Positions 1-64,000 of a stretch of 64,000 nucleotides of DNA are shown in pieces (the stretch's first letter is position 1; each line of letters opens with the position of its first letter). Both the position numbers and the translations under genes were made by a program. The notes under the pieces are model-generated. The model ran no database searches. It was not told the DNA's origin and saw only the letters and a list, made by a program, of their open reading frames with translations. Location of the stretch: positions 25,577 through 89,576 of the forward strand of contig JANNPX010000005.1 in the NCBI GenBank assembly GCA_031400455.1. The letters are read 5' to 3'. The DNA comes from Chloroflexota bacterium. Its GTDB lineage: Bacteria > Chloroflexota > Dehalococcoidia > DSTF01 > JACRBR01.

Positions 1-4
1 TCGA

Positions 5-80
5 GCGGGGGTAGCTCAATTGGTAGAGCGCTAGCCTTCCAAGCTGGATGTTGCGGGTTCGAGCCCCGTCCCCCGCTCCA
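5..80 (+). tRNA. tRNA-Gly (anticodon TCC)
   Basis: Acceptor stem GCGGGGG/CCCCCGC, D-arm TAGCTCAATTGGTAGAGC, anticodon arm CTAGC-CTTCCAA-GCTGG, T-loop GGTTCGAGCC, encoded 3' CCA at 78-80. Confidence 0.97.
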
Positions 81-91
81 CTCTCATCTCC

Positions 92-319
92 CTAAGCAGT
101 TCGAAGCGGCTCGCGCCGACCATGTGCTCTCGCGAGTTGGTCGAACATATCCCAGGCGACGACGTGGCCTCGTTTCTTGTTGGCAGAACGCCACACAAGC
201 GCGCCCTTGCTCACCTTCAGCACCCCGAGCCGGGCATCGTCGCTGTACACCATAAACTTGATATCGCTGTTACCGAGCCTTCGTTCCGGGATCGTGAACC
301 GGACCTCGTGTCGTGGCAT
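92..319 (-). CDS. Small hypothetical protein (75 aa, MPRHEVRFTIPERRLG...)
   Basis: ATG at 319 preceded by a strong AGGAGG SD; globular-looking sequence; sits between the helicase terminator and the tRNA. Confidence 0.7.
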   Translation of the reverse strand: MPRHEVRFTIPERRLGNSDIKFMVYSDDARLGVLKVSKGALVWRSANKKRGHVVAWDMFDQLARAHGRREPLRTA

Positions 320-416
320 CGAATCCTCCTTCGTGGCTGCGTCGTTATCAGTATCCACGAAGGCCGCGCCCTTGTCGCCCAACGCCACACTTCATGTTTC
401 GAATCTCACGAACGCA

Positions 417-448
417 AACAGCGCGGATTCACTTGAATCCGCGCTGTT
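417..448 (-). terminator. Intrinsic terminator downstream of the DEAD-box helicase
   Basis: Perfect 15-bp inverted repeat AACAGCGCGGATTCA / TGAATCCGCGCTGTT, about 30 nt past the helicase stop; ends in a T-rich tail on the minus strand. Confidence 0.75.
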
Positions 449-477
449 GTGAGTCACGAAGTGAGGTGCCCGAAGCG

Positions 478-1689
478 TTAGCGGCGGCTGAACGCCGTTG
501 TCCGGCGGCGCCGCGTTCCGAAGCCACCGCTTGTGCGGCCAGCAGCAGCGCGTGCCGGCGCGACCTTGATCTCCTTGCCGTCCGGCGTCATGCGCGGCAG
601 GGTCCGGCCGAGACCACGCTCGATCTCGCGCCACTTCGGCAGGTCGCCGGGGCCGAGGATCGTGATCGCACTGCCGGATCGGCCCATACGGCCCGTCCGG
701 CCGACGCGGTGCGTGAACAGTTCGTGTGTCTCCGGCAGTTCGAAGTTGATGACGCGCGTGATGTGCAACACATCGAGCCCGCGTGCGGCGACGTTCGTCG
801 CAAGCAGGATAGGCGTCTTGCCGGCACGGAACTTCTCCAGCACACGGTCGCGCGCGCCCTGGCTGAGATTCCCCTGCAACACGTCGATCTGGTAGCCGAG
901 GCGTTCCAGTTTGACGCCGAGGTTACGCACCCCGTGCTTCGTCCTGCCGAAGACCAGTGTCGTGCCCTCAGTCGGCTCGTTGAGCAGCCGCTCCAGGACG
1001 GTGAACTTGTCTTCGTCCCAGACCTCGTACACGATGTGATCGATGTCCGGGCCTTCGTCGTCGTCAGCACGTGACGTCTCGATGACAACAGGCGTCCTGA
1101 GGTACTTCGTGGAGACCTTGTGTACCCACTCCGGCGTGGTCGCCGAGAAGAGCGCCGTCTGGCGCTCGCCGGGTGTCTGCGAAAGGATCCGCTCGACGTC
1201 CGGCGCGAAGCCACGGTCGAGCATTTCGTCGGCTTCATCCAGCACCATGTAGGTGATGCCGTCGAGCCGCATCGTGCCGCGGGTCAGGTGATCCAGGACG
1301 CGCCCCGGCGTACCGACGACGACTTGCGCGCCGCGATAGATCGCGTCCTGCTGCGGACCGAAGGCGCGACCTCCGAAGATGAGCGTCGTCTTGATGCCGG
1401 AGCCGCGTGCGAGCTTCTCCAGCACCTCACCGACCTGCTGCGCCAGTTCGCGCGTCGGTACGAGTACCAGCGCCTGGAGCCACTTGTTGTTGAGGTCGAT
1501 CTTTTCGATGAGGGGGATGCCGAACGCGAGCGTCTTGCCCGATCCGGTGAATGCCTGTCCGATGACGTCTTTGCCTTCGAGCAGAGGGGGGATGGAGAGT
1601 TCTTGAATCTCCGTCGGGGTTTCGATTTCCATAGCCTCAAGCGCCTTCTGGCTTGATGGCCGAAGCGTAAATTCACTAAACGATGACAA
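478..1689 (-). CDS. DEAD-box ATP-dependent RNA helicase
   Basis: Q motif (PTEIQ), TGSGKT, PTRELA, TPGR, LDEAD, SAT, ARGLD, HRVGRTGR; short basic C-tail; TTG start. Confidence 0.96.
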   Translation of the reverse strand: MSSFSEFTLRPSSQKALEAMEIETPTEIQELSIPPLLEGKDVIGQAFTGSGKTLAFGIPLIEKIDLNNKWLQALVLVPTRELAQQVGEVLEKLARGSGIKTTLIFGGRAFGPQQDAIYRGAQVVVGTPGRVLDHLTRGTMRLDGITYMVLDEADEMLDRGFAPDVERILSQTPGERQTALFSATTPEWVHKVSTKYLRTPVVIETSRADDDEGPDIDHIVYEVWDEDKFTVLERLLNEPTEGTTLVFGRTKHGVRNLGVKLERLGYQIDVLQGNLSQGARDRVLEKFRAGKTPILLATNVAARGLDVLHITRVINFELPETHELFTHRVGRTGRMGRSGSAITILGPGDLPKWREIERGLGRTLPRMTPDGKEIKVAPARAAAGRTSGGFGTRRRRTTAFSRR

Positions 1690-1932
1690 ACGGGTACCTT
1701 TCGTCAGAAGATAGATCTTCTCGATAGATCTTCTCGACGACCAGTGCGAAGGGGGAGACGGGCTTGAGGGGCGCGCAATCGCAGCGGACGCTTACTGAAG
1801 ATGCTCTCTATTATGTGCAGAGTGTACGGCCTTTCGCCCTACCCCTGCAAATAGGCATTCTTACGCACTTCCGCTAAGCCATCTCGCAGGACAGCCTGCT
1901 GAAGCCAGAATCGCCTCGCAAAAGGATCCGCC

Positions 1933-2796
1933 ATGAGCTACGAATGTATCGACTATCAGGCCAGTGACGGCATCGCCCGGCTCGTGCTGAACCGGCCGGA
2001 GCGGATGAACGCCATCAACACCCAGCTTGTGGCAGATCTCCGCTCGGCGGTCGCGGCTGCCAACGACGACTCCTCCGTGCGCGTGCTGATCCTCAGTGGC
2101 GCCGGCCGCGCGTTCTGCGCTGGCTACGATCTCGATTGGGGCACGAAGGCGGAGGACGCCTCGCAGAAGGCGATGTCCGGCCAGTGGGATCCCGTGCGTG
2201 ACTACCTGGGCATGTCCAGAAACGTGCGCGCCTACATGTCGCTCTGGGAGAGCCCGAAGCCCGTCATCGCGCAGGTGCACGGCTGGTGCGTCGGCGGCGG
2301 CACCGACCTCGCGCTCTGCAGCGACCTCATCTACATGGCCGAGGACGCGCAGATCGGCTACCCGCCGGCCCGCATCTGGGGCGAGCCGACGACGATGATG
2401 TGGGTGTACCGCCTCGGGCTCGAACACGCCAAGCGGCTGATGCTCAGCGGCGAGTCGCTCACCGGTATCGAGGCCGAGCGCCTCGGGCTCGCGTCGAAGG
2501 CGGTGCCCGTCGAGCGGCTCGCCGACACTGCTGAAACAATGGCGCGAAAGCTGGCTACCATCCCGCTCAACCAGCTCGTCATGAGCAAGCTGCTCGTGAA
2601 CCAGGCGTACGAGAACATGGGCCTCCGCACGACGCAGATGCTCGGTACGGTGTTCGATGGCATCGCGCGCCACACACCCGAAGGCATCGCCTGGCGGGAC
2701 GAAGCGATGCGCGACGGATTCCGAGAAGCCGTCCGCCGCCGCGACGCCCCCTTCGGCGACTACGGCGAGCGCAAGCGCGACGAGCGTCACCCGTAG
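1933..2796 (+). CDS. Crotonase/enoyl-CoA hydratase superfamily protein
   Basis: LNRPERMNAI, AFCAGYDL and GWCVGGG oxyanion-hole motifs. Confidence 0.93.
   Translation: MSYECIDYQASDGIARLVLNRPERMNAINTQLVADLRSAVAAANDDSSVRVLILSGAGRAFCAGYDLDWGTKAEDASQKAMSGQWDPVRDYLGMSRNVRAYMSLWESPKPVIAQVHGWCVGGGTDLALCSDLIYMAEDAQIGYPPARIWGEPTTMMWVYRLGLEHAKRLMLSGESLTGIEAERLGLASKAVPVERLADTAETMARKLATIPLNQLVMSKLLVNQAYENMGLRTTQMLGTVFDGIARHTPEGIAWRDEAMRDGFREAVRRRDAPFGDYGERKRDERHP
2737..2778 (+). repeat. Direct repeat copy 1 (crotonase 3' end)
   Basis: 39/42 identical to 3691-3732; 30-nt exact core CCCTTCGGCGACTACGGCGAGCGCAAGCGC (2749-2778). Confidence 0.95.
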
Positions 2797-2842
2797 CGCT
2801 GTCGCTCGATCGACGGGCGCACGCACGCGTGGGAGGGAGAAC

Positions 2843-3682
2843 ATCACAAACTCTGACGACAAGGCCAGCCCGGATACCCCTTACGCGCTCGGTCACTCGG
2901 AAAGAGAGCTGGAACGCCTGGGTCGGCAGGCCCGTGTAATCGATCCGATCACGCGAGGATTCTTTCGTGACGCCGGCATCGGGCCGGGCATGCGCGTGCT
3001 TGATGTGGGCTGCGGCGCCGGCGATACCACGTTTCTCGTCGCGGGCATCGTCGGAGAGACTGGTGAAGTGGTCGGTGTGGATCGGGCTCCCGCTGCGCTG
3101 ATGGCTGCCAGGGCTGGCGCGAATAGGCGCTCGCTTCGCAATGTGTCATTCGTCGAAGGCGATGCTGCGGACATGACGTTCGATCGACCCTTCGACGCGG
3201 TTACCGGCCGTTACGTCCTCTTGTTCCAGCGCGATCCGGCGGCCATGCTCCGAAAGGTTGCCGCTCATGTGCGGCCGGGCGCGTCGATCGTCTTCCATGA
3301 ATTGGATTGGGACGGCTCGCGATCGTCTCCGCCGGCGCCGATCTATGACACCGGCACGCGATGGATCGTCGAGACGTTTCGGCTCATGGACGCCGAGACG
3401 AGCATGGGGCTCAAGCTGTACGCGACGTTCGTCGATGCGGGTCTGACCGCTCCCTCCATGCGGCTGGAAGCCGTCGTCGGTGCCGGCGCGAACGGTACCG
3501 ATGCTGTTGGTTTGGTGGCAGATCCCTTGGGCACGCTGTACGCCGACACGATTAGTCTGGGTGTGGCGACGGCGGCTGAGATGGGAATGGAAACGCTGGC
3601 TCGCCGTATGCAGGACGAAGTCACGGCGAACAACAGCGTGCTCGTGGCGCGCTCCGAGGTGGGGGCATGGTCGCATGTCTAG
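2843..3682 (+). CDS. Class I SAM-dependent methyltransferase; start uncertain (in-frame ATC after the SD)
   Basis: YALGHSERELERL N-terminal motif, VLDVGCGAGD motif I, VVGVD, FVEGD, FDAV; no in-frame ATG/GTG/TTG between 2796 and 2990. Confidence 0.85.
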   Translation: MTNSDDKASPDTPYALGHSERELERLGRQARVIDPITRGFFRDAGIGPGMRVLDVGCGAGDTTFLVAGIVGETGEVVGVDRAPAALMAARAGANRRSLRNVSFVEGDAADMTFDRPFDAVTGRYVLLFQRDPAAMLRKVAAHVRPGASIVFHELDWDGSRSSPPAPIYDTGTRWIVETFRLMDAETSMGLKLYATFVDAGLTAPSMRLEAVVGAGANGTDAVGLVADPLGTLYADTISLGVATAAEMGMETLARRMQDEVTANNSVLVARSEVGAWSHV

Positions 3683-3690
3683 CCTTGGAT

Positions 3691-3732
3691 CGCTGCGATG
3701 CGCCCTTCGGCGACTACGGCGAGCGCAAGCGC
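3691..3732 (+). repeat. Direct repeat copy 2 (orphan copy of the crotonase 3' end followed by TAA)
   Basis: Encodes RCDAPFGDYGERKR then TAA (3733-3735), versus RRDAPFGDYGERKR in copy 1. Confidence 0.95.
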
Positions 3733-3760
3733 TAACAAAACGCGCGCGGCGGAGGGACAA

Positions 3761-5047
3761 ATGACGCACCCAATCGACACACTCGTGATTGGTGCCGGCG
3801 CCGCCGGCCTCGCGGCTGCGCGCCACCTTCATGATGCCGGCGTCAGCGCTGTGGTCGTTGAGGCGCGAGACCGGATCGGCGGGCGCGCCCACACCTCGTA
3901 CGACTTTGCGTCACACCCCGTCGAACTCGGCGCAGAGTTTATCCACGGCGAGAACGTGTGCACGTGGGCGCTCATGGAGCGTTTCGGTATGCACGCACTC
4001 GACCAGGTGCCGCTCCTGAACGTGCGCGGGTACGTCGACGGCAAGCTCTACGGCCACGACGAATTCCTCCGGTCTCCGATGATTCGTGCTGCCTTCTCGA
4101 TGAAGAGCGTCGCGACGGACTGGCTTGCGGCCGGACGCGGCGATGCGTCGTTGCTCGAGGTTGCGCGCGTCACGAACAGTGAGCGGGGTGTGAGCCTCAC
4201 CGCTGGAGAGTGGGCAACTTGGTCGCATTTCTTCGCCCAGTATCACGCCGCGGATCCCGATCAGCTCGGTGCGGCCGGCTGGCTGGAGCCGTCGTTCGAG
4301 AACGACGGCGTGCGACTGAATTTCCGCATCACCGAGGGCTATTCGGCGCTCCTGGCCGCGTTCGCTGACGGGCTCGATGTTAGGCTCTCAACGCCGGTCC
4401 AACGCATCGAGTGGGACGCGGCCGGCGTGCGCATTCACGCGGCTGGCGAAACACTCGATGCCGAGCGCGTGATCGTCACGCTGCCGCTGGGAGTGCTGCA
4501 GGAGGGCGGCATCGTGTTCGATCCCCCGCTACCGGATGACAAGCAGCACGCGATCGAAGGTCTGGGCGCGGGGGCGATCGCAAAGATCATCCTGCGATTC
4601 GACGAACAGCTCTGGCCAGATGACCTGACGTTCCTGTTCACCGAGCGAGAGAGCCAGGTCTGGTGGCGCCCTGGTCGCTGTCGCGATGACGAGGCGCCCG
4701 TGCTGATGGCGTTCTTCGGCGGCAGTTCCGTGGCGCATTTCCGGGCGTTCGGAGAAGATGCGCCCCTCGCCGCGCTGGACGATTTGGAAACGATGCTCGG
4801 CCGCAAGCTCGGCTCGCATCTCGTCAGCTCACGCTTCGTGGACTGGCAAGCTGACCCCTACACACGCACGGGCTACTCGAGCGTGCCGCCGGGCGGCGCC
4901 GGACTCCGCGACGCGCTCGCCGCACCCATTGGGAGTGTGCTGTACTTCGCCGGCGAAGCGACGAACCGCAACCGCCCCGCGACGGTCCACGGCGCGCTTG
5001 AATCGGGGTACCGGGCAGCGCACGAGGTCATGTCGCTCGTGCGCTAG
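3761..5047 (+). CDS. Flavin monoamine/polyamine oxidase family FAD oxidoreductase
   Basis: GAGAAG, EARDRIGGR, LGAEFIHG, YFAGEAT, TVHGALESG; GGAGG SD. Confidence 0.92.
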   Translation: MTHPIDTLVIGAGAAGLAAARHLHDAGVSAVVVEARDRIGGRAHTSYDFASHPVELGAEFIHGENVCTWALMERFGMHALDQVPLLNVRGYVDGKLYGHDEFLRSPMIRAAFSMKSVATDWLAAGRGDASLLEVARVTNSERGVSLTAGEWATWSHFFAQYHAADPDQLGAAGWLEPSFENDGVRLNFRITEGYSALLAAFADGLDVRLSTPVQRIEWDAAGVRIHAAGETLDAERVIVTLPLGVLQEGGIVFDPPLPDDKQHAIEGLGAGAIAKIILRFDEQLWPDDLTFLFTERESQVWWRPGRCRDDEAPVLMAFFGGSSVAHFRAFGEDAPLAALDDLETMLGRKLGSHLVSSRFVDWQADPYTRTGYSSVPPGGAGLRDALAAPIGSVLYFAGEATNRNRPATVHGALESGYRAAHEVMSLVR

Positions 5048-5083
5048 GCGCGCTGCGCATGTCGCGATCCGCGGCTCGGGGCT

Positions 5084-5296
5084 CTACGCCTCTTCGTACT
5101 TGAAGGAGAGCTTGATCTTGGCGCGATACAACGAGACCTTGCCGTCCTCGACCGTCATGTCGAGCGTCACGACTTCGGCGATCCGCAGATCGCGCAACGT
5201 CCCACCGGCTCGCGCCACGGCCGCCGAAGCCGCCTTCTCCCACGAGTCCGGGCTCGTGCCAATCAATTCGATGATCTTGTAAACGCTCTCTGCCAT
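5084..5296 (-). CDS. Dodecin (flavin-binding protein)
   Basis: 70 aa, VYKIIELIGTSPDSWEKAA...LRDLR...YRAKIKLSFKYE; GGAGG SD. Confidence 0.92.
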   Translation of the reverse strand: MAESVYKIIELIGTSPDSWEKAASAAVARAGGTLRDLRIAEVVTLDMTVEDGKVSLYRAKIKLSFKYEEA

Positions 5297-5500
5297 CTGA
5301 ATCACCTCCGTGCGAATGTAGTTTGCCTGCTGCGATCGTATACCCGCTGTCAATAGCCACCGTTCCTCGCCGTCCAACATGCGCCCCCAGCAGGTGACGC
5401 CTCCGCAACGGAGTTCACGAACCGCGCTGCACCTTCACGCACGCGTGAGCGTTCGTTACGATGACGCGTCCCAGCACCCGTCTCAACGAATGGAAGCGCG

Positions 5501-6757
5501 ATGCCCGCCCCGCAAGCCCCTGTCACGCAGCCTGCTGCAGGACTGCGCGGCTACGGACAGCGGACCTTCTCGTCACTCGCCATCCCGGACTTCCGCGTGC
5601 TCTGGATCGGCAACGTTGGCACCATGTTGGGCCAGTGGGTGCAGTTTGCCGCCCAGGGATACCTGGTCTTCTACCTCACAGGCTCGCCGTTCCAGGTGGG
5701 CGCCGTAGGGTTCGTGCGCGGTGTCTCCTCCGTGACGGTCGCGCCGTTCGCGGGCACCGTGACCGATCGCTTCAGCCGCCGGTCAGTGCTGATGGTGATG
5801 ACCGCTATCAGCGCCACCACCGCCACGCTCGTCGCCGCGCTCATTATCACGGACGTGATCCAGATCTGGATGCTCTACCCGCTCTCGGCACTCGAGGGCT
5901 TCGGCGACGCCGTGAACCAGCCGGCCCGGCAGGTGATGATCTACGACGTTGTCGGCGCGGACGACCTTCCGAACGCCGTGGCGGTCAATTCGCTCGGCTC
6001 GAACACGATGCGGATCGTCGGGCCGTCGATGGCGGGCGCACTGATCGGCGCCGTCGGCATCGAGGCGGCGTTCATCGTTCAGGCCGCCGCGTACACGTTC
6101 TCGGTGTACGCCACCTCGCGCATCAAGACGAAGGGCATGCCCGTCGGCCGCGGCACGTCCACCGTGCTGCGCAGCATGCTCGATGGCGTCGACTACGCCC
6201 GGACGCATCGTGACGTGCTGCTGCTGGTGATCATGGCCGCGCTCCCCAGCCTGCTCGTCTATCCGTACGTGCAGTTCATCCCGGTGTTCGCGAGCGACGT
6301 GTTGCACGTAGGCTCGTTCGGATTCGGCTTCCTCGCGTCCGCCGTCGGCTACGGGTCGATCGTTGGTGCCCTGATCGCGGCGAACCTGACGCGCATCGAG
6401 AAGCGCGGGCAGATCCTCGTCTGGACGACGTTCGTCTACATGGCGCTCGTGACAGGCTTCGCGCTCTCGAACATGTATGCGTTGTCGTTCGCACTGCTGG
6501 TCATCGCCGGCGTCGCCAACTCGATCTACCTGATGTTCAATCAGGTCATGGTGCAGCTCATCGTGCACGACGAGTATCGCGGCCGCGTGATGTCGTTGTA
6601 TGTGATGACGAGCGGCATCACGCCGTTCAGCGCGTTGCTCATGGGCGCGCTGATCGATCTCTTCGGCCCGCAGGTGACGGTCGCCTGCTTCACCGGACTA
6701 GCTTCGGTGATCGTTCTGGTGATCGGCATCACGAGCAAGCGGCTCCGCCAGATCTGA
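5501..6757 (+). CDS. MFS transporter
   Basis: About 12 hydrophobic segments, GTVTDRFSRR motif A, YRGRVMSLY in the C-terminal half. Confidence 0.92.
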   Translation: MPAPQAPVTQPAAGLRGYGQRTFSSLAIPDFRVLWIGNVGTMLGQWVQFAAQGYLVFYLTGSPFQVGAVGFVRGVSSVTVAPFAGTVTDRFSRRSVLMVMTAISATTATLVAALIITDVIQIWMLYPLSALEGFGDAVNQPARQVMIYDVVGADDLPNAVAVNSLGSNTMRIVGPSMAGALIGAVGIEAAFIVQAAAYTFSVYATSRIKTKGMPVGRGTSTVLRSMLDGVDYARTHRDVLLLVIMAALPSLLVYPYVQFIPVFASDVLHVGSFGFGFLASAVGYGSIVGALIAANLTRIEKRGQILVWTTFVYMALVTGFALSNMYALSFALLVIAGVANSIYLMFNQVMVQLIVHDEYRGRVMSLYVMTSGITPFSALLMGALIDLFGPQVTVACFTGLASVIVLVIGITSKRLRQI

Positions 6758-6772
6758 CCGTTGAGGCTCGCC

Positions 6773-7216
6773 TTATCGCCGACGTCCGCCAAACAGCCCT
6801 TTGATCTGGTCGATCACCCCACCGCCATCTCGACCCTTCGCGCGCGCCCACGCCTTCTGCGCACCCGCCGAACGGCCGAGCCCACGCACTCGCTCTCGCA
6901 TCACTTCTCGTACGCGCTCCGACTCTCCGGCGTCCAGCCAGAAGCCATGGCCCCCAGCACACGCGTCCAGTTCCAGGTTGTACGCACGATAGTTGAAGGC
7001 GTGCATCGGCTCATTGCAGGCCGGGCAGAGCAGTACGCTCTGATGCTTGGCGAACTCGATCATCCCGGTGCGCTGAGCCTCGTCCGCAACGGTCGATTCC
7101 AGCTCGGCTAGTTCATCGTAGTCGTACCAGGCGCCACGACAGGCGGCACATCGGTCGACCGTGATGCCGTGCTCCGTCTCAGGCTGAAGCTCGTTAGCGT
7201 CTCGCGGGCAGATCAT
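6773..7216 (-). CDS. Protein with two TFIIB-type zinc-ribbon (zf-TFIIB) domains
   Basis: CPRD...VDRCAACRGAWYDYDEL and CPAC...LDACAGGHGFWLDAGE repeats. Confidence 0.8.
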   Translation of the reverse strand: MICPRDANELQPETEHGITVDRCAACRGAWYDYDELAELESTVADEAQRTGMIEFAKHQSVLLCPACNEPMHAFNYRAYNLELDACAGGHGFWLDAGESERVREVMRERVRGLGRSAGAQKAWARAKGRDGGGVIDQIKGLFGGRRR

Positions 7217-7423
7217 TTCTTATCCTCCTCATCATTGTAGCCAGGGTGGAGTCCCTAAATGTTGCGATGTGGTAGTGCTCATGCTGGCCGGTTGCGTCGG
7301 CGCGCAACGCCGATCGGTGATGGGCGGCCGTCTGCTCAGCGACGCACTCTGCGCGTGAGAATAGAACCTACGGCCAGCGTCTCCTACACTCGTTGAACTA
7401 CACGCAGCAAGGAGAAACCCACA

Positions 7424-9079
7424 ATGGCAGAAGTAGACGGCGCAACACTCATTGCCCGCAGCCTCAAGCAGCACGGCATCGAGTACATGTTCGGCATCGT
7501 CGGCGTGCCCGTCGTACCGATTGCGTTTGCGGCGCAGCGCGAGGGCATCCAGTACTTCGGCATGCGGCACGAGCAGTCGGCGTCGTACGCGGCGCAGGCC
7601 GTCGGCTACTTGACCGGACGGCCGGGCGCGTGCCTCGCGGTGTCCGGCCCCGGCATGACCAACGCGATCTCCGGACTCGCGAACGCCTGGTCGAACCGCT
7701 GGCCGATGATCCTCCTCGGCGGCGCGTCCGACATTTCGCAGCACGGCATGGGCGCCTTCCAGGAAGCGCCGCAGGTCGATGCCGCTCGGCCGTGGTGCAA
7801 GTACGCCGCAGAGGTCGACCGCGTCGACCGCATCCCGTACTTCGTCGAGCAGGCCGTGCGCACGTCGATCTACGGTCGGCCCGGGCCGGTGTATCTCGAC
7901 CTCCCCGCGGACGTCATCGGCGGAAAAGTCGACGAAGCAGCCGCGCCGCAACGCCCGCGCGTGCCGGACGCGCCGCGATCGTTCGCCGATCCCGCGTCGG
8001 TCGAAGCCGCGATGGCCGCGCTGAAGTCCGCCGAGCGCCCGCTCGTCATCGTTGGCAAGGGCGCCGCCTACGCGCACGCCGAAGACGAAGTCCGCGCCTT
8101 CATCGAGTCAACGCAACTCCCGTTCCTCGCGACCCCAATGGGGAAGGGCGTGGTGCCCGACGACCACCCGCTGTCCGTGGGCGCGGCGCGATCCTTCGTG
8201 CTGCAGAACGCCGATCTCGTCCTGCTGATGGGCGCGCGCCTCAACTGGATCCTCCACTTCGGACTGCCGCCTCGATTCAACCCCGACGTGCGCGTGATCC
8301 AGATGGACATCGCCGCGGAGGAGATCGGCACGAATGTGTCGACAGAAGTAGCGCTCGTCGGCGACGCGAAGGCGATTACCGGACAACTCAACGGCGTGCT
8401 GCGCGAGCAGCCGTGGCAGTTCGCTGCCGAGAACACGTGGCGCACCGGCATCGCGAAGAAGATCACCGACAACCAGGCGACGACACAAGTGCAATTCGAC
8501 GACGACAGCGTGCCGATGAACTACTACCGCGTGCTGCGTGAGATCCGCGACATCCTGCCGCGTGATGCAATCATTGCGAGCGAAGGCGCGAACACGATGG
8601 ATATTGGCCGCACGGTGCTACCGAACTTCCTGCCGCGCCACCGGCTCGATGCGGGCAGCTTCGGCACGATGGGCGTCGGCCTGTCGTTCGCGATTGCGGC
8701 GCAGGCCGTCAATCCGGGCGCGCGCGTCGTCGCCGTCGAGGGTGACTCCGCATTCGGATTCAGCGGCATGGAAGTGGAAGTGGCGTGCCGGTACGGGATG
8801 CCGATCACGTTCATCATCCTCAACAACAATGGCATCAGCGGCGGGCCGAGCACCATCGATCGATCACGTCCGCTGCTCCCGATGGCGCTGTTGCCGCAGG
8901 CGCGATACGAGAAAGTGATCGAGGCGTTCGGTGGCGATGGCTACTTCGTCGAGACGCCGGACCAGTTGCGCCCGACGCTCGAGAAGGCGTTTGCGAGCGG
9001 CAAGCCCAACGTCGTGAACATCATGATCAACGCGCAGGCGCAACGGAAGGCGCAAGAGTTCGGATGGCTCACGCGGTAG
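7424..9079 (+). CDS. ThDP-dependent 2-hydroxyacyl-CoA lyase / oxalyl-CoA decarboxylase family enzyme
   Basis: FGIVGVPV, MRHEQSA, GAFQE, GDSAFGFSGME...NNNG ThDP motif; HACL1-like C-terminus RKAQEFGWLTR. Confidence 0.9.
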   Translation: MAEVDGATLIARSLKQHGIEYMFGIVGVPVVPIAFAAQREGIQYFGMRHEQSASYAAQAVGYLTGRPGACLAVSGPGMTNAISGLANAWSNRWPMILLGGASDISQHGMGAFQEAPQVDAARPWCKYAAEVDRVDRIPYFVEQAVRTSIYGRPGPVYLDLPADVIGGKVDEAAAPQRPRVPDAPRSFADPASVEAAMAALKSAERPLVIVGKGAAYAHAEDEVRAFIESTQLPFLATPMGKGVVPDDHPLSVGAARSFVLQNADLVLLMGARLNWILHFGLPPRFNPDVRVIQMDIAAEEIGTNVSTEVALVGDAKAITGQLNGVLREQPWQFAAENTWRTGIAKKITDNQATTQVQFDDDSVPMNYYRVLREIRDILPRDAIIASEGANTMDIGRTVLPNFLPRHRLDAGSFGTMGVGLSFAIAAQAVNPGARVVAVEGDSAFGFSGMEVEVACRYGMPITFIILNNNGISGGPSTIDRSRPLLPMALLPQARYEKVIEAFGGDGYFVETPDQLRPTLEKAFASGKPNVVNIMINAQAQRKAQEFGWLTR

Positions 9080-9249
9080 CGTAGAGTTGGCTGCGGCCGG
9101 GCCAGTCCTGTCACGCAGTGACGCGGAACGGTTGCTCCGTTCAGGGCCGTTTGCTACCGTCAATAGAGCAATGCTACTCCGAAGCACGTCAAACGCCGCC
9201 CTCGATTTAGGCGCGAGCGACGGCCCCGATCCAGGAAGGAACATACGAC

Positions 9250-9465
9250 ATGGCTAACGGCGAGATTAAGCGGCTTGTGCGCGACCGCGGCTTCGGATTC
9301 ATTCGGCCGGAAGGCGCATCCGAGGACATTTTCTTCCACGGCTCTGCTCTGCAGGGCGGTATCTTCGACCAGTTGAACGAGGGCCAGACAGTCGAGTTCG
9401 ACACCGAGGCAGACCCGCGCGACCCGAAGCGCAGCCGCGCCATCAACGTGCGCGTCACCGGCTGA
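9250..9465 (+). CDS. Cold-shock domain protein
   Basis: RGFGFI (RNP1), DIFFH (RNP2), 71 aa. Confidence 0.95.
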   Translation: MANGEIKRLVRDRGFGFIRPEGASEDIFFHGSALQGGIFDQLNEGQTVEFDTEADPRDPKRSRAINVRVTG

Positions 9466-9491
9466 GCCGAACCAATAACGGAGCGTCGACG

Positions 9492-9520
9492 AAGGCCCGG
9501 GGCAATTGCTCCGGGCCTTT
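9492..9520 (+). terminator. Intrinsic terminator after csp
   Basis: AAGGCCCGGGGC-AATT-GCTCCGGGCCTT hairpin ending in a short T run. Confidence 0.6.
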
Positions 9521-9550
9521 GCGCCTCCCCGAGAATTGAGATCGAACACC

Positions 9551-10669
9551 ATGGAACACTCGCAAGAGAAACACGAGACGGAGCGCCAGGCGCAGGGTGT
9601 GGAGCCGCTCGAGCCCACGAGCGTCCGCACAAGCCCGACGCGCCAGCGCATCCGCCGCCGGGCCGGATCCGGCGACGCAACGATCGACGCCAGGATCGCG
9701 GACCTGATGGCCGGCATTGAGGTCGAGAACGCGGATCTGCTGCAGGACACGCTCGAGACGGCGTTCCGCATCGCGCGCACCGCCAACCGTGGCGAAGTGA
9801 AGCTCGTACGGCGCTCGCTGCACGAGCTCGGGCGAGCGTTCCGCGTCTTCGCCCCATATCGCGGCGTGCGCAAGGTCAGCGTCTTCGGCTCGGCCCGTAC
9901 GGCGCAGGAAGATGGTGAGTACGCCATCGCGCGCGACTTCGCCTACGAGATCGCGTCGCGCGGATGGATGGTGATCACCGGTGCCGGACCGGGCATTATG
10001 GCGGCCGGGCACGAAGGCGCTGGCAAGCGCAACAGCTTTGGCGTCGGGATCAAGCTGCCAGTCGAGCAGGGCGCCAACAGTTTCATCAGCGGCGATCCCA
10101 AGCTGATCGACTTCAAGTACTTCTTCACGCGCAAGATCACCTTCATGAAAGAGTCGGACGCCTTCGTGCTCCTGCCCGGCGGCTACGGAACGATGGATGA
10201 AGGCTTCGAGCTGCTCACGCTGATGCAGACCGGCAAGACGGCCATCCGTCCCGTCGTGCTGTTGGAGCCGGCGGGCGGTGACTACTGGCAACACTGGATG
10301 GACTTCGTGAAGGCGCAGCTCGTTGACCGAAAGCTCGCCTCGCCTGAAGACCTGTCGTTGTTCGAGTGCGCGAACAACATCCCGGACGCGGTAGCCATCA
10401 TCGAGCGCTTCTACGCGAACTACGACTCGGCGCGCTACGTCGGTGAGCGCCTCGTGATCCGCATGCAGCGCGCTCCATCGCAGGACCAACTCGTCACGCT
10501 GAATAATCAGTTCCGTGATGTCGTCGCCGCCGGCCGCATCGAACTCGTTGCCATTAGCTCAGCCGAGGCGCGCGACGGCGACGGCATCGACCTCGCCCGC
10601 ATCGCTTTCCGCCCGATCCACAACTTCGGCCGCATTCGGCAGCTGATCGACGCGCTGAACACGATCTAA
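9551..10669 (+). CDS. LOG family nucleotide phosphoribohydrolase (TIGR00730-like, long form)
   Basis: VSVFGSART, ITGAGPGIM, FKYFFTRK, PGGYGTMDE. Confidence 0.9.
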   Translation: MEHSQEKHETERQAQGVEPLEPTSVRTSPTRQRIRRRAGSGDATIDARIADLMAGIEVENADLLQDTLETAFRIARTANRGEVKLVRRSLHELGRAFRVFAPYRGVRKVSVFGSARTAQEDGEYAIARDFAYEIASRGWMVITGAGPGIMAAGHEGAGKRNSFGVGIKLPVEQGANSFISGDPKLIDFKYFFTRKITFMKESDAFVLLPGGYGTMDEGFELLTLMQTGKTAIRPVVLLEPAGGDYWQHWMDFVKAQLVDRKLASPEDLSLFECANNIPDAVAIIERFYANYDSARYVGERLVIRMQRAPSQDQLVTLNNQFRDVVAAGRIELVAISSAEARDGDGIDLARIAFRPIHNFGRIRQLIDALNTI

Positions 10670-10712
10670 TCCTCGCCGCCTTGACGGTTGTATGCTGCGT
10701 GGGAGGTGCGCC

Positions 10713-11750
10713 ATGGATACAAGCACGCCGTTGGACGATGTACTCGACCGTTTTGCTACTACGGGGCCGGAGTTTGGCCCCGGGCTTTCGAACCATGGCC
10801 CTATGGTGGCGGAAGCGCTCGTGACGCTCGGCCGCTCCGACGCCATTGCGTCGTGGTCAGACTGGTACGCCGGCGTTCTGGTGGAACACCCTGAAGCCCG
10901 TAACAGGATCGATGGGTCGAACTGGCGCGAAGCGCTCGGCGACATCAAGCGCGCCGGTGACTGGATCTCCTTCTTCGAACGCGAACTGAGCGAGCGAGCA
11001 TGGCGCGAAGTGCTTGAGACGTGGGTCGCGCAACTCGGGCCGGGCATCATGGCCGGCGCGACGCACGGCATCCTGCGCACCGCCCACGCCGTCCGCACGT
11101 TGGATGACGGCGAGAACGCGCCTCGCCTCCACGAACTAGCTGAGGGCCTTGGCTATTGGGCCGCACGCTACCAGGAGTTGCCTGGCGTAGCCGGCGCGTC
11201 GGAGATGCTGCGCGTATCCGCCGCGTTGATGCGGGTGCCGCGCGTCGATCCATCCCGCCGCACCAGCGGCATGATCTTCAACGCAGTCAAGGCGGTAGAT
11301 GCGGCCGAGTTTGGACCAGTCATCAACTTCGTTGCGACCGACGGCGACGTTGGTGCCTATGTGTCCGATTTGACGCGCACGTTCGTTCGCCACTACCTGG
11401 CCAACGCGCAGACGGCCTCGATCTCATTCATCCACTGCGTGACCGCGCCGAGCGCACTGCGCACGTTGGCGCCGCATCTGACCGACGCCACGCGCCAGGC
11501 CGCCATGCGCTACACGTGGCAGGCGTGCGCCTCGATCTACGCCGCGTACTCCAACGTCGTGCCAGATGAGCTGCCGGCGTTCGACGAGCGCGGCGAGTTT
11601 GACGCGGGTGATCTGATCGATCAGGCCGTCGCGGTCCGCGACGAGCACGCCATCAAGTTCACGGAGGCCTGCCTCAAGGAGCATCGCATCACCGGCGATC
11701 CGGCGTTCGTCGTGGCCGCTCAAGACGTGGTCGTACGTCTCCGTCGATAG
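10713..11750 (+). CDS. Questin oxidase family (DUF4243-like) protein
   Basis: LSNHGPM, ATHGILRTAH, GLGYWAA, FIHCVT, DEHAIKF motifs. Confidence 0.8.
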   Translation: MDTSTPLDDVLDRFATTGPEFGPGLSNHGPMVAEALVTLGRSDAIASWSDWYAGVLVEHPEARNRIDGSNWREALGDIKRAGDWISFFERELSERAWREVLETWVAQLGPGIMAGATHGILRTAHAVRTLDDGENAPRLHELAEGLGYWAARYQELPGVAGASEMLRVSAALMRVPRVDPSRRTSGMIFNAVKAVDAAEFGPVINFVATDGDVGAYVSDLTRTFVRHYLANAQTASISFIHCVTAPSALRTLAPHLTDATRQAAMRYTWQACASIYAAYSNVVPDELPAFDERGEFDAGDLIDQAVAVRDEHAIKFTEACLKEHRITGDPAFVVAAQDVVVRLRR

Positions 11751-11941
11751 TCCGTCGGCGCTGCTTGGCGGGCGTTGGCGCGCGCCCGCCGGCATCCCTT
11801 GACGGGCCGCCGCTCCGCTAGACCTAGTGCACGTGGTTATGTACCTTACATCGGCCTCAGGTGCCGGTTTGCGCCTCGTGCTGAACGTCGCACCCTGACC
11901 CGATGTCGTTGAACGCGATTCTGCCCAAGGGAGGGACGAAG

Positions 11942-12736
11942 TTGCATATTGTTGTCCTCGTCAAGCAAGTACCCGACTGGGATATTCCCCCGTCGAGCTT
12001 CAAAGTGGACGAAGCCGCGAAGAAGGTCGTGCCGCCGCAGGGCGTGGCGCCCGTCACGAGCCAGTTCGACGCCATCGCCGCGGAAGCCGCGATGCGGATC
12101 AAGGATGCCGACGCCACCACGAAGGTGACCATCATGAGCATGGGCGCCGCGACAGCCCGAGACGTCATCAAGCAGGGTCTCGCTATGGGTGGCGACGAAG
12201 GCGTGCTGCTCACCGACGATGCCTTCAACGATCTCGACAGCTATGGCGCGTCGGTCGTGCTGAGCGCCGCGATCAAGAAGCTCGGCGATGTCGATCTGGT
12301 CCTGACCGGACGGCAGGCGGTCGACTGGGACTCCGGCGTCACGCCCACACTGATCGCCGGCATGCTCGATGCGCCAGTCGTCACGTTCGCGAAGGCCGTC
12401 AGTGTCGCCTCCGGCAAGGTGACGGTCGAGCGCGTCCTGCCCGATGCGTTCGAGACGGTAGAAGCGTCGCTCCCGGCCGTCGTGAGCGTCAGCAACGAAC
12501 TCGGCGAGCCGCGTTACCCGAAGCTTCCGCAGATCATGGCCGCGGGGAAGAAGCAGGTGACCACGTGGTCCGCCGGTGACATCGGCCTCGATGCCGGCGC
12601 TCTTGGACAGAAGCTCACGCTCGAGGCACTGTACGTGCCGGTCGTAGACACCAAAGTCGAGATCATGGAAGGCGAGACGCCTGAGGATCAGGCGATGGCG
12701 CTGGCGAAGCGCCTCATGGACGCCAAACTGATCTAG
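11942..12736 (+). CDS. etfB: Electron transfer flavoprotein beta subunit
   Basis: MHIVVLVKQVPD, GRQAVDWDSG, EPRYPKL; TTG start after a GGAGGG SD. Confidence 0.93.
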   Translation: MHIVVLVKQVPDWDIPPSSFKVDEAAKKVVPPQGVAPVTSQFDAIAAEAAMRIKDADATTKVTIMSMGAATARDVIKQGLAMGGDEGVLLTDDAFNDLDSYGASVVLSAAIKKLGDVDLVLTGRQAVDWDSGVTPTLIAGMLDAPVVTFAKAVSVASGKVTVERVLPDAFETVEASLPAVVSVSNELGEPRYPKLPQIMAAGKKQVTTWSAGDIGLDAGALGQKLTLEALYVPVVDTKVEIMEGETPEDQAMALAKRLMDAKLI

Positions 12737-12802
12737 ACGAGCTTCACGAAACGTAGCTGACGCCGGTCGCCGAGGCGGCCGCGAGAACGGAGAGCACGCA
12801 AC

Positions 12803-13765
12803 ATGGCAAACGGAGTACTGATTCTCGCTGAGTTGGTCGATGGCAAACTCGCGCCCGTGGTGGCGGAGTTGATCGGCGCGGCGCAGCGTCTTGGTGCAGG
12901 GCCGGTGTCCGCGATGGTGATCGGGTCGGGCGTCGACGCCGCAGCGGGAAGCATCGCCGGGGTCGAGAAGACGTACGTCGTCGATGATGCATCGCTCGCG
13001 GAGTACACGACGGACGGCTTCACGCACGCGGCCGCCGCAGCGGTCGCCTTGGCGGATCCCGCGATCGTCCTGCTCGGCCAGACGAACACCGGCCGCGATC
13101 TGGCGCCGGCGCTCTCGTTCAAGCTCGGCACCGCCGTCGCGATGGACACGACATCGCTCGAGATGAAGGACGGCAAGCTGCACACGACGCGCCCGGCGTA
13201 CGGCGGTAACGCGCGTGCCGTCAACGGCTTCGCGACGAGCCCGGCCGTCGTCACGGTGCGGCCGAAGTCGCAGGACGCCGCGGACGGCGGAAGCGCGGGA
13301 GCGGTGGAGAAGGTCGCGTTCACGCCGACCGCCATCCGAACGAAGGTCATCGACCGCAAGGTTGCGACGTCCGAAGGCGTGCGACTCGAAGACGCGGAGG
13401 TCGTCATCAGTGGCGGCCGCGGTCTTGGCGGCCCGGAAGGCTTCGCCGACATCGAAGCACTCGCGAAAGAGCTGGGTGGCGCCGTCGGCGCCAGCCGCGC
13501 GGTCGCCGACCTCGGCTGGCGGCCAGTCGCCGAGCAGGTGGGCCTGACCGGCAAAGTCGTGAGCCCGACGCTCTACATCGCCGTGGCGATCTCCGGTGCA
13601 AGCCAGCACATGGCCGGCTGCTCCGGTTCCAAGAACATCGTTGCCATCAACAAGGACCCGGACGCGAATATCTTCAAGGCCTCGCGTTTCGGCATCGTCG
13701 GCGACTTCAAGACCGTACTTCCCGCATTCCTCGCCGCCGTGAAGAAGGTGCGCGCAGAGGGATAG
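12803..13765 (+). CDS. etfA: Electron transfer flavoprotein alpha subunit
   Basis: [41 protein letters not shown]. Confidence 0.95.
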
Positions 13766-13791
13766 CGTTCAGCACTTTCGAAAATCAGTAA

Positions 13792-13822
13792 AGAAACGGC
13801 GGGCATGTTGCCCGCCGTTTCT
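13792..13822 (+). terminator. Terminator after etfA
   Basis: Perfect 14-bp inverted repeat AGAAACGGCGGGCA-TGT-TGCCCGCCGTTTCT. Confidence 0.75.
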
Positions 13823-13862
13823 CTGTCTCCAACTTAGCGAGTGACTCCACGTCCGGAAGCTG

Positions 13863-14309
13863 ATGGTGTACGTTTCTTCCATGCAAATCGAGATCGAGGC
13901 CGCCGGGGAGATTGCCGAGCGCCAGGAGTTGCTGAACGGCACCGAAACCGTCTCGCTGGAAGGCGAGAGCGCGGACGGTCGCTGGACCCTATCCGGGCTC
14001 GTGACGTGGAACATCGGACTCGTCTCGAACACCGGCGAAGGTGACATAACGCTGATCAGAGATGACGGTGCTGAGCTGTTCGGAACACTCGTCCGCGGAG
14101 ATGTCTCCGAGATTGCCGCTGGTGACGCCGGGTCGGACGGCGGTCACGCCATGCGCCTCGAATACGAGATCGACGGTGGGAGCGGCCTCTTCGAAGCGGC
14201 GACGGGTATCTGCACAGCCTTCGGCACGCTTGCCGCATTCAGCTTCCGCGGAACCTGGAGCGTCACGCTCGACGAGCGCGACCGGCGCGCTCCAAACAAA
14301 AGCTCGTAA
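13863..14309 (+). CDS. Hypothetical beta-rich protein (dirigent/allene-oxide-cyclase-barrel-like)
   Basis: Acidic, Gly-rich beta-strand pattern; IDGGSGLFEAATG resembles the GGTGxFxGAxG motif. Confidence 0.55.
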   Translation: MVYVSSMQIEIEAAGEIAERQELLNGTETVSLEGESADGRWTLSGLVTWNIGLVSNTGEGDITLIRDDGAELFGTLVRGDVSEIAAGDAGSDGGHAMRLEYEIDGGSGLFEAATGICTAFGTLAAFSFRGTWSVTLDERDRRAPNKSS

Positions 14310-14391
14310 CCGATAGGTCAACGCACCTGCGATTACGCGGCGGGAATGTCGAACATCCCCTACAAACAAACGCCGGGAGCAGAACAACCGT

Positions 14392-16830
14392 ATGGTCCGC
14401 TCGAACACCGAAACGCCCAAAGAACCGCCAGCTTCACGGAGCCGTGCGCCGCGCATCGTGGCGTCATTGGCCGCAATCGCGGTATTGCTCGCGGGCGAGG
14501 CTGCACTCGCCGTGTTCTCTCCGTCCCGCCACATCGGGGTTCTCGCCGAAGTGGCGCTGATAACCACAGTGATCGTAGGTGCGACCGCAGCCGTCTGGTA
14601 TCTGGTTGTGATGTCGGCGAGGGCGGAGAGAACGCATCGGTCCCGCTTGCAGCAATTGGCGGACTACGATGAGTTGTCCGGCCTTCACAACTACCGCTAC
14701 CTGCGTCGGGCGCTGCTCGCGGACCTCGAAGAGGCCGCGCGAAACGCGACGCCGTGCGCGGTGATCATGCTCGATCTCAATGACTTCAAGGATGTGAACG
14801 ATCACTTTGGTCACCTGGCCGGTGACGCGTTGATCGCAGCGATTGGGCGCGCGCTGCACGAGGTTGCCGATGGACATGGGACGGTCGCGCGCTATGGTGG
14901 CGATGAATTCACCATCCTGTTGCCGGACACAGATCGGGAACGCGCCACCGCATTCGCGGCACGAGTAGCCCAGGCCATCATGACGGCGTCCGTCTCCGCC
15001 GTGCCGGAGAATCGAAACACAGCGGTGACTGCCTCGTACGGAGTCGCCGTCTTTCCGGAAGATGGAGCAGACGCCGAGTCGTTGATCGCCCGGGCGGACC
15101 GGGCGCTGTACGAGGCGAAGGCCAACACCAGCGAGATCCGGCTGCGGCGCGATGAACGGCATGCACAGGATGTCTTCTTTGCCATCGGCGAAGCCACGGG
15201 GATGTCGCTCGACCCGCAGGAGCTCATCAGGAATCTGGTGACGGGCGTTGGGAAATCGCTCAATCTCGAGTCATGTACGATTTGGCTCGCCCAGGACAAC
15301 GGCGAGATACACGTGTGGTCGTTCTACGTTGCCGATCATGAGCTGGCCGGGCGATTCTCAGCGGTGGAAGAGATGCGAGCTCTCCGTACCGACGAACTCC
15401 ACGAGCGCGGCCTGCTCGGCGAACGATCCGTGTACATCGACGACATCGCCGCTTCAGAAGCGCTCCCGGAGCCGTTTCGCGGGTTATTCGAGCCGGGCGT
15501 CTGGATGATGAGCGCGCCGTTGCCGGGGCCGAGGGCGGGCATGTTGCTGCTGACGGCCAGCCACCTGCGATCTTCGGCCCCGGCGAGCGGTGTCGTTGAG
15601 GCGCTGGCTCGTCTCGCCTCTTCGGCGCTACGGAACGCCGATACGTACGCCCGTGCCAGGGAGCAAGCCGAGCGGCTGGCTGGACTTGCAGGCATCGGCG
15701 GCATGCTGTTCGGTGAAGGTAGCTTCGCAGATCGGGCTGACGCCGTCGTGCGCAAAATCGTCGAAGTAACGGGCTTCGACAGCGTCACGCTGGACACGGC
15801 GGATCCGGTGGATGCCGATGCCATCCTCCGGAGCTTCGAGGGCCGTAGCAATCAGGGCGGCCCGGTCGGTGACGTGTCCACGCGGCCGACTCTCAGCGAT
15901 CCCACCGTCGTGGAGTTCCTTCAGAAGATCCCTGACCCGATCATCATGTACGACCCGGTTAATGAGGTGGGGGACGTCTACCGCCACGTGATCGTCGCCG
16001 GGGAGATCAAGATGTCGGTCGTGATGCCTGTTGTCTGGCAGGGCGAGCTGAAAGGCCTGTTCTACTTCGCCAGCTATACCGAACGCGGATTCCACGAAGA
16101 CGATATTGCGCTCATGCAGACCCTCGCGGCACAGCTCGCGCCGTCGCTGCAGGTGGCGACACTGCACGCCGATCTCGAACGATCGTACGAGGATCTGAAG
16201 GACTCGCATCGCGATGCCATCCTGCGGCTGGCCTACGCAGCGGAGTCGCGCGATCCGTACACGGGCCGTCACCTGCAACGCATCGGTGCGCTGGCGGAGG
16301 AGATCGCGCGGCGCGTCGGGCTGGACGATGATGCGGTCGAGGCTGTGGGCTACGCAGCGATCGTCCACGATCTTGGCAAGCTACGCATCCCCGACGCCGT
16401 GCTGATGAAGCCCGGCGAACTCAGCCCCGATGACTGGGTCGCGATGATGAAGCACCCGGAGTACGGTGCAGACATCCTCGGCAGCGGAGCCTTCTACGAT
16501 CTTGCGCGCGAAGTGGCGCTGCACCACCACGAGCGCTGGGATGGCTCCGGCTACCCCTTCGGCCTGCAAGGCGAGGCGATACCGCTGGCGGCTCGAATCG
16601 TCATGGTGTCCGACATCTACGATGCATTGATCAGCGCCCGGCCATACAAGCCGGCGTGGCCCACGCTGAAGGCGATCGCCGAACTGGAACACATGAGCGG
16701 TGTGAAGCTCTGTCCGTCGGCCGTGGCGGCGTTTGTTGACATGTGGCGCGACGGTACCGTCGCACGTATCGAGGAGGCCACGGAGGACGCCAGCTTCGAG
16801 TCGGACTTCCGCGAGCGCTGGGCCGCCTGA
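14392..16830 (+). CDS. Membrane-anchored diguanylate cyclase/phosphodiesterase (2TM-GGDEF-GAF-GAF-HD-GYP)
   Basis: DLNDFKDVNDHFGH, RYGGDEF; HDLGK, HHERWDGSGYP, ARPYK; two GAF-like segments between the catalytic domains. Confidence 0.9.
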   Translation: MVRSNTETPKEPPASRSRAPRIVASLAAIAVLLAGEAALAVFSPSRHIGVLAEVALITTVIVGATAAVWYLVVMSARAERTHRSRLQQLADYDELSGLHNYRYLRRALLADLEEAARNATPCAVIMLDLNDFKDVNDHFGHLAGDALIAAIGRALHEVADGHGTVARYGGDEFTILLPDTDRERATAFAARVAQAIMTASVSAVPENRNTAVTASYGVAVFPEDGADAESLIARADRALYEAKANTSEIRLRRDERHAQDVFFAIGEATGMSLDPQELIRNLVTGVGKSLNLESCTIWLAQDNGEIHVWSFYVADHELAGRFSAVEEMRALRTDELHERGLLGERSVYIDDIAASEALPEPFRGLFEPGVWMMSAPLPGPRAGMLLLTASHLRSSAPASGVVEALARLASSALRNADTYARAREQAERLAGLAGIGGMLFGEGSFADRADAVVRKIVEVTGFDSVTLDTADPVDADAILRSFEGRSNQGGPVGDVSTRPTLSDPTVVEFLQKIPDPIIMYDPVNEVGDVYRHVIVAGEIKMSVVMPVVWQGELKGLFYFASYTERGFHEDDIALMQTLAAQLAPSLQVATLHADLERSYEDLKDSHRDAILRLAYAAESRDPYTGRHLQRIGALAEEIARRVGLDDDAVEAVGYAAIVHDLGKLRIPDAVLMKPGELSPDDWVAMMKHPEYGADILGSGAFYDLAREVALHHHERWDGSGYPFGLQGEAIPLAARIVMVSDIYDALISARPYKPAWPTLKAIAELEHMSGVKLCPSAVAAFVDMWRDGTVARIEEATEDASFESDFRERWAA

Positions 16831-16882
16831 CCTCACCACGCCGCCAGTTTGCTGACCCGGCAGCCTCGCACGACAATGCACT

Positions 16883-19705
16883 ATGGCCGAAAAGCCCGCA
16901 CCTGATCTCGACGCGCTGCTCCGTTATCGGCAGAAGCGCAATTTCGCGAAGACGCCCGAGCCGGCATCAGGCGCCCCCGATCCGGCTCACCCGGATCTGA
17001 CATTCGTCATCCAGCAGCACGCTGCGACGCGCATGCACTGGGACTTCCGGCTCGAAGTCGATGGCGTGCTCGTTTCGTGGGCCGTCCCGCGCGGGCCAGC
17101 CCTCAACCCGAAAGACAAGCGCATGGCCGCGCACGTAGAGGACCATCCATTCGACTACGGTGGCTTCGAAGGCGTCATCCCGAAAGGGAACTACGGTGCC
17201 GGCCAAGTGATCGTCTGGGACAACGGCACATACACGCCAGACGAAAAGGGTGAGTACTCATGGGGCGATCCCGTCGCTGGTAGCGCCCGCATGCACGAGG
17301 GACTGGCGGCCGGCAAACTCTCGTTCACCATGCGCGGCAAGAAACTGCGCGGCTCGTGGACGCTCGTGCGGACGGCGCGCGACCCGAAGGATTGGTTGCT
17401 GATCAAGCATCGCGACGAGCACGCCTCCACTCGCGACGTACTCGAAGAAGATCGCTCGGTGCTCAGTGGTGTCACCATCCAGGACCTCAAGGAAGGCCGC
17501 ATGCCGCGCATGGCCGCCGCAGGTGGCGCCCCGCATCCAGATGCCCGCGAGGCCGCGTTTCCTGACGCGAAGTCCTTGCGTCCGATGCTGGCGACGCAGG
17601 TTGCGCGCCCGTTCTCTCGCGCCGGCTGGCTCTTCGAGCCGAAGTTGGACGGCGTGCGAGCGCTCGCGTTCCTGTCGCGAACAGACGACGGTGTGGAGCC
17701 ACGCATCGATCTCCGGAGCCGCCGCGGCAACGCGATGAACGTGCAGTACCCCGAGGTCGTCGCCGCAGTCGCTGCGCAATCCGCGCGCACCGCGATATTC
17801 GACGGCGAAATCGTCGCGATGAACGAGCACGGTGTGCCCGACTTCCAGGAGATGCAGCCGCGGATGAACCTCTCACGCCCCGCCGAGGTCGAACGAATCG
17901 CTGCCACAACGCCCGTGTACTACTACGTCTTCGATCTGCTCTATCTGGATGGTTACGACCTGACCCGCGTACCACTTGTCGAGCGCAAGGCGCTGCTCCG
18001 TCGCGCACTCGTTCCGTCCACACATCTCATGCTCGTGGATCACGAACGCGACGATGGCGAATCACTCTACGAGGCGGCGTCGAAGCTCGGCTTCGAGGGT
18101 GTGGTGGCGAAGCGCGGCACGAGCATCTACGAGCCAGGCGTCCGAACCGGCGCGTGGCTGAAGATCAAGAACGTGATGGAGCAAGAGTTCGTCGTCGGCG
18201 GCTACACCGAGGGTGAAGGCTCCCGCAGCAAGACGTTCGGCGGACTGCTGGTCGGCTACTACGACGGCGACGATCTGCGATTCTCGTCGAGCGTCGGCTC
18301 CGGCCTCACGGATGTGAATCTCACCCAAATCAAGAAGCAGCTCGCCAAGCGCGAAGTCGAAACGTCGCCGTTCGCGGATCCGCCGACGACAATCGGCGGG
18401 CGCTGGGGCGGTGGCAAGGCGACGAAGTGCTACTGGGTGAAGCCCGAGCTGGTCGCACAGGTGCGCTTCAGCGAGTGGACGCGCGATGGCGGCCTGCGCG
18501 CTCCCGTCTTCAAGGGCCTGCGCGTCGATATCGACCCGCGCAGCGTGCGACGCGAAGATCCGTCCGTGCAGCCGGTCGATGTGGTACCCGATGACGTGTC
18601 GGCCTCAGGTGACGACGTAACACGCGCGGTCGCGTCGATCGTCGAGCAACTCGATTCGAATGCGAAGGCCGACTTCGTGCTCGACGTGGGCGGCGTTCCG
18701 ATCAAGCTGACGAATCTCGATAAGGAGTTCTGGCCTGCGACGAAAGATCACCCGCCCAGGACGAAGCGCGAGCTGATTCGCTACTACGCGCGCGTTGCGC
18801 CGTACCTGCTGCCTCATCTGACGGATCGTCCGCTGACGCTCACGCGCTATCCGAACGGCATCGAAGGGTCGTCGTTCTACCAGAAGCATTGGCCCTCGCC
18901 GTTCCCGAAGGAGTTCCGCGTCGAGCGCGCATCGATCTACTCGGCACACAACGACCAGGATGGCGACTACGTTCTCGTCAACAACCTGCAGACGCTAGTT
19001 TGGCTCGCGCAGCTAGCAGACCTCGAGATCCACGCCTGGATGGCGCGCGTCAACCCGGACCCGGACGCACACGGATTGCCGACGGTCTTCGCGGGCTCCG
19101 AAGAGACGATGGATCGCAGCGTGCTCAACTATCCGGACTTCATGGTCTTCGACCTCGATCCCTACATCTACGCGGGCACCGAGAAGAAGGGCGAAGAGCC
19201 CGCGCTGAACCGCCGCGCCTTCGAGAAGACACGCGAGATGGCGTTCTCGCTGAAGGAACTGCTCGAACAACTCCGGCTGTCGTCGTTCGTGAAGACCACC
19301 GGCAAGACGGGCCTGCACATCTACGTGCCCGTGCTGCGCCAGTACACCTACGACGAGATCCGCGCCGCCAGCGCGGCCGTCGGGCAGTTTATGGTGCAGC
19401 AACATCCCGATGATCTAACCATGGAGTGGACGACCGTGAAGCGCACCGGGATGATCTTCTTCGATCACAACCAGAACACGCGCGGCAAGACTCTCGCGGC
19501 CGAATACTCGCTGCGCCCGTCCCCGCAGGCGGCCGTCTCTGCGCCAGTCACGTGGGAAGAGTTGCCGCACGCGTATCCCACGGATTTCGATATCGATACG
19601 GAACCCGACCGCCTCGCGAAAGTCGGCGATCTGTGGGCGGATATTCTCGCGTCAAAGCAGGATCTCAGAGCACTGATCGAAAGTGGCCCACCCATTGACA
19701 GTTGA
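16883..19705 (+). CDS. ligD: NHEJ DNA ligase D (phosphoesterase-ligase-polymerase)
   Basis: FVIQQHAATRMHWDFRLE (PE domain), EPKLDG, FDLLY, EGVVAK, WLKIK (ligase), FDLDP and KTTGKTGLH (primase-polymerase). Confidence 0.95.
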   Translation: MAEKPAPDLDALLRYRQKRNFAKTPEPASGAPDPAHPDLTFVIQQHAATRMHWDFRLEVDGVLVSWAVPRGPALNPKDKRMAAHVEDHPFDYGGFEGVIPKGNYGAGQVIVWDNGTYTPDEKGEYSWGDPVAGSARMHEGLAAGKLSFTMRGKKLRGSWTLVRTARDPKDWLLIKHRDEHASTRDVLEEDRSVLSGVTIQDLKEGRMPRMAAAGGAPHPDAREAAFPDAKSLRPMLATQVARPFSRAGWLFEPKLDGVRALAFLSRTDDGVEPRIDLRSRRGNAMNVQYPEVVAAVAAQSARTAIFDGEIVAMNEHGVPDFQEMQPRMNLSRPAEVERIAATTPVYYYVFDLLYLDGYDLTRVPLVERKALLRRALVPSTHLMLVDHERDDGESLYEAASKLGFEGVVAKRGTSIYEPGVRTGAWLKIKNVMEQEFVVGGYTEGEGSRSKTFGGLLVGYYDGDDLRFSSSVGSGLTDVNLTQIKKQLAKREVETSPFADPPTTIGGRWGGGKATKCYWVKPELVAQVRFSEWTRDGGLRAPVFKGLRVDIDPRSVRREDPSVQPVDVVPDDVSASGDDVTRAVASIVEQLDSNAKADFVLDVGGVPIKLTNLDKEFWPATKDHPPRTKRELIRYYARVAPYLLPHLTDRPLTLTRYPNGIEGSSFYQKHWPSPFPKEFRVERASIYSAHNDQDGDYVLVNNLQTLVWLAQLADLEIHAWMARVNPDPDAHGLPTVFAGSEETMDRSVLNYPDFMVFDLDPYIYAGTEKKGEEPALNRRAFEKTREMAFSLKELLEQLRLSSFVKTTGKTGLHIYVPVLRQYTYDEIRAASAAVGQFMVQQHPDDLTMEWTTVKRTGMIFFDHNQNTRGKTLAAEYSLRPSPQAAVSAPVTWEELPHAYPTDFDIDTEPDRLAKVGDLWADILASKQDLRALIESGPPIDS

Positions 19706-19724
19706 GCAACTACTCAACTATTAT
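19695..19724 (+). promoter_or_regulatory. Sigma70 promoter with an ArsR/SmtB-type operator in the spacer
   Basis: TTGACA (19695-19700), 18-nt spacer, TATTAT (19719-19724); perfect 7-6-7 inverted repeat AGTTGAG-caacta-CTCAACT (19700-19719). Confidence 0.75.
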
Positions 19725-19731
19725 GATCAGG

Positions 19732-20124
19732 ATGAGCCGAACAACCACTGAAGCCGACGTCTGTCAGATTCGCTACGTGGACACCGAGGTCGTCCAGTCC
19801 GTCCTTTGCAACCTCGTTGACCGCGACGCGGCCTCAGGCGTCGCCGAGCTGTTCCGAGTGCTTGCGGATCCGACGCGCGTCCTGATCCTGCATGCGCTGT
19901 CCATGGCCTCGCTCTGCAATTGCGACCTCGCGTCCATCCTGCGCCTCACCGAGTCCGCCGTGTCGCATCAAATGCGCGAGCTGCGGATGATGAAGCTGGT
20001 CACTGCGGAACGCCGCGGCCGAATGGTCTACTACCGCCTCAGCGACAGTCATGTCCGCCACGTGCTCGAAGACACGATGCGCGATGCGCGTGAGGCCGCC
20101 GCGCCCGCAGTCGTGCCGGAGTAA
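19732..20124 (+). CDS. ArsR/SmtB family metal-responsive repressor
   Basis: LFRVLADPTRVLIL, LCNCDLA, SAVSHQMREL, RRGRMVYYRL, SHVRH; probably leaderless. Confidence 0.92.
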   Translation: MSRTTTEADVCQIRYVDTEVVQSVLCNLVDRDAASGVAELFRVLADPTRVLILHALSMASLCNCDLASILRLTESAVSHQMRELRMMKLVTAERRGRMVYYRLSDSHVRHVLEDTMRDAREAAAPAVVPE

Positions 20125-20128
20125 TCCT

Positions 20129-20809
20129 GTGGAAGTATCATCCCCGATCTCGACGCCCTTCTCCGAGCAACGCTCGCGCCGATTGACGATCGCGCTCATC
20201 CTTCTTTGGCTCACGTTCGGCTGGAACATCATCGAAGGCATCGTGGCGATCAGCGCTGGCGCGCGCGCGAGCAGCGTCGCGCTCGTCGGGTTCGGGCTGG
20301 ACAGCTTCATCGAGGTGACGGCCGCTGGCGTGCTCATCTGGCGCCTGCAAGCCGCCGATGGCGATCCGCGCATCGAGGGCCGTGAGCGCGTGGCACGCCG
20401 AATCATAGGGACCACCTTCCTGGCGCTCGCGGCGTACGTGTTGGCGCAGTCCGCGTACGCCGTGGTCGCATCGAATGAGCCGGGCGAGTCGACCCTGGGA
20501 CTGGCGCTGGCGGTCACATCGCTGGCGCTCATGCCGGCGCTCGGACTCGCGAAAAAGGCGAATGCCAACGCTCTTCATTCGCACGCGCTCATCGCGGAGT
20601 CGCACGAAACGCTTGTCTGCTCCTATCTGTCCGCAACGTTGTTCGTCGGTCTCGGCGCGAACGCCCTGTTCGGTTGGTGGTGGGCGGATATCGCCGCCGC
20701 TCTCGCCATGGTGCCGTGGATCGTGAAAGAGGGAATCGAAGGTGTCCGGGCCGAGGAGTGCGGTGAAGACTGCGCCGCACCCGTGACCGAAGGTGAGGAA
20801 CATGCCTGA
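20129..20809 (+). CDS. Short cation-efflux (CDF-like, TM-only) transporter
   Basis: WNIIEGIVA, GFGLDSFIE, ALIAES, WWWADIAAAL; GTG start tentative. Confidence 0.8.
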   Translation: MEVSSPISTPFSEQRSRRLTIALILLWLTFGWNIIEGIVAISAGARASSVALVGFGLDSFIEVTAAGVLIWRLQAADGDPRIEGRERVARRIIGTTFLALAAYVLAQSAYAVVASNEPGESTLGLALAVTSLALMPALGLAKKANANALHSHALIAESHETLVCSYLSATLFVGLGANALFGWWWADIAAALAMVPWIVKEGIEGVRAEECGEDCAAPVTEGEEHA

Positions 20810-21410
20810 ACTTGCGCTCGTGAGCTACGGCGTGTTCGGAGCGCTCGCGTTCGGGCTGCGCAGCGCGCTGCAATACATCCGCACGGGTTCAACCGGGTTT
20901 GGGGGCTTCTCCGGCACGCCTGGCTCGCTCGAGTGGTGGGCCGGCCGTGGATTCACGCTCGCGCTCGTCGCAGTATTGATGGCGCCGGTCGCCGATCTGG
21001 CAGGCTGGTTCCCGCGCCTGGGCATCCTTGACGAGGAAATCATCGCGTACTCGGGCCTGGCGCTTTCCATCGTCGGCACAGCACTCGTGCTCGTCGCGCA
21101 GATGACGATGGGCGACTCGTGGAGGATCGGGGTCGACGAGGATGAGCGCACGGCTCTTGTTACGCACGGAGTGTTCTCCCTCATCCGCAACCCGATCTTC
21201 ACCTCGATGTTCGTCGTTGTCGCGGGGTTGGGGTTGATGGTGCCGAACGTCCTGTCTGCGGCTGGACTGGTCGCCCTCATCGCGGCGGTAGAGGCGCAGG
21301 TCCGGCTAGTCGAGGAGCCCTACCTGATCCAGTCGCATGGCATGGAGTACCGCGCGTACGCGTCGACGGCCGGGCGCTTCGTACCCTACGTCGGCAGGCT
21401 TCGCGCCTAG
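20802..21410 (+). CDS. Isoprenylcysteine carboxylmethyltransferase (ICMT/PEMT) family membrane protein
   Basis: GDSWRIG, LVTHGVFSLIRNPIF, EEPYL, EYRAY..TAGRF; overlaps the upstream stop. Confidence 0.88.
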   Translation: MPELALVSYGVFGALAFGLRSALQYIRTGSTGFGGFSGTPGSLEWWAGRGFTLALVAVLMAPVADLAGWFPRLGILDEEIIAYSGLALSIVGTALVLVAQMTMGDSWRIGVDEDERTALVTHGVFSLIRNPIFTSMFVVVAGLGLMVPNVLSAAGLVALIAAVEAQVRLVEEPYLIQSHGMEYRAYASTAGRFVPYVGRLRA

Positions 21411-21470
21411 CTTCGGCGCCGACAGATCGGTTGCCCGTGACGCGAGCGTACCTTACGGTGAAGGAGAACC

Positions 21471-22496
21471 ATGTCCGAACCTGAACACTCCCCCCGCCGC
21501 CCCCTTCTGCGGCCGCTCGATCGGCGGGCGTTTCTGCGCTCGACCCTCGCGGTTTCAGCGGGCGGCGCCGCCCTGTACGCCGTCGGCTGCAGTTCCGGCG
21601 ATGATGGCGAGAACACGCCAGCGGCGACCAAGGCGAGCAGCACCGCTGGCGTCACACCGGCGACGACGGCGAACCCGTCAGGCGTCACGCCGAACCTGTT
21701 GACCGCGGAGTTCGTGGCGAACCGAGACAATCGCTTCGCCGTCGGCCTCATTGGCAAAGACAACAAGCTCGTGACCGGTGCGGAGGTTCATCTCAAGTTC
21801 TTCACCGTCGGTGCCGATGGCACGACGGGAACATTCCGCGGCGAAGGCGATGCGGTATACGTGGAACTGAATGTTCCCGGCGCTCACGCGCACGACGGCA
21901 CGGCCGGTGCCCTCGCGGCCGATGACAGCGTCTCCTTCTATGTCGCCAACACGCCCTTCGATCAGGCTGGGCAGTGGGGAGTCGAGATCGATGCGACGCT
22001 CACCGATGGTAGCAGCGCATCGATCCAGGCGCCGTTCACGGTGCTCGATCAGTCTCAGAGCCCGGGCATTGGCACGAAGCCGCCGGCCAGCCAGAATGAC
22101 ACCTTCGCGACGAACCCGGACCTCGAGAGCCTCTGCACGCGATCACCGGCGTGCCCGCTTCACGACAAGGCGATCGCCGATGTACTCGGCAAGGGACGGC
22201 CGCTCGTCGTGATGTTCAGCACCCCCGCGTTCTGCGAGACGCGTTTTTGCGGGCCGGTGCTGGAAGTGCTGATGGCGCAAGTGCCGGCGTATCAGGATCG
22301 CATCGACTTCGTGCACATCGAAGTGTGGCAGGACTTCCAGTTGCAGAAGCAGCGCGCCGCGGTGAGCGAATGGACGTTGCCGACAGAGCCGTACACATTC
22401 TTCATGGACAAGGATGGTAACGTAGTCGGAAAATTTGAGGCGGTCTTCGGGCAGGACGAACTGACCTCCGCCCTCGATCAACTGGCGAAGCTCTAG
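21471..22496 (+). CDS. Tat-exported lipoprotein with a C-terminal thioredoxin-like fold
   Basis: DRRAFLR Tat motif, AVGC lipobox, Thr/Ala linker, CTRSPAC and FCETRFCGP, FVHIEV, EPYTFFMD. Confidence 0.75.
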   Translation: MSEPEHSPRRPLLRPLDRRAFLRSTLAVSAGGAALYAVGCSSGDDGENTPAATKASSTAGVTPATTANPSGVTPNLLTAEFVANRDNRFAVGLIGKDNKLVTGAEVHLKFFTVGADGTTGTFRGEGDAVYVELNVPGAHAHDGTAGALAADDSVSFYVANTPFDQAGQWGVEIDATLTDGSSASIQAPFTVLDQSQSPGIGTKPPASQNDTFATNPDLESLCTRSPACPLHDKAIADVLGKGRPLVVMFSTPAFCETRFCGPVLEVLMAQVPAYQDRIDFVHIEVWQDFQLQKQRAAVSEWTLPTEPYTFFMDKDGNVVGKFEAVFGQDELTSALDQLAKL

Positions 22497-22501
22497 CGGA
22501 C

Positions 22502-22861
22502 GTGAGGACGCAAGCGGCGCGGACGCATTGCGCGAATCTCCCCGGCGCTGTGTACGAGTATCCATTCGGACCCGACGTCCGCGTGTACAAGGTATGCGGG
22601 AAGATCTTCGCGTTAGTGCCCGAAGCACCGCCGTCCAGCATCAGCTTGAAATGCGATCCCGTGTTGGCGCGAATGCTGCGTGCGAATCACCCGGCCATCA
22701 CGCCCGGATATCACCTGAACAAGGCGCATTGGAACACAATCGCTCTCGACGGAAGCGTGCCCCCACCGCTACTCCGCGAGATGATCACCAACTCGTATGA
22801 ACTCGTCGTTTTGAAGCTGAGCGCCACGGATCGCCGGTCGCTTTCCACCGGAAGCCGCTAA
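22502..22861 (+). CDS. MmcQ/YjbR family DNA-binding protein
   Basis: PFGPD..VYKV.GKIFAL, SLKCDP, PGYHLNKAHWNTI. Confidence 0.9.
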   Translation: MRTQAARTHCANLPGAVYEYPFGPDVRVYKVCGKIFALVPEAPPSSISLKCDPVLARMLRANHPAITPGYHLNKAHWNTIALDGSVPPPLLREMITNSYELVVLKLSATDRRSLSTGSR

Positions 22862-22925
22862 TCTGCGAACAGCCAAATGCCGAGAATACCCGTAAGGGTT
22901 CTCGCCATCTCAGGAGGTTGCCGTC

Positions 22926-23825
22926 TTGAAGCGTTCCTTGCTCTCGCTCCTCGCCGTCGCCGCGATTGCCGCTGCCGCGTGTGGTGGCACCGACAAGAAG
23001 ACGGCGCCGACGACCGCGGCACCCACCGAGCCAACCACGGCCGCGACTCCGAAGTCGTCGAGCAAGACGCCGACCGCATCTAAGACCGCGACCAGCGCAA
23101 CGAAGGACAAGAGCGGTGAACTCGTTGGCGGGCTGTTCGGCTCCGTTTTCTCGAACGCGTTCGGCGGTGGCTCGGACAGCGGCGCTGCGAACGGGCTCGG
23201 CGCGGCCGACGAGACACTCAAGCAGTACCTGCCTTCGAACAGCGACCTTCCCGACGGCTACACCCCCATGGGGCTGCGCACATTCCGCGGCCCCGATGGC
23301 ATCTCCGACACGGGCGGAATTGACATCGCGATCGAGACTGCGACGAAAGGCGACGTCTCGTCCGCAGAAGACTTCTCCAAGCTCAGCATGCTCATGGCGA
23401 TGGTGATGAAGCCCGATGACCTGCAGAGCCTCGGCGACGCGTTCGACGCCATCAAAGATCTGGACAAAGAGGATCTCGAGGACGCGCTAACACAGGGTGC
23501 GACCGGCGGCAGCGAGAGCATGTTCGCCATCAAGGACGTCAAAGTGCTCGACGCCGATGGTCTGGGCGAAGGCGCGTTTGGATTTCAGATGACGCTGGAT
23601 CTGGGTGGGCTCGGCAGCATCTTTGGAGCGCTCGGCGACTCCGGTTCAGATTCCGGTGCCCCCGATCTCTCCGAACTCGTGATCACTGTGCGGATGTACC
23701 TCTTCTCGCGCGGCGACTACGTCGGAGGCATCATGCGTATGGCGTTCTCGGACGAACTGGAAGACGACGTCGACGAGATCGCCCTCGCGAAGATCATCGA
23801 CAGGAAGCTCAAGTCGGCGCATTGA
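22926..23825 (+). CDS. Hypothetical lipoprotein (paralog 1)
   Basis: Signal peptide with AAACG lipobox, Thr/Pro linker, C-terminus IIDRKLKSAH. Confidence 0.8.
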   Translation: MKRSLLSLLAVAAIAAAACGGTDKKTAPTTAAPTEPTTAATPKSSSKTPTASKTATSATKDKSGELVGGLFGSVFSNAFGGGSDSGAANGLGAADETLKQYLPSNSDLPDGYTPMGLRTFRGPDGISDTGGIDIAIETATKGDVSSAEDFSKLSMLMAMVMKPDDLQSLGDAFDAIKDLDKEDLEDALTQGATGGSESMFAIKDVKVLDADGLGEGAFGFQMTLDLGGLGSIFGALGDSGSDSGAPDLSELVITVRMYLFSRGDYVGGIMRMAFSDELEDDVDEIALAKIIDRKLKSAH

Positions 23826-24616
23826 TTCGGCACGCCGCGACGACGCTGTTTCTCGGGGCGCTCGCCGCCGCAGCCTGCGGCGGCGCTGGAGGCTCGCGGA
23901 CGGCGACGCCGAACGTAGCGTCTCCTGGCTCTGCGACCGCAGCCGGTGGTTTGGTGGATCCGGCCTATGCGCGCGCGGTCGCCTCAGCGATGTTCGCCCG
24001 GGTCCTCGGCGATCTCCTCGCCGAGGAACTTCCGGATGGCGCCGATTCGCCGTTGTTGTCGTACCTACCCGACGTTCATGGTTTCGATCACTACAGCACG
24101 TTTGAGATTCCTGGCGGAGCTGCCCTCTCCCGTGCGGGCACGACGGACAGGGCCGGGAAGACCGCCCGCAAGGACGACGCTAGCGGTGAGGCGGCTTCGA
24201 CGTCGCTGATCGTGACGGTGAGGCAGCCAACCGAGAAGCAGGAAGCGGATCGCATTGCCTCGGGGCTCCGCGGCATCGCCGGGGCGGACATCCGGGAGGC
24301 CATCACCGCCGGCGAATCCGCAACGTTCGGCCTGACAGTCGAAAGCCTCCGACTACTCCAAACGGCGGGCCTCGGTGACGCCGCCGTCGGGTTCGAGGCG
24401 GTCGTGACACCTGATCCGAAGAACCCGTGGACGCCGTCGCTGGGCGTGCTCCGGTCAGGGGGCGTGACGCTCCGGGTGGTGATGCTGGTTCGTGGCGGCC
24501 GCGTCGGCGTCGTTCTCCGAATCGGACCGGAGGTCGGTCCGGAACGGCCCGGTGGGACCGATCCAGATCTGGCGCTCGCCAACATCTTGGATGGCAAACT
24601 AAAGGCCGCGGAGTAG
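23822..24616 (+). CDS. Hypothetical lipoprotein (paralog 2)
   Basis: AAACG lipobox; shares LGLFG/LARVLG, YLP, GLG(E/D)(G/A)A.GF and LA.I.D.KLK.A with the upstream gene. Confidence 0.75.
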   Translation: MIRHAATTLFLGALAAAACGGAGGSRTATPNVASPGSATAAGGLVDPAYARAVASAMFARVLGDLLAEELPDGADSPLLSYLPDVHGFDHYSTFEIPGGAALSRAGTTDRAGKTARKDDASGEAASTSLIVTVRQPTEKQEADRIASGLRGIAGADIREAITAGESATFGLTVESLRLLQTAGLGDAAVGFEAVVTPDPKNPWTPSLGVLRSGGVTLRVVMLVRGGRVGVVLRIGPEVGPERPGGTDPDLALANILDGKLKAAE

Positions 24617-24636
24617 CGCCAAGGCTCGAAATCGGC

Positions 24637-24703
24637 CTTTTGTGTACAAAAGTGCATTTTAAGTCGTTTTTCGCTTGATACTGACTTCCCGCTGATCTAC
24701 GAT
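24637..24703 (+). promoter_or_regulatory. SUF operon promoter with an upstream palindrome
   Basis: CTTTTGT-gt-ACAAAAG (24637-24652); TTGATA (24675-24680), 17 nt, TACGAT (24698-24703). Confidence 0.65.
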
Positions 24704-24712
24704 CGAAGAGCA

Positions 24713-25351
24713 ATGAAATCCACGCGAGACCTAATGCGCGATGTGCTCGCCGTTCGCGGCGAAGCTACGGTCGCCGACATCTCCAGCGACCTCGGCCTCA
24801 ACCAGGCGAACATCCGCCGCCACCTCGAAGTGATGCGGGCGGAAGGTCTGGTAGACATAACTATGCGCCGCCACGAGATCGGGCGTCCATCGTACGTGTA
24901 CAAACTCACCGAGCGTGCTGAGGAGATGAGCGCGCACTATCCACGGCTCCTGAACCGCATGGTCAAGCGCCTCGCGTCGCAGCCGGAGTCAGCGCCGCTT
25001 TTGCTTCAGCTGTTCGACGGCGTTGCCGACGACGTTACGATGGCGCACCGCACGCAGGTGACGGGTGCAACGCTAGGCGAGCGGGTCGCCGAGACCAGCG
25101 CGGCGCTCAAGGAAGAGGGCATCGTCGACCACTGGCACAAGGACGCGGACGGTTTTCACCTGATGAATACGTCGTGTCCATATCGGAAGGCTGCCGAAGC
25201 GTCCGCCGCGCCGTGCCACGCCGATCACAAGGTCGTCGAATCGCTGATCGGTGTGCCGGTCGAGCAAATAAGCCGCATCGTAGACGGTCACCACATGTGC
25301 GAGTACATCGTGCGCGATATCGAGCAGCGCGTAGAAGTCGAATCGAAGTAA
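24713..25351 (+). CDS. sufR: SufR-like HTH regulator of Fe-S cluster assembly
   Basis: N-terminal HTH (NIRRHL..M...GLV, GRPS..Y.LT), C-terminal SCPY...PCH...HMCEY; first gene of the SUF operon. Confidence 0.82.
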
Positions 25352-25404
25352 ATGGAGCGCGGGCGCCCTCGCCCGTAGCCGAGTGCCGAGAGAGTAGAGG
25401 ACGG

Positions 25405-26187
25405 ATGGCGGACGAAGTACTGTTGAAGATTAGCGGCCTCAAGGTCGCCGTCGACAAGAAGCAGATCCTGAACGGCGTCGATCTGGTGGTGAATCGCGGC
25501 GAAGTGCACGCGATCATGGGCCCGAACGGCTCCGGTAAGAGCACGCTCGCGAACGCGCTCATGGGGCATCCGCGCTACGAGGTGACGGCCGGCTCAGTGC
25601 TGTTCAAGGGACAGGACATTCTCGGCCTCTCGCCCGACAAGCGCGCCCAGGCGGGCATGTTCCTCGCGTTCCAGTACCCCACGAGCATCCCGGGCGTAAC
25701 GATGGTGAACTTCCTTCGTCAGGCCATGAAGGCCGTGCGCAACGAAGACGTGCCGGTACGAGAGTTCCGTGAGAAGCTGCTTGCCACGATGAAGCTGCTG
25801 AAGATGGACGAGCAGTTCGCGCGCCGCTACGTCAACGAAGGCTTCTCCGGCGGCGAAAAGAAGCGCGCCGAGATCCTCCAGATGGGCATCCTTGACCCCG
25901 ATCTGGCGATTATGGACGAGACCGACTCTGGCCTCGACATCGACGCGCTGCGGACCGTCGCCGAAGGCATCAACGCGCTGACTTCGCCGAAGTTGGGCGT
26001 CGTGCTGATCACGCACTACCAGCGCCTGCTGAACTACATCAAGCCGCAGTTCGTCCACATCCTCTACCAGGGCCGCATCATCCAGTCCGGCGGCGCCGAC
26101 CTGGCGCTGCAACTCGAAGAGCAGGGATACGACCCGGTCATCGCGGAGTATGGTCCCGCGCTTGCGGCGGCCGGAGAGAAGGCATAG
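25405..26187 (+). CDS. sufC: Fe-S cluster assembly ATPase SufC
   Basis: [46 protein letters not shown]. Confidence 0.97.
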
Positions 26188-26189
26188 TC

Positions 26190-27620
26190 ATGGTTGCGAA
26201 AGTCACACCGGAACTCGCGAAGACGGACGGCTACAAGTTCGGATTCAACGACAACGACAACGCCGTCTACTCGTACCGCACTGAGAAGGGGCTGAGCGAG
26301 GACGTCGTGCGCGAGATCTCGCGCGTGAAGAACGAGCCGCAGTGGATGATGGACTTCCGCCTCAAGTCGTATCAGCACTTCCTCGAGAAGCCGATGCCGA
26401 CCGGCTTCTGGGGCGGCAGCATCCAGAACTACGATCTCGACTTCAACGACATCTACTACTACGCCCGCGCGTCCGACCGCCCCGAGGCGGACTGGTCCGA
26501 CGTGCCGGAGTACATCAAGGACACCTTCGACAAGCTCGGCATCCCCGAGGCCGAGAAGAAGTCGCTGATCGCTGGCGTCGGCGCGCAGTACGACTCCGAG
26601 GTGGTGTACCACAGCATCCGCGCCGACCTCGAGAAGCTCGGCGTGATCTTCACCGACACGGACAGCGCGATGCGCGACTACCCGGACATGTTCCGCCAGT
26701 ACTTCGGCACCATCGTGCCGCCGGCCGACAACAAGTTCGCGGCGCTGAACAGCGCGGTGTGGTCGGGCGGTAGCTTCGTCTACGTCCCGCCGGGAGTGAA
26801 GGTCGATATCCCCCTGCAGGCGTACTTCCGCATCAACAAAGAGAACATGGGCCAGTTCGAGCGGACGCTGATCATCGCCGACGAGGGCAGCTACGTGCAT
26901 TACGTCGAAGGTTGCACGGCACCGACGTACTCGACCGACTCGATGCACAGCGCCGTCGTCTAGATCATCGTGAAGAAGAACGCGCGCGTGCGCTACACGA
27001 CGATCCAGAACTGGTCGACGAACGTCTATAACCTCGTGACGAAGCGCGCGGCAGCGTACGAGAACGCCGTCATGGAGTGGGTCGACGGCAACCTCGGCTC
27101 CCGTCTGACGATGAAGTACCCAAGCGTCTACCTGATGGAGCCCGGCGCGCACGGCGAGGTCCTCTCGCTCGCGATGGCCGGCGACGGCCAGCACCAGGAC
27201 GCGGGCGCGAAGATGGTACACGCGGCGCCGGACACGACCTCGACGATCATCTCCAAGTCCGTGTCGAAGGGCAGCGGTCGCACGAGCTACCGCGGCGCGC
27301 TCAAGGTGTACCCGGGCGCTGTCCGCTCGAAGGCCACCGTCCGCTGCGACGCGCTCCTGCTTGACGAGGAATCGCGCTCCGACACGTACCCGCTGATGGA
27401 TATCGAGGAGGAGCAGGTGAACATCGGCCACGAGGCCTCCGTCTCGAAGGTGGGAGAAGACCAGCTCTTCTACCTGCAGAGCCGCGGCCTCACCGAGGTC
27501 GATGCCACCAAGATGATCGTCAACGGCTTCGTGGAACCGATCGTGAAGGAACTGCCGATGGAGTACGCCGTGGAGCTCAACCGCCTGATCGAGCTCCAGA
27601 TGGAAGGCGCTGTTGGCTAG
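26190..27620 (+). pseudogene. sufB: SufB interrupted by an in-frame TAG at 26961-26963 (nonsense allele or sequence error)
   Basis: Both halves are in one frame and SufB-like ([48 protein letters not shown]); the TAG sits where the conserved Glu (GAG) of HSAVVE belongs. Confidence 0.8.
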
Positions 27621-27672
27621 TGCACTGCGACGCGGGCTCTCAGCTCGGGATGCACCGCCCACCGAAAGTAAA

Positions 27673-27696
27673 GTAGCTGCGGAGCTTCAGCTCCGC
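27673..27696 (+). repeat. GTAG-type REP-like hairpin
   Basis: GTAG followed by GCGGAGC-TTCA-GCTCCGC; related to 50726-50750. Confidence 0.6.
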
Positions 27697-27701
27697 CCGA
27701 G

Positions 27702-28991
27702 ATGACGATGACACAACAATTGCTCGCCCCAGGTATCCGCGGCATTACGCGCGACGACGTCGAGAAGATGATCGCGCGACAAAACGATCCGGCCTCGACC
27801 TTCAGGCGAATTGCCCGGCTGCGACGAGAGGCATGGGACCTCTACGAAGGAATGGATCTCCCTGATTCCGGCGATGAAGAATGGCGCCGGACGGACGTGA
27901 GAGCTCTCGACTTCGGCGAATTACGCACCTCTGAGCTAACCCACACCATAAGCGGCGATGCTGACACGGCTGTAATCAGCTCGATGAGCGCCGCCCTTGA
28001 AAACTACGAGGTCGGATTCGAACGATTCGATACCGCCATGTTCGACCTAGTCCGTCCTGATGAATGGAAGTTCCTAGCGCTCAACGCAGCTCTTTGGTCC
28101 GATGGACTGTATGTCGACGTCGCGCCTGACACGGACGTCGCACTGCCCATCACGATGATGACACGCGGGTTGACAGACGGTCGCGCAGCATTTCCCCGCT
28201 CGCTCGTCAGGGCGGGTAGAGGCTCCCGTGTACGCATCGTAGACGACTGCGGTTCCGATGACGTTCGCAAGTCCCTCGTAAGCTCGGCCGTGGAGATTGT
28301 GGTCGAGGATGGAGCGCACGTCGAGTACTACGACATCAACCGATGGGGTGACGGGGTCTACAACTTCAAGACCGTACGTGCCACCCTCGGCCGTGATGCG
28401 GAGTTCACCGCGATGGCCGCCGGCATCGGCAGCAAGCTGACGAAGATGCGCGTCGACGTCGAGATGCCGGAGTCTGGCGCGCAGGCGAAGCTGCTCGGCG
28501 TGACGTTCGGTGACGGCCACCAGCATTTCGACTACAGCACACTCCAGAACCACACCGGCAAACACACGATCAGCGACCTGCAATTCAAGTCGGCGCTGGC
28601 CGACTACGCATCGCTCGTTTGGCATGGAATCGTCCGTATTAACGAGACTGCGGGCGGCAGTGAGGCGAACCAGACATCCCGTAACCTCCTCCTGAGCGAG
28701 CACGCCAAGGCCGCGCCGATCCCCATCCTCGAGATCAAGGCGCACGACGTGTCCAAGTGCAGCCACGGTGCGACCGTCGGCCCCGTCGAGGAGACGGAGT
28801 TGTTCTACCTCGAATCGCGCGGCATCCCGCACGATCTCGCGGAGCACATGCTCGTCGAAGGCTTCTTCGCCGACGTCATTGACCGAATCCCGAACCCGGA
28901 AGTGCGTGCCCGCGTGATGGATGCCGTCTTGGCGAAAGCCGGCGGTACCGCAGGTGCGCTGACCTTCGATGAAGTAATGAGTGCAACGTAA
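27702..28991 (+). CDS. sufD: Fe-S cluster assembly protein SufD
   Basis: DEEWRRTD, FLALNAAL, NLLLSEHA, PILEI, CSHGATVG, LFYLESRGI. Confidence 0.93.
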   Translation: MTMTQQLLAPGIRGITRDDVEKMIARQNDPASTFRRIARLRREAWDLYEGMDLPDSGDEEWRRTDVRALDFGELRTSELTHTISGDADTAVISSMSAALENYEVGFERFDTAMFDLVRPDEWKFLALNAALWSDGLYVDVAPDTDVALPITMMTRGLTDGRAAFPRSLVRAGRGSRVRIVDDCGSDDVRKSLVSSAVEIVVEDGAHVEYYDINRWGDGVYNFKTVRATLGRDAEFTAMAAGIGSKLTKMRVDVEMPESGAQAKLLGVTFGDGHQHFDYSTLQNHTGKHTISDLQFKSALADYASLVWHGIVRINETAGGSEANQTSRNLLLSEHAKAAPIPILEIKAHDVSKCSHGATVGPVEETELFYLESRGIPHDLAEHMLVEGFFADVIDRIPNPEVRARVMDAVLAKAGGTAGALTFDEVMSAT

Positions 28992-29037
28992 GAACGGAAA
29001 ACGAGACGCGGGAAGCGGGATTGCAAGGAATCGATCG

Positions 29038-29346
29038 ATGGCGTTCGAGACAGTCGCGAAGTTGAGCGATACACCCCCCGGCACGATCAGCGTGCATGAG
29101 GTGAGCGGGGTACGTATCGCCCTGTGCAACGTGAATGGCCGCTTCTACGCGATCGATGACGTCTGCACGCACGACGGCGGCCCGCTCGATCAGGGCGAAC
29201 TCGAAGGCAATCTCGTCGAATGCCCCCGCCACGGCGCGCGCTTCGACGTCACGACCGGCCGCGCGATGACGCTGCCGGCCGTAGTCCCCGTAAAGACGTA
29301 TCCCGTCGAGGTGGACGGCGATGACGTGAAAGTGGATATCAGTTAG
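29038..29346 (+). CDS. Rieske-type ferredoxin (SUF-associated)
   Basis: CTHDGGPL and ECPRHGARFD Rieske motifs. Confidence 0.93.
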   Translation: MAFETVAKLSDTPPGTISVHEVSGVRIALCNVNGRFYAIDDVCTHDGGPLDQGELEGNLVECPRHGARFDVTTGRAMTLPAVVPVKTYPVEVDGDDVKVDIS

Positions 29347-29410
29347 TCAGCGCTTCAGCTAGTGAGCCATTGCGAACTGCTGAGATGCTGACCGGCTGAC
29401 GAACTGACAG
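29343..29410. repeat. Imperfect 8-mer micro-repeats forming a hairpin
   Basis: TAGTCAG/CGCTTCAG/CTAGTGAG followed by CTGCTGA/GATGCTGA/CCGGCTGA/CGAACTGA. Confidence 0.5.
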
Positions 29411-29416
29411 GCCCAC

Positions 29417-30667
29417 ATGTACGACACGGACCAGATACGCAAGGATTTCCCCATCCTCGACCGTCAGGTGCACGGCAAGACGCTCGTGTACCTCGACAGT
29501 GCCGCGACGTCACAGAAGCCGCGGCAAGTGATCGACGCGCTGGTGCACTACTACGAGCACTACAACGCGAACATCCACCGCGGCCTGCACACCCTCGCCG
29601 AAGAGGCGACCGCGGCGTACGAGGCGACGCGACTGAAGACAGGCCGATTCATCAACGCCGAGCATCCTCAAGAAGAGATCATCTTCACGCGCAACACGAC
29701 CGAATCGATCAACCTCGTCTCGAACGCCTGGGGGCGCAAGTTCCTCAAACCCGGCGATGAGATCGTCTTCACTGCCATGGAGCACCACAGCAACCTGGTG
29801 CCGTGGCAGATGATCGCGCAGGCGACCGGCGCTACGCTGCGATACATCGATATCGACGACGACGGCAAGCTGATCTGGGACGACGTACTTGCGAAGATCG
29901 GCGCGAAGACGAAGATCGTCGCCATCACGCAGATGTCGAACGTGCTCGGAACGATCAACCCGATCAAGGAGATCGCAGCGCTAGCACACCGGTTCGGCGC
30001 CGTCGTGCTGGTCGATGGCGCGCAGAGTGTGCCCCATATGCCGGTCGATGTGCGCGACCTCGACTGCGACTTCCTCGCGTTCTCCTCACACAAGATGCTC
30101 GGCCCCACGGGCGTCGGAGTCCTGTACGGCAAGCGCGACCTGCTGAACGCGATGGACCCGTACATGGGCGGCGGCGAGATGATCATGAAGGTCTCGTACG
30201 AATCGAGCACTTACGCCGCTCTCCCGAACAAGTTCGAAGCCGGTACACCGAACATCGCCGACGTCATCGCGTTCGGCTCGGCCATCGACTATCTCGAAGG
30301 CATCGGCATGGCGGCCGTTCGTGAGCACGAGATTGCGATCACGCAGTATGCGATCGACGCACTGACCGCCGTCGAAGGCGTCACCGTATACGGGCCTAAA
30401 GACGCGCGCGACAAGGGCGGCGCCGTCACCTTTAACTACGGCGAACTGCACCCGCACGACCTGAGCCAGGTGCTCGATCAGCAGGGAGTCGCCATCCGCG
30501 CCGGTCACCACTGCGCGCAACCCCTGATGCGTCGGCTGGGCTGCGTCGCGACCGCCAGAGCCAGTTTCTACATTTACAACCGGAACGACGAAGTGGACGC
30601 GCTGGTCGATGCGCTCGGCGCGGCGGACAGGATATTTGGACGTGCCCCAACCACAGCCGGAGCTTGA
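29417..30667 (+). CDS. sufS: Cysteine desulfurase SufS
   Basis: YLDSAATSQKP, NIHRG, EHHSN, DGAQ, SSHKMLGPTG, RAGHHCAQP. Confidence 0.97.
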   Translation: MYDTDQIRKDFPILDRQVHGKTLVYLDSAATSQKPRQVIDALVHYYEHYNANIHRGLHTLAEEATAAYEATRLKTGRFINAEHPQEEIIFTRNTTESINLVSNAWGRKFLKPGDEIVFTAMEHHSNLVPWQMIAQATGATLRYIDIDDDGKLIWDDVLAKIGAKTKIVAITQMSNVLGTINPIKEIAALAHRFGAVVLVDGAQSVPHMPVDVRDLDCDFLAFSSHKMLGPTGVGVLYGKRDLLNAMDPYMGGGEMIMKVSYESSTYAALPNKFEAGTPNIADVIAFGSAIDYLEGIGMAAVREHEIAITQYAIDALTAVEGVTVYGPKDARDKGGAVTFNYGELHPHDLSQVLDQQGVAIRAGHHCAQPLMRRLGCVATARASFYIYNRNDEVDALVDALGAADRIFGRAPTTAGA

Positions 30668-31121
30668 GCTGGACGAGCTCTACCGCGAGCTCATCCTCGA
30701 TCACTACAAGAGCCCGCGTCACCACCAGAAGCTGGCACGTGCCGACGTCGTTGCCGAAGGCTACAACCCGGTGTGCGGCGACGAAGTCGAGATGGAGCTG
30801 GCGTTCGATGGGGATCGCATCGCCGATATCGGCCTCATCGGCCGCGGCTGCTCGATCAGCCAGGCGTCCGGATCGATGATGTCGGAACTCGTCCTCGGCA
30901 AGGACATCGCCGAGATCAGGCGCCTCAGCGCCGAGTTCACGCGCATGATGACTGAGCCTGACGGCACCGTACCGGAGGATCTCGGCGACCTCGAAGCGCT
31001 ACAGGGCGCGGCGAAGTTCGCAGCCCGCGTGAAGTGCGCGACCCTCGCCTGGCACACACTGGCCGACGGCATCGCGCAGCACGAGAAGGGCGACGGCGTC
31101 GTGCGGAGGGAAGAGTCGTGA
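30642..31121 (+). CDS. sufU: SufU/NifU-type sulfur-transfer protein
   Basis: LYRELILDHY, NPVCGD, GCSISQAS, RVKCATLAWH; GTG start. Confidence 0.93.
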   Translation: MPQPQPELELDELYRELILDHYKSPRHHQKLARADVVAEGYNPVCGDEVEMELAFDGDRIADIGLIGRGCSISQASGSMMSELVLGKDIAEIRRLSAEFTRMMTEPDGTVPEDLGDLEALQGAAKFAARVKCATLAWHTLADGIAQHEKGDGVVRREES

Positions 31122-31594
31122 TACCAGTCAGGCGCCTCAATCACGCGGTGCTATATGTGCAGGATCTCGATCGCTCCGTCGAGTTCTACAAGACCGCATT
31201 CGGATTCGAAGAAATCGCTCGTGAGGGCGGCCAAATGGCGTTCCTTCGTGCCGCGGGATCGACGAACCACCATGACCTCGGACTGCTCGCCGTCGGCGCG
31301 AACGCGCCGCGACCGCCGCGCGGCTCGACCGGCCTCTACCACCTCGCGTGGGAGGTGGCGAATATCGAAGACCTGAAGGATGCGCAGATGCAACTCGCGA
31401 ACCTCAACGCGCTCTCCGGCCAAAGCGACCACGGCGCCACCAAGTCGCTGTACGGCGTCGACCCGGACGGCAACGAGTTCGAAGTGATGTGGATGATGCC
31501 TCGAGAAGAATGGGGCGAGTTCGACCGCCGTGGCATCATCGCCCCACTGAACATGGCGCGTGAACTAGCGCAGCACGGCAGCGCAAACGAATGA
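31118..31594 (+). CDS. VOC/glyoxalase family protein
   Basis: LNHAVLYV, HHDLGL, GLYHLAW, SLYGVDPDGNEFE; GTGA overlap with the sufU stop. Confidence 0.9.
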   Translation: MIPVRRLNHAVLYVQDLDRSVEFYKTAFGFEEIAREGGQMAFLRAAGSTNHHDLGLLAVGANAPRPPRGSTGLYHLAWEVANIEDLKDAQMQLANLNALSGQSDHGATKSLYGVDPDGNEFEVMWMMPREEWGEFDRRGIIAPLNMARELAQHGSANE

Positions 31595-31610
31595 ACTCCG
31601 CACGGCGGCT

Positions 31611-31638
31611 CTGTCATTCAGAGCGAAGCGAAGAACCT
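31611..31638 (+). repeat. Dispersed 28-bp intergenic repeat (copy 1)
   Basis: CTGTCATTCAGAGCGAAGCGAAGAACCT, 25/28 identical to 48455-48482. Confidence 0.75.
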
Positions 31639-31739
31639 TGCTCGATCTGCACGAGTCGAGTCGCCTGGCACTAGGGTCGGTACGAAGCCGTCTGCCCAAT
31701 TTAGGATCGCGAACGATAGCTACAGAGAGAGGTTGAACC

Positions 31740-32060
31740 ATGTCGGTTAAAGGTCTGCTGTCAGAAGAATTGGTGATGGAGCGGGTGAAGGACGTCTTCG
31801 ACCCTGAAATCCACCTCAGCATCGTCGAACTTGGTCTCGTCTACGGCGTAGACATCACCGACGACGGCGTCGTAACCGTCGAGTACACGCTGACGAGCCC
31901 GGGCTGCCCGCTGGGTGCCGTGATCGACGGCCAGATCCAGGATGTTCTCATCGACCTCCCCGGCGTGAAGCAGGTCATCGGCAAGCTCACGTTCTCGCCG
32001 CCCTGGGATCCGAAGACGATGGCCAGCGACGACGTAAAGATGCAGCTCGGCATCTGGTAG
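31740..32060 (+). CDS. sufT: DUF59/SufT metal-sulfur cluster assembly factor
   Basis: V.DPEI.LSIVELGLVY, TLTSPGCP, FSPPWDP..AS. Confidence 0.92.
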   Translation: MSVKGLLSEELVMERVKDVFDPEIHLSIVELGLVYGVDITDDGVVTVEYTLTSPGCPLGAVIDGQIQDVLIDLPGVKQVIGKLTFSPPWDPKTMASDDVKMQLGIW

Positions 32061-32074
32061 AGTCACGTGGTCGC

Positions 32075-32098
32075 GTAGGGGCGGGGCTCGCCCCGTCC
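32075..32098 (+). repeat. GTAG-type REP-like hairpin between convergent genes
   Basis: GTAG-GGGCGGGGC-TC-GCCCCGTCC. Confidence 0.55.
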
Positions 32099-32117
32099 GG
32101 TTTGCGCTTTCGCGCCG

Positions 32118-32678
32118 CTACGTCTCGACCACCACCGTCCGCACCGCGCAGTTCTCCAACGGCGTGACCACGAACGCATCGATCGCCTTCCCGGCGAGAT
32201 AGTCGAGAGCGACGCTCATCGCGCCGCCATGGGTGACGAGTATCAACTCGCGCCCGGGCGGTGACGCCCGCAGTCGGTCGAGGAACTGCACCACACGCTC
32301 CCGAACGTCCGCCCAGCTCTCACCGCCTTCGATGCGAAAATGTGGATCGCGCCAAAGCGCCATCGTCTCCTCGCCGATGTCGGAGTAGAGTTGCCCGCGC
32401 GCGTACCCAAAGTTCCGCTCGCGGAGCGCAGGCTCCCGCACGATCGGTAGCGCCAGCCGCTCCGAGATCGCCGCTGCCGTTTCCATCGTGCGGGCATAGT
32501 CGCTAGCGAGAATCGCTTCCGCTCGCGTCGTCTCCGCCAGCGTTGCCGCCACGGTGATCGCCTGCGCCCGCCCGGCATCGCTCAGAGGAATGTCGGGCAT
32601 CTGAAAGCGCCGCTCAGCGTTCCCTGGCGTCTCGCCGTGGCGTACGAAGTGCAGTGTGAGTGTGGCGGTCCTTGTCAT
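32118..32678 (-). CDS. Histidine phosphatase family protein
   Basis: VRHGET, ASD..RTMETA, LRERNFG, GES, LVTHGG. Confidence 0.92.
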   Translation of the reverse strand: MTRTATLTLHFVRHGETPGNAERRFQMPDIPLSDAGRAQAITVAATLAETTRAEAILASDYARTMETAAAISERLALPIVREPALRERNFGYARGQLYSDIGEETMALWRDPHFRIEGGESWADVRERVVQFLDRLRASPPGRELILVTHGGAMSVALDYLAGKAIDAFVVTPLENCAVRTVVVET

Positions 32679-32887
32679 CGGCGGCACGATAACGGCGCGC
32701 GCTTTACAACTCAACCCGGGTTCGTTCGCCACCGCTTGTCAAATCCGGCGGCCTGCTGTACGATCCCCGAACCCTTATGGAAGCGTTCTTCTGCGCTCGC
32801 GGCTACTTCCGCGTACGCCGGAGCAAGCGGGGTCGCCGTGGCGACCTCGTTGCGTTTTCTTAGAGGATCCAGATTCGTCCGTGTCTC

Positions 32888-32916
32888 GTGACACCGATTG
32901 TGAATTGCGTTACAAT
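32888..32916 (+). promoter_or_regulatory. gltBD promoter with an overlapping palindromic operator
   Basis: GTGACA (32888-32893), 17 nt, TACAAT (32911-32916); ATTGTGA-attgcg-TTACAAT palindrome (32897-32916). Confidence 0.55.
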
Positions 32917-33046
32917 TGGCAACTTCAAGGCACCTAGCGGGTATTGACGAGATCGTTCGAATCTACAGGCCCGACCAGGAATGGGACGCCTGCGGCACCG
33001 GCTTCGCCGCCGAACCCGCTGATGATCCCTCCGGAAGTGAGGAACC

Positions 33047-36000
33047 GTGCCGAATCCCGAGGGGCTGACGCCGCGACCCCTGCCATTCAGCGCCTTGCCC
33101 GAAGCGAAGGGTCTCTATGACCCGCGCTTCGAGCACGACGCCTGTGGAGTCGGCTTCGTCGTTGACGTAACCGGGGCCAAGAGCCACGACATCGTCGCTA
33201 CGGCACTCGGCGCGCTCTGCAACCTCGACCACCGCGGCGCATCTGGCGCCGAGGCCAACACCGGTGACGGCGCCGGCATCCTCATTCAGGTGCCCGACGG
33301 ATTCTTTCGCGCCGTCACGCCGTTCTCCCTTCCGGCCGGAGGCGCGTACGGCGTCGGCCTCGCCTTCCTCCCGGCGGACGTCAGTGCGGCTGATAAGGCG
33401 CGCGGCGTCGTGGAGGACCTCGCGGAGGAGCAGGGGCTCCGCGTGATCGGCTGGCGACACGTTCCGATCAACGCCGCGTCGATCGGGCCGACGGCGCGTG
33501 CAGTGATTCCCAGCTTCTGGCATTGCTTCGTCACCGACCCCGCCGGGTCCATGGGCATCGACCTCGACCGCAAGCTGTTCGTGCTGCGCAAGCGGACCGA
33601 ACATGAGATTCGCGTCGACCTGCCGATCTACTTCGCGTCGTTGTCGAGCCGCACGCTGATCTACAAAGGGATGCTGACGACCCCGCAGCTCGAGGAGTTC
33701 TTCCCCGATCTCAGCGACCCGCGCATCGAATCGGCCTTGGCGCTGGTACACAGCAGGTTCTCGACGAATACGTTTCCGTCGTGGCCCCTCGCGCATCCGT
33801 ACCGCTACGTGGCGCACAACGGCGAGATCAACACGGTGCAAGGCAACCGCAACTGGATGCGAGCGCGACAAGCACAGATCTCGACACCCTTGATCCCCGA
33901 TCTCGAGCGCTGCTTCCCAATCATCACAGACGGGTCGTCCGACACGATGAAGTTTGACGAGTGCCTCGAGCTCTTGCATCTCAGTGGTCGTTCACTCGCT
34001 CACTCCGTACTGATGATGATCCCTGAGGCGTGGGAGAACCACGCGACGATGTCCGAAGCCAAGCGCGCCTTCTATCGCTACCACGCATCGCTCATGGAGC
34101 CGTGGGATGGGCCCGCGTCGATCGCATTCAGCGACGGAACCGTGATCGGCGCGGTGCTCGACCGCAACGGCCTGCGCCCGAGCCGCTACTGGGTAACGGA
34201 CGACAACCGCGTGATCATGGCGAGTGAGTCAGGCGTCGTCGATATCGACCCGGCGCGCGTCGTCAAGAAGGGCCGGCTGAAGCCTGGCAAGATGTTCCTC
34301 GTCGATACGTCACTTGGTCGCGTTGTGCACGACGAAGACATCAAGGCCGAGCTCGCCGCCGAGCACCCGTACGAGGAGTGGTGCGAGCAGGGCTTGGTAC
34401 ACCTCAGCGACCTGCCCGACCGAAAGCACGTCGTCTATTCGCACCAGTCCGTGGTGCGGCGTCAGATGACGTTCGGATACACGCACGAGGAACTGAAGCT
34501 GCTCGTTGCGCCGATGGCCAAGCTAGGGATCGAGGCAGTCGGCTCGATGGGCACCGACACCCCGGTTGCCGTGCTCTCGGCTCGGCCGCGGTTGTTGTTC
34601 GATTACTTCTCGCAGCTGTTCGCGCAGGTCACGAATCCGCCGCTTGACGCGCTGCGCGAGGAACTGGTCACGTCGCTCGTGTCCACGATTGGTGCGGAAG
34701 GCAACCTGCTGGACGCCCAGCCCGACGCCTGTCATCAGATCGCGCTGCCATTCCCGATCCTCGACAACGACGAACTGGCGAAGCTCATTCACATCAATGA
34801 CGACGGCGACCGCCCGGAGTTCGCCGCGCGCGTCCTCCCCGGCTTCTTCCGGGTCGCCGGCGGCGGGGCCGCGTTGCGCGAAGCGCTCGATCGCGTGCAG
34901 GCGGAAGCGTTGGCGGCGATTGCCGAGGGTGTGCGCATCATCGTGCTGTCCGATCGCGATTCCGGGCCGGATCTCGCCCCGATTCCCTCGCTGCTGCTCG
35001 TGTCCGCGGTCCACCACCACCTCATCCGCGAGGGCAAGCGCACTCAGGTGGGCTTGGTGCTGGAGACCGGCGACGCGCGCGAGGTGCACCATATGGCGCT
35101 GCTCATCGGTTACGGTGCAGGCGCCATCAACCCGTACCTCGCCTTCGAGTCGATCGAAGACCTCGTTGCGCAGGATCTCTACGGGCTCGGTGAGGCCGAT
35201 CCGCACAAGGCGATCAAGAACTACGTCAAGGCGGCTGGCAAGGGTGTACTGAAGGTGATGTCAAAAATGGGCATCTCCGCGGTCGCTTCGTACCGGTCGG
35301 CGCAGGTCTTCGAGGCCATCGGGCTGGGACACGAACTCGTTGACGAGTACTTCACCGGAACGGTCTCCCGACTCGGTGGCATCGGCCTCGATCAGATCGC
35401 TGAAGAAGTCGCGCGCCGCCATCACCGCGCCTACGCCCCTCGCCCCACCGAGCTCGCTCATCGCGATCTCGACCTTGGTGGCGAGTATCAGTGGCGTCGC
35501 GAAGGTGAGTACCACCTGTTCAACCCCGAGACCGTGTTCAAGCTACAGCACGCAACGCGCGCAAAGCGATACGACGTCTACAAGGAGTACACACAACTCG
35601 TCGACGATCAGTCGAAGCGGCTTGCCACGCTGCGCGGCCTGTTCACGCTCCGCGAGGACGTGCGGCAACCCGTCCCGATCGACGAAGTGGAGCCCGCCAG
35701 CGAGATCGTCAAGCGCTTCGCAACCGGAGCGATGTCGTATGGCTCGATCTCGAAGGAATCGCACGAGACCCTCGCGATCGCCATGAATCGCATCGGCGGC
35801 AAGTCCAACACCGGTGAGGGCGGCGAAGATGCCGACCGCTACGTCCGCGATCCGAACGGTGACCTCCGGCGTTCGGCGATCCACCAAGTGGCGTCCGGCC
35901 GGTTCGGTGTGACCTCGGAGTACCTCGTCAACGCCGACGACCTCCAGATCAAGATGGCGCAGGGTGCGAAGCCCGGCGAAGGCGGCCAACTCCCGGGTTT

Positions 36001-37645
36001 CAAGATCTATCCGTGGATCGCCAAGACCCGCTACACCACGCCGGGCGTAGGCCTGATCAGCCCGCCGCCGCATCACGACATCTATTCGATCGAGGACATC
36101 AAGCAGCTCATCCATGACCTGAAGAACGCCAACCCGGACGCCCGCGTCCACGTGAAACTCGTGGCACAGGTCGGCGTCGGCACGGTCGCGGCGGGCGTGG
36201 CCAAGGCCCACAGCGATGTCGTGCTTATCTCCGGTCATGACGGCGGCACCGGTGCGTCGCCGCTCACGTCGATCAAGCACGCCGGCGCGCCGTGGGAGCT
36301 TGGCCTCGCCGAGACGCAACAGACCCTCATGCGCAACGGTCTCCGCGACCGGATCGTCGTGCAGGTGGATGGCCAGTTGAAGACCGGCCGTGATGTGCTC
36401 ATCGCCGCACTGCTTGGCGGCGAGGAGTTCGGGTTCGCGACCGCACCACTCGTCGTGAGCGGTTGCGTGATGATGCGCGTCTGCCACCTCGATATGTGTC
36501 CCGTCGGCATCGCGACGCAGAACCCCGAGCTGCGCAAGCGCTTCTCCGGCAAGCCTGAGTTCGTCGTCACGTTCTTCGAGTACATCGCCGAGGAGGTGCG
36601 CGAGTACCTCGCCGCGCTCGGGTTCCGCTCGATTGAAGAAGCGATTGGGCATACCGAGGTGCTCGATGTGCGAGCTGCGATCGACCACTGGAAGGCGGAC
36701 AGCCTCGATCTCACACCGATCCTCGAAGAAGCGGAGAACCCGTATGAGGGCCAGACCCGTTTCTGCAGCCGGGGTCAGGAGCATGGGCTCGAGCGGGCCC
36801 TCGATCGCCAGCTCATCGAGCAATCCGCCGCTGCGCTCGCTGACGGAATCCCCGTCGAGATCGAAGCTGCCGTGCACAATACGAATCGCTCGGTCGGTGC
36901 GATGCTCGGATATGAGCTGACGAAGCGATGGGGCGGCGCGGGACTCCCCGACAACACGATCCGCATTCACCTGCGCGGTTCCGCCGGCCAGAGCTTCGGG
37001 GCGTTCGTGCCTCACGGCGTCACGCTCCGCCTCGAAGGCGACGCTAACGACTACACGGCTAAAGGCCTGTCCGGCGGCATCGTGATCGTGCACCCCGATC
37101 GGGATGCGCTCTTCGTGGCGGAAGATAATGTGATCGCCGGCAACGTCGCGCTTTACGGCGCCACGTCGGGCGAGGCGTACCTGCGCGGCACCGTCGGCGA
37201 GCGGTTCTGCGTGCGCAACTCCGGCGCGACCGCCGTCACCGAGGGCATCGGCGACCACGGCTGCGAGTATATGACGGGCGGACGGGTAGTCGTGCTCGGC
37301 CCCACTGGCCGGAACTTTGCAGCCGGGATGTCCGGCGGGATCGCCTACGTCTACGATCCCGACGACCGCTTCCCGGCGCTCGTGAACTACCAGATGGTGG
37401 AGCTCGAGCCGCTCACCGCAGACGACCGCGAGTGGTTGCGCGCGACAGTCGAGCGCCATCGCGAGCTGACGGGCTCTGATGTGGCCGACCGCCTGCTCAC
37501 ACAGTGGGAGAGCGAGGTCGAGTCGTTCCGCAAAGTAATGCCCCAGGACTTCAAGCGGGTGCTCGCGGTCATGGAAGAAGCGGCCGCCTCCGGTCTATCA
37601 GAAGAAGAGACGCTCACGCGTGTGATGGCGGCGGCGCATGGGTGA
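33047..37645 (+). CDS. gltB: Glutamate synthase large subunit
   Basis: HDACGVG N-terminal nucleophile, [54 protein letters not shown]-terminal domain. Confidence 0.98.
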
Positions 37646-39086
37646 GACGACGGGCTTCCTCAAGTGGGGCCGCATAACCCCCAAACGGCGCGATGTCTCC
37701 GTCCGCCTGCACGATTGGCACGAGGTGTACGAGCCGATCGAACTCGTCACGCTGAAACAGCAGGCCGGCCGCTGCATGGATTGCGGCATCCCGTTCTGCA
37801 ACAACGGTTGCCCGCTCGGCAACCTGATCCCGGACTGGAACGATCTCGTATACCGCGATCACTGGCGCGACGCGATTGAGCGCCTGCATGCAACGAACAA
37901 TTTCCCCGAATTCACCGGTCGGGTGTGCCCCGCGCCGTGCGAAACGTCGTGCGTGCTGGGCATCAACCAGGACCCCGTCACGATCAAGCAAGTTGAAGTC
38001 GAAATTGTCGACCGTGCGTGGGCAGAAGGTTGGATCCAGCCGGTCGTGCCGTCGGTTCGAACCGGCAAGCGCGTAGCCGTCGTTGGATCTGGCCCGGCCG
38101 GCCTCGCCGCGGCCCAGCAGCTCACCCGTGCCGGACATGACGTCGTGGTGTTCGAGCGGGCTGACCGCATCGGCGGCCTGCTCCGGTACGGCATCCCCGA
38201 GTTCAAGCTCGAGAAGCGCCACGTCGACCGCCGGCTCGACCAGATGCGCGCCGAAGGCACCGAGTTTCGCGTCAACGCCAACGTCGGCGTCAACGTTTCT
38301 GTCTCTGATCTCCAGGCATTCGACGCCACGGTCCTCGCCGGTGGTGCGACCGCCGCGCGCGACCTCCCGATCCCGGGACGCGAGCTGCGCGGAATCCATC
38401 AGGCGATGGAGTACCTGCCGATCGGTAACCGCGTACAGGAAGGCGACCTACCCGAGCCGACAATTACGGCTGCCGGTAAGCGAGTCGTCATCATCGGCGG
38501 CGGCGACACCGGCGCCGACTGCCTCGGCACTGCGCATCGCCAGGGCGCCCTCTCGGTGCACCAGTTCGAGATCCTGCCCCGGCCGCCCGAGCATCGCGCC
38601 CCTACGAATCCGTGGCCTACGTGGTCGAACGTCTTCCGTGTGTCATCTGCCCACGAAGAAGGCGGCGAGCGCGTCTACAGCGTCAACACGGAACGCTTCG
38701 TCGGCGACGAAGACGGAACTGTGCGCGCACTGGTGGCGTACGAGGTCGAGATGCGCGATGGCCGCTTCGAGAAGGTCGAGGGCACCGAATTCGAGCTGCC
38801 CTGTGAGCTCGTCCTGCTGGCGATGGGCTTCCTCGGTCCTGAACGCGAAGGATTGCTCGAGAGCCTCGGCGTCGGCCTCGACCAGCGAGGCAACGTCGCG
38901 CGCGACGCCTCATTCATGACGAGCGTGCCAGGCGTCTTCACTTGCGGCGACATGGGCCGAGGCCAGAGCCTCATCGTATGGGCCATAGCCGAGGGGCGCT
39001 CGTGCGCGGCCGGCGTCGACCGCCACCTCGCAGGAGAGACCCAACTCCCGGCCCCGATAGAGCCCACTGCGCGCCCGCTGCTGTAA
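37638..39086 (+). CDS. gltD: Glutamate synthase small subunit
   Basis: [59 protein letters not shown]. Confidence 0.97.
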
Positions 39087-39178
39087 CTGCCGCCGGGACA
39101 CATGACGTTGCGGTCGAATCCCTACGCATCCCTTCAGCTTTTTCGCGAAACGGCCGTGCATGGCCAGACCCCGGCTAG

Positions 39179-40198
39179 TCAGTGCGCCTGAGCGTCCGCA
39201 CCGTTGCGCCGCTCCCGCGCTCCGAGGCGTTGAAGATATAGATAACAGACGAGCGCGATGATCCCGTACGGGATCGTGACCACCAGGCGGAATAGCACGG
39301 CGGTCGCCGCGCCTTGTTCGATTGTGAGCCCGAACTTGCGCAGGATGGCTGCGAGCGATCCGTCCATGGCGCCCAGGCCGAATGGAAGCAACGAGGCGAT
39401 GCCAGCGAGTTGGGATGCGCCGAACGCGACCCACACCTCGGTCGGGTCGACGGAGTCCGCGATGCTCCGCGAAAGTAGCCAGATTTGCAGCGTGAAGATG
39501 CCGAACAAGAGCGCTGTCACGGCGGACCACCGGATGAGCAAACTGCGGTCGCCCATGACGACGCCCACCTGCCCGGTGGCATCGCGCAAAGGGCGAAGCG
39601 CCCGCGCGACACGTGACGTCCCACCGCCATCGCCTCGGGCTGGCAACGCCCGCAGGAGCGATGGGACCAATGCTGGCGCGCCGAAGAGCGGCAACGACGC
39701 CGCGGCGACGGCAAGCGCCGCCCCGGAGGACAGCGTGACGAATGCGGCGCCAACGCCCGTGCCGAGCGCGAGCAGGTAGACCGACAAGCCGCGTTCGAAC
39801 ACGACCAGCGCAATCCCGTCGGCGGCGGGAATGTTCGCGTGCGAGCGGAGCGCCGCTGCACGCAACAGTTCTCCGGCGGACGCCGGTGTGAGCGAACCCG
39901 CGACGTTGCCAAGGATCATTGCTGGCACGAGGATGCGTGCCTCCACCCGGTGTCCCAGTCGCAGCAGTACGAAGCGCGATCGCAAGGCGAACAACGCCGC
40001 CACGGGGAGATCTAGCGCAAACGCTCCCGCTACGAAACGCAGATCGGCGTCCCTGACGGCCTCGCGCAATGCTCCGAGGTCAACTTGATGGTAAAGCAGC
40101 GCGGCGAGGATCGCGAACACCGCAATGTTCACCGCCCGCAGCGTGTGACTCCGTATAAGGGTAGCGACGCCGGTCGAGTGTCTGGCGGCGTCATCCAC
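39179..40198 (-). CDS. Lysylphosphatidylglycerol-synthase TM / UPF0104 flippase-like membrane protein
   Basis: TPASAGELLRA, FERGL, LPFGLGAMDG, A.AVLFRLV; multiple TM helices. Confidence 0.82.
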   Translation of the reverse strand: MDDAARHSTGVATLIRSHTLRAVNIAVFAILAALLYHQVDLGALREAVRDADLRFVAGAFALDLPVAALFALRSRFVLLRLGHRVEARILVPAMILGNVAGSLTPASAGELLRAAALRSHANIPAADGIALVVFERGLSVYLLALGTGVGAAFVTLSSGAALAVAAASLPLFGAPALVPSLLRALPARGDGGGTSRVARALRPLRDATGQVGVVMGDRSLLIRWSAVTALLFGIFTLQIWLLSRSIADSVDPTEVWVAFGASQLAGIASLLPFGLGAMDGSLAAILRKFGLTIEQGAATAVLFRLVVTIPYGIIALVCYLYLQRLGARERRNGADAQAH

Positions 40199-40904
40199 TT
40201 CGGCTCTCGTCGATGCTGCCCAAGATCGTCAGCACGTCACCGTGGCGCGATGAGTTGAGGCGGTACAACTGGAAGAGCGCGCTGGCAACGAACCTGTCGA
40301 GGCGACTGTATTTGATGTCTTTCGCGTTACCACCCGCGTACTCGATCAGCGAACGATAGATCGGCGAGTAGAACGGGAACCCCCACTCGATCACCTGGTC
40401 GATCTTGAACCCGGCTCGCTTCATCTTATCTTCGAGCCCGTGACGCGTGTAGTTGCGGACATGGCCGATGTGCGCCTCCGACTTTCGCATACGGCCCTGC
40501 AACGTGGCCACAATGACGTAGCGCTCGCACATCGCGCGGAGCTTAGTGAGGAACCCGTCATCGTCGACGACGTGCTCGATCACCTGCGAAGTGAGGACGA
40601 GATCAAAAGTGCGGTCGAGTTTCTCGTGTTCGAGATCCACAGCCCTGAAGTCGCCCTTCACGCGCCTCCGCGCCGCATTTAGCGCGACCTCGGATAGGTC
40701 GATTCCGGTCACATCCGTGATGCCGAGCTGCTGCTGGATCGCTTCCAGGTTGGTGCCATTGCCGCATCCGGCATCCAGAATCGAGTTCACGCTAAGCGGG
40801 CGGATCAGGTCGACGATGATTTGGCGGTTGTGGCGGTGCACCGGTCCGACATCCTGCATACCGCCCCATGTCTCACCCCAGAGTGCTTCGTAGTCGGCGG
40901 TCAT
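40191..40904 (-). CDS. Class I SAM-dependent methyltransferase
   Basis: ILDAGCGNG, TGIDLS, FDLV..SQVIEHV, GHVRNY; GGAGG SD. Confidence 0.9.
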   Translation of the reverse strand: MTADYEALWGETWGGMQDVGPVHRHNRQIIVDLIRPLSVNSILDAGCGNGTNLEAIQQQLGITDVTGIDLSEVALNAARRRVKGDFRAVDLEHEKLDRTFDLVLTSQVIEHVVDDDGFLTKLRAMCERYVIVATLQGRMRKSEAHIGHVRNYTRHGLEDKMKRAGFKIDQVIEWGFPFYSPIYRSLIEYAGGNAKDIKYSRLDRFVASALFQLYRLNSSRHGDVLTILGSIDESRSG

Positions 40905-40932
40905 TGTGGCCTCCCTGTAGCGTCGTCTTGTG

Positions 40933-41985
40933 TCATGAAGCGGCGATGCGCGCTGTTTCATGGCGCATCGTGCTGAGCTTCGTGCGGTCGAACAGCATGG
41001 TGCGGAACAGCCACCAGCGGCCGACGCGGCGCGTCGCGAGCACCCGCCGGCGTCGCTCAGAATATTGCGGCATCGCCGCGGCTGTGGCGAGCGCGGCGAC
41101 GATCGTCGGCGGGACGAGCAAGGCTGCGTACGCCGCGCGCTTCCATGCGGGTAGTCCGAATTCTCCGGCATTCAGCGGCGAGCCGGCGAGCGTCACAAGC
41201 GCGAGTGGTACGAACTCGGGCCACGTGCTGCACTTCCAGAGCGCGAGCAGTCGGTTGCGGATGATGCGAACGGTCTTGACGAATGTGCGATATGACAGCG
41301 AGCTCGCGAGCGTGTGCTTGTGGTACACAACGGATCGCGTGGCGACAACCGTGCGATAGCCGGCGCTGCGCACGCGCAATCCGAGGTCCATGTCCTCCGC
41401 ATAGGCGAACATGTCCGGATCGAATGCGTAACCGAGTTCATCGATGAGGTCGCGACGGACGATGATCGAAACGCCGTGGAGGAACAATGTATCGACCACC
41501 GGCTGTGTTACTGGCACGCGGCGATAGTGTACGAAACCGAACGGCGAGAGATCTGCCGTGTGCGCGCCGGTCACGGGCGCGGTGCGCTCCATCGCCCGAA
41601 ACTCCGGGTACCACGGCTGGATGATATTGGCGTGCGCCGCCGCGATCCCCGGCTCGCATTCCATCGCACCGATAAGCTCCAGCAGCCAGGATCGATGCAC
41701 GACGACGTCCTGATTGAGGAAGACGATGTAGCGACCCTTGGCATACTCGACTCCTTTGTTGTTGCCCATGCAGTAGCCGTAGTTGCGATCCAGCCGATGC
41801 ACGGAGACGCCGTTGTGCCGGTCAGCAGCGTCAGGTGTGCCATCCGTGGAGCCGTTATCGACGAACAGGATCTCGTACGGGCGATCGAAGTCCTGATCTC
41901 GGAGAGAATCCAGGCACGCATCGACGTAGTCGCGGCCGTTCCAGCCGAGGACGATGATGCTCGCGTCGGGCGTCGCGACGTTCAC
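40933..41985 (-). CDS. Glycosyltransferase family 2
   Basis: IIVLGWNG, VDNGSTDGT, NYGYCMGNN, FLNQD, AYAEDMDL..R, VYHK. Confidence 0.93.
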   Translation of the reverse strand: MNVATPDASIIVLGWNGRDYVDACLDSLRDQDFDRPYEILFVDNGSTDGTPDAADRHNGVSVHRLDRNYGYCMGNNKGVEYAKGRYIVFLNQDVVVHRSWLLELIGAMECEPGIAAAHANIIQPWYPEFRAMERTAPVTGAHTADLSPFGFVHYRRVPVTQPVVDTLFLHGVSIIVRRDLIDELGYAFDPDMFAYAEDMDLGLRVRSAGYRTVVATRSVVYHKHTLASSLSYRTFVKTVRIIRNRLLALWKCSTWPEFVPLALVTLAGSPLNAGEFGLPAWKRAAYAALLVPPTIVAALATAAAMPQYSERRRRVLATRRVGRWWLFRTMLFDRTKLSTMRHETARIAAS

Positions 41986-42849
41986 TCAGCCACCGCTCTT
42001 CGTGGATACGAGCAGACAGCCATGCCACGGCGGCTTGTGGGCGTCGCGCTTCCCCCACAGCAGGTAGACGAACCCCGTGAGGATCCCCAGAAACGGAATC
42101 CTCGTCAGCAGCATCGATCGCAGCCACACGCGCCCGTTCTGGTCACCTGCGATGCGCGCGCGCGGGTAGAACGCCTGTAGCTCATCGACGGTTGGCAACC
42201 CCTCCTTCAGATGTTCGACGGAGTTTCGATCCTGCATGCCGGAGAGGCGCTGGTGCCAGGTGTTGAAGCGCCGGTCGAGGTCCATCCCAGCCCACCTGCC
42301 GTCGGCCGACACAGCCGGCACATGGATGATCACCGTATTCGCCGCGACCCGTTGCGTCTCGGCGGCGAAGGCGGCCCGTTGCCGTCGCGGGAAGTGCTCG
42401 AGCGCATCGACCGCGATCACGACATCGAACGCGCCGTCCCGAAATGGCAGCGCCGCGCCATCGGCGACGATGCTGCGAACGCGCGCGTCCTCGGGCGCCG
42501 GCAGGAAGAATGGATCCAGCATGCAGATCTGATAGCGGCTCGGGTCAAGGAACTGCGTCACGCCTTTGTGCCCGGAGCCGATCTCCAGCACGGTCGTTAC
42601 GCTGCTGCCAAGTGACTTCGTCGCCTCGACCACGGCGGCGTATCGCTGCCAGAGGTCGACGCGACCGCCGAAAGCCAGCGCCTCGATGACACCGAATCGA
42701 TCCGTCCGTGCGCGTCGCGCAAATCTACGCTCAAGGAATCGCCGGATCGCGAAGTCCGGCGCGAAGATCGACAGAACGACGCGCTCCGTGAGTGATTTCC
42801 CCGAAGCTGCTTTAGTGTAAATGGGCGGAGACAGGCGGGTGTCGGCCAT
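41986..42849 (-). CDS. Class I SAM-dependent methyltransferase
   Basis: VLEIGSG, ADGAALPF.DGAFDVV...DALEH. Confidence 0.85.
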   Translation of the reverse strand: MADTRLSPPIYTKAASGKSLTERVVLSIFAPDFAIRRFLERRFARRARTDRFGVIEALAFGGRVDLWQRYAAVVEATKSLGSSVTTVLEIGSGHKGVTQFLDPSRYQICMLDPFFLPAPEDARVRSIVADGAALPFRDGAFDVVIAVDALEHFPRRQRAAFAAETQRVAANTVIIHVPAVSADGRWAGMDLDRRFNTWHQRLSGMQDRNSVEHLKEGLPTVDELQAFYPRARIAGDQNGRVWLRSMLLTRIPFLGILTGFVYLLWGKRDAHKPPWHGCLLVSTKSGG

Positions 42850-42893
42850 CAGAATGCGTGCCTTTCCGGCGAATCGTCCCTGGCCGCCGCTCG

Positions 42894-44069
42894 CTAGTCT
42901 TCGAGAAGGCTTGCGAGCGCACCCACCAGGCCGACGTTGACCCCGACGATGATGGCCGCCTGTGCGATGGCAGCGAGATCGAGCCTGCTCACGTGGGCGA
43001 CATCTACAAATGCTATCAACACGTCGATGCCCAGGCCGAGCACGATGAGCAACAGGCCGATTCCGATGAACTGCTCCAGTCCAAGGTGGCGGTGGTAAAA
43101 ACGGAGCATGGCGTCTTCATTCGTGATGCCGCGCGCCGTCAAGTACAGACGCGACGCGAAACCCAGCAAGAGCGCGTTGACCCCGACGACTAAGAAGATG
43201 CCGCCGGCGAAGATGGGCTGCCATGTGAGATCTCCGATCTCGATGCCGTTTTGCGGTAGCGCCAACGCCAACGTGACGATGCCGAGCAGCGTGAGTGCGA
43301 TGCCGGGAATCGTGAACAGGTAATTCGGGCTGGCAAGCAAGAGGAATCGCAGATGCCGCCAGCCGTCGCGCATGGTGTTGAGTTTGGCTTCGCCCAACCG
43401 CACATCGTAGGGTACCGGCACATCGGCGACCTTCAGTCCCCGACGCGCCGATTTGAGAATCATCTCCGACGCAAGCTCCATGCCGTCCGTGCGTAGGTCG
43501 AGGCGATCGAGGGCGCTGCGCGTGAAAGCCCGGAGCCCGCATTGGCTGTCGCCGACTTTGAGGCCGCTGAAGATACGGAGGAGAAATGAGATCACCGGCG
43601 TGCCGATGTACCTGTGGCTCCAGGTCATAGCGCCCGGTGCGATGCCGCCGGCGAAGCGATTGCCCACGGACATGTCGGCGCCGTTAGCCAGCGGCTCCAT
43701 CAGGCGATCAAGGTCACTGAAGTCATACGTATCGTCGCAATCACCCATCACCAGCCAGTCGCCCTTGGCTTCCGCGAACCCCCGCCGGAGCGCCGCGCCG
43801 TATCCCGGGCGCGGTTCGTGCACCACACGCGCGCCAGCCGCAGCTGCCAGTTCAGCCGACCGGTCGGTCGAGCCGTTGTCGACGACGACGACCTCGCCTG
43901 TGTACGCGCTGCGCTCCAGCCACGAGAGGGCTTTCCGCACGCACGTCTCGACCGTCTGCTCTTCATTGAGGCAGGGCATCACGATCGATATGCTGACAGA
44001 TGCACGCTCTGCGGCCCGGGCGGCTGCTGGACGCTCGTACGCGCCTTCCAAGGGGTGGGACGCTGCCAT
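42894..44069 (-). CDS. DPM1-like GT2 (polyprenol-phosphate glycosyltransferase) with C-terminal TM helices
   Basis: SIVMPCLNEE, VDNGSTDRS, GYGAAL, MGDCDDTYD, DSQCGLRAF, GMELASEM, GEAKLN..RDGWRHL. Confidence 0.92.
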   Translation of the reverse strand: MAASHPLEGAYERPAAARAAERASVSISIVMPCLNEEQTVETCVRKALSWLERSAYTGEVVVVDNGSTDRSAELAAAAGARVVHEPRPGYGAALRRGFAEAKGDWLVMGDCDDTYDFSDLDRLMEPLANGADMSVGNRFAGGIAPGAMTWSHRYIGTPVISFLLRIFSGLKVGDSQCGLRAFTRSALDRLDLRTDGMELASEMILKSARRGLKVADVPVPYDVRLGEAKLNTMRDGWRHLRFLLLASPNYLFTIPGIALTLLGIVTLALALPQNGIEIGDLTWQPIFAGGIFLVVGVNALLLGFASRLYLTARGITNEDAMLRFYHRHLGLEQFIGIGLLLIVLGLGIDVLIAFVDVAHVSRLDLAAIAQAAIIVGVNVGLVGALASLLED

Positions 44070-44203
44070 TCCTTTATCCTTCCCGAGACGCACCACAGTA
44101 CCACGATGTAACGGCACGACACGCTCAGGGTTACGCCTGATGAAACCCTACATTTCGCGACCGACATGTCTTAGGTTGAGGATCACGGGTCAGACATGAC
44201 CGA

Positions 44204-47032
44204 TTGGCGCGGAGGATGATGGACGAATCTAGACCGGCAGTTCGGCTTATGCCGCGGGGGCCCCGGCTGACGGTGGGCCAAATGAGCCTCGGACTCGCCC
44301 TGGCAGTGAATCTGCTCATAGCCGGCGCCTATCTCTGGAGCCGTGGTGGGCAAACGACCCACGTTCGACTGGAGGCCCAGGGCAATCAGTTCGCCGCGTA
44401 CGTGGACGGGAAACTCCAGGTACAGGCGAATCTGGAAGCGCCTGCGAGTGGCGGATTCGACCTGGGTTTGGAGGACACTCGTGTTGTCCCAAGCCTCCCC
44501 CAGCCACGGGGCATCGACAGCATTCGGGTTACGAATCTGGATAACGGTGAAGTTCTTTTCGAAGACGACTTCTCGACGTTGCCGCTGAAGGGCAGCGGCG
44601 GATGGACGGATGTGATCGGGCCGGCGGTAGTTGCCGACGGCATATTGGGCGCGAACAACGCGGCCGTAACGCTACGCATGGACGATCGCGGCTGGAGCGA
44701 CTACGCCGTCGACGTCACGTATCGGAACATCACGAGTGGCTCGGTCACCGTGCGTTCCGGACTTGACGGCTCGGGTATCGACTACAACTTCCGCCCGTTC
44801 CGTCACTTCGACAACCGGTTGGCGCCCTTGGATAAGGGCAAGGCGGTGAAAGAGTACGGCGGACCACGGCTCCGAATGGACCGCGCGGAAACCATGAAGT
44901 CGATGTTGTCGATGACGCTGCGGCCGTATCCGTACGCGTTGGCACTGCTCGCGTTGGGTGCCGTCGCAGTGTTCGCGCTGGCGTCCGGCGGGTGGTTGCT
45001 GAACCGACACGGACGCGCGTTCGCGATCAGCCTGCCAGATTCGATCGCATGGATCGGCGCCGGAGCATTGGCCGTCGCGGTATTCGGCGTCACGCTGTTC
45101 ATCAATTACTCATACGGGTCGCACATAATCCACATACCGGACGAGGTGTCGTACCTGTTTCAGGCAAAGATTCTTGCATCCGGGAGATTCGCAGCCGACC
45201 CACCTCCCGTGCCGGAGTCGTTCGACTTCTTCTTTCCATCGCTGATCGTGACGTCGCATGGGAAATTCGCCAGCGTCTATCCGTTCGGTCATCCGCTGGT
45301 GTTGGCGGTCGGAATGCGCATCGGCGCGGTGTGGCTGATCCCACCCTTGCTGGGAGCAGGGTGCGTGGCGATGACGTTCGCGATCGGGCGACGCTTGTTC
45401 AACGCGCGCACGGGTATGCTGGCCGCGCTGATGATGGCGGCCTCGCCATTCTTCTTGATGAACGCAAGCAGCTTCATGTCGCATAACACGGCCGTGTTCT
45501 ACATTCTGGCTGCGCTACTGTTCCTGTCATTCGCGGATAGGCGACCGGTGCTGTTCCCGCTGCTTTCAGGCGTCTTCTTCGGGCTCCTCTTCAATACGCG
45601 TCCGCTCACGTCGATCGCCCTGGCGTTTCCGTTCGGCGTCATGTTGCTCTCGTTTCTGCTGCCGCGGGCACAACGTGCGCGTGGCGCGAAGCAGATCGGC
45701 GCGTTTGTCTTGGGTGGCCTGCTCATGCTCGTTGCGTACTGGCTCTACAACTTCGGCACGACCGGGACGTTCCAGGGCGGGTACCAGGTGAGCGGTGATG
45801 TTGGTCAAGTGGTGGGATTTGGCGGAAAGAACACGGTAGCCAACGGCATGCAGAACGAGTTGGTACAGCTTGCGTTCTTCTCACTCGTGCTCAACGGCTG
45901 GCCACGCTACATCGGGCTGATGTTCGTGCTGCTTCCGTTCATCCTCGGCACGACGAGTAAGTGGGACTGGTTCATGCTTGCGTGCGCCGTGGCGGTGATG
46001 GGCGTGTACACGCTGTATCTCGAAAACGGAGTCGCGTACGGACCGCGGTACTGGTACGAGTCGCTCCCCTTCCTCATGTTCCTTGCCGCCCGCGGCGCCG
46101 AGCGTGCGGCGGAAGTGCTCGCTGACGCGGTGCATCGTCTGTGGCAGCGGTGGCCCGGGACTGCCAATAGCCAGCGCCCTTTGTGGGCGAGCGTCATCAT
46201 CGTCTACGCGCTTGCGATCTCTCTGATATGCCTGGGCTCATATCGATGGCTGCTCGGTGACGCGCAACACTGGCGGGTGGATCAGATGCCGGCCCGTGCG
46301 CGCGACATGCGCAGCTACAATGGCGCCGATGATCGGCTGATCACACTCTTACAGAAGATGAAGCTAAAGAACGCGCTGGTGTTGACGAAGCCGTGCTCTA
46401 ACTGGCAGTGCATCGGCACGGTGTTCTGGTTGAATTCGCCGACGTTCGATGGCGATGTTGTGTACGCCCGATATCTTCCGGCGAAGAATGCCGAAGTGTT
46501 CGCGAAATATCCCGATCGGGCGGTGTACACAGCGACGTATCTGCCTCCGTCCATCGTGCCGTACGGCACGGATCCGGACACCGTCATCGACGGTGCTGGC
46601 GCTGTCGCAACACCTCCGAAGGGGAGCGACTTCCCACCGCCGACCGTAGTACCGACGAGCACGCCCGATCCGGCGGCGCCGGCCAAGCGCGACGAGCAGC
46701 GCCGCCGCGATCTAATTGTCGTCTTCGATCTGCTTCAGCGATATCACGCCGTCCACGGCAGCTATCCCGTCACGCAAAACATCCAGACGCTGTGTACGTA
46801 TGCTTTCGACTCCGGCTGCGCATTGAAGGAGTTGGGCGATCCAGTTCCTGGAGATCCGTTCCGCGACCGGGTCTACTCGTACCAGTCGACGGGACAGCAG
46901 TTCGTCCTCTACGCTGACTTCGAGGAAGATTCGTCGGGCGACCGTTGCTCGGTGCCGAGGCCCGGTCACTTTGCCGGCACGAAGCATTTGTTCTGCCTAC
47001 CCGGAGCACCCGACTCCGGGCAAGGGCGCTAG
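44204..47032 (+). CDS. Large GT-C (PMT/ArnT-like) membrane glycosyltransferase with an N-terminal lectin-like domain and a C-terminal pilin/GspG-like domain; start uncertain (44204-44219)
   Basis: PDEVSY..QAK, YPFGHP, FNTRP, YGPRYWYE in a multi-TM core; LFEDDF..GW..V.DG extracytoplasmic domain; PT linker then KRDEQRRRDL...RY....GSYP...PGDP...YSYQS. Confidence 0.85.
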   Translation: MARRMMDESRPAVRLMPRGPRLTVGQMSLGLALAVNLLIAGAYLWSRGGQTTHVRLEAQGNQFAAYVDGKLQVQANLEAPASGGFDLGLEDTRVVPSLPQPRGIDSIRVTNLDNGEVLFEDDFSTLPLKGSGGWTDVIGPAVVADGILGANNAAVTLRMDDRGWSDYAVDVTYRNITSGSVTVRSGLDGSGIDYNFRPFRHFDNRLAPLDKGKAVKEYGGPRLRMDRAETMKSMLSMTLRPYPYALALLALGAVAVFALASGGWLLNRHGRAFAISLPDSIAWIGAGALAVAVFGVTLFINYSYGSHIIHIPDEVSYLFQAKILASGRFAADPPPVPESFDFFFPSLIVTSHGKFASVYPFGHPLVLAVGMRIGAVWLIPPLLGAGCVAMTFAIGRRLFNARTGMLAALMMAASPFFLMNASSFMSHNTAVFYILAALLFLSFADRRPVLFPLLSGVFFGLLFNTRPLTSIALAFPFGVMLLSFLLPRAQRARGAKQIGAFVLGGLLMLVAYWLYNFGTTGTFQGGYQVSGDVGQVVGFGGKNTVANGMQNELVQLAFFSLVLNGWPRYIGLMFVLLPFILGTTSKWDWFMLACAVAVMGVYTLYLENGVAYGPRYWYESLPFLMFLAARGAERAAEVLADAVHRLWQRWPGTANSQRPLWASVIIVYALAISLICLGSYRWLLGDAQHWRVDQMPARARDMRSYNGADDRLITLLQKMKLKNALVLTKPCSNWQCIGTVFWLNSPTFDGDVVYARYLPAKNAEVFAKYPDRAVYTATYLPPSIVPYGTDPDTVIDGAGAVATPPKGSDFPPPTVVPTSTPDPAAPAKRDEQRRRDLIVVFDLLQRYHAVHGSYPVTQNIQTLCTYAFDSGCALKELGDPVPGDPFRDRVYSYQSTGQQFVLYADFEEDSSGDRCSVPRPGHFAGTKHLFCLPGAPDSGQGR

Positions 47033-47047
47033 CCTTCCCGTTTGCGC

Positions 47048-47077
47048 GCCGCATCGCTGTGACTGATACGATGCGGC
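47048..47077. promoter_or_regulatory. 9-bp inverted repeat overlapping an extended -10 of fluC (operator or terminator)
   Basis: GCCGCATCG-N12-CGATGCGGC; TG-A-TACGAT (47064-47072), 9 nt before the ATG. Confidence 0.4.
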
Positions 47078-47081
47078 CAAG

Positions 47082-47447
47082 ATGAACGTTATCTACGTCG
47101 CGCTCGGCGGCGCTCTCGGGTCGCTCGCACGCTACTACGTCGGCATCTGGCTGACGAACGCTACAGGCGCGGTATCGCCCGCGACGTTCGCCGTGAACAT
47201 CGTCGGCTCATTCCTCATCGGCCTCTTCCTCGTGGCGAGCGCCGAGCGCTCCTGGTCGAACGCACTGGTACTGCTCGTCGCGGTCGGCTTCCTCGGCGGC
47301 TTCACTACATTCTCGACGTTCACGTGGCAGACGTATCAGCTCGCGGAATCCGGCGATACCAACCGAGCCATTCTGAACGTCGGCGCGAGCCTGATCGTCG
47401 GCTTGCTCGCCGTCTGGGCCGGCGCGACGCTCGCGAAGGCGTTCTGA
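47082..47447 (+). CDS. crcB: Fluoride channel FluC/CrcB
   Basis: GGALGSLARY, TFAVNIVGSF, GFLGGFTTFSTF. Confidence 0.96.
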   Translation: MNVIYVALGGALGSLARYYVGIWLTNATGAVSPATFAVNIVGSFLIGLFLVASAERSWSNALVLLVAVGFLGGFTTFSTFTWQTYQLAESGDTNRAILNVGASLIVGLLAVWAGATLAKAF

Positions 47448-47502
47448 GCAGCCTTCTCGCATCGCTTCCCGCTGCGTATCATCATGATCTGAGGAGGACC
47501 AC

Positions 47503-47871
47503 ATGACCGACGCGAAGCAGATCGTACGCGACTTCTGCGCTGCCTGGGAGGCGCGCGACCAGCAGCGCATCCTCGACGCCTTCACCGACGATGCCGTCTA
47601 CCACAACATGCCGATGCCTCCCGCTGCTGGCAAGGACGCGATCAAAGGCCTGCTGGCCGTCATCCTCGCCCCTGCACAGAGCGTGAAATTCGAGATCAAA
47701 TATGTCGTCGCTGACGGCGATGTCGTGCTGACGGAGCGCGTCGACACGTTCCAGATGGGAGACACGACCGTCGCGCTCGAGGTCATGGGCACGTTCGAGC
47801 TGCGCGACGGCAAGATCGCCGCCTGGCGAGACTACTTCGACATGGCTTCGTGGACCCGCCAGGCAGGCTGA
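47503..47871 (+). CDS. Limonene-1,2-epoxide hydrolase family protein
   Basis: YHN, LTERVD and KIAAWRDYFD, carrying the Tyr/Asn and Arg-Asp/Asp catalytic set. Confidence 0.9.
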   Translation: MTDAKQIVRDFCAAWEARDQQRILDAFTDDAVYHNMPMPPAAGKDAIKGLLAVILAPAQSVKFEIKYVVADGDVVLTERVDTFQMGDTTVALEVMGTFELRDGKIAAWRDYFDMASWTRQAG

Positions 47872-48426
47872 GTGCACGAACCACAACCGGTATCCGTCGA
47901 TGTCGATGTCCCCCTACCTTCGAGCGCTCGTCGCAGACCACGTCTGCGGCTGTTGATCGGACTGTGTGCTGTCCTGTGTGCGCTGGCATCGGCCGCCGCG
48001 AGCAGCGGCTGCATCGTCCTCGCGAATACGGAGATCGTGCTCTACGCCGAGGTCAACGCTGTCCGTACCGAAGCAGGCCTCCCACCACTGCAGGCGGATC
48101 CGGAACTCGCAGACATCGCGCGATTCCACAGCACTGACATGGCGGTTAACCACACGTTTCGGCACGAGTTCGCCGACGGTTGCACGGTCATCTGCGTGAT
48201 GGACGAGCGCGGCGTGTCGCGCGCTTGGGCGGGCGAAAACCTCGAAGTCAACAACTACGAATGGACCGAGACCGCCCAGCGCGCGGTGGCGAAATGGCGG
48301 AGCACCCCCGAACACCTCAAGAACATGCTGAGCTGCAACTACACACGCTTCGGCGCTGGCGTTGTGCCGGACGACACCGGCCGCATCTACTTCAGCATGG
48401 TCTTCGAAGGCGATGCCGCCTGCTGA
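47872..48426 (+). CDS. Secreted CAP (SCP/TAPS) domain protein
   Basis: Signal/TM helix, VNAVRTEAGLPPL, ARFHSTDMA, GENL, W..TPEH..NML. Confidence 0.88.
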   Translation: MHEPQPVSVDVDVPLPSSARRRPRLRLLIGLCAVLCALASAAASSGCIVLANTEIVLYAEVNAVRTEAGLPPLQADPELADIARFHSTDMAVNHTFRHEFADGCTVICVMDERGVSRAWAGENLEVNNYEWTETAQRAVAKWRSTPEHLKNMLSCNYTRFGAGVVPDDTGRIYFSMVFEGDAAC

Positions 48427-48454
48427 TGCCTGCTTCCCGGGCGTCCCAAACCGA

Positions 48455-48482
48455 CTGTCATCCAGAGCGAAGCGAAGGATCT
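48455..48482 (+). repeat. Dispersed 28-bp intergenic repeat (copy 2)
   Basis: CTGTCATCCAGAGCGAAGCGAAGGATCT, 25/28 identical to 31611-31638. Confidence 0.75.
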
Positions 48483-48611
48483 TCTCCATCTGGCGCGGTG
48501 CTCGGAGCAAGCCACGAACGAGCCGTCCAACACGTGCCCATCGCCGCCGCGTCCCGTACACTCGATCACGCGGCGCGCTCGCGGGAGCGCCCCAGCAACA
48601 CGAGGTGACAA

Positions 48612-49583
48612 ATGGTCGCAATATTCGGAGACATCACCGGCAAGGACGACTACACCCACCCGTTGGGGCCCGAGTCCAACTTCAATGAGAGCATGTACTT
48701 CAACTTCTTCGACCGCGCTCGCAAGAGCGGCGGCTTCGTCCGCCTCGGCAATCGCGCGAATGAGGGCCGCGCCGAACTGACCATCACGCTCTACCTGCCC
48801 GACGGCAGCGTGCTGTTCCAGTACGACCGCCCGATGATCGAGAATAACGACGCCTTCGATGCGGGCGGCATGCGCTTCGGGGTGATCGAACCACTCGAGA
48901 AGCTGCGCACGGTCTATGAAGGGGGCGCCGTCCACCTGAAGGATCCGTCGCAGATGGCCGACCCTCGCACCGCATTCAAGAACAACCCGTGGAAGAAGGT
49001 CAAGCTCGACCTCATCCACGAAGCCGCCGGCCCCGCGTACGGCAGCACCGGCGCGAACCACAAGGTCGTCGATCCCGAGAAGGAGTTCGCGAAGGCGCAC
49101 TACGAGCAGCACATGAAGGTGCACGGCACCATCGAGGTCGATGGCGAGGTGATGCAGATCGACGGCCTTGGCCTGCGCGATCACTCGTGGGGTCCTCGCT
49201 ACTGGCAGGCGATCCACGCTTATCGCTGGCTGACGATCAACTTCGGCCCCGACTTCGGCATGATGGTCTCGACCGTTTGGCGCGACGCCGACAACCGCAC
49301 GCAGGGCGGCGTCGTGTACCGCGGCGACAAGATGGACCAGATCGTCGGCGTCGATATCGATACCCAGTTCGAGGACAATGGCCTCTTCCACAAGAGCCTC
49401 GTTGCCCATCTCAAGCTCAACACCGGCGAGCAGTTCGACGTCACCGGCGACGTGATGGGCTTCATCCCCCTCCGCAACCGCCGCGAAGGCATGATCACCC
49501 ACGTCGGCGAAGGCATGACAGAATTCCGCTGCGGCGATGCCGTAGGCTACGGCCTCTCCGAATACCTGGATCAAGTCGTCTAG
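48612..49583 (+). CDS. Hypothetical protein with a lipocalin/CrtC-AttH-like double beta-barrel signature (DUF7064-like)
   Basis: FNESMYFNF, RLGNRAN, HYEQ, GLRDHSWGPRYW, GYGLSEY. Confidence 0.7.
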   Translation: MVAIFGDITGKDDYTHPLGPESNFNESMYFNFFDRARKSGGFVRLGNRANEGRAELTITLYLPDGSVLFQYDRPMIENNDAFDAGGMRFGVIEPLEKLRTVYEGGAVHLKDPSQMADPRTAFKNNPWKKVKLDLIHEAAGPAYGSTGANHKVVDPEKEFAKAHYEQHMKVHGTIEVDGEVMQIDGLGLRDHSWGPRYWQAIHAYRWLTINFGPDFGMMVSTVWRDADNRTQGGVVYRGDKMDQIVGVDIDTQFEDNGLFHKSLVAHLKLNTGEQFDVTGDVMGFIPLRNRREGMITHVGEGMTEFRCGDAVGYGLSEYLDQVV

Positions 49584-49689
49584 AGCACACTCATCGTTCC
49601 CCTCTGTGGGCACGAACGCCGTTTGGGGGCGCAACTGTCACTAACTCTCCCGATGAAGCCGCTGTGCCGCTCTGTCGTGGTGAACCTTC

Positions 49690-50718
49690 GTGACTGACGA
49701 AGAACTCGCCCGTGGAATCGAAACCTTCATCGCACGGCAGACCGGCGCGACATCCGTACGCGTCTCCGACCTCCGCCGACTCACCGGCGGCGCATCCCGC
49801 GAAACATGGTCGCTCGACGCCACCATCGAACGCGACGGCGCCGCGACCGAAACACTGCCTCTGATCCTCCAACGCGACGTGCGCGGCGCACCCAAGGAAC
49901 TCACGCGGCCAATGGAGTTCCATCTCATGAAAGCCGCCTTCGACGAAGGCGTGCGCGCGCCCGAACCGCTCTGGGTCGGCGACGAGGCCGTCGGCTCCGG
50001 CGAATCGTTTTTCGTGCGCCGCATCGACGGCGAGACCCTGCCACGCCGCCTCCTGCGCGAAGACCTCTACGCGCCCGCCCGCGCCGCGCTGCCCGAACAA
50101 CTAGGCGCGTTACTGGCGCAAATACACGCCATCCCCGTCGAGAAGCACGGCCTCGCGTCGCTGCCCGCCCCGCCGCCCGGCGTCTCGCCCGCCGTCCACG
50201 AGGTCGACCGCTACGAAAACATCTTCCGCATGATCGCGCCGGAGCCGCATCCCGCGTTCGAACTCGCGTTCCGCTGGCTGCGCCAGCATCCCGTGATCGC
50301 TGCCGCAGCGCCCACCTCACGCACGCTCGTCCACGGCGACTTCCGCATCGGCAACGTCCTCTTCGGCCCGGAGGGGCTGCGCGTTATGCTCGACTGGGAG
50401 CTCGCGCACATCGGCGATCCGATGGAGGACATGGGCTTCATCTGCGTGCGCTCGTGGCGGTTCCGTGGCCCGAAGCCCGTCGGCGGCATCGGCGATCGCG
50501 AACCCTTCTTCGCCGCATACGAAGCCGCGGGCGGCGCGAAGGTCGACCCCGAGCGCGTCCGCTTCTGGGAAGTCTTCGGCAACCTCCGCTGGGGCATCAT
50601 CTGCCTCAGCCAGGCCCGCACCTACCTCGACGGCATCTCGAAGAGCGTAGAACTGGCCAGCATCGGCCGCCGCACCGCCGAAACCGAATGGGAGTTGTTG
50701 GAGCTGATCAGCTCGTAA
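49690..50718 (+). CDS. APH-family phosphotransferase (LvaA / ACAD10-11 kinase-like)
   Basis: GGASRETW, EFHLM, LVHGDFRIGN, LDWELAHIGDPMED, R..ETE. Confidence 0.9.
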   Translation: MTDEELARGIETFIARQTGATSVRVSDLRRLTGGASRETWSLDATIERDGAATETLPLILQRDVRGAPKELTRPMEFHLMKAAFDEGVRAPEPLWVGDEAVGSGESFFVRRIDGETLPRRLLREDLYAPARAALPEQLGALLAQIHAIPVEKHGLASLPAPPPGVSPAVHEVDRYENIFRMIAPEPHPAFELAFRWLRQHPVIAAAAPTSRTLVHGDFRIGNVLFGPEGLRVMLDWELAHIGDPMEDMGFICVRSWRFRGPKPVGGIGDREPFFAAYEAAGGAKVDPERVRFWEVFGNLRWGIICLSQARTYLDGISKSVELASIGRRTAETEWELLELISS

Positions 50719-50725
50719 CGAGGAC

Positions 50726-50750
50726 GTAGGGACGCAGCTTCAGCTCCGTC
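50726..50750 (+). repeat. GTAG-type REP-like hairpin
   Basis: GTAGG-GACGCAGC-TTCA-GCTCCGTC; shares AGCTTCAGCTCCG with 27673-27696. Confidence 0.6.
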
Positions 50751-50776
50751 GTCCGGGTTGGCCGAAGGCCACGAGA

Positions 50777-50807
50777 ACTACAAACTACCCACTACAAACT
50801 ACAAACT
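50777..50807 (+). repeat. Heptamer tandem repeat (ACTACAA)n
   Basis: ACTACAA ACTACCC ACTACAA ACTACAA ACT. Confidence 0.8.
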
Positions 50808-50820
50808 GGAGCGAAGCGAC

Positions 50821-51213
50821 ATGCACGACCGCCCGACCGTAGACGAACTCCTCCGCGCCGTCGAGCTGCTGCTCGACGAGCAGTTCGTGCCGACCCTCGA
50901 CGGCAGTCGCAAGTACAACGCGCGCGTCGCCTCCAACGTCATCCGCATCGTCCGCCGCGAGCTCCAGCACGAAGAGCAACAGCTCGACGCCGAATGGCGC
51001 GGCCTCGATGTCGTCCTCGGCGCCTCCGCTCGCCCCGGATCGCTGTCGGCCACGAAGCAGCAGCTAGTCGACCGCAACCGCGAGCTCTCCGAACGCATCA
51101 GTGAAGGCGACGCCGATGCCGGCCACTTTCGCGAGCTAGTGATAGCCCACGTCCGCGACACCGTCCACGCCAAAATGGAAGTCTCGAACCCGGAGTGGCT
51201 ATCGAGGCCATAA
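50821..51213 (+). CDS. DUF6285 / LvaB-like small helical protein
   Basis: MHDRPTVDELLRAV..L....P.L.G...YNARVASN.I.IVRRE; follows the APH kinase. Confidence 0.82.
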   Translation: MHDRPTVDELLRAVELLLDEQFVPTLDGSRKYNARVASNVIRIVRRELQHEEQQLDAEWRGLDVVLGASARPGSLSATKQQLVDRNRELSERISEGDADAGHFRELVIAHVRDTVHAKMEVSNPEWLSRP

Positions 51214-51485
51214 CCACGCGTGCCGCTCGGCGGCGACGTGGCGAACACCCCACCCCACACGCCAGCAGGAGCTTCGCCGAGCAGCGCAACATTCCCGCGC
51301 GTCCGCGCGCAGTGACACCACCCGCTAGGCGTTCGCCCGACCGCGCCGCTACCGTGATCGAGGAGTAGTGCGCGCAGCACGCACGCTGTCGCGGGTTCGG
51401 TGGCCGGGCGCGAAGCGACGAAGCACCGGCTAGACATAAATCGTCGAAAACAGCGAAAGTGCCGAACAAACGCAACACCGCAAGG

Positions 51486-52451
51486 CTAAGTCGCGAACAC
51501 GCCACCCAGCACATCGAGCAGCAGCTTCGCCGCGATGCGCGGCGTCACCCCGGCGGCGTCGTACACCGGGTCGACCTCCGTTAGGTCGAGGCCGATGATG
51601 TCGTACTGCTTCGCGACCAGCAGCAGCGCTTCCTTGAGTTGGTAGTACGTGATGCCGCCCGGCTCCGGATACCCCGTACCCGGCGCGGATCCGGGATCTA
51701 GTACGTCGATGTCGATCGTGACATACGCCGCGCCTCGGCCGGGTAGCACGGACAGCGCGGACGGCACACCATCGCGCACGATGCGATCCGCCGGCACGAT
51801 AATCACGCCATCGCGGTGCGCCGCCTCCCACGGCTCGAAGCGCTCGAGCACGCCGCGCAGTCCGATCTGCACGATCTGCTTGACGTGCGGCAGCTCGCTC
51901 GACCGCCGCATGTGGTTGTCGTGCGAGTAACGGACGCCGTGCTTCTCGTCGGTGTAGTCCTGGTGCGCGTCGAACTGGATCAGCGTCAGCGGATTGTCAT
52001 CGAACGCGCGGACGATCGGGAACGTGATCGCGTGGTCGCCGCCGACGAACACCGGCACGCGGCAGTTGCGCCGCACCAGCCGCGCCGCCTCGGTGATGAT
52101 GTCGAAGTTCTCGAGCAGGTCGACCGTGCGCACGTCGATATCGCCGACGTCGGCCATCGAGACGCCGGCGAGGATTCGTACGCCGCTCTCGGCATCGAGC
52201 CACCCGGACCAGTCCTCCTCGGGCTCGTAGCGCGTCGACGCGTCGCGGATCGCAGCCGGCCCGAAGCGCGCCCCCGGCCGGTCGTTCGTCCCGCCATCAA
52301 ACGGCACGCCGGCGAAGCCGATATCCGCGTGCCACGCATCCATGTCCTCGACGACGGGTGCCCGGAAGAACGAGGCGAAGCCATGGCGCATCACGCCATC
52401 GGCGTGCGATGGGCTGGCGGCGGTCGATGGGCGGCGGAAGACGGTCGTCAT
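51486..52451 (-). CDS. Ureohydrolase (agmatinase/guanidinase family); start may be at 52505
   Basis: GVPFD, RPGARFGP, GGDHAIT, DAHQD, DIDVLDP..APGTG.PEPGG. Confidence 0.92.
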   Translation of the reverse strand: MTTVFRRPSTAASPSHADGVMRHGFASFFRAPVVEDMDAWHADIGFAGVPFDGGTNDRPGARFGPAAIRDASTRYEPEEDWSGWLDAESGVRILAGVSMADVGDIDVRTVDLLENFDIITEAARLVRRNCRVPVFVGGDHAITFPIVRAFDDNPLTLIQFDAHQDYTDEKHGVRYSHDNHMRRSSELPHVKQIVQIGLRGVLERFEPWEAAHRDGVIIVPADRIVRDGVPSALSVLPGRGAAYVTIDIDVLDPGSAPGTGYPEPGGITYYQLKEALLLVAKQYDIIGLDLTEVDPVYDAAGVTPRIAAKLLLDVLGGVFAT

Positions 52452-52562
52452 CGGGTGGTCGCCTGGTCGCTGGATGTCCTGTCCGTTCGATCGAGTATCG
52501 GCCACGCAGGGGCGGCTCGAAGGCCGCCCGGGTCATCTTAGCGCCGTTGGACGTGGCCGCGG

Positions 52563-53138
52563 TCACCGCCGCTTCAGGGCGAATGGCTCGTCATCCACGA
52601 CGAAGTGCTCGGGCACGGCATCGCCGAATCGGTCCACTCTCACCTGCACCGCGACGACGTGACCGCTTCCCGTTGGTAGGGCCGCCGCGCTGCCTTCCGG
52701 CACGAAGATCTGCTCGATGTCGTAGCGCACTCGGATCACGCCGCTGCTCGTCGGTCGCCACCCGCCGAGCGCGTCGTCGAAGAATCCCCCGGCATCGCCA
52801 CGCACCAACACGGTGCCGTCGAACGTACGCTCCCCGCGGCCGTGCACGGCGACGGCAAACCAGTACCCGTCGTCGCCACGCTGCAGTTCGACGAAGACCT
52901 CACCGCCGTACTGGTCATCGCCTGCCACCTCGTCGAGGTCGATGGTGGAGATCGCATACGAAATCTCCGCGAAGTCGCCGCTCAGCAGGTTGCGCGTGTC
53001 GGTCACGGTGGTCTTCAGCAGGATCGTCTCGCTGGTCCAGATGACGTACTGTTTGAACCCGATCACGGACAGCAGAACGAGGAGTTGCACGGCGACGATG
53101 ATCAGCAGCTTCTTCGCGGGGGACAGCCTGGTAATCAC
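52563..53138 (-). CDS. GDYXXLXY domain protein
   Basis: N-terminal TM, ILLKT...D.RNLLSGDFAEISY, RYDIEQIFVPEG. Confidence 0.82.
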   Translation of the reverse strand: MITRLSPAKKLLIIVAVQLLVLLSVIGFKQYVIWTSETILLKTTVTDTRNLLSGDFAEISYAISTIDLDEVAGDDQYGGEVFVELQRGDDGYWFAVAVHGRGERTFDGTVLVRGDAGGFFDDALGGWRPTSSGVIRVRYDIEQIFVPEGSAAALPTGSGHVVAVQVRVDRFGDAVPEHFVVDDEPFALKRR

Positions 53139-54364
53139 GTGGCCACCTCCGGCGAATCAGGCTGCGGCGAGTCGGACATCGCGCGTACGAGGCCGCGCCG
53201 CATGCGTTCGAGCGCGAACGCGACACCCAGCAGCAGCAGCCCGCCGATGATGAAGAATGCGGAGCCAGCCAGCAGCGACCAGAAGACATCCACGTACCGC
53301 GTGAGCAGGCCGAGCGCGACGAGGATCAACCCCGCGTTGACATAGCGCTCGTCGCCCCGGACGTAGCCGTGAGTGACGATCCCGGCAGCAATGGCAAAGT
53401 ACGCCGCGTTGAAGACAATGGCGTAGCCTGTCCAGCCGGGCCACGTCGCGACCACCGCCGCAAGCCCAAGCAGCGTGACTTCGATGCCCGTTTCGATGTT
53501 GGCCTCCACATCGTGCGGCCGCAGCAACCATTGGGCTGCCACCGGAAAGAGCGCCAGCAGGACCGACACGTAGACAACGGGCGGCGCCGCGTACGATTCG
53601 ACCCCCGCGTCGATCATCGCTGACCACGGCTCGTCGAAGGTGAAGATGTAGATGAGCCCGAGCAGCGCGAGCAGTCCGGCGAACACGTAGGTGTCGGTGA
53701 ATCGCTCGAGTTCGCTCTGCAGCTCGTGCAAGCGGCCGATCGCATAGAAGGCGATACCGAGCGTCGCGATCACGATGAGCGCAGACTGCGTCTTGGGCGA
53801 ATCGGGGTACTGGGCGATGAGTAGAGAGGTCACCCCGAAGGTGAGTTGGGCCAGCGCCAGCAGCATGATGATGCGCGAACCGAACAGGTACGCCAGCGGT
53901 ACCGCGCCGGCTGCCGCGAGGAGGATCAGGAGCCCAAGCCCAGAGTTGTCGTCCAGTGGTATGTCGTAGATCTGAGCGATCAGGAACAGGCCGGCATCGT
54001 AGAGCAGCACGCCGAGCAGGATCAAAGCGCTGCCGAGGCGCTGCATGTCGTACCGGTAGATCAACTGGTACCCAAGCCCGTACGCCACGCTGATGCCGGC
54101 GAACACCGCCCCAACGCGGAACCACGACGGCATCGTCTCCCAGTTCGCGGCAAATAGCAGCACGACACCTGCGGCCAATACGATCGCGCCGATGATGGAT
54201 ACCGCGGTGGCGAACCAGCCGAGGCGCAACGCGCGGACGGTCGCGGCGGCGCTCACGCCAGATCGGGCGAGCAGTGCCCGCTCCTGCGCTTCGCTAATCA
54301 GGCCTTCACGGCGCCAGACCGCGGCGTCATGCACGAGGCGCTCGCGGTATTCCTGTTCGTCCAT
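53135..54364 (-). CDS. DUF2157 domain membrane protein
   Basis: W.REGLISEAQ, GA...G...FAANW, LIAQIY, multiple TM helices; coupled to the GDYXXLXY gene. Confidence 0.85.
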   Translation of the reverse strand: MDEQEYRERLVHDAAVWRREGLISEAQERALLARSGVSAAATVRALRLGWFATAVSIIGAIVLAAGVVLLFAANWETMPSWFRVGAVFAGISVAYGLGYQLIYRYDMQRLGSALILLGVLLYDAGLFLIAQIYDIPLDDNSGLGLLILLAAAGAVPLAYLFGSRIIMLLALAQLTFGVTSLLIAQYPDSPKTQSALIVIATLGIAFYAIGRLHELQSELERFTDTYVFAGLLALLGLIYIFTFDEPWSAMIDAGVESYAAPPVVYVSVLLALFPVAAQWLLRPHDVEANIETGIEVTLLGLAAVVATWPGWTGYAIVFNAAYFAIAAGIVTHGYVRGDERYVNAGLILVALGLLTRYVDVFWSLLAGSAFFIIGGLLLLGVAFALERMRRGLVRAMSDSPQPDSPEVAT

Positions 54365-54459
54365 GGTGGCAGTATGGGGCAAGGACGGTCGTACGGAGGG
54401 TGTTGAATGAACCATTCGCGGGGCCAGATGGACTATTCTCGATGATCGTGCCGGGCCAC

Positions 54460-55242
54460 TCAGTGGCGCAGCGTCACATCCCCGGCCTCGACCCGCACAA
54501 CTTGGCCATCGGCAGTGCGAACGAGCAGCGCCCCATCTGCATCCACGTCCTCCGCCACGCCCTCCACCGACCCGCCCTGCCACGCCGCCCGCACGTCCTG
54601 CCGCAGCGTGACGAGTCGCTCACGCCAGCGATCGCGGGCCGATGTGCCCGACTTCGAAGCAACATAGCCCGCCTCGAAGTGCGCCAGGTACGACGCGAGC
54701 AGCGTTTCGCGATCGACATCCCGCCCGAGTTCTGCGCGCAGGCTCGTGGCGATATCGCGTATCTCCGCGTGCTCGCGCGGGTCGAAGTTCACATTGATGC
54801 CGGTGCCGACGAGCACAACGCCCACCCCTCCGTCCGCTGGCGGCTCCGGCACTTCGATCAGCACACCGGCGAGCTTCTTGCCGCCGATCTGCACGTCGTT
54901 CGGCCATTTGATGTCAGCGCCAATGCCCGCCACCTCTTCGACCGCGTCGCAGATCGCCAGCGGCGTGATCATCGCGATCGCCCGCAGCACCGATGCTGGC
55001 GGCCGAAGCAGCAGCGTCGCCGCGAGGTTCGTCGCCGGCGGCGTGATCCACGAACGGCCGAGCCGTCCGCGTCCCGCCGTCTGCTCGTCGGCGAACGCGA
55101 CCGTGCCCTCTGGCGCGGCATGCGCGGCGGCGTCACGCGCGAGGTCCATCGTGGAACCGACGCTCGCCTCGAAGATCAGGCTGCGTCCGAACGATGTCGT
55201 CCGCAGCAGCCCGTGAAAACGCGTCACGTCGAAGGGCGTCAT
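54460..55242 (-). CDS. birA: Biotin-protein ligase without an N-terminal HTH
   Basis: STMD, EQTAGRGRLGRSW, KWPND, KKLAGVL, GTGINV, GALLV. Confidence 0.95.
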   Translation of the reverse strand: MTPFDVTRFHGLLRTTSFGRSLIFEASVGSTMDLARDAAAHAAPEGTVAFADEQTAGRGRLGRSWITPPATNLAATLLLRPPASVLRAIAMITPLAICDAVEEVAGIGADIKWPNDVQIGGKKLAGVLIEVPEPPADGGVGVVLVGTGINVNFDPREHAEIRDIATSLRAELGRDVDRETLLASYLAHFEAGYVASKSGTSARDRWRERLVTLRQDVRAAWQGGSVEGVAEDVDADGALLVRTADGQVVRVEAGDVTLRH

Positions 55243-55247
55243 TGTCG

Positions 55248-55811
55248 CTACGTCCCGCCGGTGCTACCGAGGCTCAGCATCGTCGCGCACTTGAAGTCGG
55301 CGCCCGCCGTACCCTTCGTGCGCGCGAGATCCTGAAGCCGCGCGCACGCCGCCACCCACTGCACCACGGCGCCAGATGTGCTGAGCGATAGCGTCAACTC
55401 GCTCGACGTCGGCGTGTGTGAAGGAGATGACAGCTTCCGCTGCACTCCGTCGAATGCGTTGGCGATGGCCTTCGATTGCTTGCCGAAGTTCTTGTGCGCC
55501 GCTGCCGCCTGACCCGGTGCGTCGATCTTGTCGAGCGCTGCCGCAAAGGCGTTGAGAGCATCGTCATACACCCGAAGCGTCGCCGCCAGTTCGGGCCCCT
55601 GCGCGTTCCCACTCGTATCGAGCTTCGGGATGGTTTGTGCAAGCGTGTCCACCACCGGCGTCAGCAGCGCGAAATACGCCTGGTACTCGGCGGCCGTCGT
55701 CGTGTCCGGCGCGGCCTTCTTCTTGTCGTCACCGCACGCCGTCGCCAGCGATGCAAGGACCGCGACCGCGCCGGCGATGAGAATTGCTCGCCGCAAGGAT
55801 GCGCACATCAT
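55248..55811 (-). CDS. Hypothetical lipoprotein
   Basis: Signal peptide with LATAC lipobox, helical body, GGAGG SD. Confidence 0.75.
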   Translation of the reverse strand: MMCASLRRAILIAGAVAVLASLATACGDDKKKAAPDTTTAAEYQAYFALLTPVVDTLAQTIPKLDTSGNAQGPELAATLRVYDDALNAFAAALDKIDAPGQAAAAHKNFGKQSKAIANAFDGVQRKLSSPSHTPTSSELTLSLSTSGAVVQWVAACARLQDLARTKGTAGADFKCATMLSLGSTGGT

Positions 55812-55842
55812 GGAAAACTCCTCCCGCCTGAGCATCCCAGCG

Positions 55843-57678
55843 TCACTTATCCAGCCGCAGAACCGCCATGAAAGCCTCCTGCGGGATGTCGACGTTACCG
55901 ACGCGCTTCATGCGCTTCTTGCCCTCGGCTTGCTTCTCCAGCAGTTTACGCTTGCGCGAGACATCGCCGCCGTAGCACTTCGCCAGCACGTTCTTCCGCA
56001 TCGCACGGATCGTCTCGCGCGCCACGATCCGCCCGCCGATCGCGGCCTGTATCGGCACATCGAACATCTGGCGCGGGATCAGAGACCGCAGCTTCTCGAC
56101 GAGCAGGCGGCCCTGCACTGCCGCGTTCTCGCGATGGGTGATCATCGACAGGGCATCAACAGGCTCGCCGTTCACCAAGATGTCGAGCTTCACCAGCGGC
56201 GCCGCCCGGTACTCGCTGAAGCTGTAGTCGAGGCTCGCGTATCCTTGCGTGCCCGACTTCAGTTCATCGTAGAAGTCGACCAGGATCTCCGACAGCGGGA
56301 TGCGATAGTCGAGCACGACCCGTCCCTCGCCCTTCTTCGTCCCGTCGTCCTGCACGATGCTGTGCTGCAAGTACTCCATCCGCTTGAACTCGCCGCGATT
56401 GCTCGTCACCAACTCCATTACGGGGCCGATGTAGCGGTCGGGGCAGACCACGGAGATATCCATCCAGGGCTCGCGCACCTGTCCGATCTCCTGCGGCGGC
56501 GGTAGCTCCGCGGGATTGTCGATGACGATCTCCTGCCCGTTCGTCTTCGTCACCTGGTACTCGACGCTCGGCGCTGTCGCGAGCAGGTTGAGGTCGTACT
56601 CTCGCTCGAGCCGCTCCTGCACGATCTCCATATGCAGCAGCCCGAGGAAACCGCAGCGGAACCCGAATCCCAGCGCAGCGCTGGACTCCGGCTCGAACAC
56701 CAGCGACGCATCGCTGAGCTGTAGCTTGTCCAGCGCGTCGCGCAGCAGCGGGTACTCGTTCGCGGACGACGGGTAGAGCCCCGCGAACACCATCGGCTTC
56801 GCGGGACGATATCCCGCGAGCGCCTCCTCCGCCGGCTTGGCGTCGTCAGTGAACGTATCGCCGACCCGGCACTCCTTGACATTCTTGAGCCCCGTGGCGA
56901 CGTAGCCAACCTCGCCCGGCCCCAGCTCCGAAACCGGCTCAAGCGCCGGACGGAAGACCCCGACCTCGATCGTGTCGACGGCGAGATTGTTCGCCATCAG
57001 TCGCAGCCTGCGCCGGCTGTTCGCGACGCCATCGACCACCCGCACGTAGGCGATGACGCCCTTGTAGGCGTCGTATTTGCTGTCGAAGATCAGCGCGCGC
57101 AGCGGCCGCTCGCTCGTGTCCGCCGGCGGCGCGATGCGATCGACGATCGCCTGTAGCAGCTCCTGCGTGCCAGTGCCCTCTTTCGCCGATGCGAACAGGA
57201 TCTCGTCCGCGCCGAAGCCCAGCGTATCGACGAGTTCTTGCGCGACACGCTCCGGCTCCGCGCTGGGCAAGTCGATCTTGTTGATGACGGGGATGAGCTT
57301 GAGATCGGCTTCCAGCGCCAGATAGACGTTCGCCAGCGTCTGCGCCTGGATCCCCTGCGCGGCGTCGACGATCAGCAGCGCGCCCTCGCACGCCGCTAAC
57401 GCCCGCGACACCTCGTACCCGAAGTCGACGTGCCCGGGCGTATCGATCAGGTTCAGCTCGTACTCAACGCCGTCCGCTGCGGTGAAGGCCATCCGGACGG
57501 CCTTCGCCTTGATCGTCACGCCCTTTTCGCGCTCGAGATCCATGTCATCGAGCACCTGCGCGGACATGTCGCGCTTCGAGATCGTCCCCGTCATCTCGAG
57601 GAAGCGGTCTGCGAGCGTCGATTTGCCGTGGTCGATGTGGGCGATGATGCAGAAGTTGCGTATTCGCGCTGGTTCCAT
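55843..57678 (-). CDS. lepA: Elongation factor 4
   Basis: [56 protein letters not shown]. Confidence 0.99.
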
Positions 57679-57749
57679 CTGGCTTCAGGGTAGCAACCCC
57701 GCCGCCAACGCGCTGGAACGTGTTGCCCGGTCGCCGCACCCGTCGTCAG

Positions 57750-57772
57750 GTAGGGCGCAACCCGTTGCACCC
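57750..57772 (+). repeat. GTAG-type REP-like hairpin
   Basis: GTA-GGGCGCAAC-CC-GTTGCACCC (one mismatch). Confidence 0.5.
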
Positions 57773-57820
57773 GCGTTCTGGACGAGGCCGCTCGTCGCGC
57801 ACGCCACATCCACGGTGGGC

Positions 57821-58927
57821 TTAGCCAGCCGCCGCCGCCGGCGGCCCCGACGCAATCATCCTGAGGAACTCCGGGCTCGGATCCAGCGTCGCAAGCTGGG
57901 CCGTCACTTCGTACATGATCTGTGTCGCGGCGTTCCGCTGCTGCTCGTACCCCGTCAGCGCTTCGTCCAGCGGTGCGCGGCCCGAGAAGCCGGCGTCGAT
58001 CGCGTCAGCCAGTAGTTCCGCATCGCGGAACGCATCCGTGATGCCAGCGCCCGTCACAGGATCTTTGTGATACCCGGCGTCGCCGACGAGCGCCCAGCCC
58101 GGCCCGTACGGCTTGCGGTAGAAGCTCGGTCCGACGCGCATCCCGAACATCTTCTCCGTTCGCGTGCCGGCGCGCAGCAGTCCCGCGACATCGGAGACCG
58201 TATCGACCGCAGCCAGCAGTCCCGCCTCGGGATCGCGTCGAAGCTCCGCGAACGTATCGGCGGGCTGTTCGGTGCCGATGCATACTTCGCCGTCATTCGT
58301 CGGAAAGACGAAGACGGCCTTCTTGCTCTTGATGTGCAACTCCGCCTGCTCGACGACCGGATCCGTCCGCCAATACGAATAGAAGCCGCAGGTGAGACCG
58401 GGCCGCACGTTGTACTCTTCCGGTTGCACGGCCTTCGCGACAACTGACCCCGCTCCGTCAGCGCCGATGACGATGCGTGCAGTCGCCTCAATGTCACTCC
58501 CCGCGGCCGAACGCCCACAGATGCCCGTCACGTGTTCGCTATCGCGGATGATCTCGCGCACCGACACACCCTCGCGAACCTCTACGCCGGCCTCGCGCGC
58601 CGCGTCGACAAGCAGCTTGTCCAGCACCGTGCGCCGCGGCGCCAGCCCGAACGCCGAATCGTCCGCGCCGGGCCCGTCGAGATCCACGCCGTTGATCGTC
58701 GTCCGCAGCGAACCCAGCCTCGGACAACCCGTCGCCAGCACCCGGTCTAGCAATCCCCAGCGAGACAACGCGTCCGCGCCCGGCGGCTGGATGTAGTGCG
58801 TCGAGATCACGTCGCTCGGAAACGTCGAGCGATCCACGAGGAGCACCCGGTACCCCGTTCGCGCCAGCAGCATCGCAGTCGGCGCTCCAGCAACCCGGGC
58901 TCCAACCACAATCGCGTCGTATTCCAT
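57821..58927 (-). CDS. FAD-dependent oxidoreductase (geranylgeranyl reductase/monooxygenase-like)
   Basis: YDAIVVGARVAGA, IGADG, LVGDAGYHKDPVTGAGITDA; ATG at 58927. Confidence 0.9.
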   Translation of the reverse strand: MEYDAIVVGARVAGAPTAMLLARTGYRVLLVDRSTFPSDVISTHYIQPPGADALSRWGLLDRVLATGCPRLGSLRTTINGVDLDGPGADDSAFGLAPRRTVLDKLLVDAAREAGVEVREGVSVREIIRDSEHVTGICGRSAAGSDIEATARIVIGADGAGSVVAKAVQPEEYNVRPGLTCGFYSYWRTDPVVEQAELHIKSKKAVFVFPTNDGEVCIGTEQPADTFAELRRDPEAGLLAAVDTVSDVAGLLRAGTRTEKMFGMRVGPSFYRKPYGPGWALVGDAGYHKDPVTGAGITDAFRDAELLADAIDAGFSGRAPLDEALTGYEQQRNAATQIMYEVTAQLATLDPSPEFLRMIASGPPAAAAG

Positions 58928-58953
58928 GTCGCACCGCCCTCGCTTACCAACCC

Positions 58954-58980
58954 AATCTGTGCCATCTGTGAAATCTGTGG
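58954..58980. repeat. Three 9-mer tandem units xATCTGTGx
   Basis: AATCTGTGC CATCTGTGA AATCTGTGG. Confidence 0.75.
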
Positions 58981-58989
58981 TTCCGACCC

Positions 58990-59754
58990 CTACGCTGTAC
59001 GGCTCCGCAGCGCCAGCAGCACCAGAGTCATGGTGAACACCCCCAGCCCGCTGATCGACGCGATGCACAGCCCCAGTGATCGCGCGTCCCATCCGTTCAG
59101 CACCAGGTCGCGCTGGCCCTCGACGATGTAAGTCACTGGATTCACCGTCGCAAGGAACTCGAGCCACGGCGCAAAGAACTCCTTCGGCGCAAACGCGGGC
59201 GAAAGGAAGATCAGCGGAAAGAAGATCAGGAATCCCACCTGCGCCGCCTGTGCACTCCCCGTCTTCAACGCAATTGCGACGCCGATGCCGGAGTACGCGA
59301 GGCCGAACATTCCCGACACGATGATCAGCACAACGAAGCCGATCGGGCCCGTCTCGAATCCGGAGCCCGCAATGATCCCGACAACGACAATCAGCGTCGA
59401 GAGGATCATTGTGCGGATGCCATCGGCGGCCAGCCGTCCCGCCACGAGCGAGAACCGCGGCGTCGGCGTCAGCATCAGCTTGTCGAAGTAGCCGCGCTCG
59501 ATGTCCGTGACCATGCCGAGCCCCGCCGATCCCGCCGCGCCTGCAACAGCCTGTAGGACGGCCACAGGCATCTGGAAGCCGGTGTAGTTCGTCACACCGA
59601 ACGCTCGCCCCGCCACGTTGCCGATCGCGCCGACCGTGACGGCGAAGAAGAACATTGGGATGAAGATGTTCGTGATCTCCAGGGCGGGTTGTCGCGCGGT
59701 CTCGCGCAGGGCCCGGATGGTGAGGTATCGCGTATCGCTCAGCGTGCGGATCAT
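58990..59754 (-). CDS. ABC-2 type transporter permease (DrrB-like)
   Basis: Six TM helices, DIERGYFDKL..TP, FLSPAF.P, NPVTY. Confidence 0.92.
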   Translation of the reverse strand: MIRTLSDTRYLTIRALRETARQPALEITNIFIPMFFFAVTVGAIGNVAGRAFGVTNYTGFQMPVAVLQAVAGAAGSAGLGMVTDIERGYFDKLMLTPTPRFSLVAGRLAADGIRTMILSTLIVVVGIIAGSGFETGPIGFVVLIIVSGMFGLAYSGIGVAIALKTGSAQAAQVGFLIFFPLIFLSPAFAPKEFFAPWLEFLATVNPVTYIVEGQRDLVLNGWDARSLGLCIASISGLGVFTMTLVLLALRSRTA

Positions 59755-60743
59755 CAGTGATTGCCTCGCGTTGGTTGGAGAGCAGCCGAAGGCGCCTCGG
59801 CTTCCAGGTGGTGCCCCGTCTTCTGTAGGAATACATCGTCCAGCGTCGGCTGCTTGAGCGTTACTTGGCGCGCCCGGAGCGACGCTTCGTCGAGCAGCAA
59901 CACAAGTCGCGAGATGGCAGCGCTTCCTTCGCGCACGTACACGATCACGGCGTCGTCGATGATCCGAACATCTTCGACGCCTTCGAGACGTCGCACCGTA
60001 TGCTCCGCGCGTGCCAGCTCGTCTGCCCCACCTTCGATTTGCAGCGACACGACGTCGGTGCCGATGCTCGCCTTCAGCTCCGCCGGCGAACCCTGCGCCA
60101 CGATGCGTCCCGCGTCCATGATTGCGACATCGTCCGCAAGGCGGTCGGCCTCCTCCAGATATTGCGTGGTCAGGAAGAAGGTAACGCCCTCGCTCTTGTT
60201 AAGTTCCGCGACGTAGCGCCAGATCGCGTCACGGCTGATCGGGTCGAGACCGCTCGTCGGCTCATCCAGAAAGACGACCTTCGGTCTGTGCACCAGCGCA
60301 GCAGCCAGATCGAGTCGCCGCTGCATGCCGCCGGAGTAAGTCTTCACACGGCGGTCGGCGGAATCTTCGAGATCCACAACCCGAAGGAGATGTGCGACCC
60401 GCTCCGCGACGTCAGCGGCCGAAAGCCGATAGAGCCGCGCTTGCAGGGTCAGCAGCTCACGTCCTGTTTGCACGTCATCCAGCCCTGCCTCTTGCAGTGC
60501 TACGCCAATGCGTTGCCGCACGTCGCCGGGCGATCGTGCAACGTCGAACCCGAGAACTTCCGCGCGGCCGGCGCTCGGGCGGAGCAGCGTCGTGAGCATG
60601 CGGACAGTCGTCGTCTTTCCAGAGCCGTTGGCCCCGAGAAACCCGAAGATCGTCGCCTCACCGATCGCGAGATCGATGCCGTCCACCGCGCGGATCTCCG
60701 GCGTGAAGTGCTTCGCAAGGAGCTCGACGAGGATCGCGGTCAT
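59754..60743 (-). CDS. ABC transporter ATP-binding protein (DrrA-like)
   Basis: GANGSGKTT, YSGGMQRRL, LDEPTSGLD, TTQYLEEAD, PTLDDVF. Confidence 0.95.
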   Translation of the reverse strand: MTAILVELLAKHFTPEIRAVDGIDLAIGEATIFGFLGANGSGKTTTVRMLTTLLRPSAGRAEVLGFDVARSPGDVRQRIGVALQEAGLDDVQTGRELLTLQARLYRLSAADVAERVAHLLRVVDLEDSADRRVKTYSGGMQRRLDLAAALVHRPKVVFLDEPTSGLDPISRDAIWRYVAELNKSEGVTFFLTTQYLEEADRLADDVAIMDAGRIVAQGSPAELKASIGTDVVSLQIEGGADELARAEHTVRRLEGVEDVRIIDDAVIVYVREGSAAISRLVLLLDEASLRARQVTLKQPTLDDVFLQKTGHHLEAEAPSAALQPTRGNH

Positions 60744-61044
60744 GTCGCCAGTCTAACGTCCGCCAGTCGCTGGCCGCCGCGACGCAGCTGCGCTTTTCGA
60801 AGGAACGGTGTCCCCGCGACACAAATGGCAATCATTGCCGATCCGCGTCCGGCGGCGACCCAGCTGGATGCGACCACAGCTCACATGGAGCTCGCATGTC
60901 ATAACAGACGATTACTTGACGGATGGCGCGGAGAACCTCGTCAATCAGGTGTGCCGCGGTACTCGTCGCCTTGCTCCCCTATCAGCGGCTATGGGACAAT
61001 CGTGCAGCTTCGTCTCCCGACACCATTGATGCGGCGGCCACTGA

Positions 61045-64000
61045 ATGAACCGTAGACGGATCCTGTTAGCGTTGTGCGTTCCAGCCATTGCGCTGGCGGG
61101 TCTCCTTCCGTTCGGCCAAACCTCGCCGACGACCGTTGGCGCGGCAACCCCGACGCCCGCAGTGGGCGGTCAGTGGTCGACCACGGCGACGTGGCCGTTC
61201 ACCGCCGTGCACATGAGCCTGCTCCGTACCGGGAAGATCGCCATGTGGGACGGCTGGGAGATGGACACATTCGCGCGGGTGTGGGATCCGGCCAACAACA
61301 CGTTTGCCGACATCACCAATCTGTCCGGCCTCTTCTGCTCCAGCCACTCCACGTTGTCCGATGGCCGGCTGCTGGTCGTCGGGGGCCACAACGGCGGCGA
61401 GATCGGCATCAAAGACACCAACCTCTACAACCCCGGCACCGATAGCTGGACCCGGGTTGCCGACATGGCGTACCCGCGGTGGTACCCCAGCACCAACATC
61501 CTTGCCGACGGTCGCGTCGTCGCCATCAGTGGGCAGATCACGTCGGACGTCTTCGCCGATACTCCCGAGGTCTACGACCCGGTCGCGAACACGTGGACAT
61601 CCCTGAATGTGAACACGTCCGACCTCCGCGAGCCGGAGTATCCGCTCAGCTACTTACTGCCGAACGGAAAGATCTTCGTGCTGGGCGCTACGCAGGGGAT
61701 TGCACGCACGCTCAACGTGGCCGCGGAGACGTGGACCAACTCTGGAACGCTGCCGACAAAGCACGGTTCAGCCGCCATGTACCGTCCCGGCAAGATCCTC
61801 TACACCGGTGGCACCAGCACCGGTCCGGACAGCCCTTCGCAGAAGAATGCAAACGTCATCGACGAGACCGTTGGCTCCCCCTCCTGGCGCGCGGTTGCGT
61901 CCATGGCGTACCCACGATATGACCACAATCTCATCGTCCTGGCAGACGGCAAAGTGATGGCGATGGGCGGCGCGACCACCATCACGCGCGACGTCTCCAC
62001 AGTCGGCACGCTCCCCGCCGAAATATGGGATCCGGCGACCGAGCAGTGGACCACAGTGGCCACTATGCAAGACCCCCGCATGTACCACTCGACTGCCGTA
62101 CTCCTCCCAGACGCACGGGTGCTTGTTGCGGGCGGTGGTCGCCTCGGCAGCGGTGGCGGTGCGGCGATCAACTACAACACGTCGCAGATCTACTCCCCGC
62201 CTTACCTCTTCAATGGCGCCCGACCGGCCATCACCAACGCGCCAACTCAGACCGGCTATGGCGCATCGATGACCGTCGACACGCCGGATGCGGCCAGCAT
62301 CGGCGCTGTTGCGCTCATCCCGCTCGCGTCGAACACGCACACGCTCGACACGAACCAGCGCTACATCGACCTGAGCTTCACCGCGGGCGCCGGCTCGCTG
62401 AACGTGCAGGAACCGGCCAACGGCAACATCGCGCCACCAGGCTCCTACATGCTGTTCATCCTCAAGACGAACGGCGTGCCCTCCATCGCAAAGATCATCA
62501 ACGTGGGCGGGCCAGCGATCGACAGTCAGCCACCAGCGGTGTCACTGACGTCGCCTGGCGACGGCGCGGCCGTGTCCGGAATGCAGAGTCTCGCGGCAAC
62601 CGCCACGGACGCTGGCGGCGTATACAGCGTGCAGTTCCAGGTGGACGGCGCAAACATCGGCGCCGCCGACACGACGGCGCCATTCGAGATCTCCTGGGAC
62701 TCCAGTTCCGTGAGCAACGGCGCCCACACCATCACCGCACGAGCGCGCGACACGTACGGCAACATCGGCACGGCAACGGCAGCCGTTTCCACCTCGAACG
62801 CCGGCACGAGCGGACTCGTTCTCGCCCTGGGATTCAATGAGGGAGGCGGCGGGTTGGCCGGAGATGCGTCTGGCCGGAACAATACTGGCTCGCTGATCAA
62901 CGCGACGTGGTCAGCGAGCGGAAAGTACGGGAAAGCCGCGAGCTTCAACGGGACAAGCGCCCTCATCAGCGTGCCCGATGCGCCATCTCTCGATCTCACC
63001 ACGGGTATGACGCTCGAAGCCTGGGTGAAGCCGTCTGCGCTGAGCGGATGGCGTACCGTGTTCACCAAGGAGTCCGTTTCCAGCCCGATTCCCCGGAGCG
63101 GTTGGCAAGAGGTCGTGACGTATTACTTGTACGCGAACACCGACAGCAACCACCCCAACGGAGGGCTCGCCACCGCGGCGAACAGCTACGCCGTGAATGG
63201 CACGAACGAGGTCGCGCTGAATTCATGGACGCACGTTGCCGTGACGTATAACGGTTCGAACCTCCGGATGTACGTGGGTGGCGTGCAGGTGGCAAGCCAG
63301 GCGGCGAGCGGCAACATCGCCACGTCCGGCGATTCGCTGCGTATTGGCGGCAATAACATCTGGGGAGAGTTCTTCCAGGGGCTGATCGATGAAGTGCGTG
63401 TGTACAACCGCGCACTCAGCGACGGCGAGATCCAGGCAGACATGGCCGCACCAATCGATAGTGGGAGCGCCACGCCCACGCCGACGCCCGTCGGCACGTC
63501 CACGCCGACTCCCACCCGGACGCCGACGAACACGCTGACGCCGACACGGACGCCGACCCACACCCCGACTCCGACACGGACGCCGACCGACACGCCCGTG
63601 CCACCCACGAACACGTCGACACCAACCCGGACCCCGACGTACACCGCGACACCGAGCGCCACTCCGACGAACACGCCGCTACCGCCGACCATGACACCCA
63701 CGCCGACTCAAACGCCGACGCCCACCGCTACCGTCGAGATCGCGGGTACGGTCACGCCTATCGACACACCCACGCCCACGGCGACGCATACGCCGACGCC
63801 GACTGCTACGGTCGATCCGCTGGACCTCGATGTGGACGGCGTGATCGATACCGGTGACAACTGCCCATCGATCTACAACCCAGCCCAGACCAACACAGAC
63901 GGCAACAACACCGCCCTGAATCGCCCTGGGCAGGACGTAATCGGTGATGCATGTGACTCCGACATCTCAGGCGACGGATACGGCAATCTGGCCAAACTAG
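61045..64000 (+). CDS. Secreted copper radical oxidase (galactose/glyoxal oxidase, AA5-like) + DUF1929 + Ig + LamG + PT linker + TSP3-like repeat; 3' truncated
   Basis: Hand-translated from the ATG at 61045, open through the catalytic and terminal parts checked (absent from the ORF track because it runs off the window); LFCSSH, RWYPS, RMYHST, SPPYL, SNTH; DNCP..YNP.Q and GDACD at the end. Confidence 0.9.
63472..63815 (+). repeat. Coding low-complexity Pro/Thr repeat (ACGCCG-like units)
   Basis: TPTPTP linker inside the oxidase ORF. Confidence 0.85.

What the first reader, a model, noticed from the sequence alone, without database searches (positions are those of the whole stretch)
2737..3735. 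Methyltransferase cassette bracketed by a 42-bp duplication of the crotonase 3' end
Seen: 2737-2778 and 3691-3732 are 39/42 identical with a 30-nt exact core, 954 bp apart. Two of the three differences are synonymous third positions. The downstream copy ends in TAA just before the amine-oxidase SD, while the upstream copy reads on into a different tail (DERHP*). Inference: the ancestral arrangement was crotonase...GERKR* followed by amine oxidase, and a roughly 0.95-kb methyltransferase unit integrated into the crotonase 3' end while restoring the gene. This is att-like behaviour with no integrase nearby. Recombination between the repeats would excise it cleanly, so it may be a minimal mobile or switchable cassette that targets a protein-coding gene.
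Basis: partly seen in the sequence, partly recalled or inferred. Interest (0 to 1): 0.65.

Follow-up and report, generated by a model that had tools for sequence, protein, structure and literature searches.

The report
Orphaned crotonase gene end: recombination scar
A 42-base copy of the end of a crotonase gene sits between a methyltransferase gene and an amine-oxidase gene; it is most likely the leftover of a DNA exchange between related strains at a gene-shuffling hotspot, not the footprint of a new mobile cassette.

Summary
The repeat is real: 2737-2778 and 3691-3732 match 39/42 with an exact 30-mer. It is the only exact repeat of 20 nt or more in the 64 kb.

The downstream copy is an orphaned crotonase (ECH) 3' end, 14 codons plus TAA. 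It is still joined to the spacer and start of the amine oxidase (AO) gene, as in relatives where a full ECH directly precedes AO.

The cassette idea does not hold:
- The DERHP* tail is ancestral. L001 and L193 have it without a methyltransferase (MT).
- ECH-MT adjacency recurs in diverged relatives (L060, L197).
- MT has lost its ATG.
- I found no integrase, inverted repeats, attC-like site or second copy.
- The MT segment has ordinary single-copy depth.

The space between ECH and dodecin-MFS is a variable islet holding MT, GNAT, AO, a truncated AO or nothing. Strains about 99.5% identical on both flanks lack MT and are only about 91% identical across AO-dodecin-MFS. Their breakpoint falls exactly at the end of the core.

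Best reading: a scar with one homologous junction and one illegitimate junction (HFIR-like). A Campbell-type insertion of MT through the 42-bp homology is not excluded. Interest is low.

The parts
478..1689 (-). DEAD-box helicase. Conserved left neighbour of the locus.
   Evidence: Pfam DEAD plus Helicase_C. Syntenic in most relatives.
1933..2796 (+). Enoyl-CoA hydratase/crotonase (ECH), 287 aa, ending GERKRDERHP*.
   Evidence: Pfam ECH_1, E 9e-41. 584 relatives found; the closest are Dehalococcoidia/Chloroflexota MAGs.
2737..2778 (+). Upstream repeat copy: native ECH codons 269-282. The exact 30-nt core is 2749-2778.
   Evidence: Identical in near-identical strains from other runs.
2779..2796 (+). 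ECH tail DERHP plus TAG. Ancestral to this clade and not brought in by MT.
   Evidence: L001 has DEYHP* and L193 has DEYHP*. Remnants CCGTAG and CATCCGTAG sit after the premature stops in L060 and L197.
2843..3682 (+). Class I SAM-dependent methyltransferase (MT), 279 codons, with ATC where homologues have ATG. GC3 is 0.72 against 0.89 for ECH.
   Evidence: Pfam Methyltransf_31/25/11. Alignment A1 places the homologues' Met on the window's Ile. The only canonical in-frame starts are 2657 and 2990. The source-contig gene call is 230 aa (P0121). GC3.
3683..3690 (.). 8 nt (CCTTGGAT) between the MT stop and the relic. The illegitimate junction lies here.
   Evidence: No homology to ECH left of 3691. 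No relic-like sequence in the MT-downstream spacers of L060 or L197 (shuffle p 0.4-0.8).
3691..3735 (+). Orphaned ECH 3' end (relic): RCDAPFGDYGERKR plus TAA, from a tail-less ECH allele carrying GAT GCG.
   Evidence: The same GAT GCG allele occurs in L197, L193 and an X3 contig that starts at 3696.
3736..3760 (+). Original ECH-to-AO spacer with the Shine-Dalgarno sequence GGAGGG.
   Evidence: Read from the sequence. Homologous spacer in the X3 contig 3696-3970. ECH-to-AO gaps of 9-36 nt in relatives.
3761..5047 (+). Flavin amine oxidase (AO), 428 aa.
   Evidence: Pfam Amino_oxidase, E 5e-73. Directly preceded by a full ECH in L189, L193 and the P0005 contig.
5084..5296 (-). Dodecin.
   Evidence: Pfam Dodecin. 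Syntenic in L001, L193 and the P0005 contig.
5501..6757 (+). MFS transporter. Right-hand conserved anchor of the islet.
2779..6500 (.). Strain-specific divergent block. Closest strains are about 99.5% identical outside it. Inside they lack MT and are about 91-92% identical in AO-dodecin-MFS. The right boundary lies somewhere in 6210-6778.
   Evidence: X3 mismatches per piece: 26/275, 34/436 and 47/547 inside, against 2/420, 1/277 and 0/280 outside. X4: 15/234 and 29/351 inside, against 0/401, 1/399 and 0/235 outside.

Best explanation
The downstream copy is the orphaned last 14 codons and stop of a second, tail-less crotonase allele. It marks the left end of an ECH'-AO-dodecin-MFS segment that now sits behind the resident ECH(tail)-MT pair. 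The stretch between ECH and dodecin/MFS is a variable islet in this Dehalococcoidia lineage. Strains swap its contents by recombination that uses the very conserved ECH 3' end on the left and the MFS region on the right as homology. A normal double crossover gives a clean swap: ECH, stop, AO, with MT lost. Here one end was joined without homology, 8 nt after the MT stop. That kept MT and trapped 45 nt of the incoming (or displaced) ECH. This matches homology-facilitated illegitimate recombination (HFIR) and 3'-end displacement. What is shown: the relic, its allele type, the native tail, the variable islet, the divergent block and the absence of mobile-element hallmarks. What is inferred: the direction of the event, its linear one-sided-homology topology, and its recency. 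The 30-42 nt repeat could allow rare RecA-type deletion of MT, but nothing indicates a programmed switch.
For: - Relatives with a full ECH directly upstream of AO, with 9-36 nt spacers: L189, L193, the P0005 contig and an X3 contig. The relic plus spacer plus AO is therefore an old ECH-AO junction.
- The tail is ancestral and continuous with the upstream copy. Homology ends exactly at 2778/3732, and there is none left of 3691. So one junction is homologous and one is illegitimate.
- ECH-MT adjacency is shared with L060 and L197/L198 at about 71-72% MT aa identity. L197 carries MT-GNAT-AO, so the relic occupies the slot between MT and AO.
- Two of the three differences are synonymous and match natural alleles in L197, L193 and X3. 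This fits two alleles that diverged while both were functional.
- Islet contents vary: nothing, GNAT, MT-GNAT-AO, MT-AO, AO, or a truncated AO that leaves its own 3' remnant.
- Strains about 99.5% identical on both flanks are about 91% identical in AO-dodecin-MFS and lack MT. Their left breakpoint falls exactly at the core end.
- No relic in the L060 or L197 spacers, so the scar is specific to this lineage and probably young.
- I recognised no integrase or transposase. I read 53 ORF translations by eye and ran Pfam on ten ORFs, nine I could not name by eye plus LigD. There are no terminal inverted repeats and no GTTRRRY/RYYYAAC sites. The relic shows no significant fold, z -0.6. No promoter or terminator lies between the genes.
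- The MT-bearing unitig has depth 25.3 in X1 and 13 in X2, equal to the genome baselines of about 22-25 and about 14-15.
- HFIR and orphaned 3' fragments are documented outcomes of this kind (PMC5361080; PMC3240628).
Against: - The parental sequences are unknown. The direction of the event and any microhomology at 3690/3691 cannot be checked.
- The nearest strains, with ECH 99-100% identical up to 2778, all lack both the tail and MT. Gain of tail plus MT by a tail-less ECH-AO strain is about as parsimonious as loss in those strains.
- The allele pattern fits a Campbell-type crossover in the core equally well: upstream GAC GCC as in an MT-less strain, relic GAT GCG as in the MT-bearing L197.
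- All three differences lie in the first 12 nt of the repeat (p about 0.02 if uniform). This could also mark a crossover or gene-conversion boundary.
- All strain-level evidence comes from k=31 unitigs, which cannot link the left variants to the right context across the 30-mer.
Confidence: 0.62

Rival explanations
1. Campbell-type gain of MT. A roughly 954-bp circularised fragment from an ECH(tail)-MT strain (ECH codon 269 through the MT stop plus 8 nt) integrated by a single RecA-type crossover within the 30-42 nt of shared ECH 3' sequence. The recipient was an ECH-TAA-AO chromosome. This duplicated the homology on both sides of MT. It has the first reader's topology but needs no integrase, and it can be reversed by the same homology.
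For: The nearest strains have ECH identical up to 2778 followed by a stop and AO or an AO remnant, with no tail and no MT. The allele pattern fits: the left copy matches the recipient type (GAC GCC) and the right copy matches a type-A allele (GAT GCG, as in L197). Single crossovers of truncated circles do produce such duplications experimentally (PMC3240628). MT has lower GC3 than its neighbours.
Against: It needs two rare steps: illegitimate circularisation, then a crossover through only 30-42 nt. No isogenic empty site was found: the MT-less strains differ in the spacer and are 9-17% diverged in AO. MT lies next to ECH in L060 and L197 with homologous left junctions, so vertical presence is simpler. 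MT has no ATG, so it makes odd cargo.
Confidence: 0.17
2. Local duplication followed by deletion. A segment containing ECH was duplicated in tandem, or a second full ECH-AO copy was imported, giving ECH-MT-ECH2-AO. A later deletion removed ECH2 up to codon 268.
For: Deletions that leave gene 3' remnants do happen at this locus: in X4, X5, X7 and X8 AO is reduced to its last ~24 codons. The organism encodes LigD.
Against: None of about 90 related loci shows two close ECH copies here. The two copies differ in tail type, so a simple in-situ duplication does not fit. This route needs an extra step compared with direct trapping.
Confidence: 0.1
3. Site-specific minimal cassette. The MT unit is mobilised in trans by an integrase that recognises the ECH 3' core as an att site. 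It can excise as a circle and switch the ECH C-terminus and AO coupling.
For: There are direct repeats at both ends, and the unit is a single ORF of cassette size. The breakpoints of several strain variants coincide with the core end. The k=31 graph cannot exclude a circle.
Against: I recognised no integrase in the 64 kb. There is no attC-like structure and no core sites. The core occurs nowhere else in the window, and in public genomes only at ECH 3' ends. This MT allele is fully present only in the two source runs. Close MT homologues sit in other contexts without the repeat. Depth equals that of the chromosome. The tail is ancestral ECH sequence. Breakpoints at the end of the last conserved stretch are what ordinary homologous recombination produces.
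Confidence: 0.04
4. Assembly artefact. The contig threads an unrelated MT-bearing sequence into the ECH-AO junction through the shared 30-mer.
For: The k=31 unitigs are ambiguous at the 30-mer.
Against: The unitig 2749-3732 itself contains MT followed by the relic's variant bases, so the orphan fragment exists in reads. Only three unitigs meet at the core in X1 and X2, and all have about the genome's depth. The 42-nt repeat is shorter than a read.
Confidence: 0.03

Closest known systems
Homology-facilitated illegitimate recombination (HFIR) and 3'-end displacement that leaves orphan fragments (Rhs/CDI C-terminal displacement; T6SS effector-immunity arrays in Vibrio cholerae, PMC5361080; de Vries & Wackernagel 2002 and Prudhomme et al. 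2002, as cited there)
   Same: A conserved upstream gene serves as the homology anchor. A variable downstream module is exchanged between relatives. One junction has no homology. A displaced 3' gene fragment stays next to its old downstream partner.
   Different: This is a housekeeping-type crotonase with small metabolic genes, not a toxin-immunity system. Only one orphan is present, not an array. The orphan is only 45 nt. Donor, recipient and direction are inferred, not observed.
Campbell-type single-crossover integration of a circular DNA carrying a truncated homologous segment (duplications of 109-950 bp seen in E. coli, PMC3240628)
   Same: A direct duplication of exactly the shared segment flanks the inserted DNA, and the event can be reversed by the same homology.
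   Different: The homology here would be only 30-42 nt, and no circular form or plasmid origin is known.
Integrase-borne genomic islands that target the 3' end of a gene and restore it (tRNA/tmRNA-targeting islands, including the ssrA islands I recall from Dehalococcoides; this is from memory and was not checked here)
   Same: Direct repeats made of a gene's 3' end bracket the inserted DNA, and the target gene stays intact.
   Different: There is no integrase. The unit is under 1 kb with one ORF. The supposedly restoring 3' end is the ancestral sequence. No recurrent insertion with identical boundaries was seen.
Integron gene cassettes
   Same: A single promoterless ORF of about 1 kb lies next to a short repeat, inside a co-oriented gene row.
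   Different: There is no intI or attI, no attC-like fold and no GTTRRRY/RYYYAAC core sites.
Flexible genomic islets between conserved core genes
   Same: Conserved flanks (DEAD-ECH and dodecin/MFS) enclose strain-variable content: MT, GNAT, AO, a truncated AO, or nothing.
   Different: Nothing essential. The relic is simply a legible scar of one exchange.

Membership tests
Site-specific integrative element with attL/attR made from a gene's 3' end | Integrase or recombinase gene inside or next to the element | tested here: not met
   The 954-bp unit holds only MT. I recognised no integrase or transposase among 53 ORF translations read by eye, the gap ORFs, and ten ORFs run through Pfam. Most ORFs were not scanned with Pfam, so this test is incomplete.
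Site-specific integrative element with attL/attR made from a gene's 3' end | Direct repeats of the target's 3' end at both element ends | tested here: met
   42-nt repeat, 39/42 identical, with a 30-nt exact core.
Site-specific integrative element with attL/attR made from a gene's 3' end | The element supplies a foreign replacement 3' end for the target gene | tested here: not met
   The DERHP* tail is homologous to the tails of L001 and L193, which lack MT, and to remnants in L060 and L197.
Site-specific integrative element with attL/attR made from a gene's 3' end | Isogenic empty site and an excised circular form | tested here: inconclusive
   MT-less relatives exist, but their spacer and AO are diverged. 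k=31 unitigs cannot show A-C or circle junctions. Depth equals the chromosomal baseline.
Integron gene cassette | attC site (structured imperfect inverted repeat with RYYYAAC/GTTRRRY core sites) plus intI/attI | tested here: not met
   Neither core-site motif occurs in 2700-3800. Fold z-score is -0.6. I recognised no intI.
Transposon, IS or MITE with target-site duplication | Terminal inverted repeats and a short target-site duplication (usually under 15 bp, from my own knowledge) | tested here: not met
   The best inverted match between the unit ends is 5-6 nt. The duplication is 42 nt, and one side continues as native ECH sequence.
HFIR / 3'-end displacement scar | One junction lies within conserved homologous sequence | tested here: met
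   The upstream copy plus tail is a continuous native ECH 3' end. Strain variants all break at the core end.
HFIR / 3'-end displacement scar | The other junction has no homology and traps or displaces a gene fragment | tested here: met
   No similarity left of 3691. The 45-nt ECH fragment stays attached to its old downstream spacer and AO.
HFIR / 3'-end displacement scar | The two sides come from diverged lineages | tested here: inconclusive
   The tail-versus-no-tail difference and two synonymous allele differences match natural alleles. There is a block of about 91% identity inside flanks of about 99.5% relative to the nearest strains. However, AO N-terminal similarity is still highest to L060, at 75%, and the parents are unknown.
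HFIR / 3'-end displacement scar | Microhomology of a few nt at the illegitimate joint | not testable with these tools
   It needs the parental sequences, which were not found.
Campbell-type single-crossover duplication | The duplicated segment equals the homology carried by a circular donor | tested here: inconclusive
   The topology and allele pattern are compatible. No circular donor can be observed.

The most novel reading that the evidence does not exclude
The 30-nt crotonase 3' core could serve as a recurrent docking site for small single-gene units. The 954-bp MT unit would excise as a circle and re-insert, by RecA or by an unlinked recombinase. That would toggle the crotonase C-terminus (GERKR* versus GERKRDERHP*) and the coupling of AO to ECH. 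It would be an integrase-less, gene-end-targeted cassette system in Dehalococcoidia.
Probability: 0.06. Interest if true: 0.6.

Novelty: new member of a known kind. Interest (0 to 1): 0.22.

Why it matters
The scar shows clearly how uncultured Dehalococcoidia strains reshuffle small accessory genes next to a conserved gene. It also shows that a conserved peptide in a GC-rich genome can create an exact 30-nt repeat that mimics an att site. That is useful as a caution for scans that flag gene-end duplications as mobile-element footprints. It opens no new mechanism. It would matter more only if reads showed active excision.

Tried and rejected
- **Exact-protein look-ups.** The look-ups for ECH and the 341-aa MT ORF found nothing. 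The AO look-up returned only two short Logan contigs, both of which start at the 30-mer.
- **27-mer scans.** Scans of the metagenome and genome collections gave only a distant ECH (L190), L060 and a Piscinibacter ECH. They gave no strain variants.
- **Copy-number heterogeneity.** I first read the depths of the three unitigs (25.3 against 20.4 in X1; 13 against 19 in X2) as heterogeneity of the MT segment. I rejected this after calibrating on 20 kb. The MT unitig sits at the genome baseline, and unitig depths scatter by 15-25%.
- **AO identity to L060.** I first took AO as only 58% identical to L060's and so discordant with ECH. That figure was inflated by the IS-disrupted part of L060's AO. 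Over the intact 105 aa it is 75%, the highest among relatives.
- **Decayed relic in relatives.** I looked for one in the MT-downstream spacers of L060 and L197 and found none.
- **Mobile-element and expression signals.** Integron, transposon, terminator, promoter and RNA-structure readings of the relic were all negative.
- **MT in other contexts.** MT homologues elsewhere show no ECH-type repeat.
- **Mini-ORF.** The 22-codon ORF 3667-3735 through the relic is easily explained by chance, and I did not pursue it.
Full report
**1. Observation**

The window carries, on the + strand:
- a crotonase/enoyl-CoA hydratase gene (ECH, 1933-2796)
- a class I SAM methyltransferase gene (MT, about 2843-3682)
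- a flavin amine oxidase gene (AO, 3761-5047)

A DEAD-box helicase lies upstream on the other strand, and dodecin and an MFS transporter lie downstream.

The stretches 2737-2778 and 3691-3732 are 39/42 identical and 954 nt apart, with an exact 30-mer at 2749-2778 = 3703-3732. This is the only exact repeat of 20 nt or more in the 64 kb. No shuffle reproduces even one match at up to 3 mismatches. Similarity ends sharply at 2778/3732 and at about 2737/3691.

The upstream copy is ECH codons 269-282 and reads on into DERHP*. The downstream copy reads RCDAPFGDYGERKR-TAA, 25 nt before the AO start. In two public runs from one study (X1, X2) the k=31 unitigs break exactly at the 30-mer. The repeat is therefore in the raw data.

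**2. What the exact core does and does not show**

A crotonase only 71% identical overall (L190) shares 39 identical nt with the upstream copy. A Piscinibacter crotonase (L192) shares 27 exact nt and matches 38/40. The peptide RDAPFGDYGERKR is conserved, and in GC-rich genomes it is written with the same preferred codons. Exact identity of the core is therefore weak evidence for a recent in-situ duplication.

**3. The locus in relatives**

The organism belongs to a Dehalococcoidia/Chloroflexota MAG lineage. Between ECH and dodecin/MFS I found these arrangements:

| Source | Content between ECH and dodecin/MFS |
|---|---|
| L003, L004, L005, L008, L014, L017 | nothing (DEAD-ECH-MFS) |
| L001 | ECH(tail)-GNAT-dodecin-MFS |
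| L197/L198 | ECH-MT-GNAT-AO |
| L060 | ECH-MT-AO |
| L189, L193, P0005 contig | ECH-AO(-dodecin-MFS) |
| X3 contig | 2778 joined through TAA plus 16 other nt to the AO ribosome-binding site |
| X6 | another ECH-TAA variant |
| X4, X5, X7, X8 | ECH identical to the window up to 2778, then TGA, 5 nt and the last ~24 codons of AO (AO deleted, its own 3' remnant left) |

This is a variable islet with conserved flanks.

**4. What the relic is**

ECH directly precedes AO, with 9-36 nt spacers, in several diverged relatives. An X3 contig that starts at 3696 carries a homologous spacer. The relic plus spacer plus AO is therefore an old ECH-AO junction.

**5. Why MT is not a cassette that restored the gene**

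- **The tail is ancestral.** L001 ends GERKRDEYHP* with no MT or AO. L193 ends ..DEYHP* directly before AO. L060 and L197 have premature stops followed by the remnants CCGTAG and CATCCGTAG. The upstream copy plus tail is thus a continuous native ECH end. The only non-homologous joint is at 3690/3691.
- **ECH-MT adjacency is old.** It is shared with L060 (MT 72% aa identity) and L197 (71%), and the left junctions are homologous.
- **The copies look like different natural alleles.** One has the tail and the other does not. The two synonymous differences (GAT, GCG) also occur in L197, L193 and an X3 contig.
- **MT has ATC where every homologue has ATG.** The only canonical in-frame starts either overlap ECH by 140 nt or drop 49 conserved residues. 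The source contig's own gene call is 230 aa.
- **Mobile-element hallmarks are absent.** I recognised no integrase or transposase in the 64 kb. I read 53 ORF translations by eye and ran Pfam on ten ORFs, nine I could not name by eye plus LigD. The unit has no terminal inverted repeats and no GTTRRRY/RYYYAAC sites. The relic shows no significant fold (z -0.6). No promoter or terminator lies between the genes. There is no other copy of the core.
- **This MT allele is rare.** It is fully present only in X1 and X2. Fragments 94-98% identical turn up in three other runs. MT homologues in other contexts lack any ECH-type repeat.

**6. Population evidence**

Strains in X3 and X4, from other studies, are 99-100% identical to the window up to 2778 and again from about 6780 onward. 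In between they are only about 91-92% identical across AO-dodecin-MFS, and they lack MT. The left breakpoint coincides with the end of the core, as it does in X5, X7, X8 and X6.

This is the expected footprint of homologous exchange between relatives about 9% diverged. The crossovers resolve in the last long stretch of identity before the variable region.

In X1 and X2 the MT-bearing unitig has depths of 25.3 and 13. These equal the genome baselines of about 22-25 and about 14-15 measured over 20 kb. Only three unitigs meet at the core. Nothing therefore suggests loss, amplification or a free circle. A k=31 graph cannot see such junctions, however, and a minority under roughly 20% cannot be excluded.

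**7. Mechanism**

The structure needs one homologous junction (in the ECH 3' end or the MFS region) and one illegitimate junction (8 nt after the MT stop).

My preferred reading is as follows. An ECH'-AO-dodecin-MFS fragment from a tail-less relative entered a resident ECH(tail)-MT-... chromosome. It recombined homologously on the right. On the left it joined without homology, trapping its first 45 nt. This matches homology-facilitated illegitimate recombination and the orphaned 3' regions described for Rhs, CDI and T6SS loci (PMC5361080). A clean double crossover of the same kind of fragment would give the MT-less strains seen in X3 and X6. L060 and L197 have no relic, so the scar is specific to this lineage and probably young. 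The genome encodes a three-domain LigD. That is compatible with end-joining activity but proves nothing.

The main rival is a Campbell-type gain of tail plus MT through the 30-42 nt homology. Single crossovers of truncated circles do produce such duplications in experiments (PMC3240628). The allele pattern fits this rival equally well, and the nearest strains lack MT. I therefore give it 0.17 against 0.62 for the preferred reading.

The other rivals score lower:
- Local duplication followed by deletion: 0.10. No relative shows two close ECH copies.
- An integrase-driven cassette: 0.04.
- An assembly artefact: 0.03.

**8. Comparison and verdict**

The structure works like an HFIR or 3'-displacement scar in a flexible islet. 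It fails the tested defining features of integrase islands, integron cassettes and transposons. It is a new instance of a known kind of event and is of low general interest. Its practical lesson is that gene-end duplications in GC-rich genomes can mimic att sites. The decisive test is junction-specific mapping of the raw reads from the source samples, which I could not run because those runs are held only as k=31 contigs.

Noticed in passing
window 2843-2845 (MT start), 2657, 2990: The methyltransferase has ATC where all aligned homologues have ATG. The only canonical in-frame starts overlap ECH by 140 nt or remove 49 conserved residues. The gene may be weakly translated or freshly inactivated.
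   Followed up: partly
window 26190-27620, stop at 26961-26963: The SufB reading frame is interrupted by an in-frame TAG (..[13 protein letters not shown]..) inside an otherwise intact suf operon. It could be a sequencing error, a pseudogene or recoding.
   Followed up: no
window 16883-19705: Three-domain LigD (phosphoesterase, ATP-dependent ligase, primase-polymerase), the bacterial end-joining ligase. No Ku gene was noticed beside it.
   Followed up: partly
runs X4, X5, X7, X8 at window 2778 joined to about 4978: In four runs from at least three studies, ECH identical to the window is followed by TGA, 5 nt and the last ~24 codons of AO. AO has been deleted in these strains, leaving its own 3' remnant.
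   Followed up: partly
L060 about 8130-8400: The AO gene of the closest MAG is truncated after about 115 codons. It runs into an IS3-like transposase (rve-type) C-terminal reading frame.
   Followed up: no
L001 6865-7520; L197 1078-1608: A GNAT acetyltransferase is another module of the islet. The L001 copy, 77% identical to L197's, appears frameshifted near codon 124.
   Followed up: partly
window 3656-3735: A 22-codon ORF (MVACLALDRCDAPFGDYGERKR*) starts at an ATG inside the MT 3' end. It is preceded by a Shine-Dalgarno-like GAGGTGGGGG and runs through the relic to the old ECH stop, 25 nt before the AO start. It is probably fortuitous but could keep translational coupling to AO.
   Followed up: no
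window 1333-1411: Nine differences from the X3 strain cluster in 80 nt of the DEAD helicase gene, inside an otherwise ~99% identical stretch. This looks like a small separate recombination patch.
   Followed up: no
window 61400-63700: This stretch has unusually low third-position GC and no clean ORF. It is followed by a Gly/Val-repeat ORF (63186-63701). No Rfam family matched.
   Followed up: no
L190 about 700-770; L192 3010-3049: Distant crotonase genes (71% overall nt identity; a betaproteobacterial MAG) carry 27-39 nt identical to the window's ECH 3' end. This shows codon-level convergence on the conserved C-terminal peptide.
   Followed up: partly
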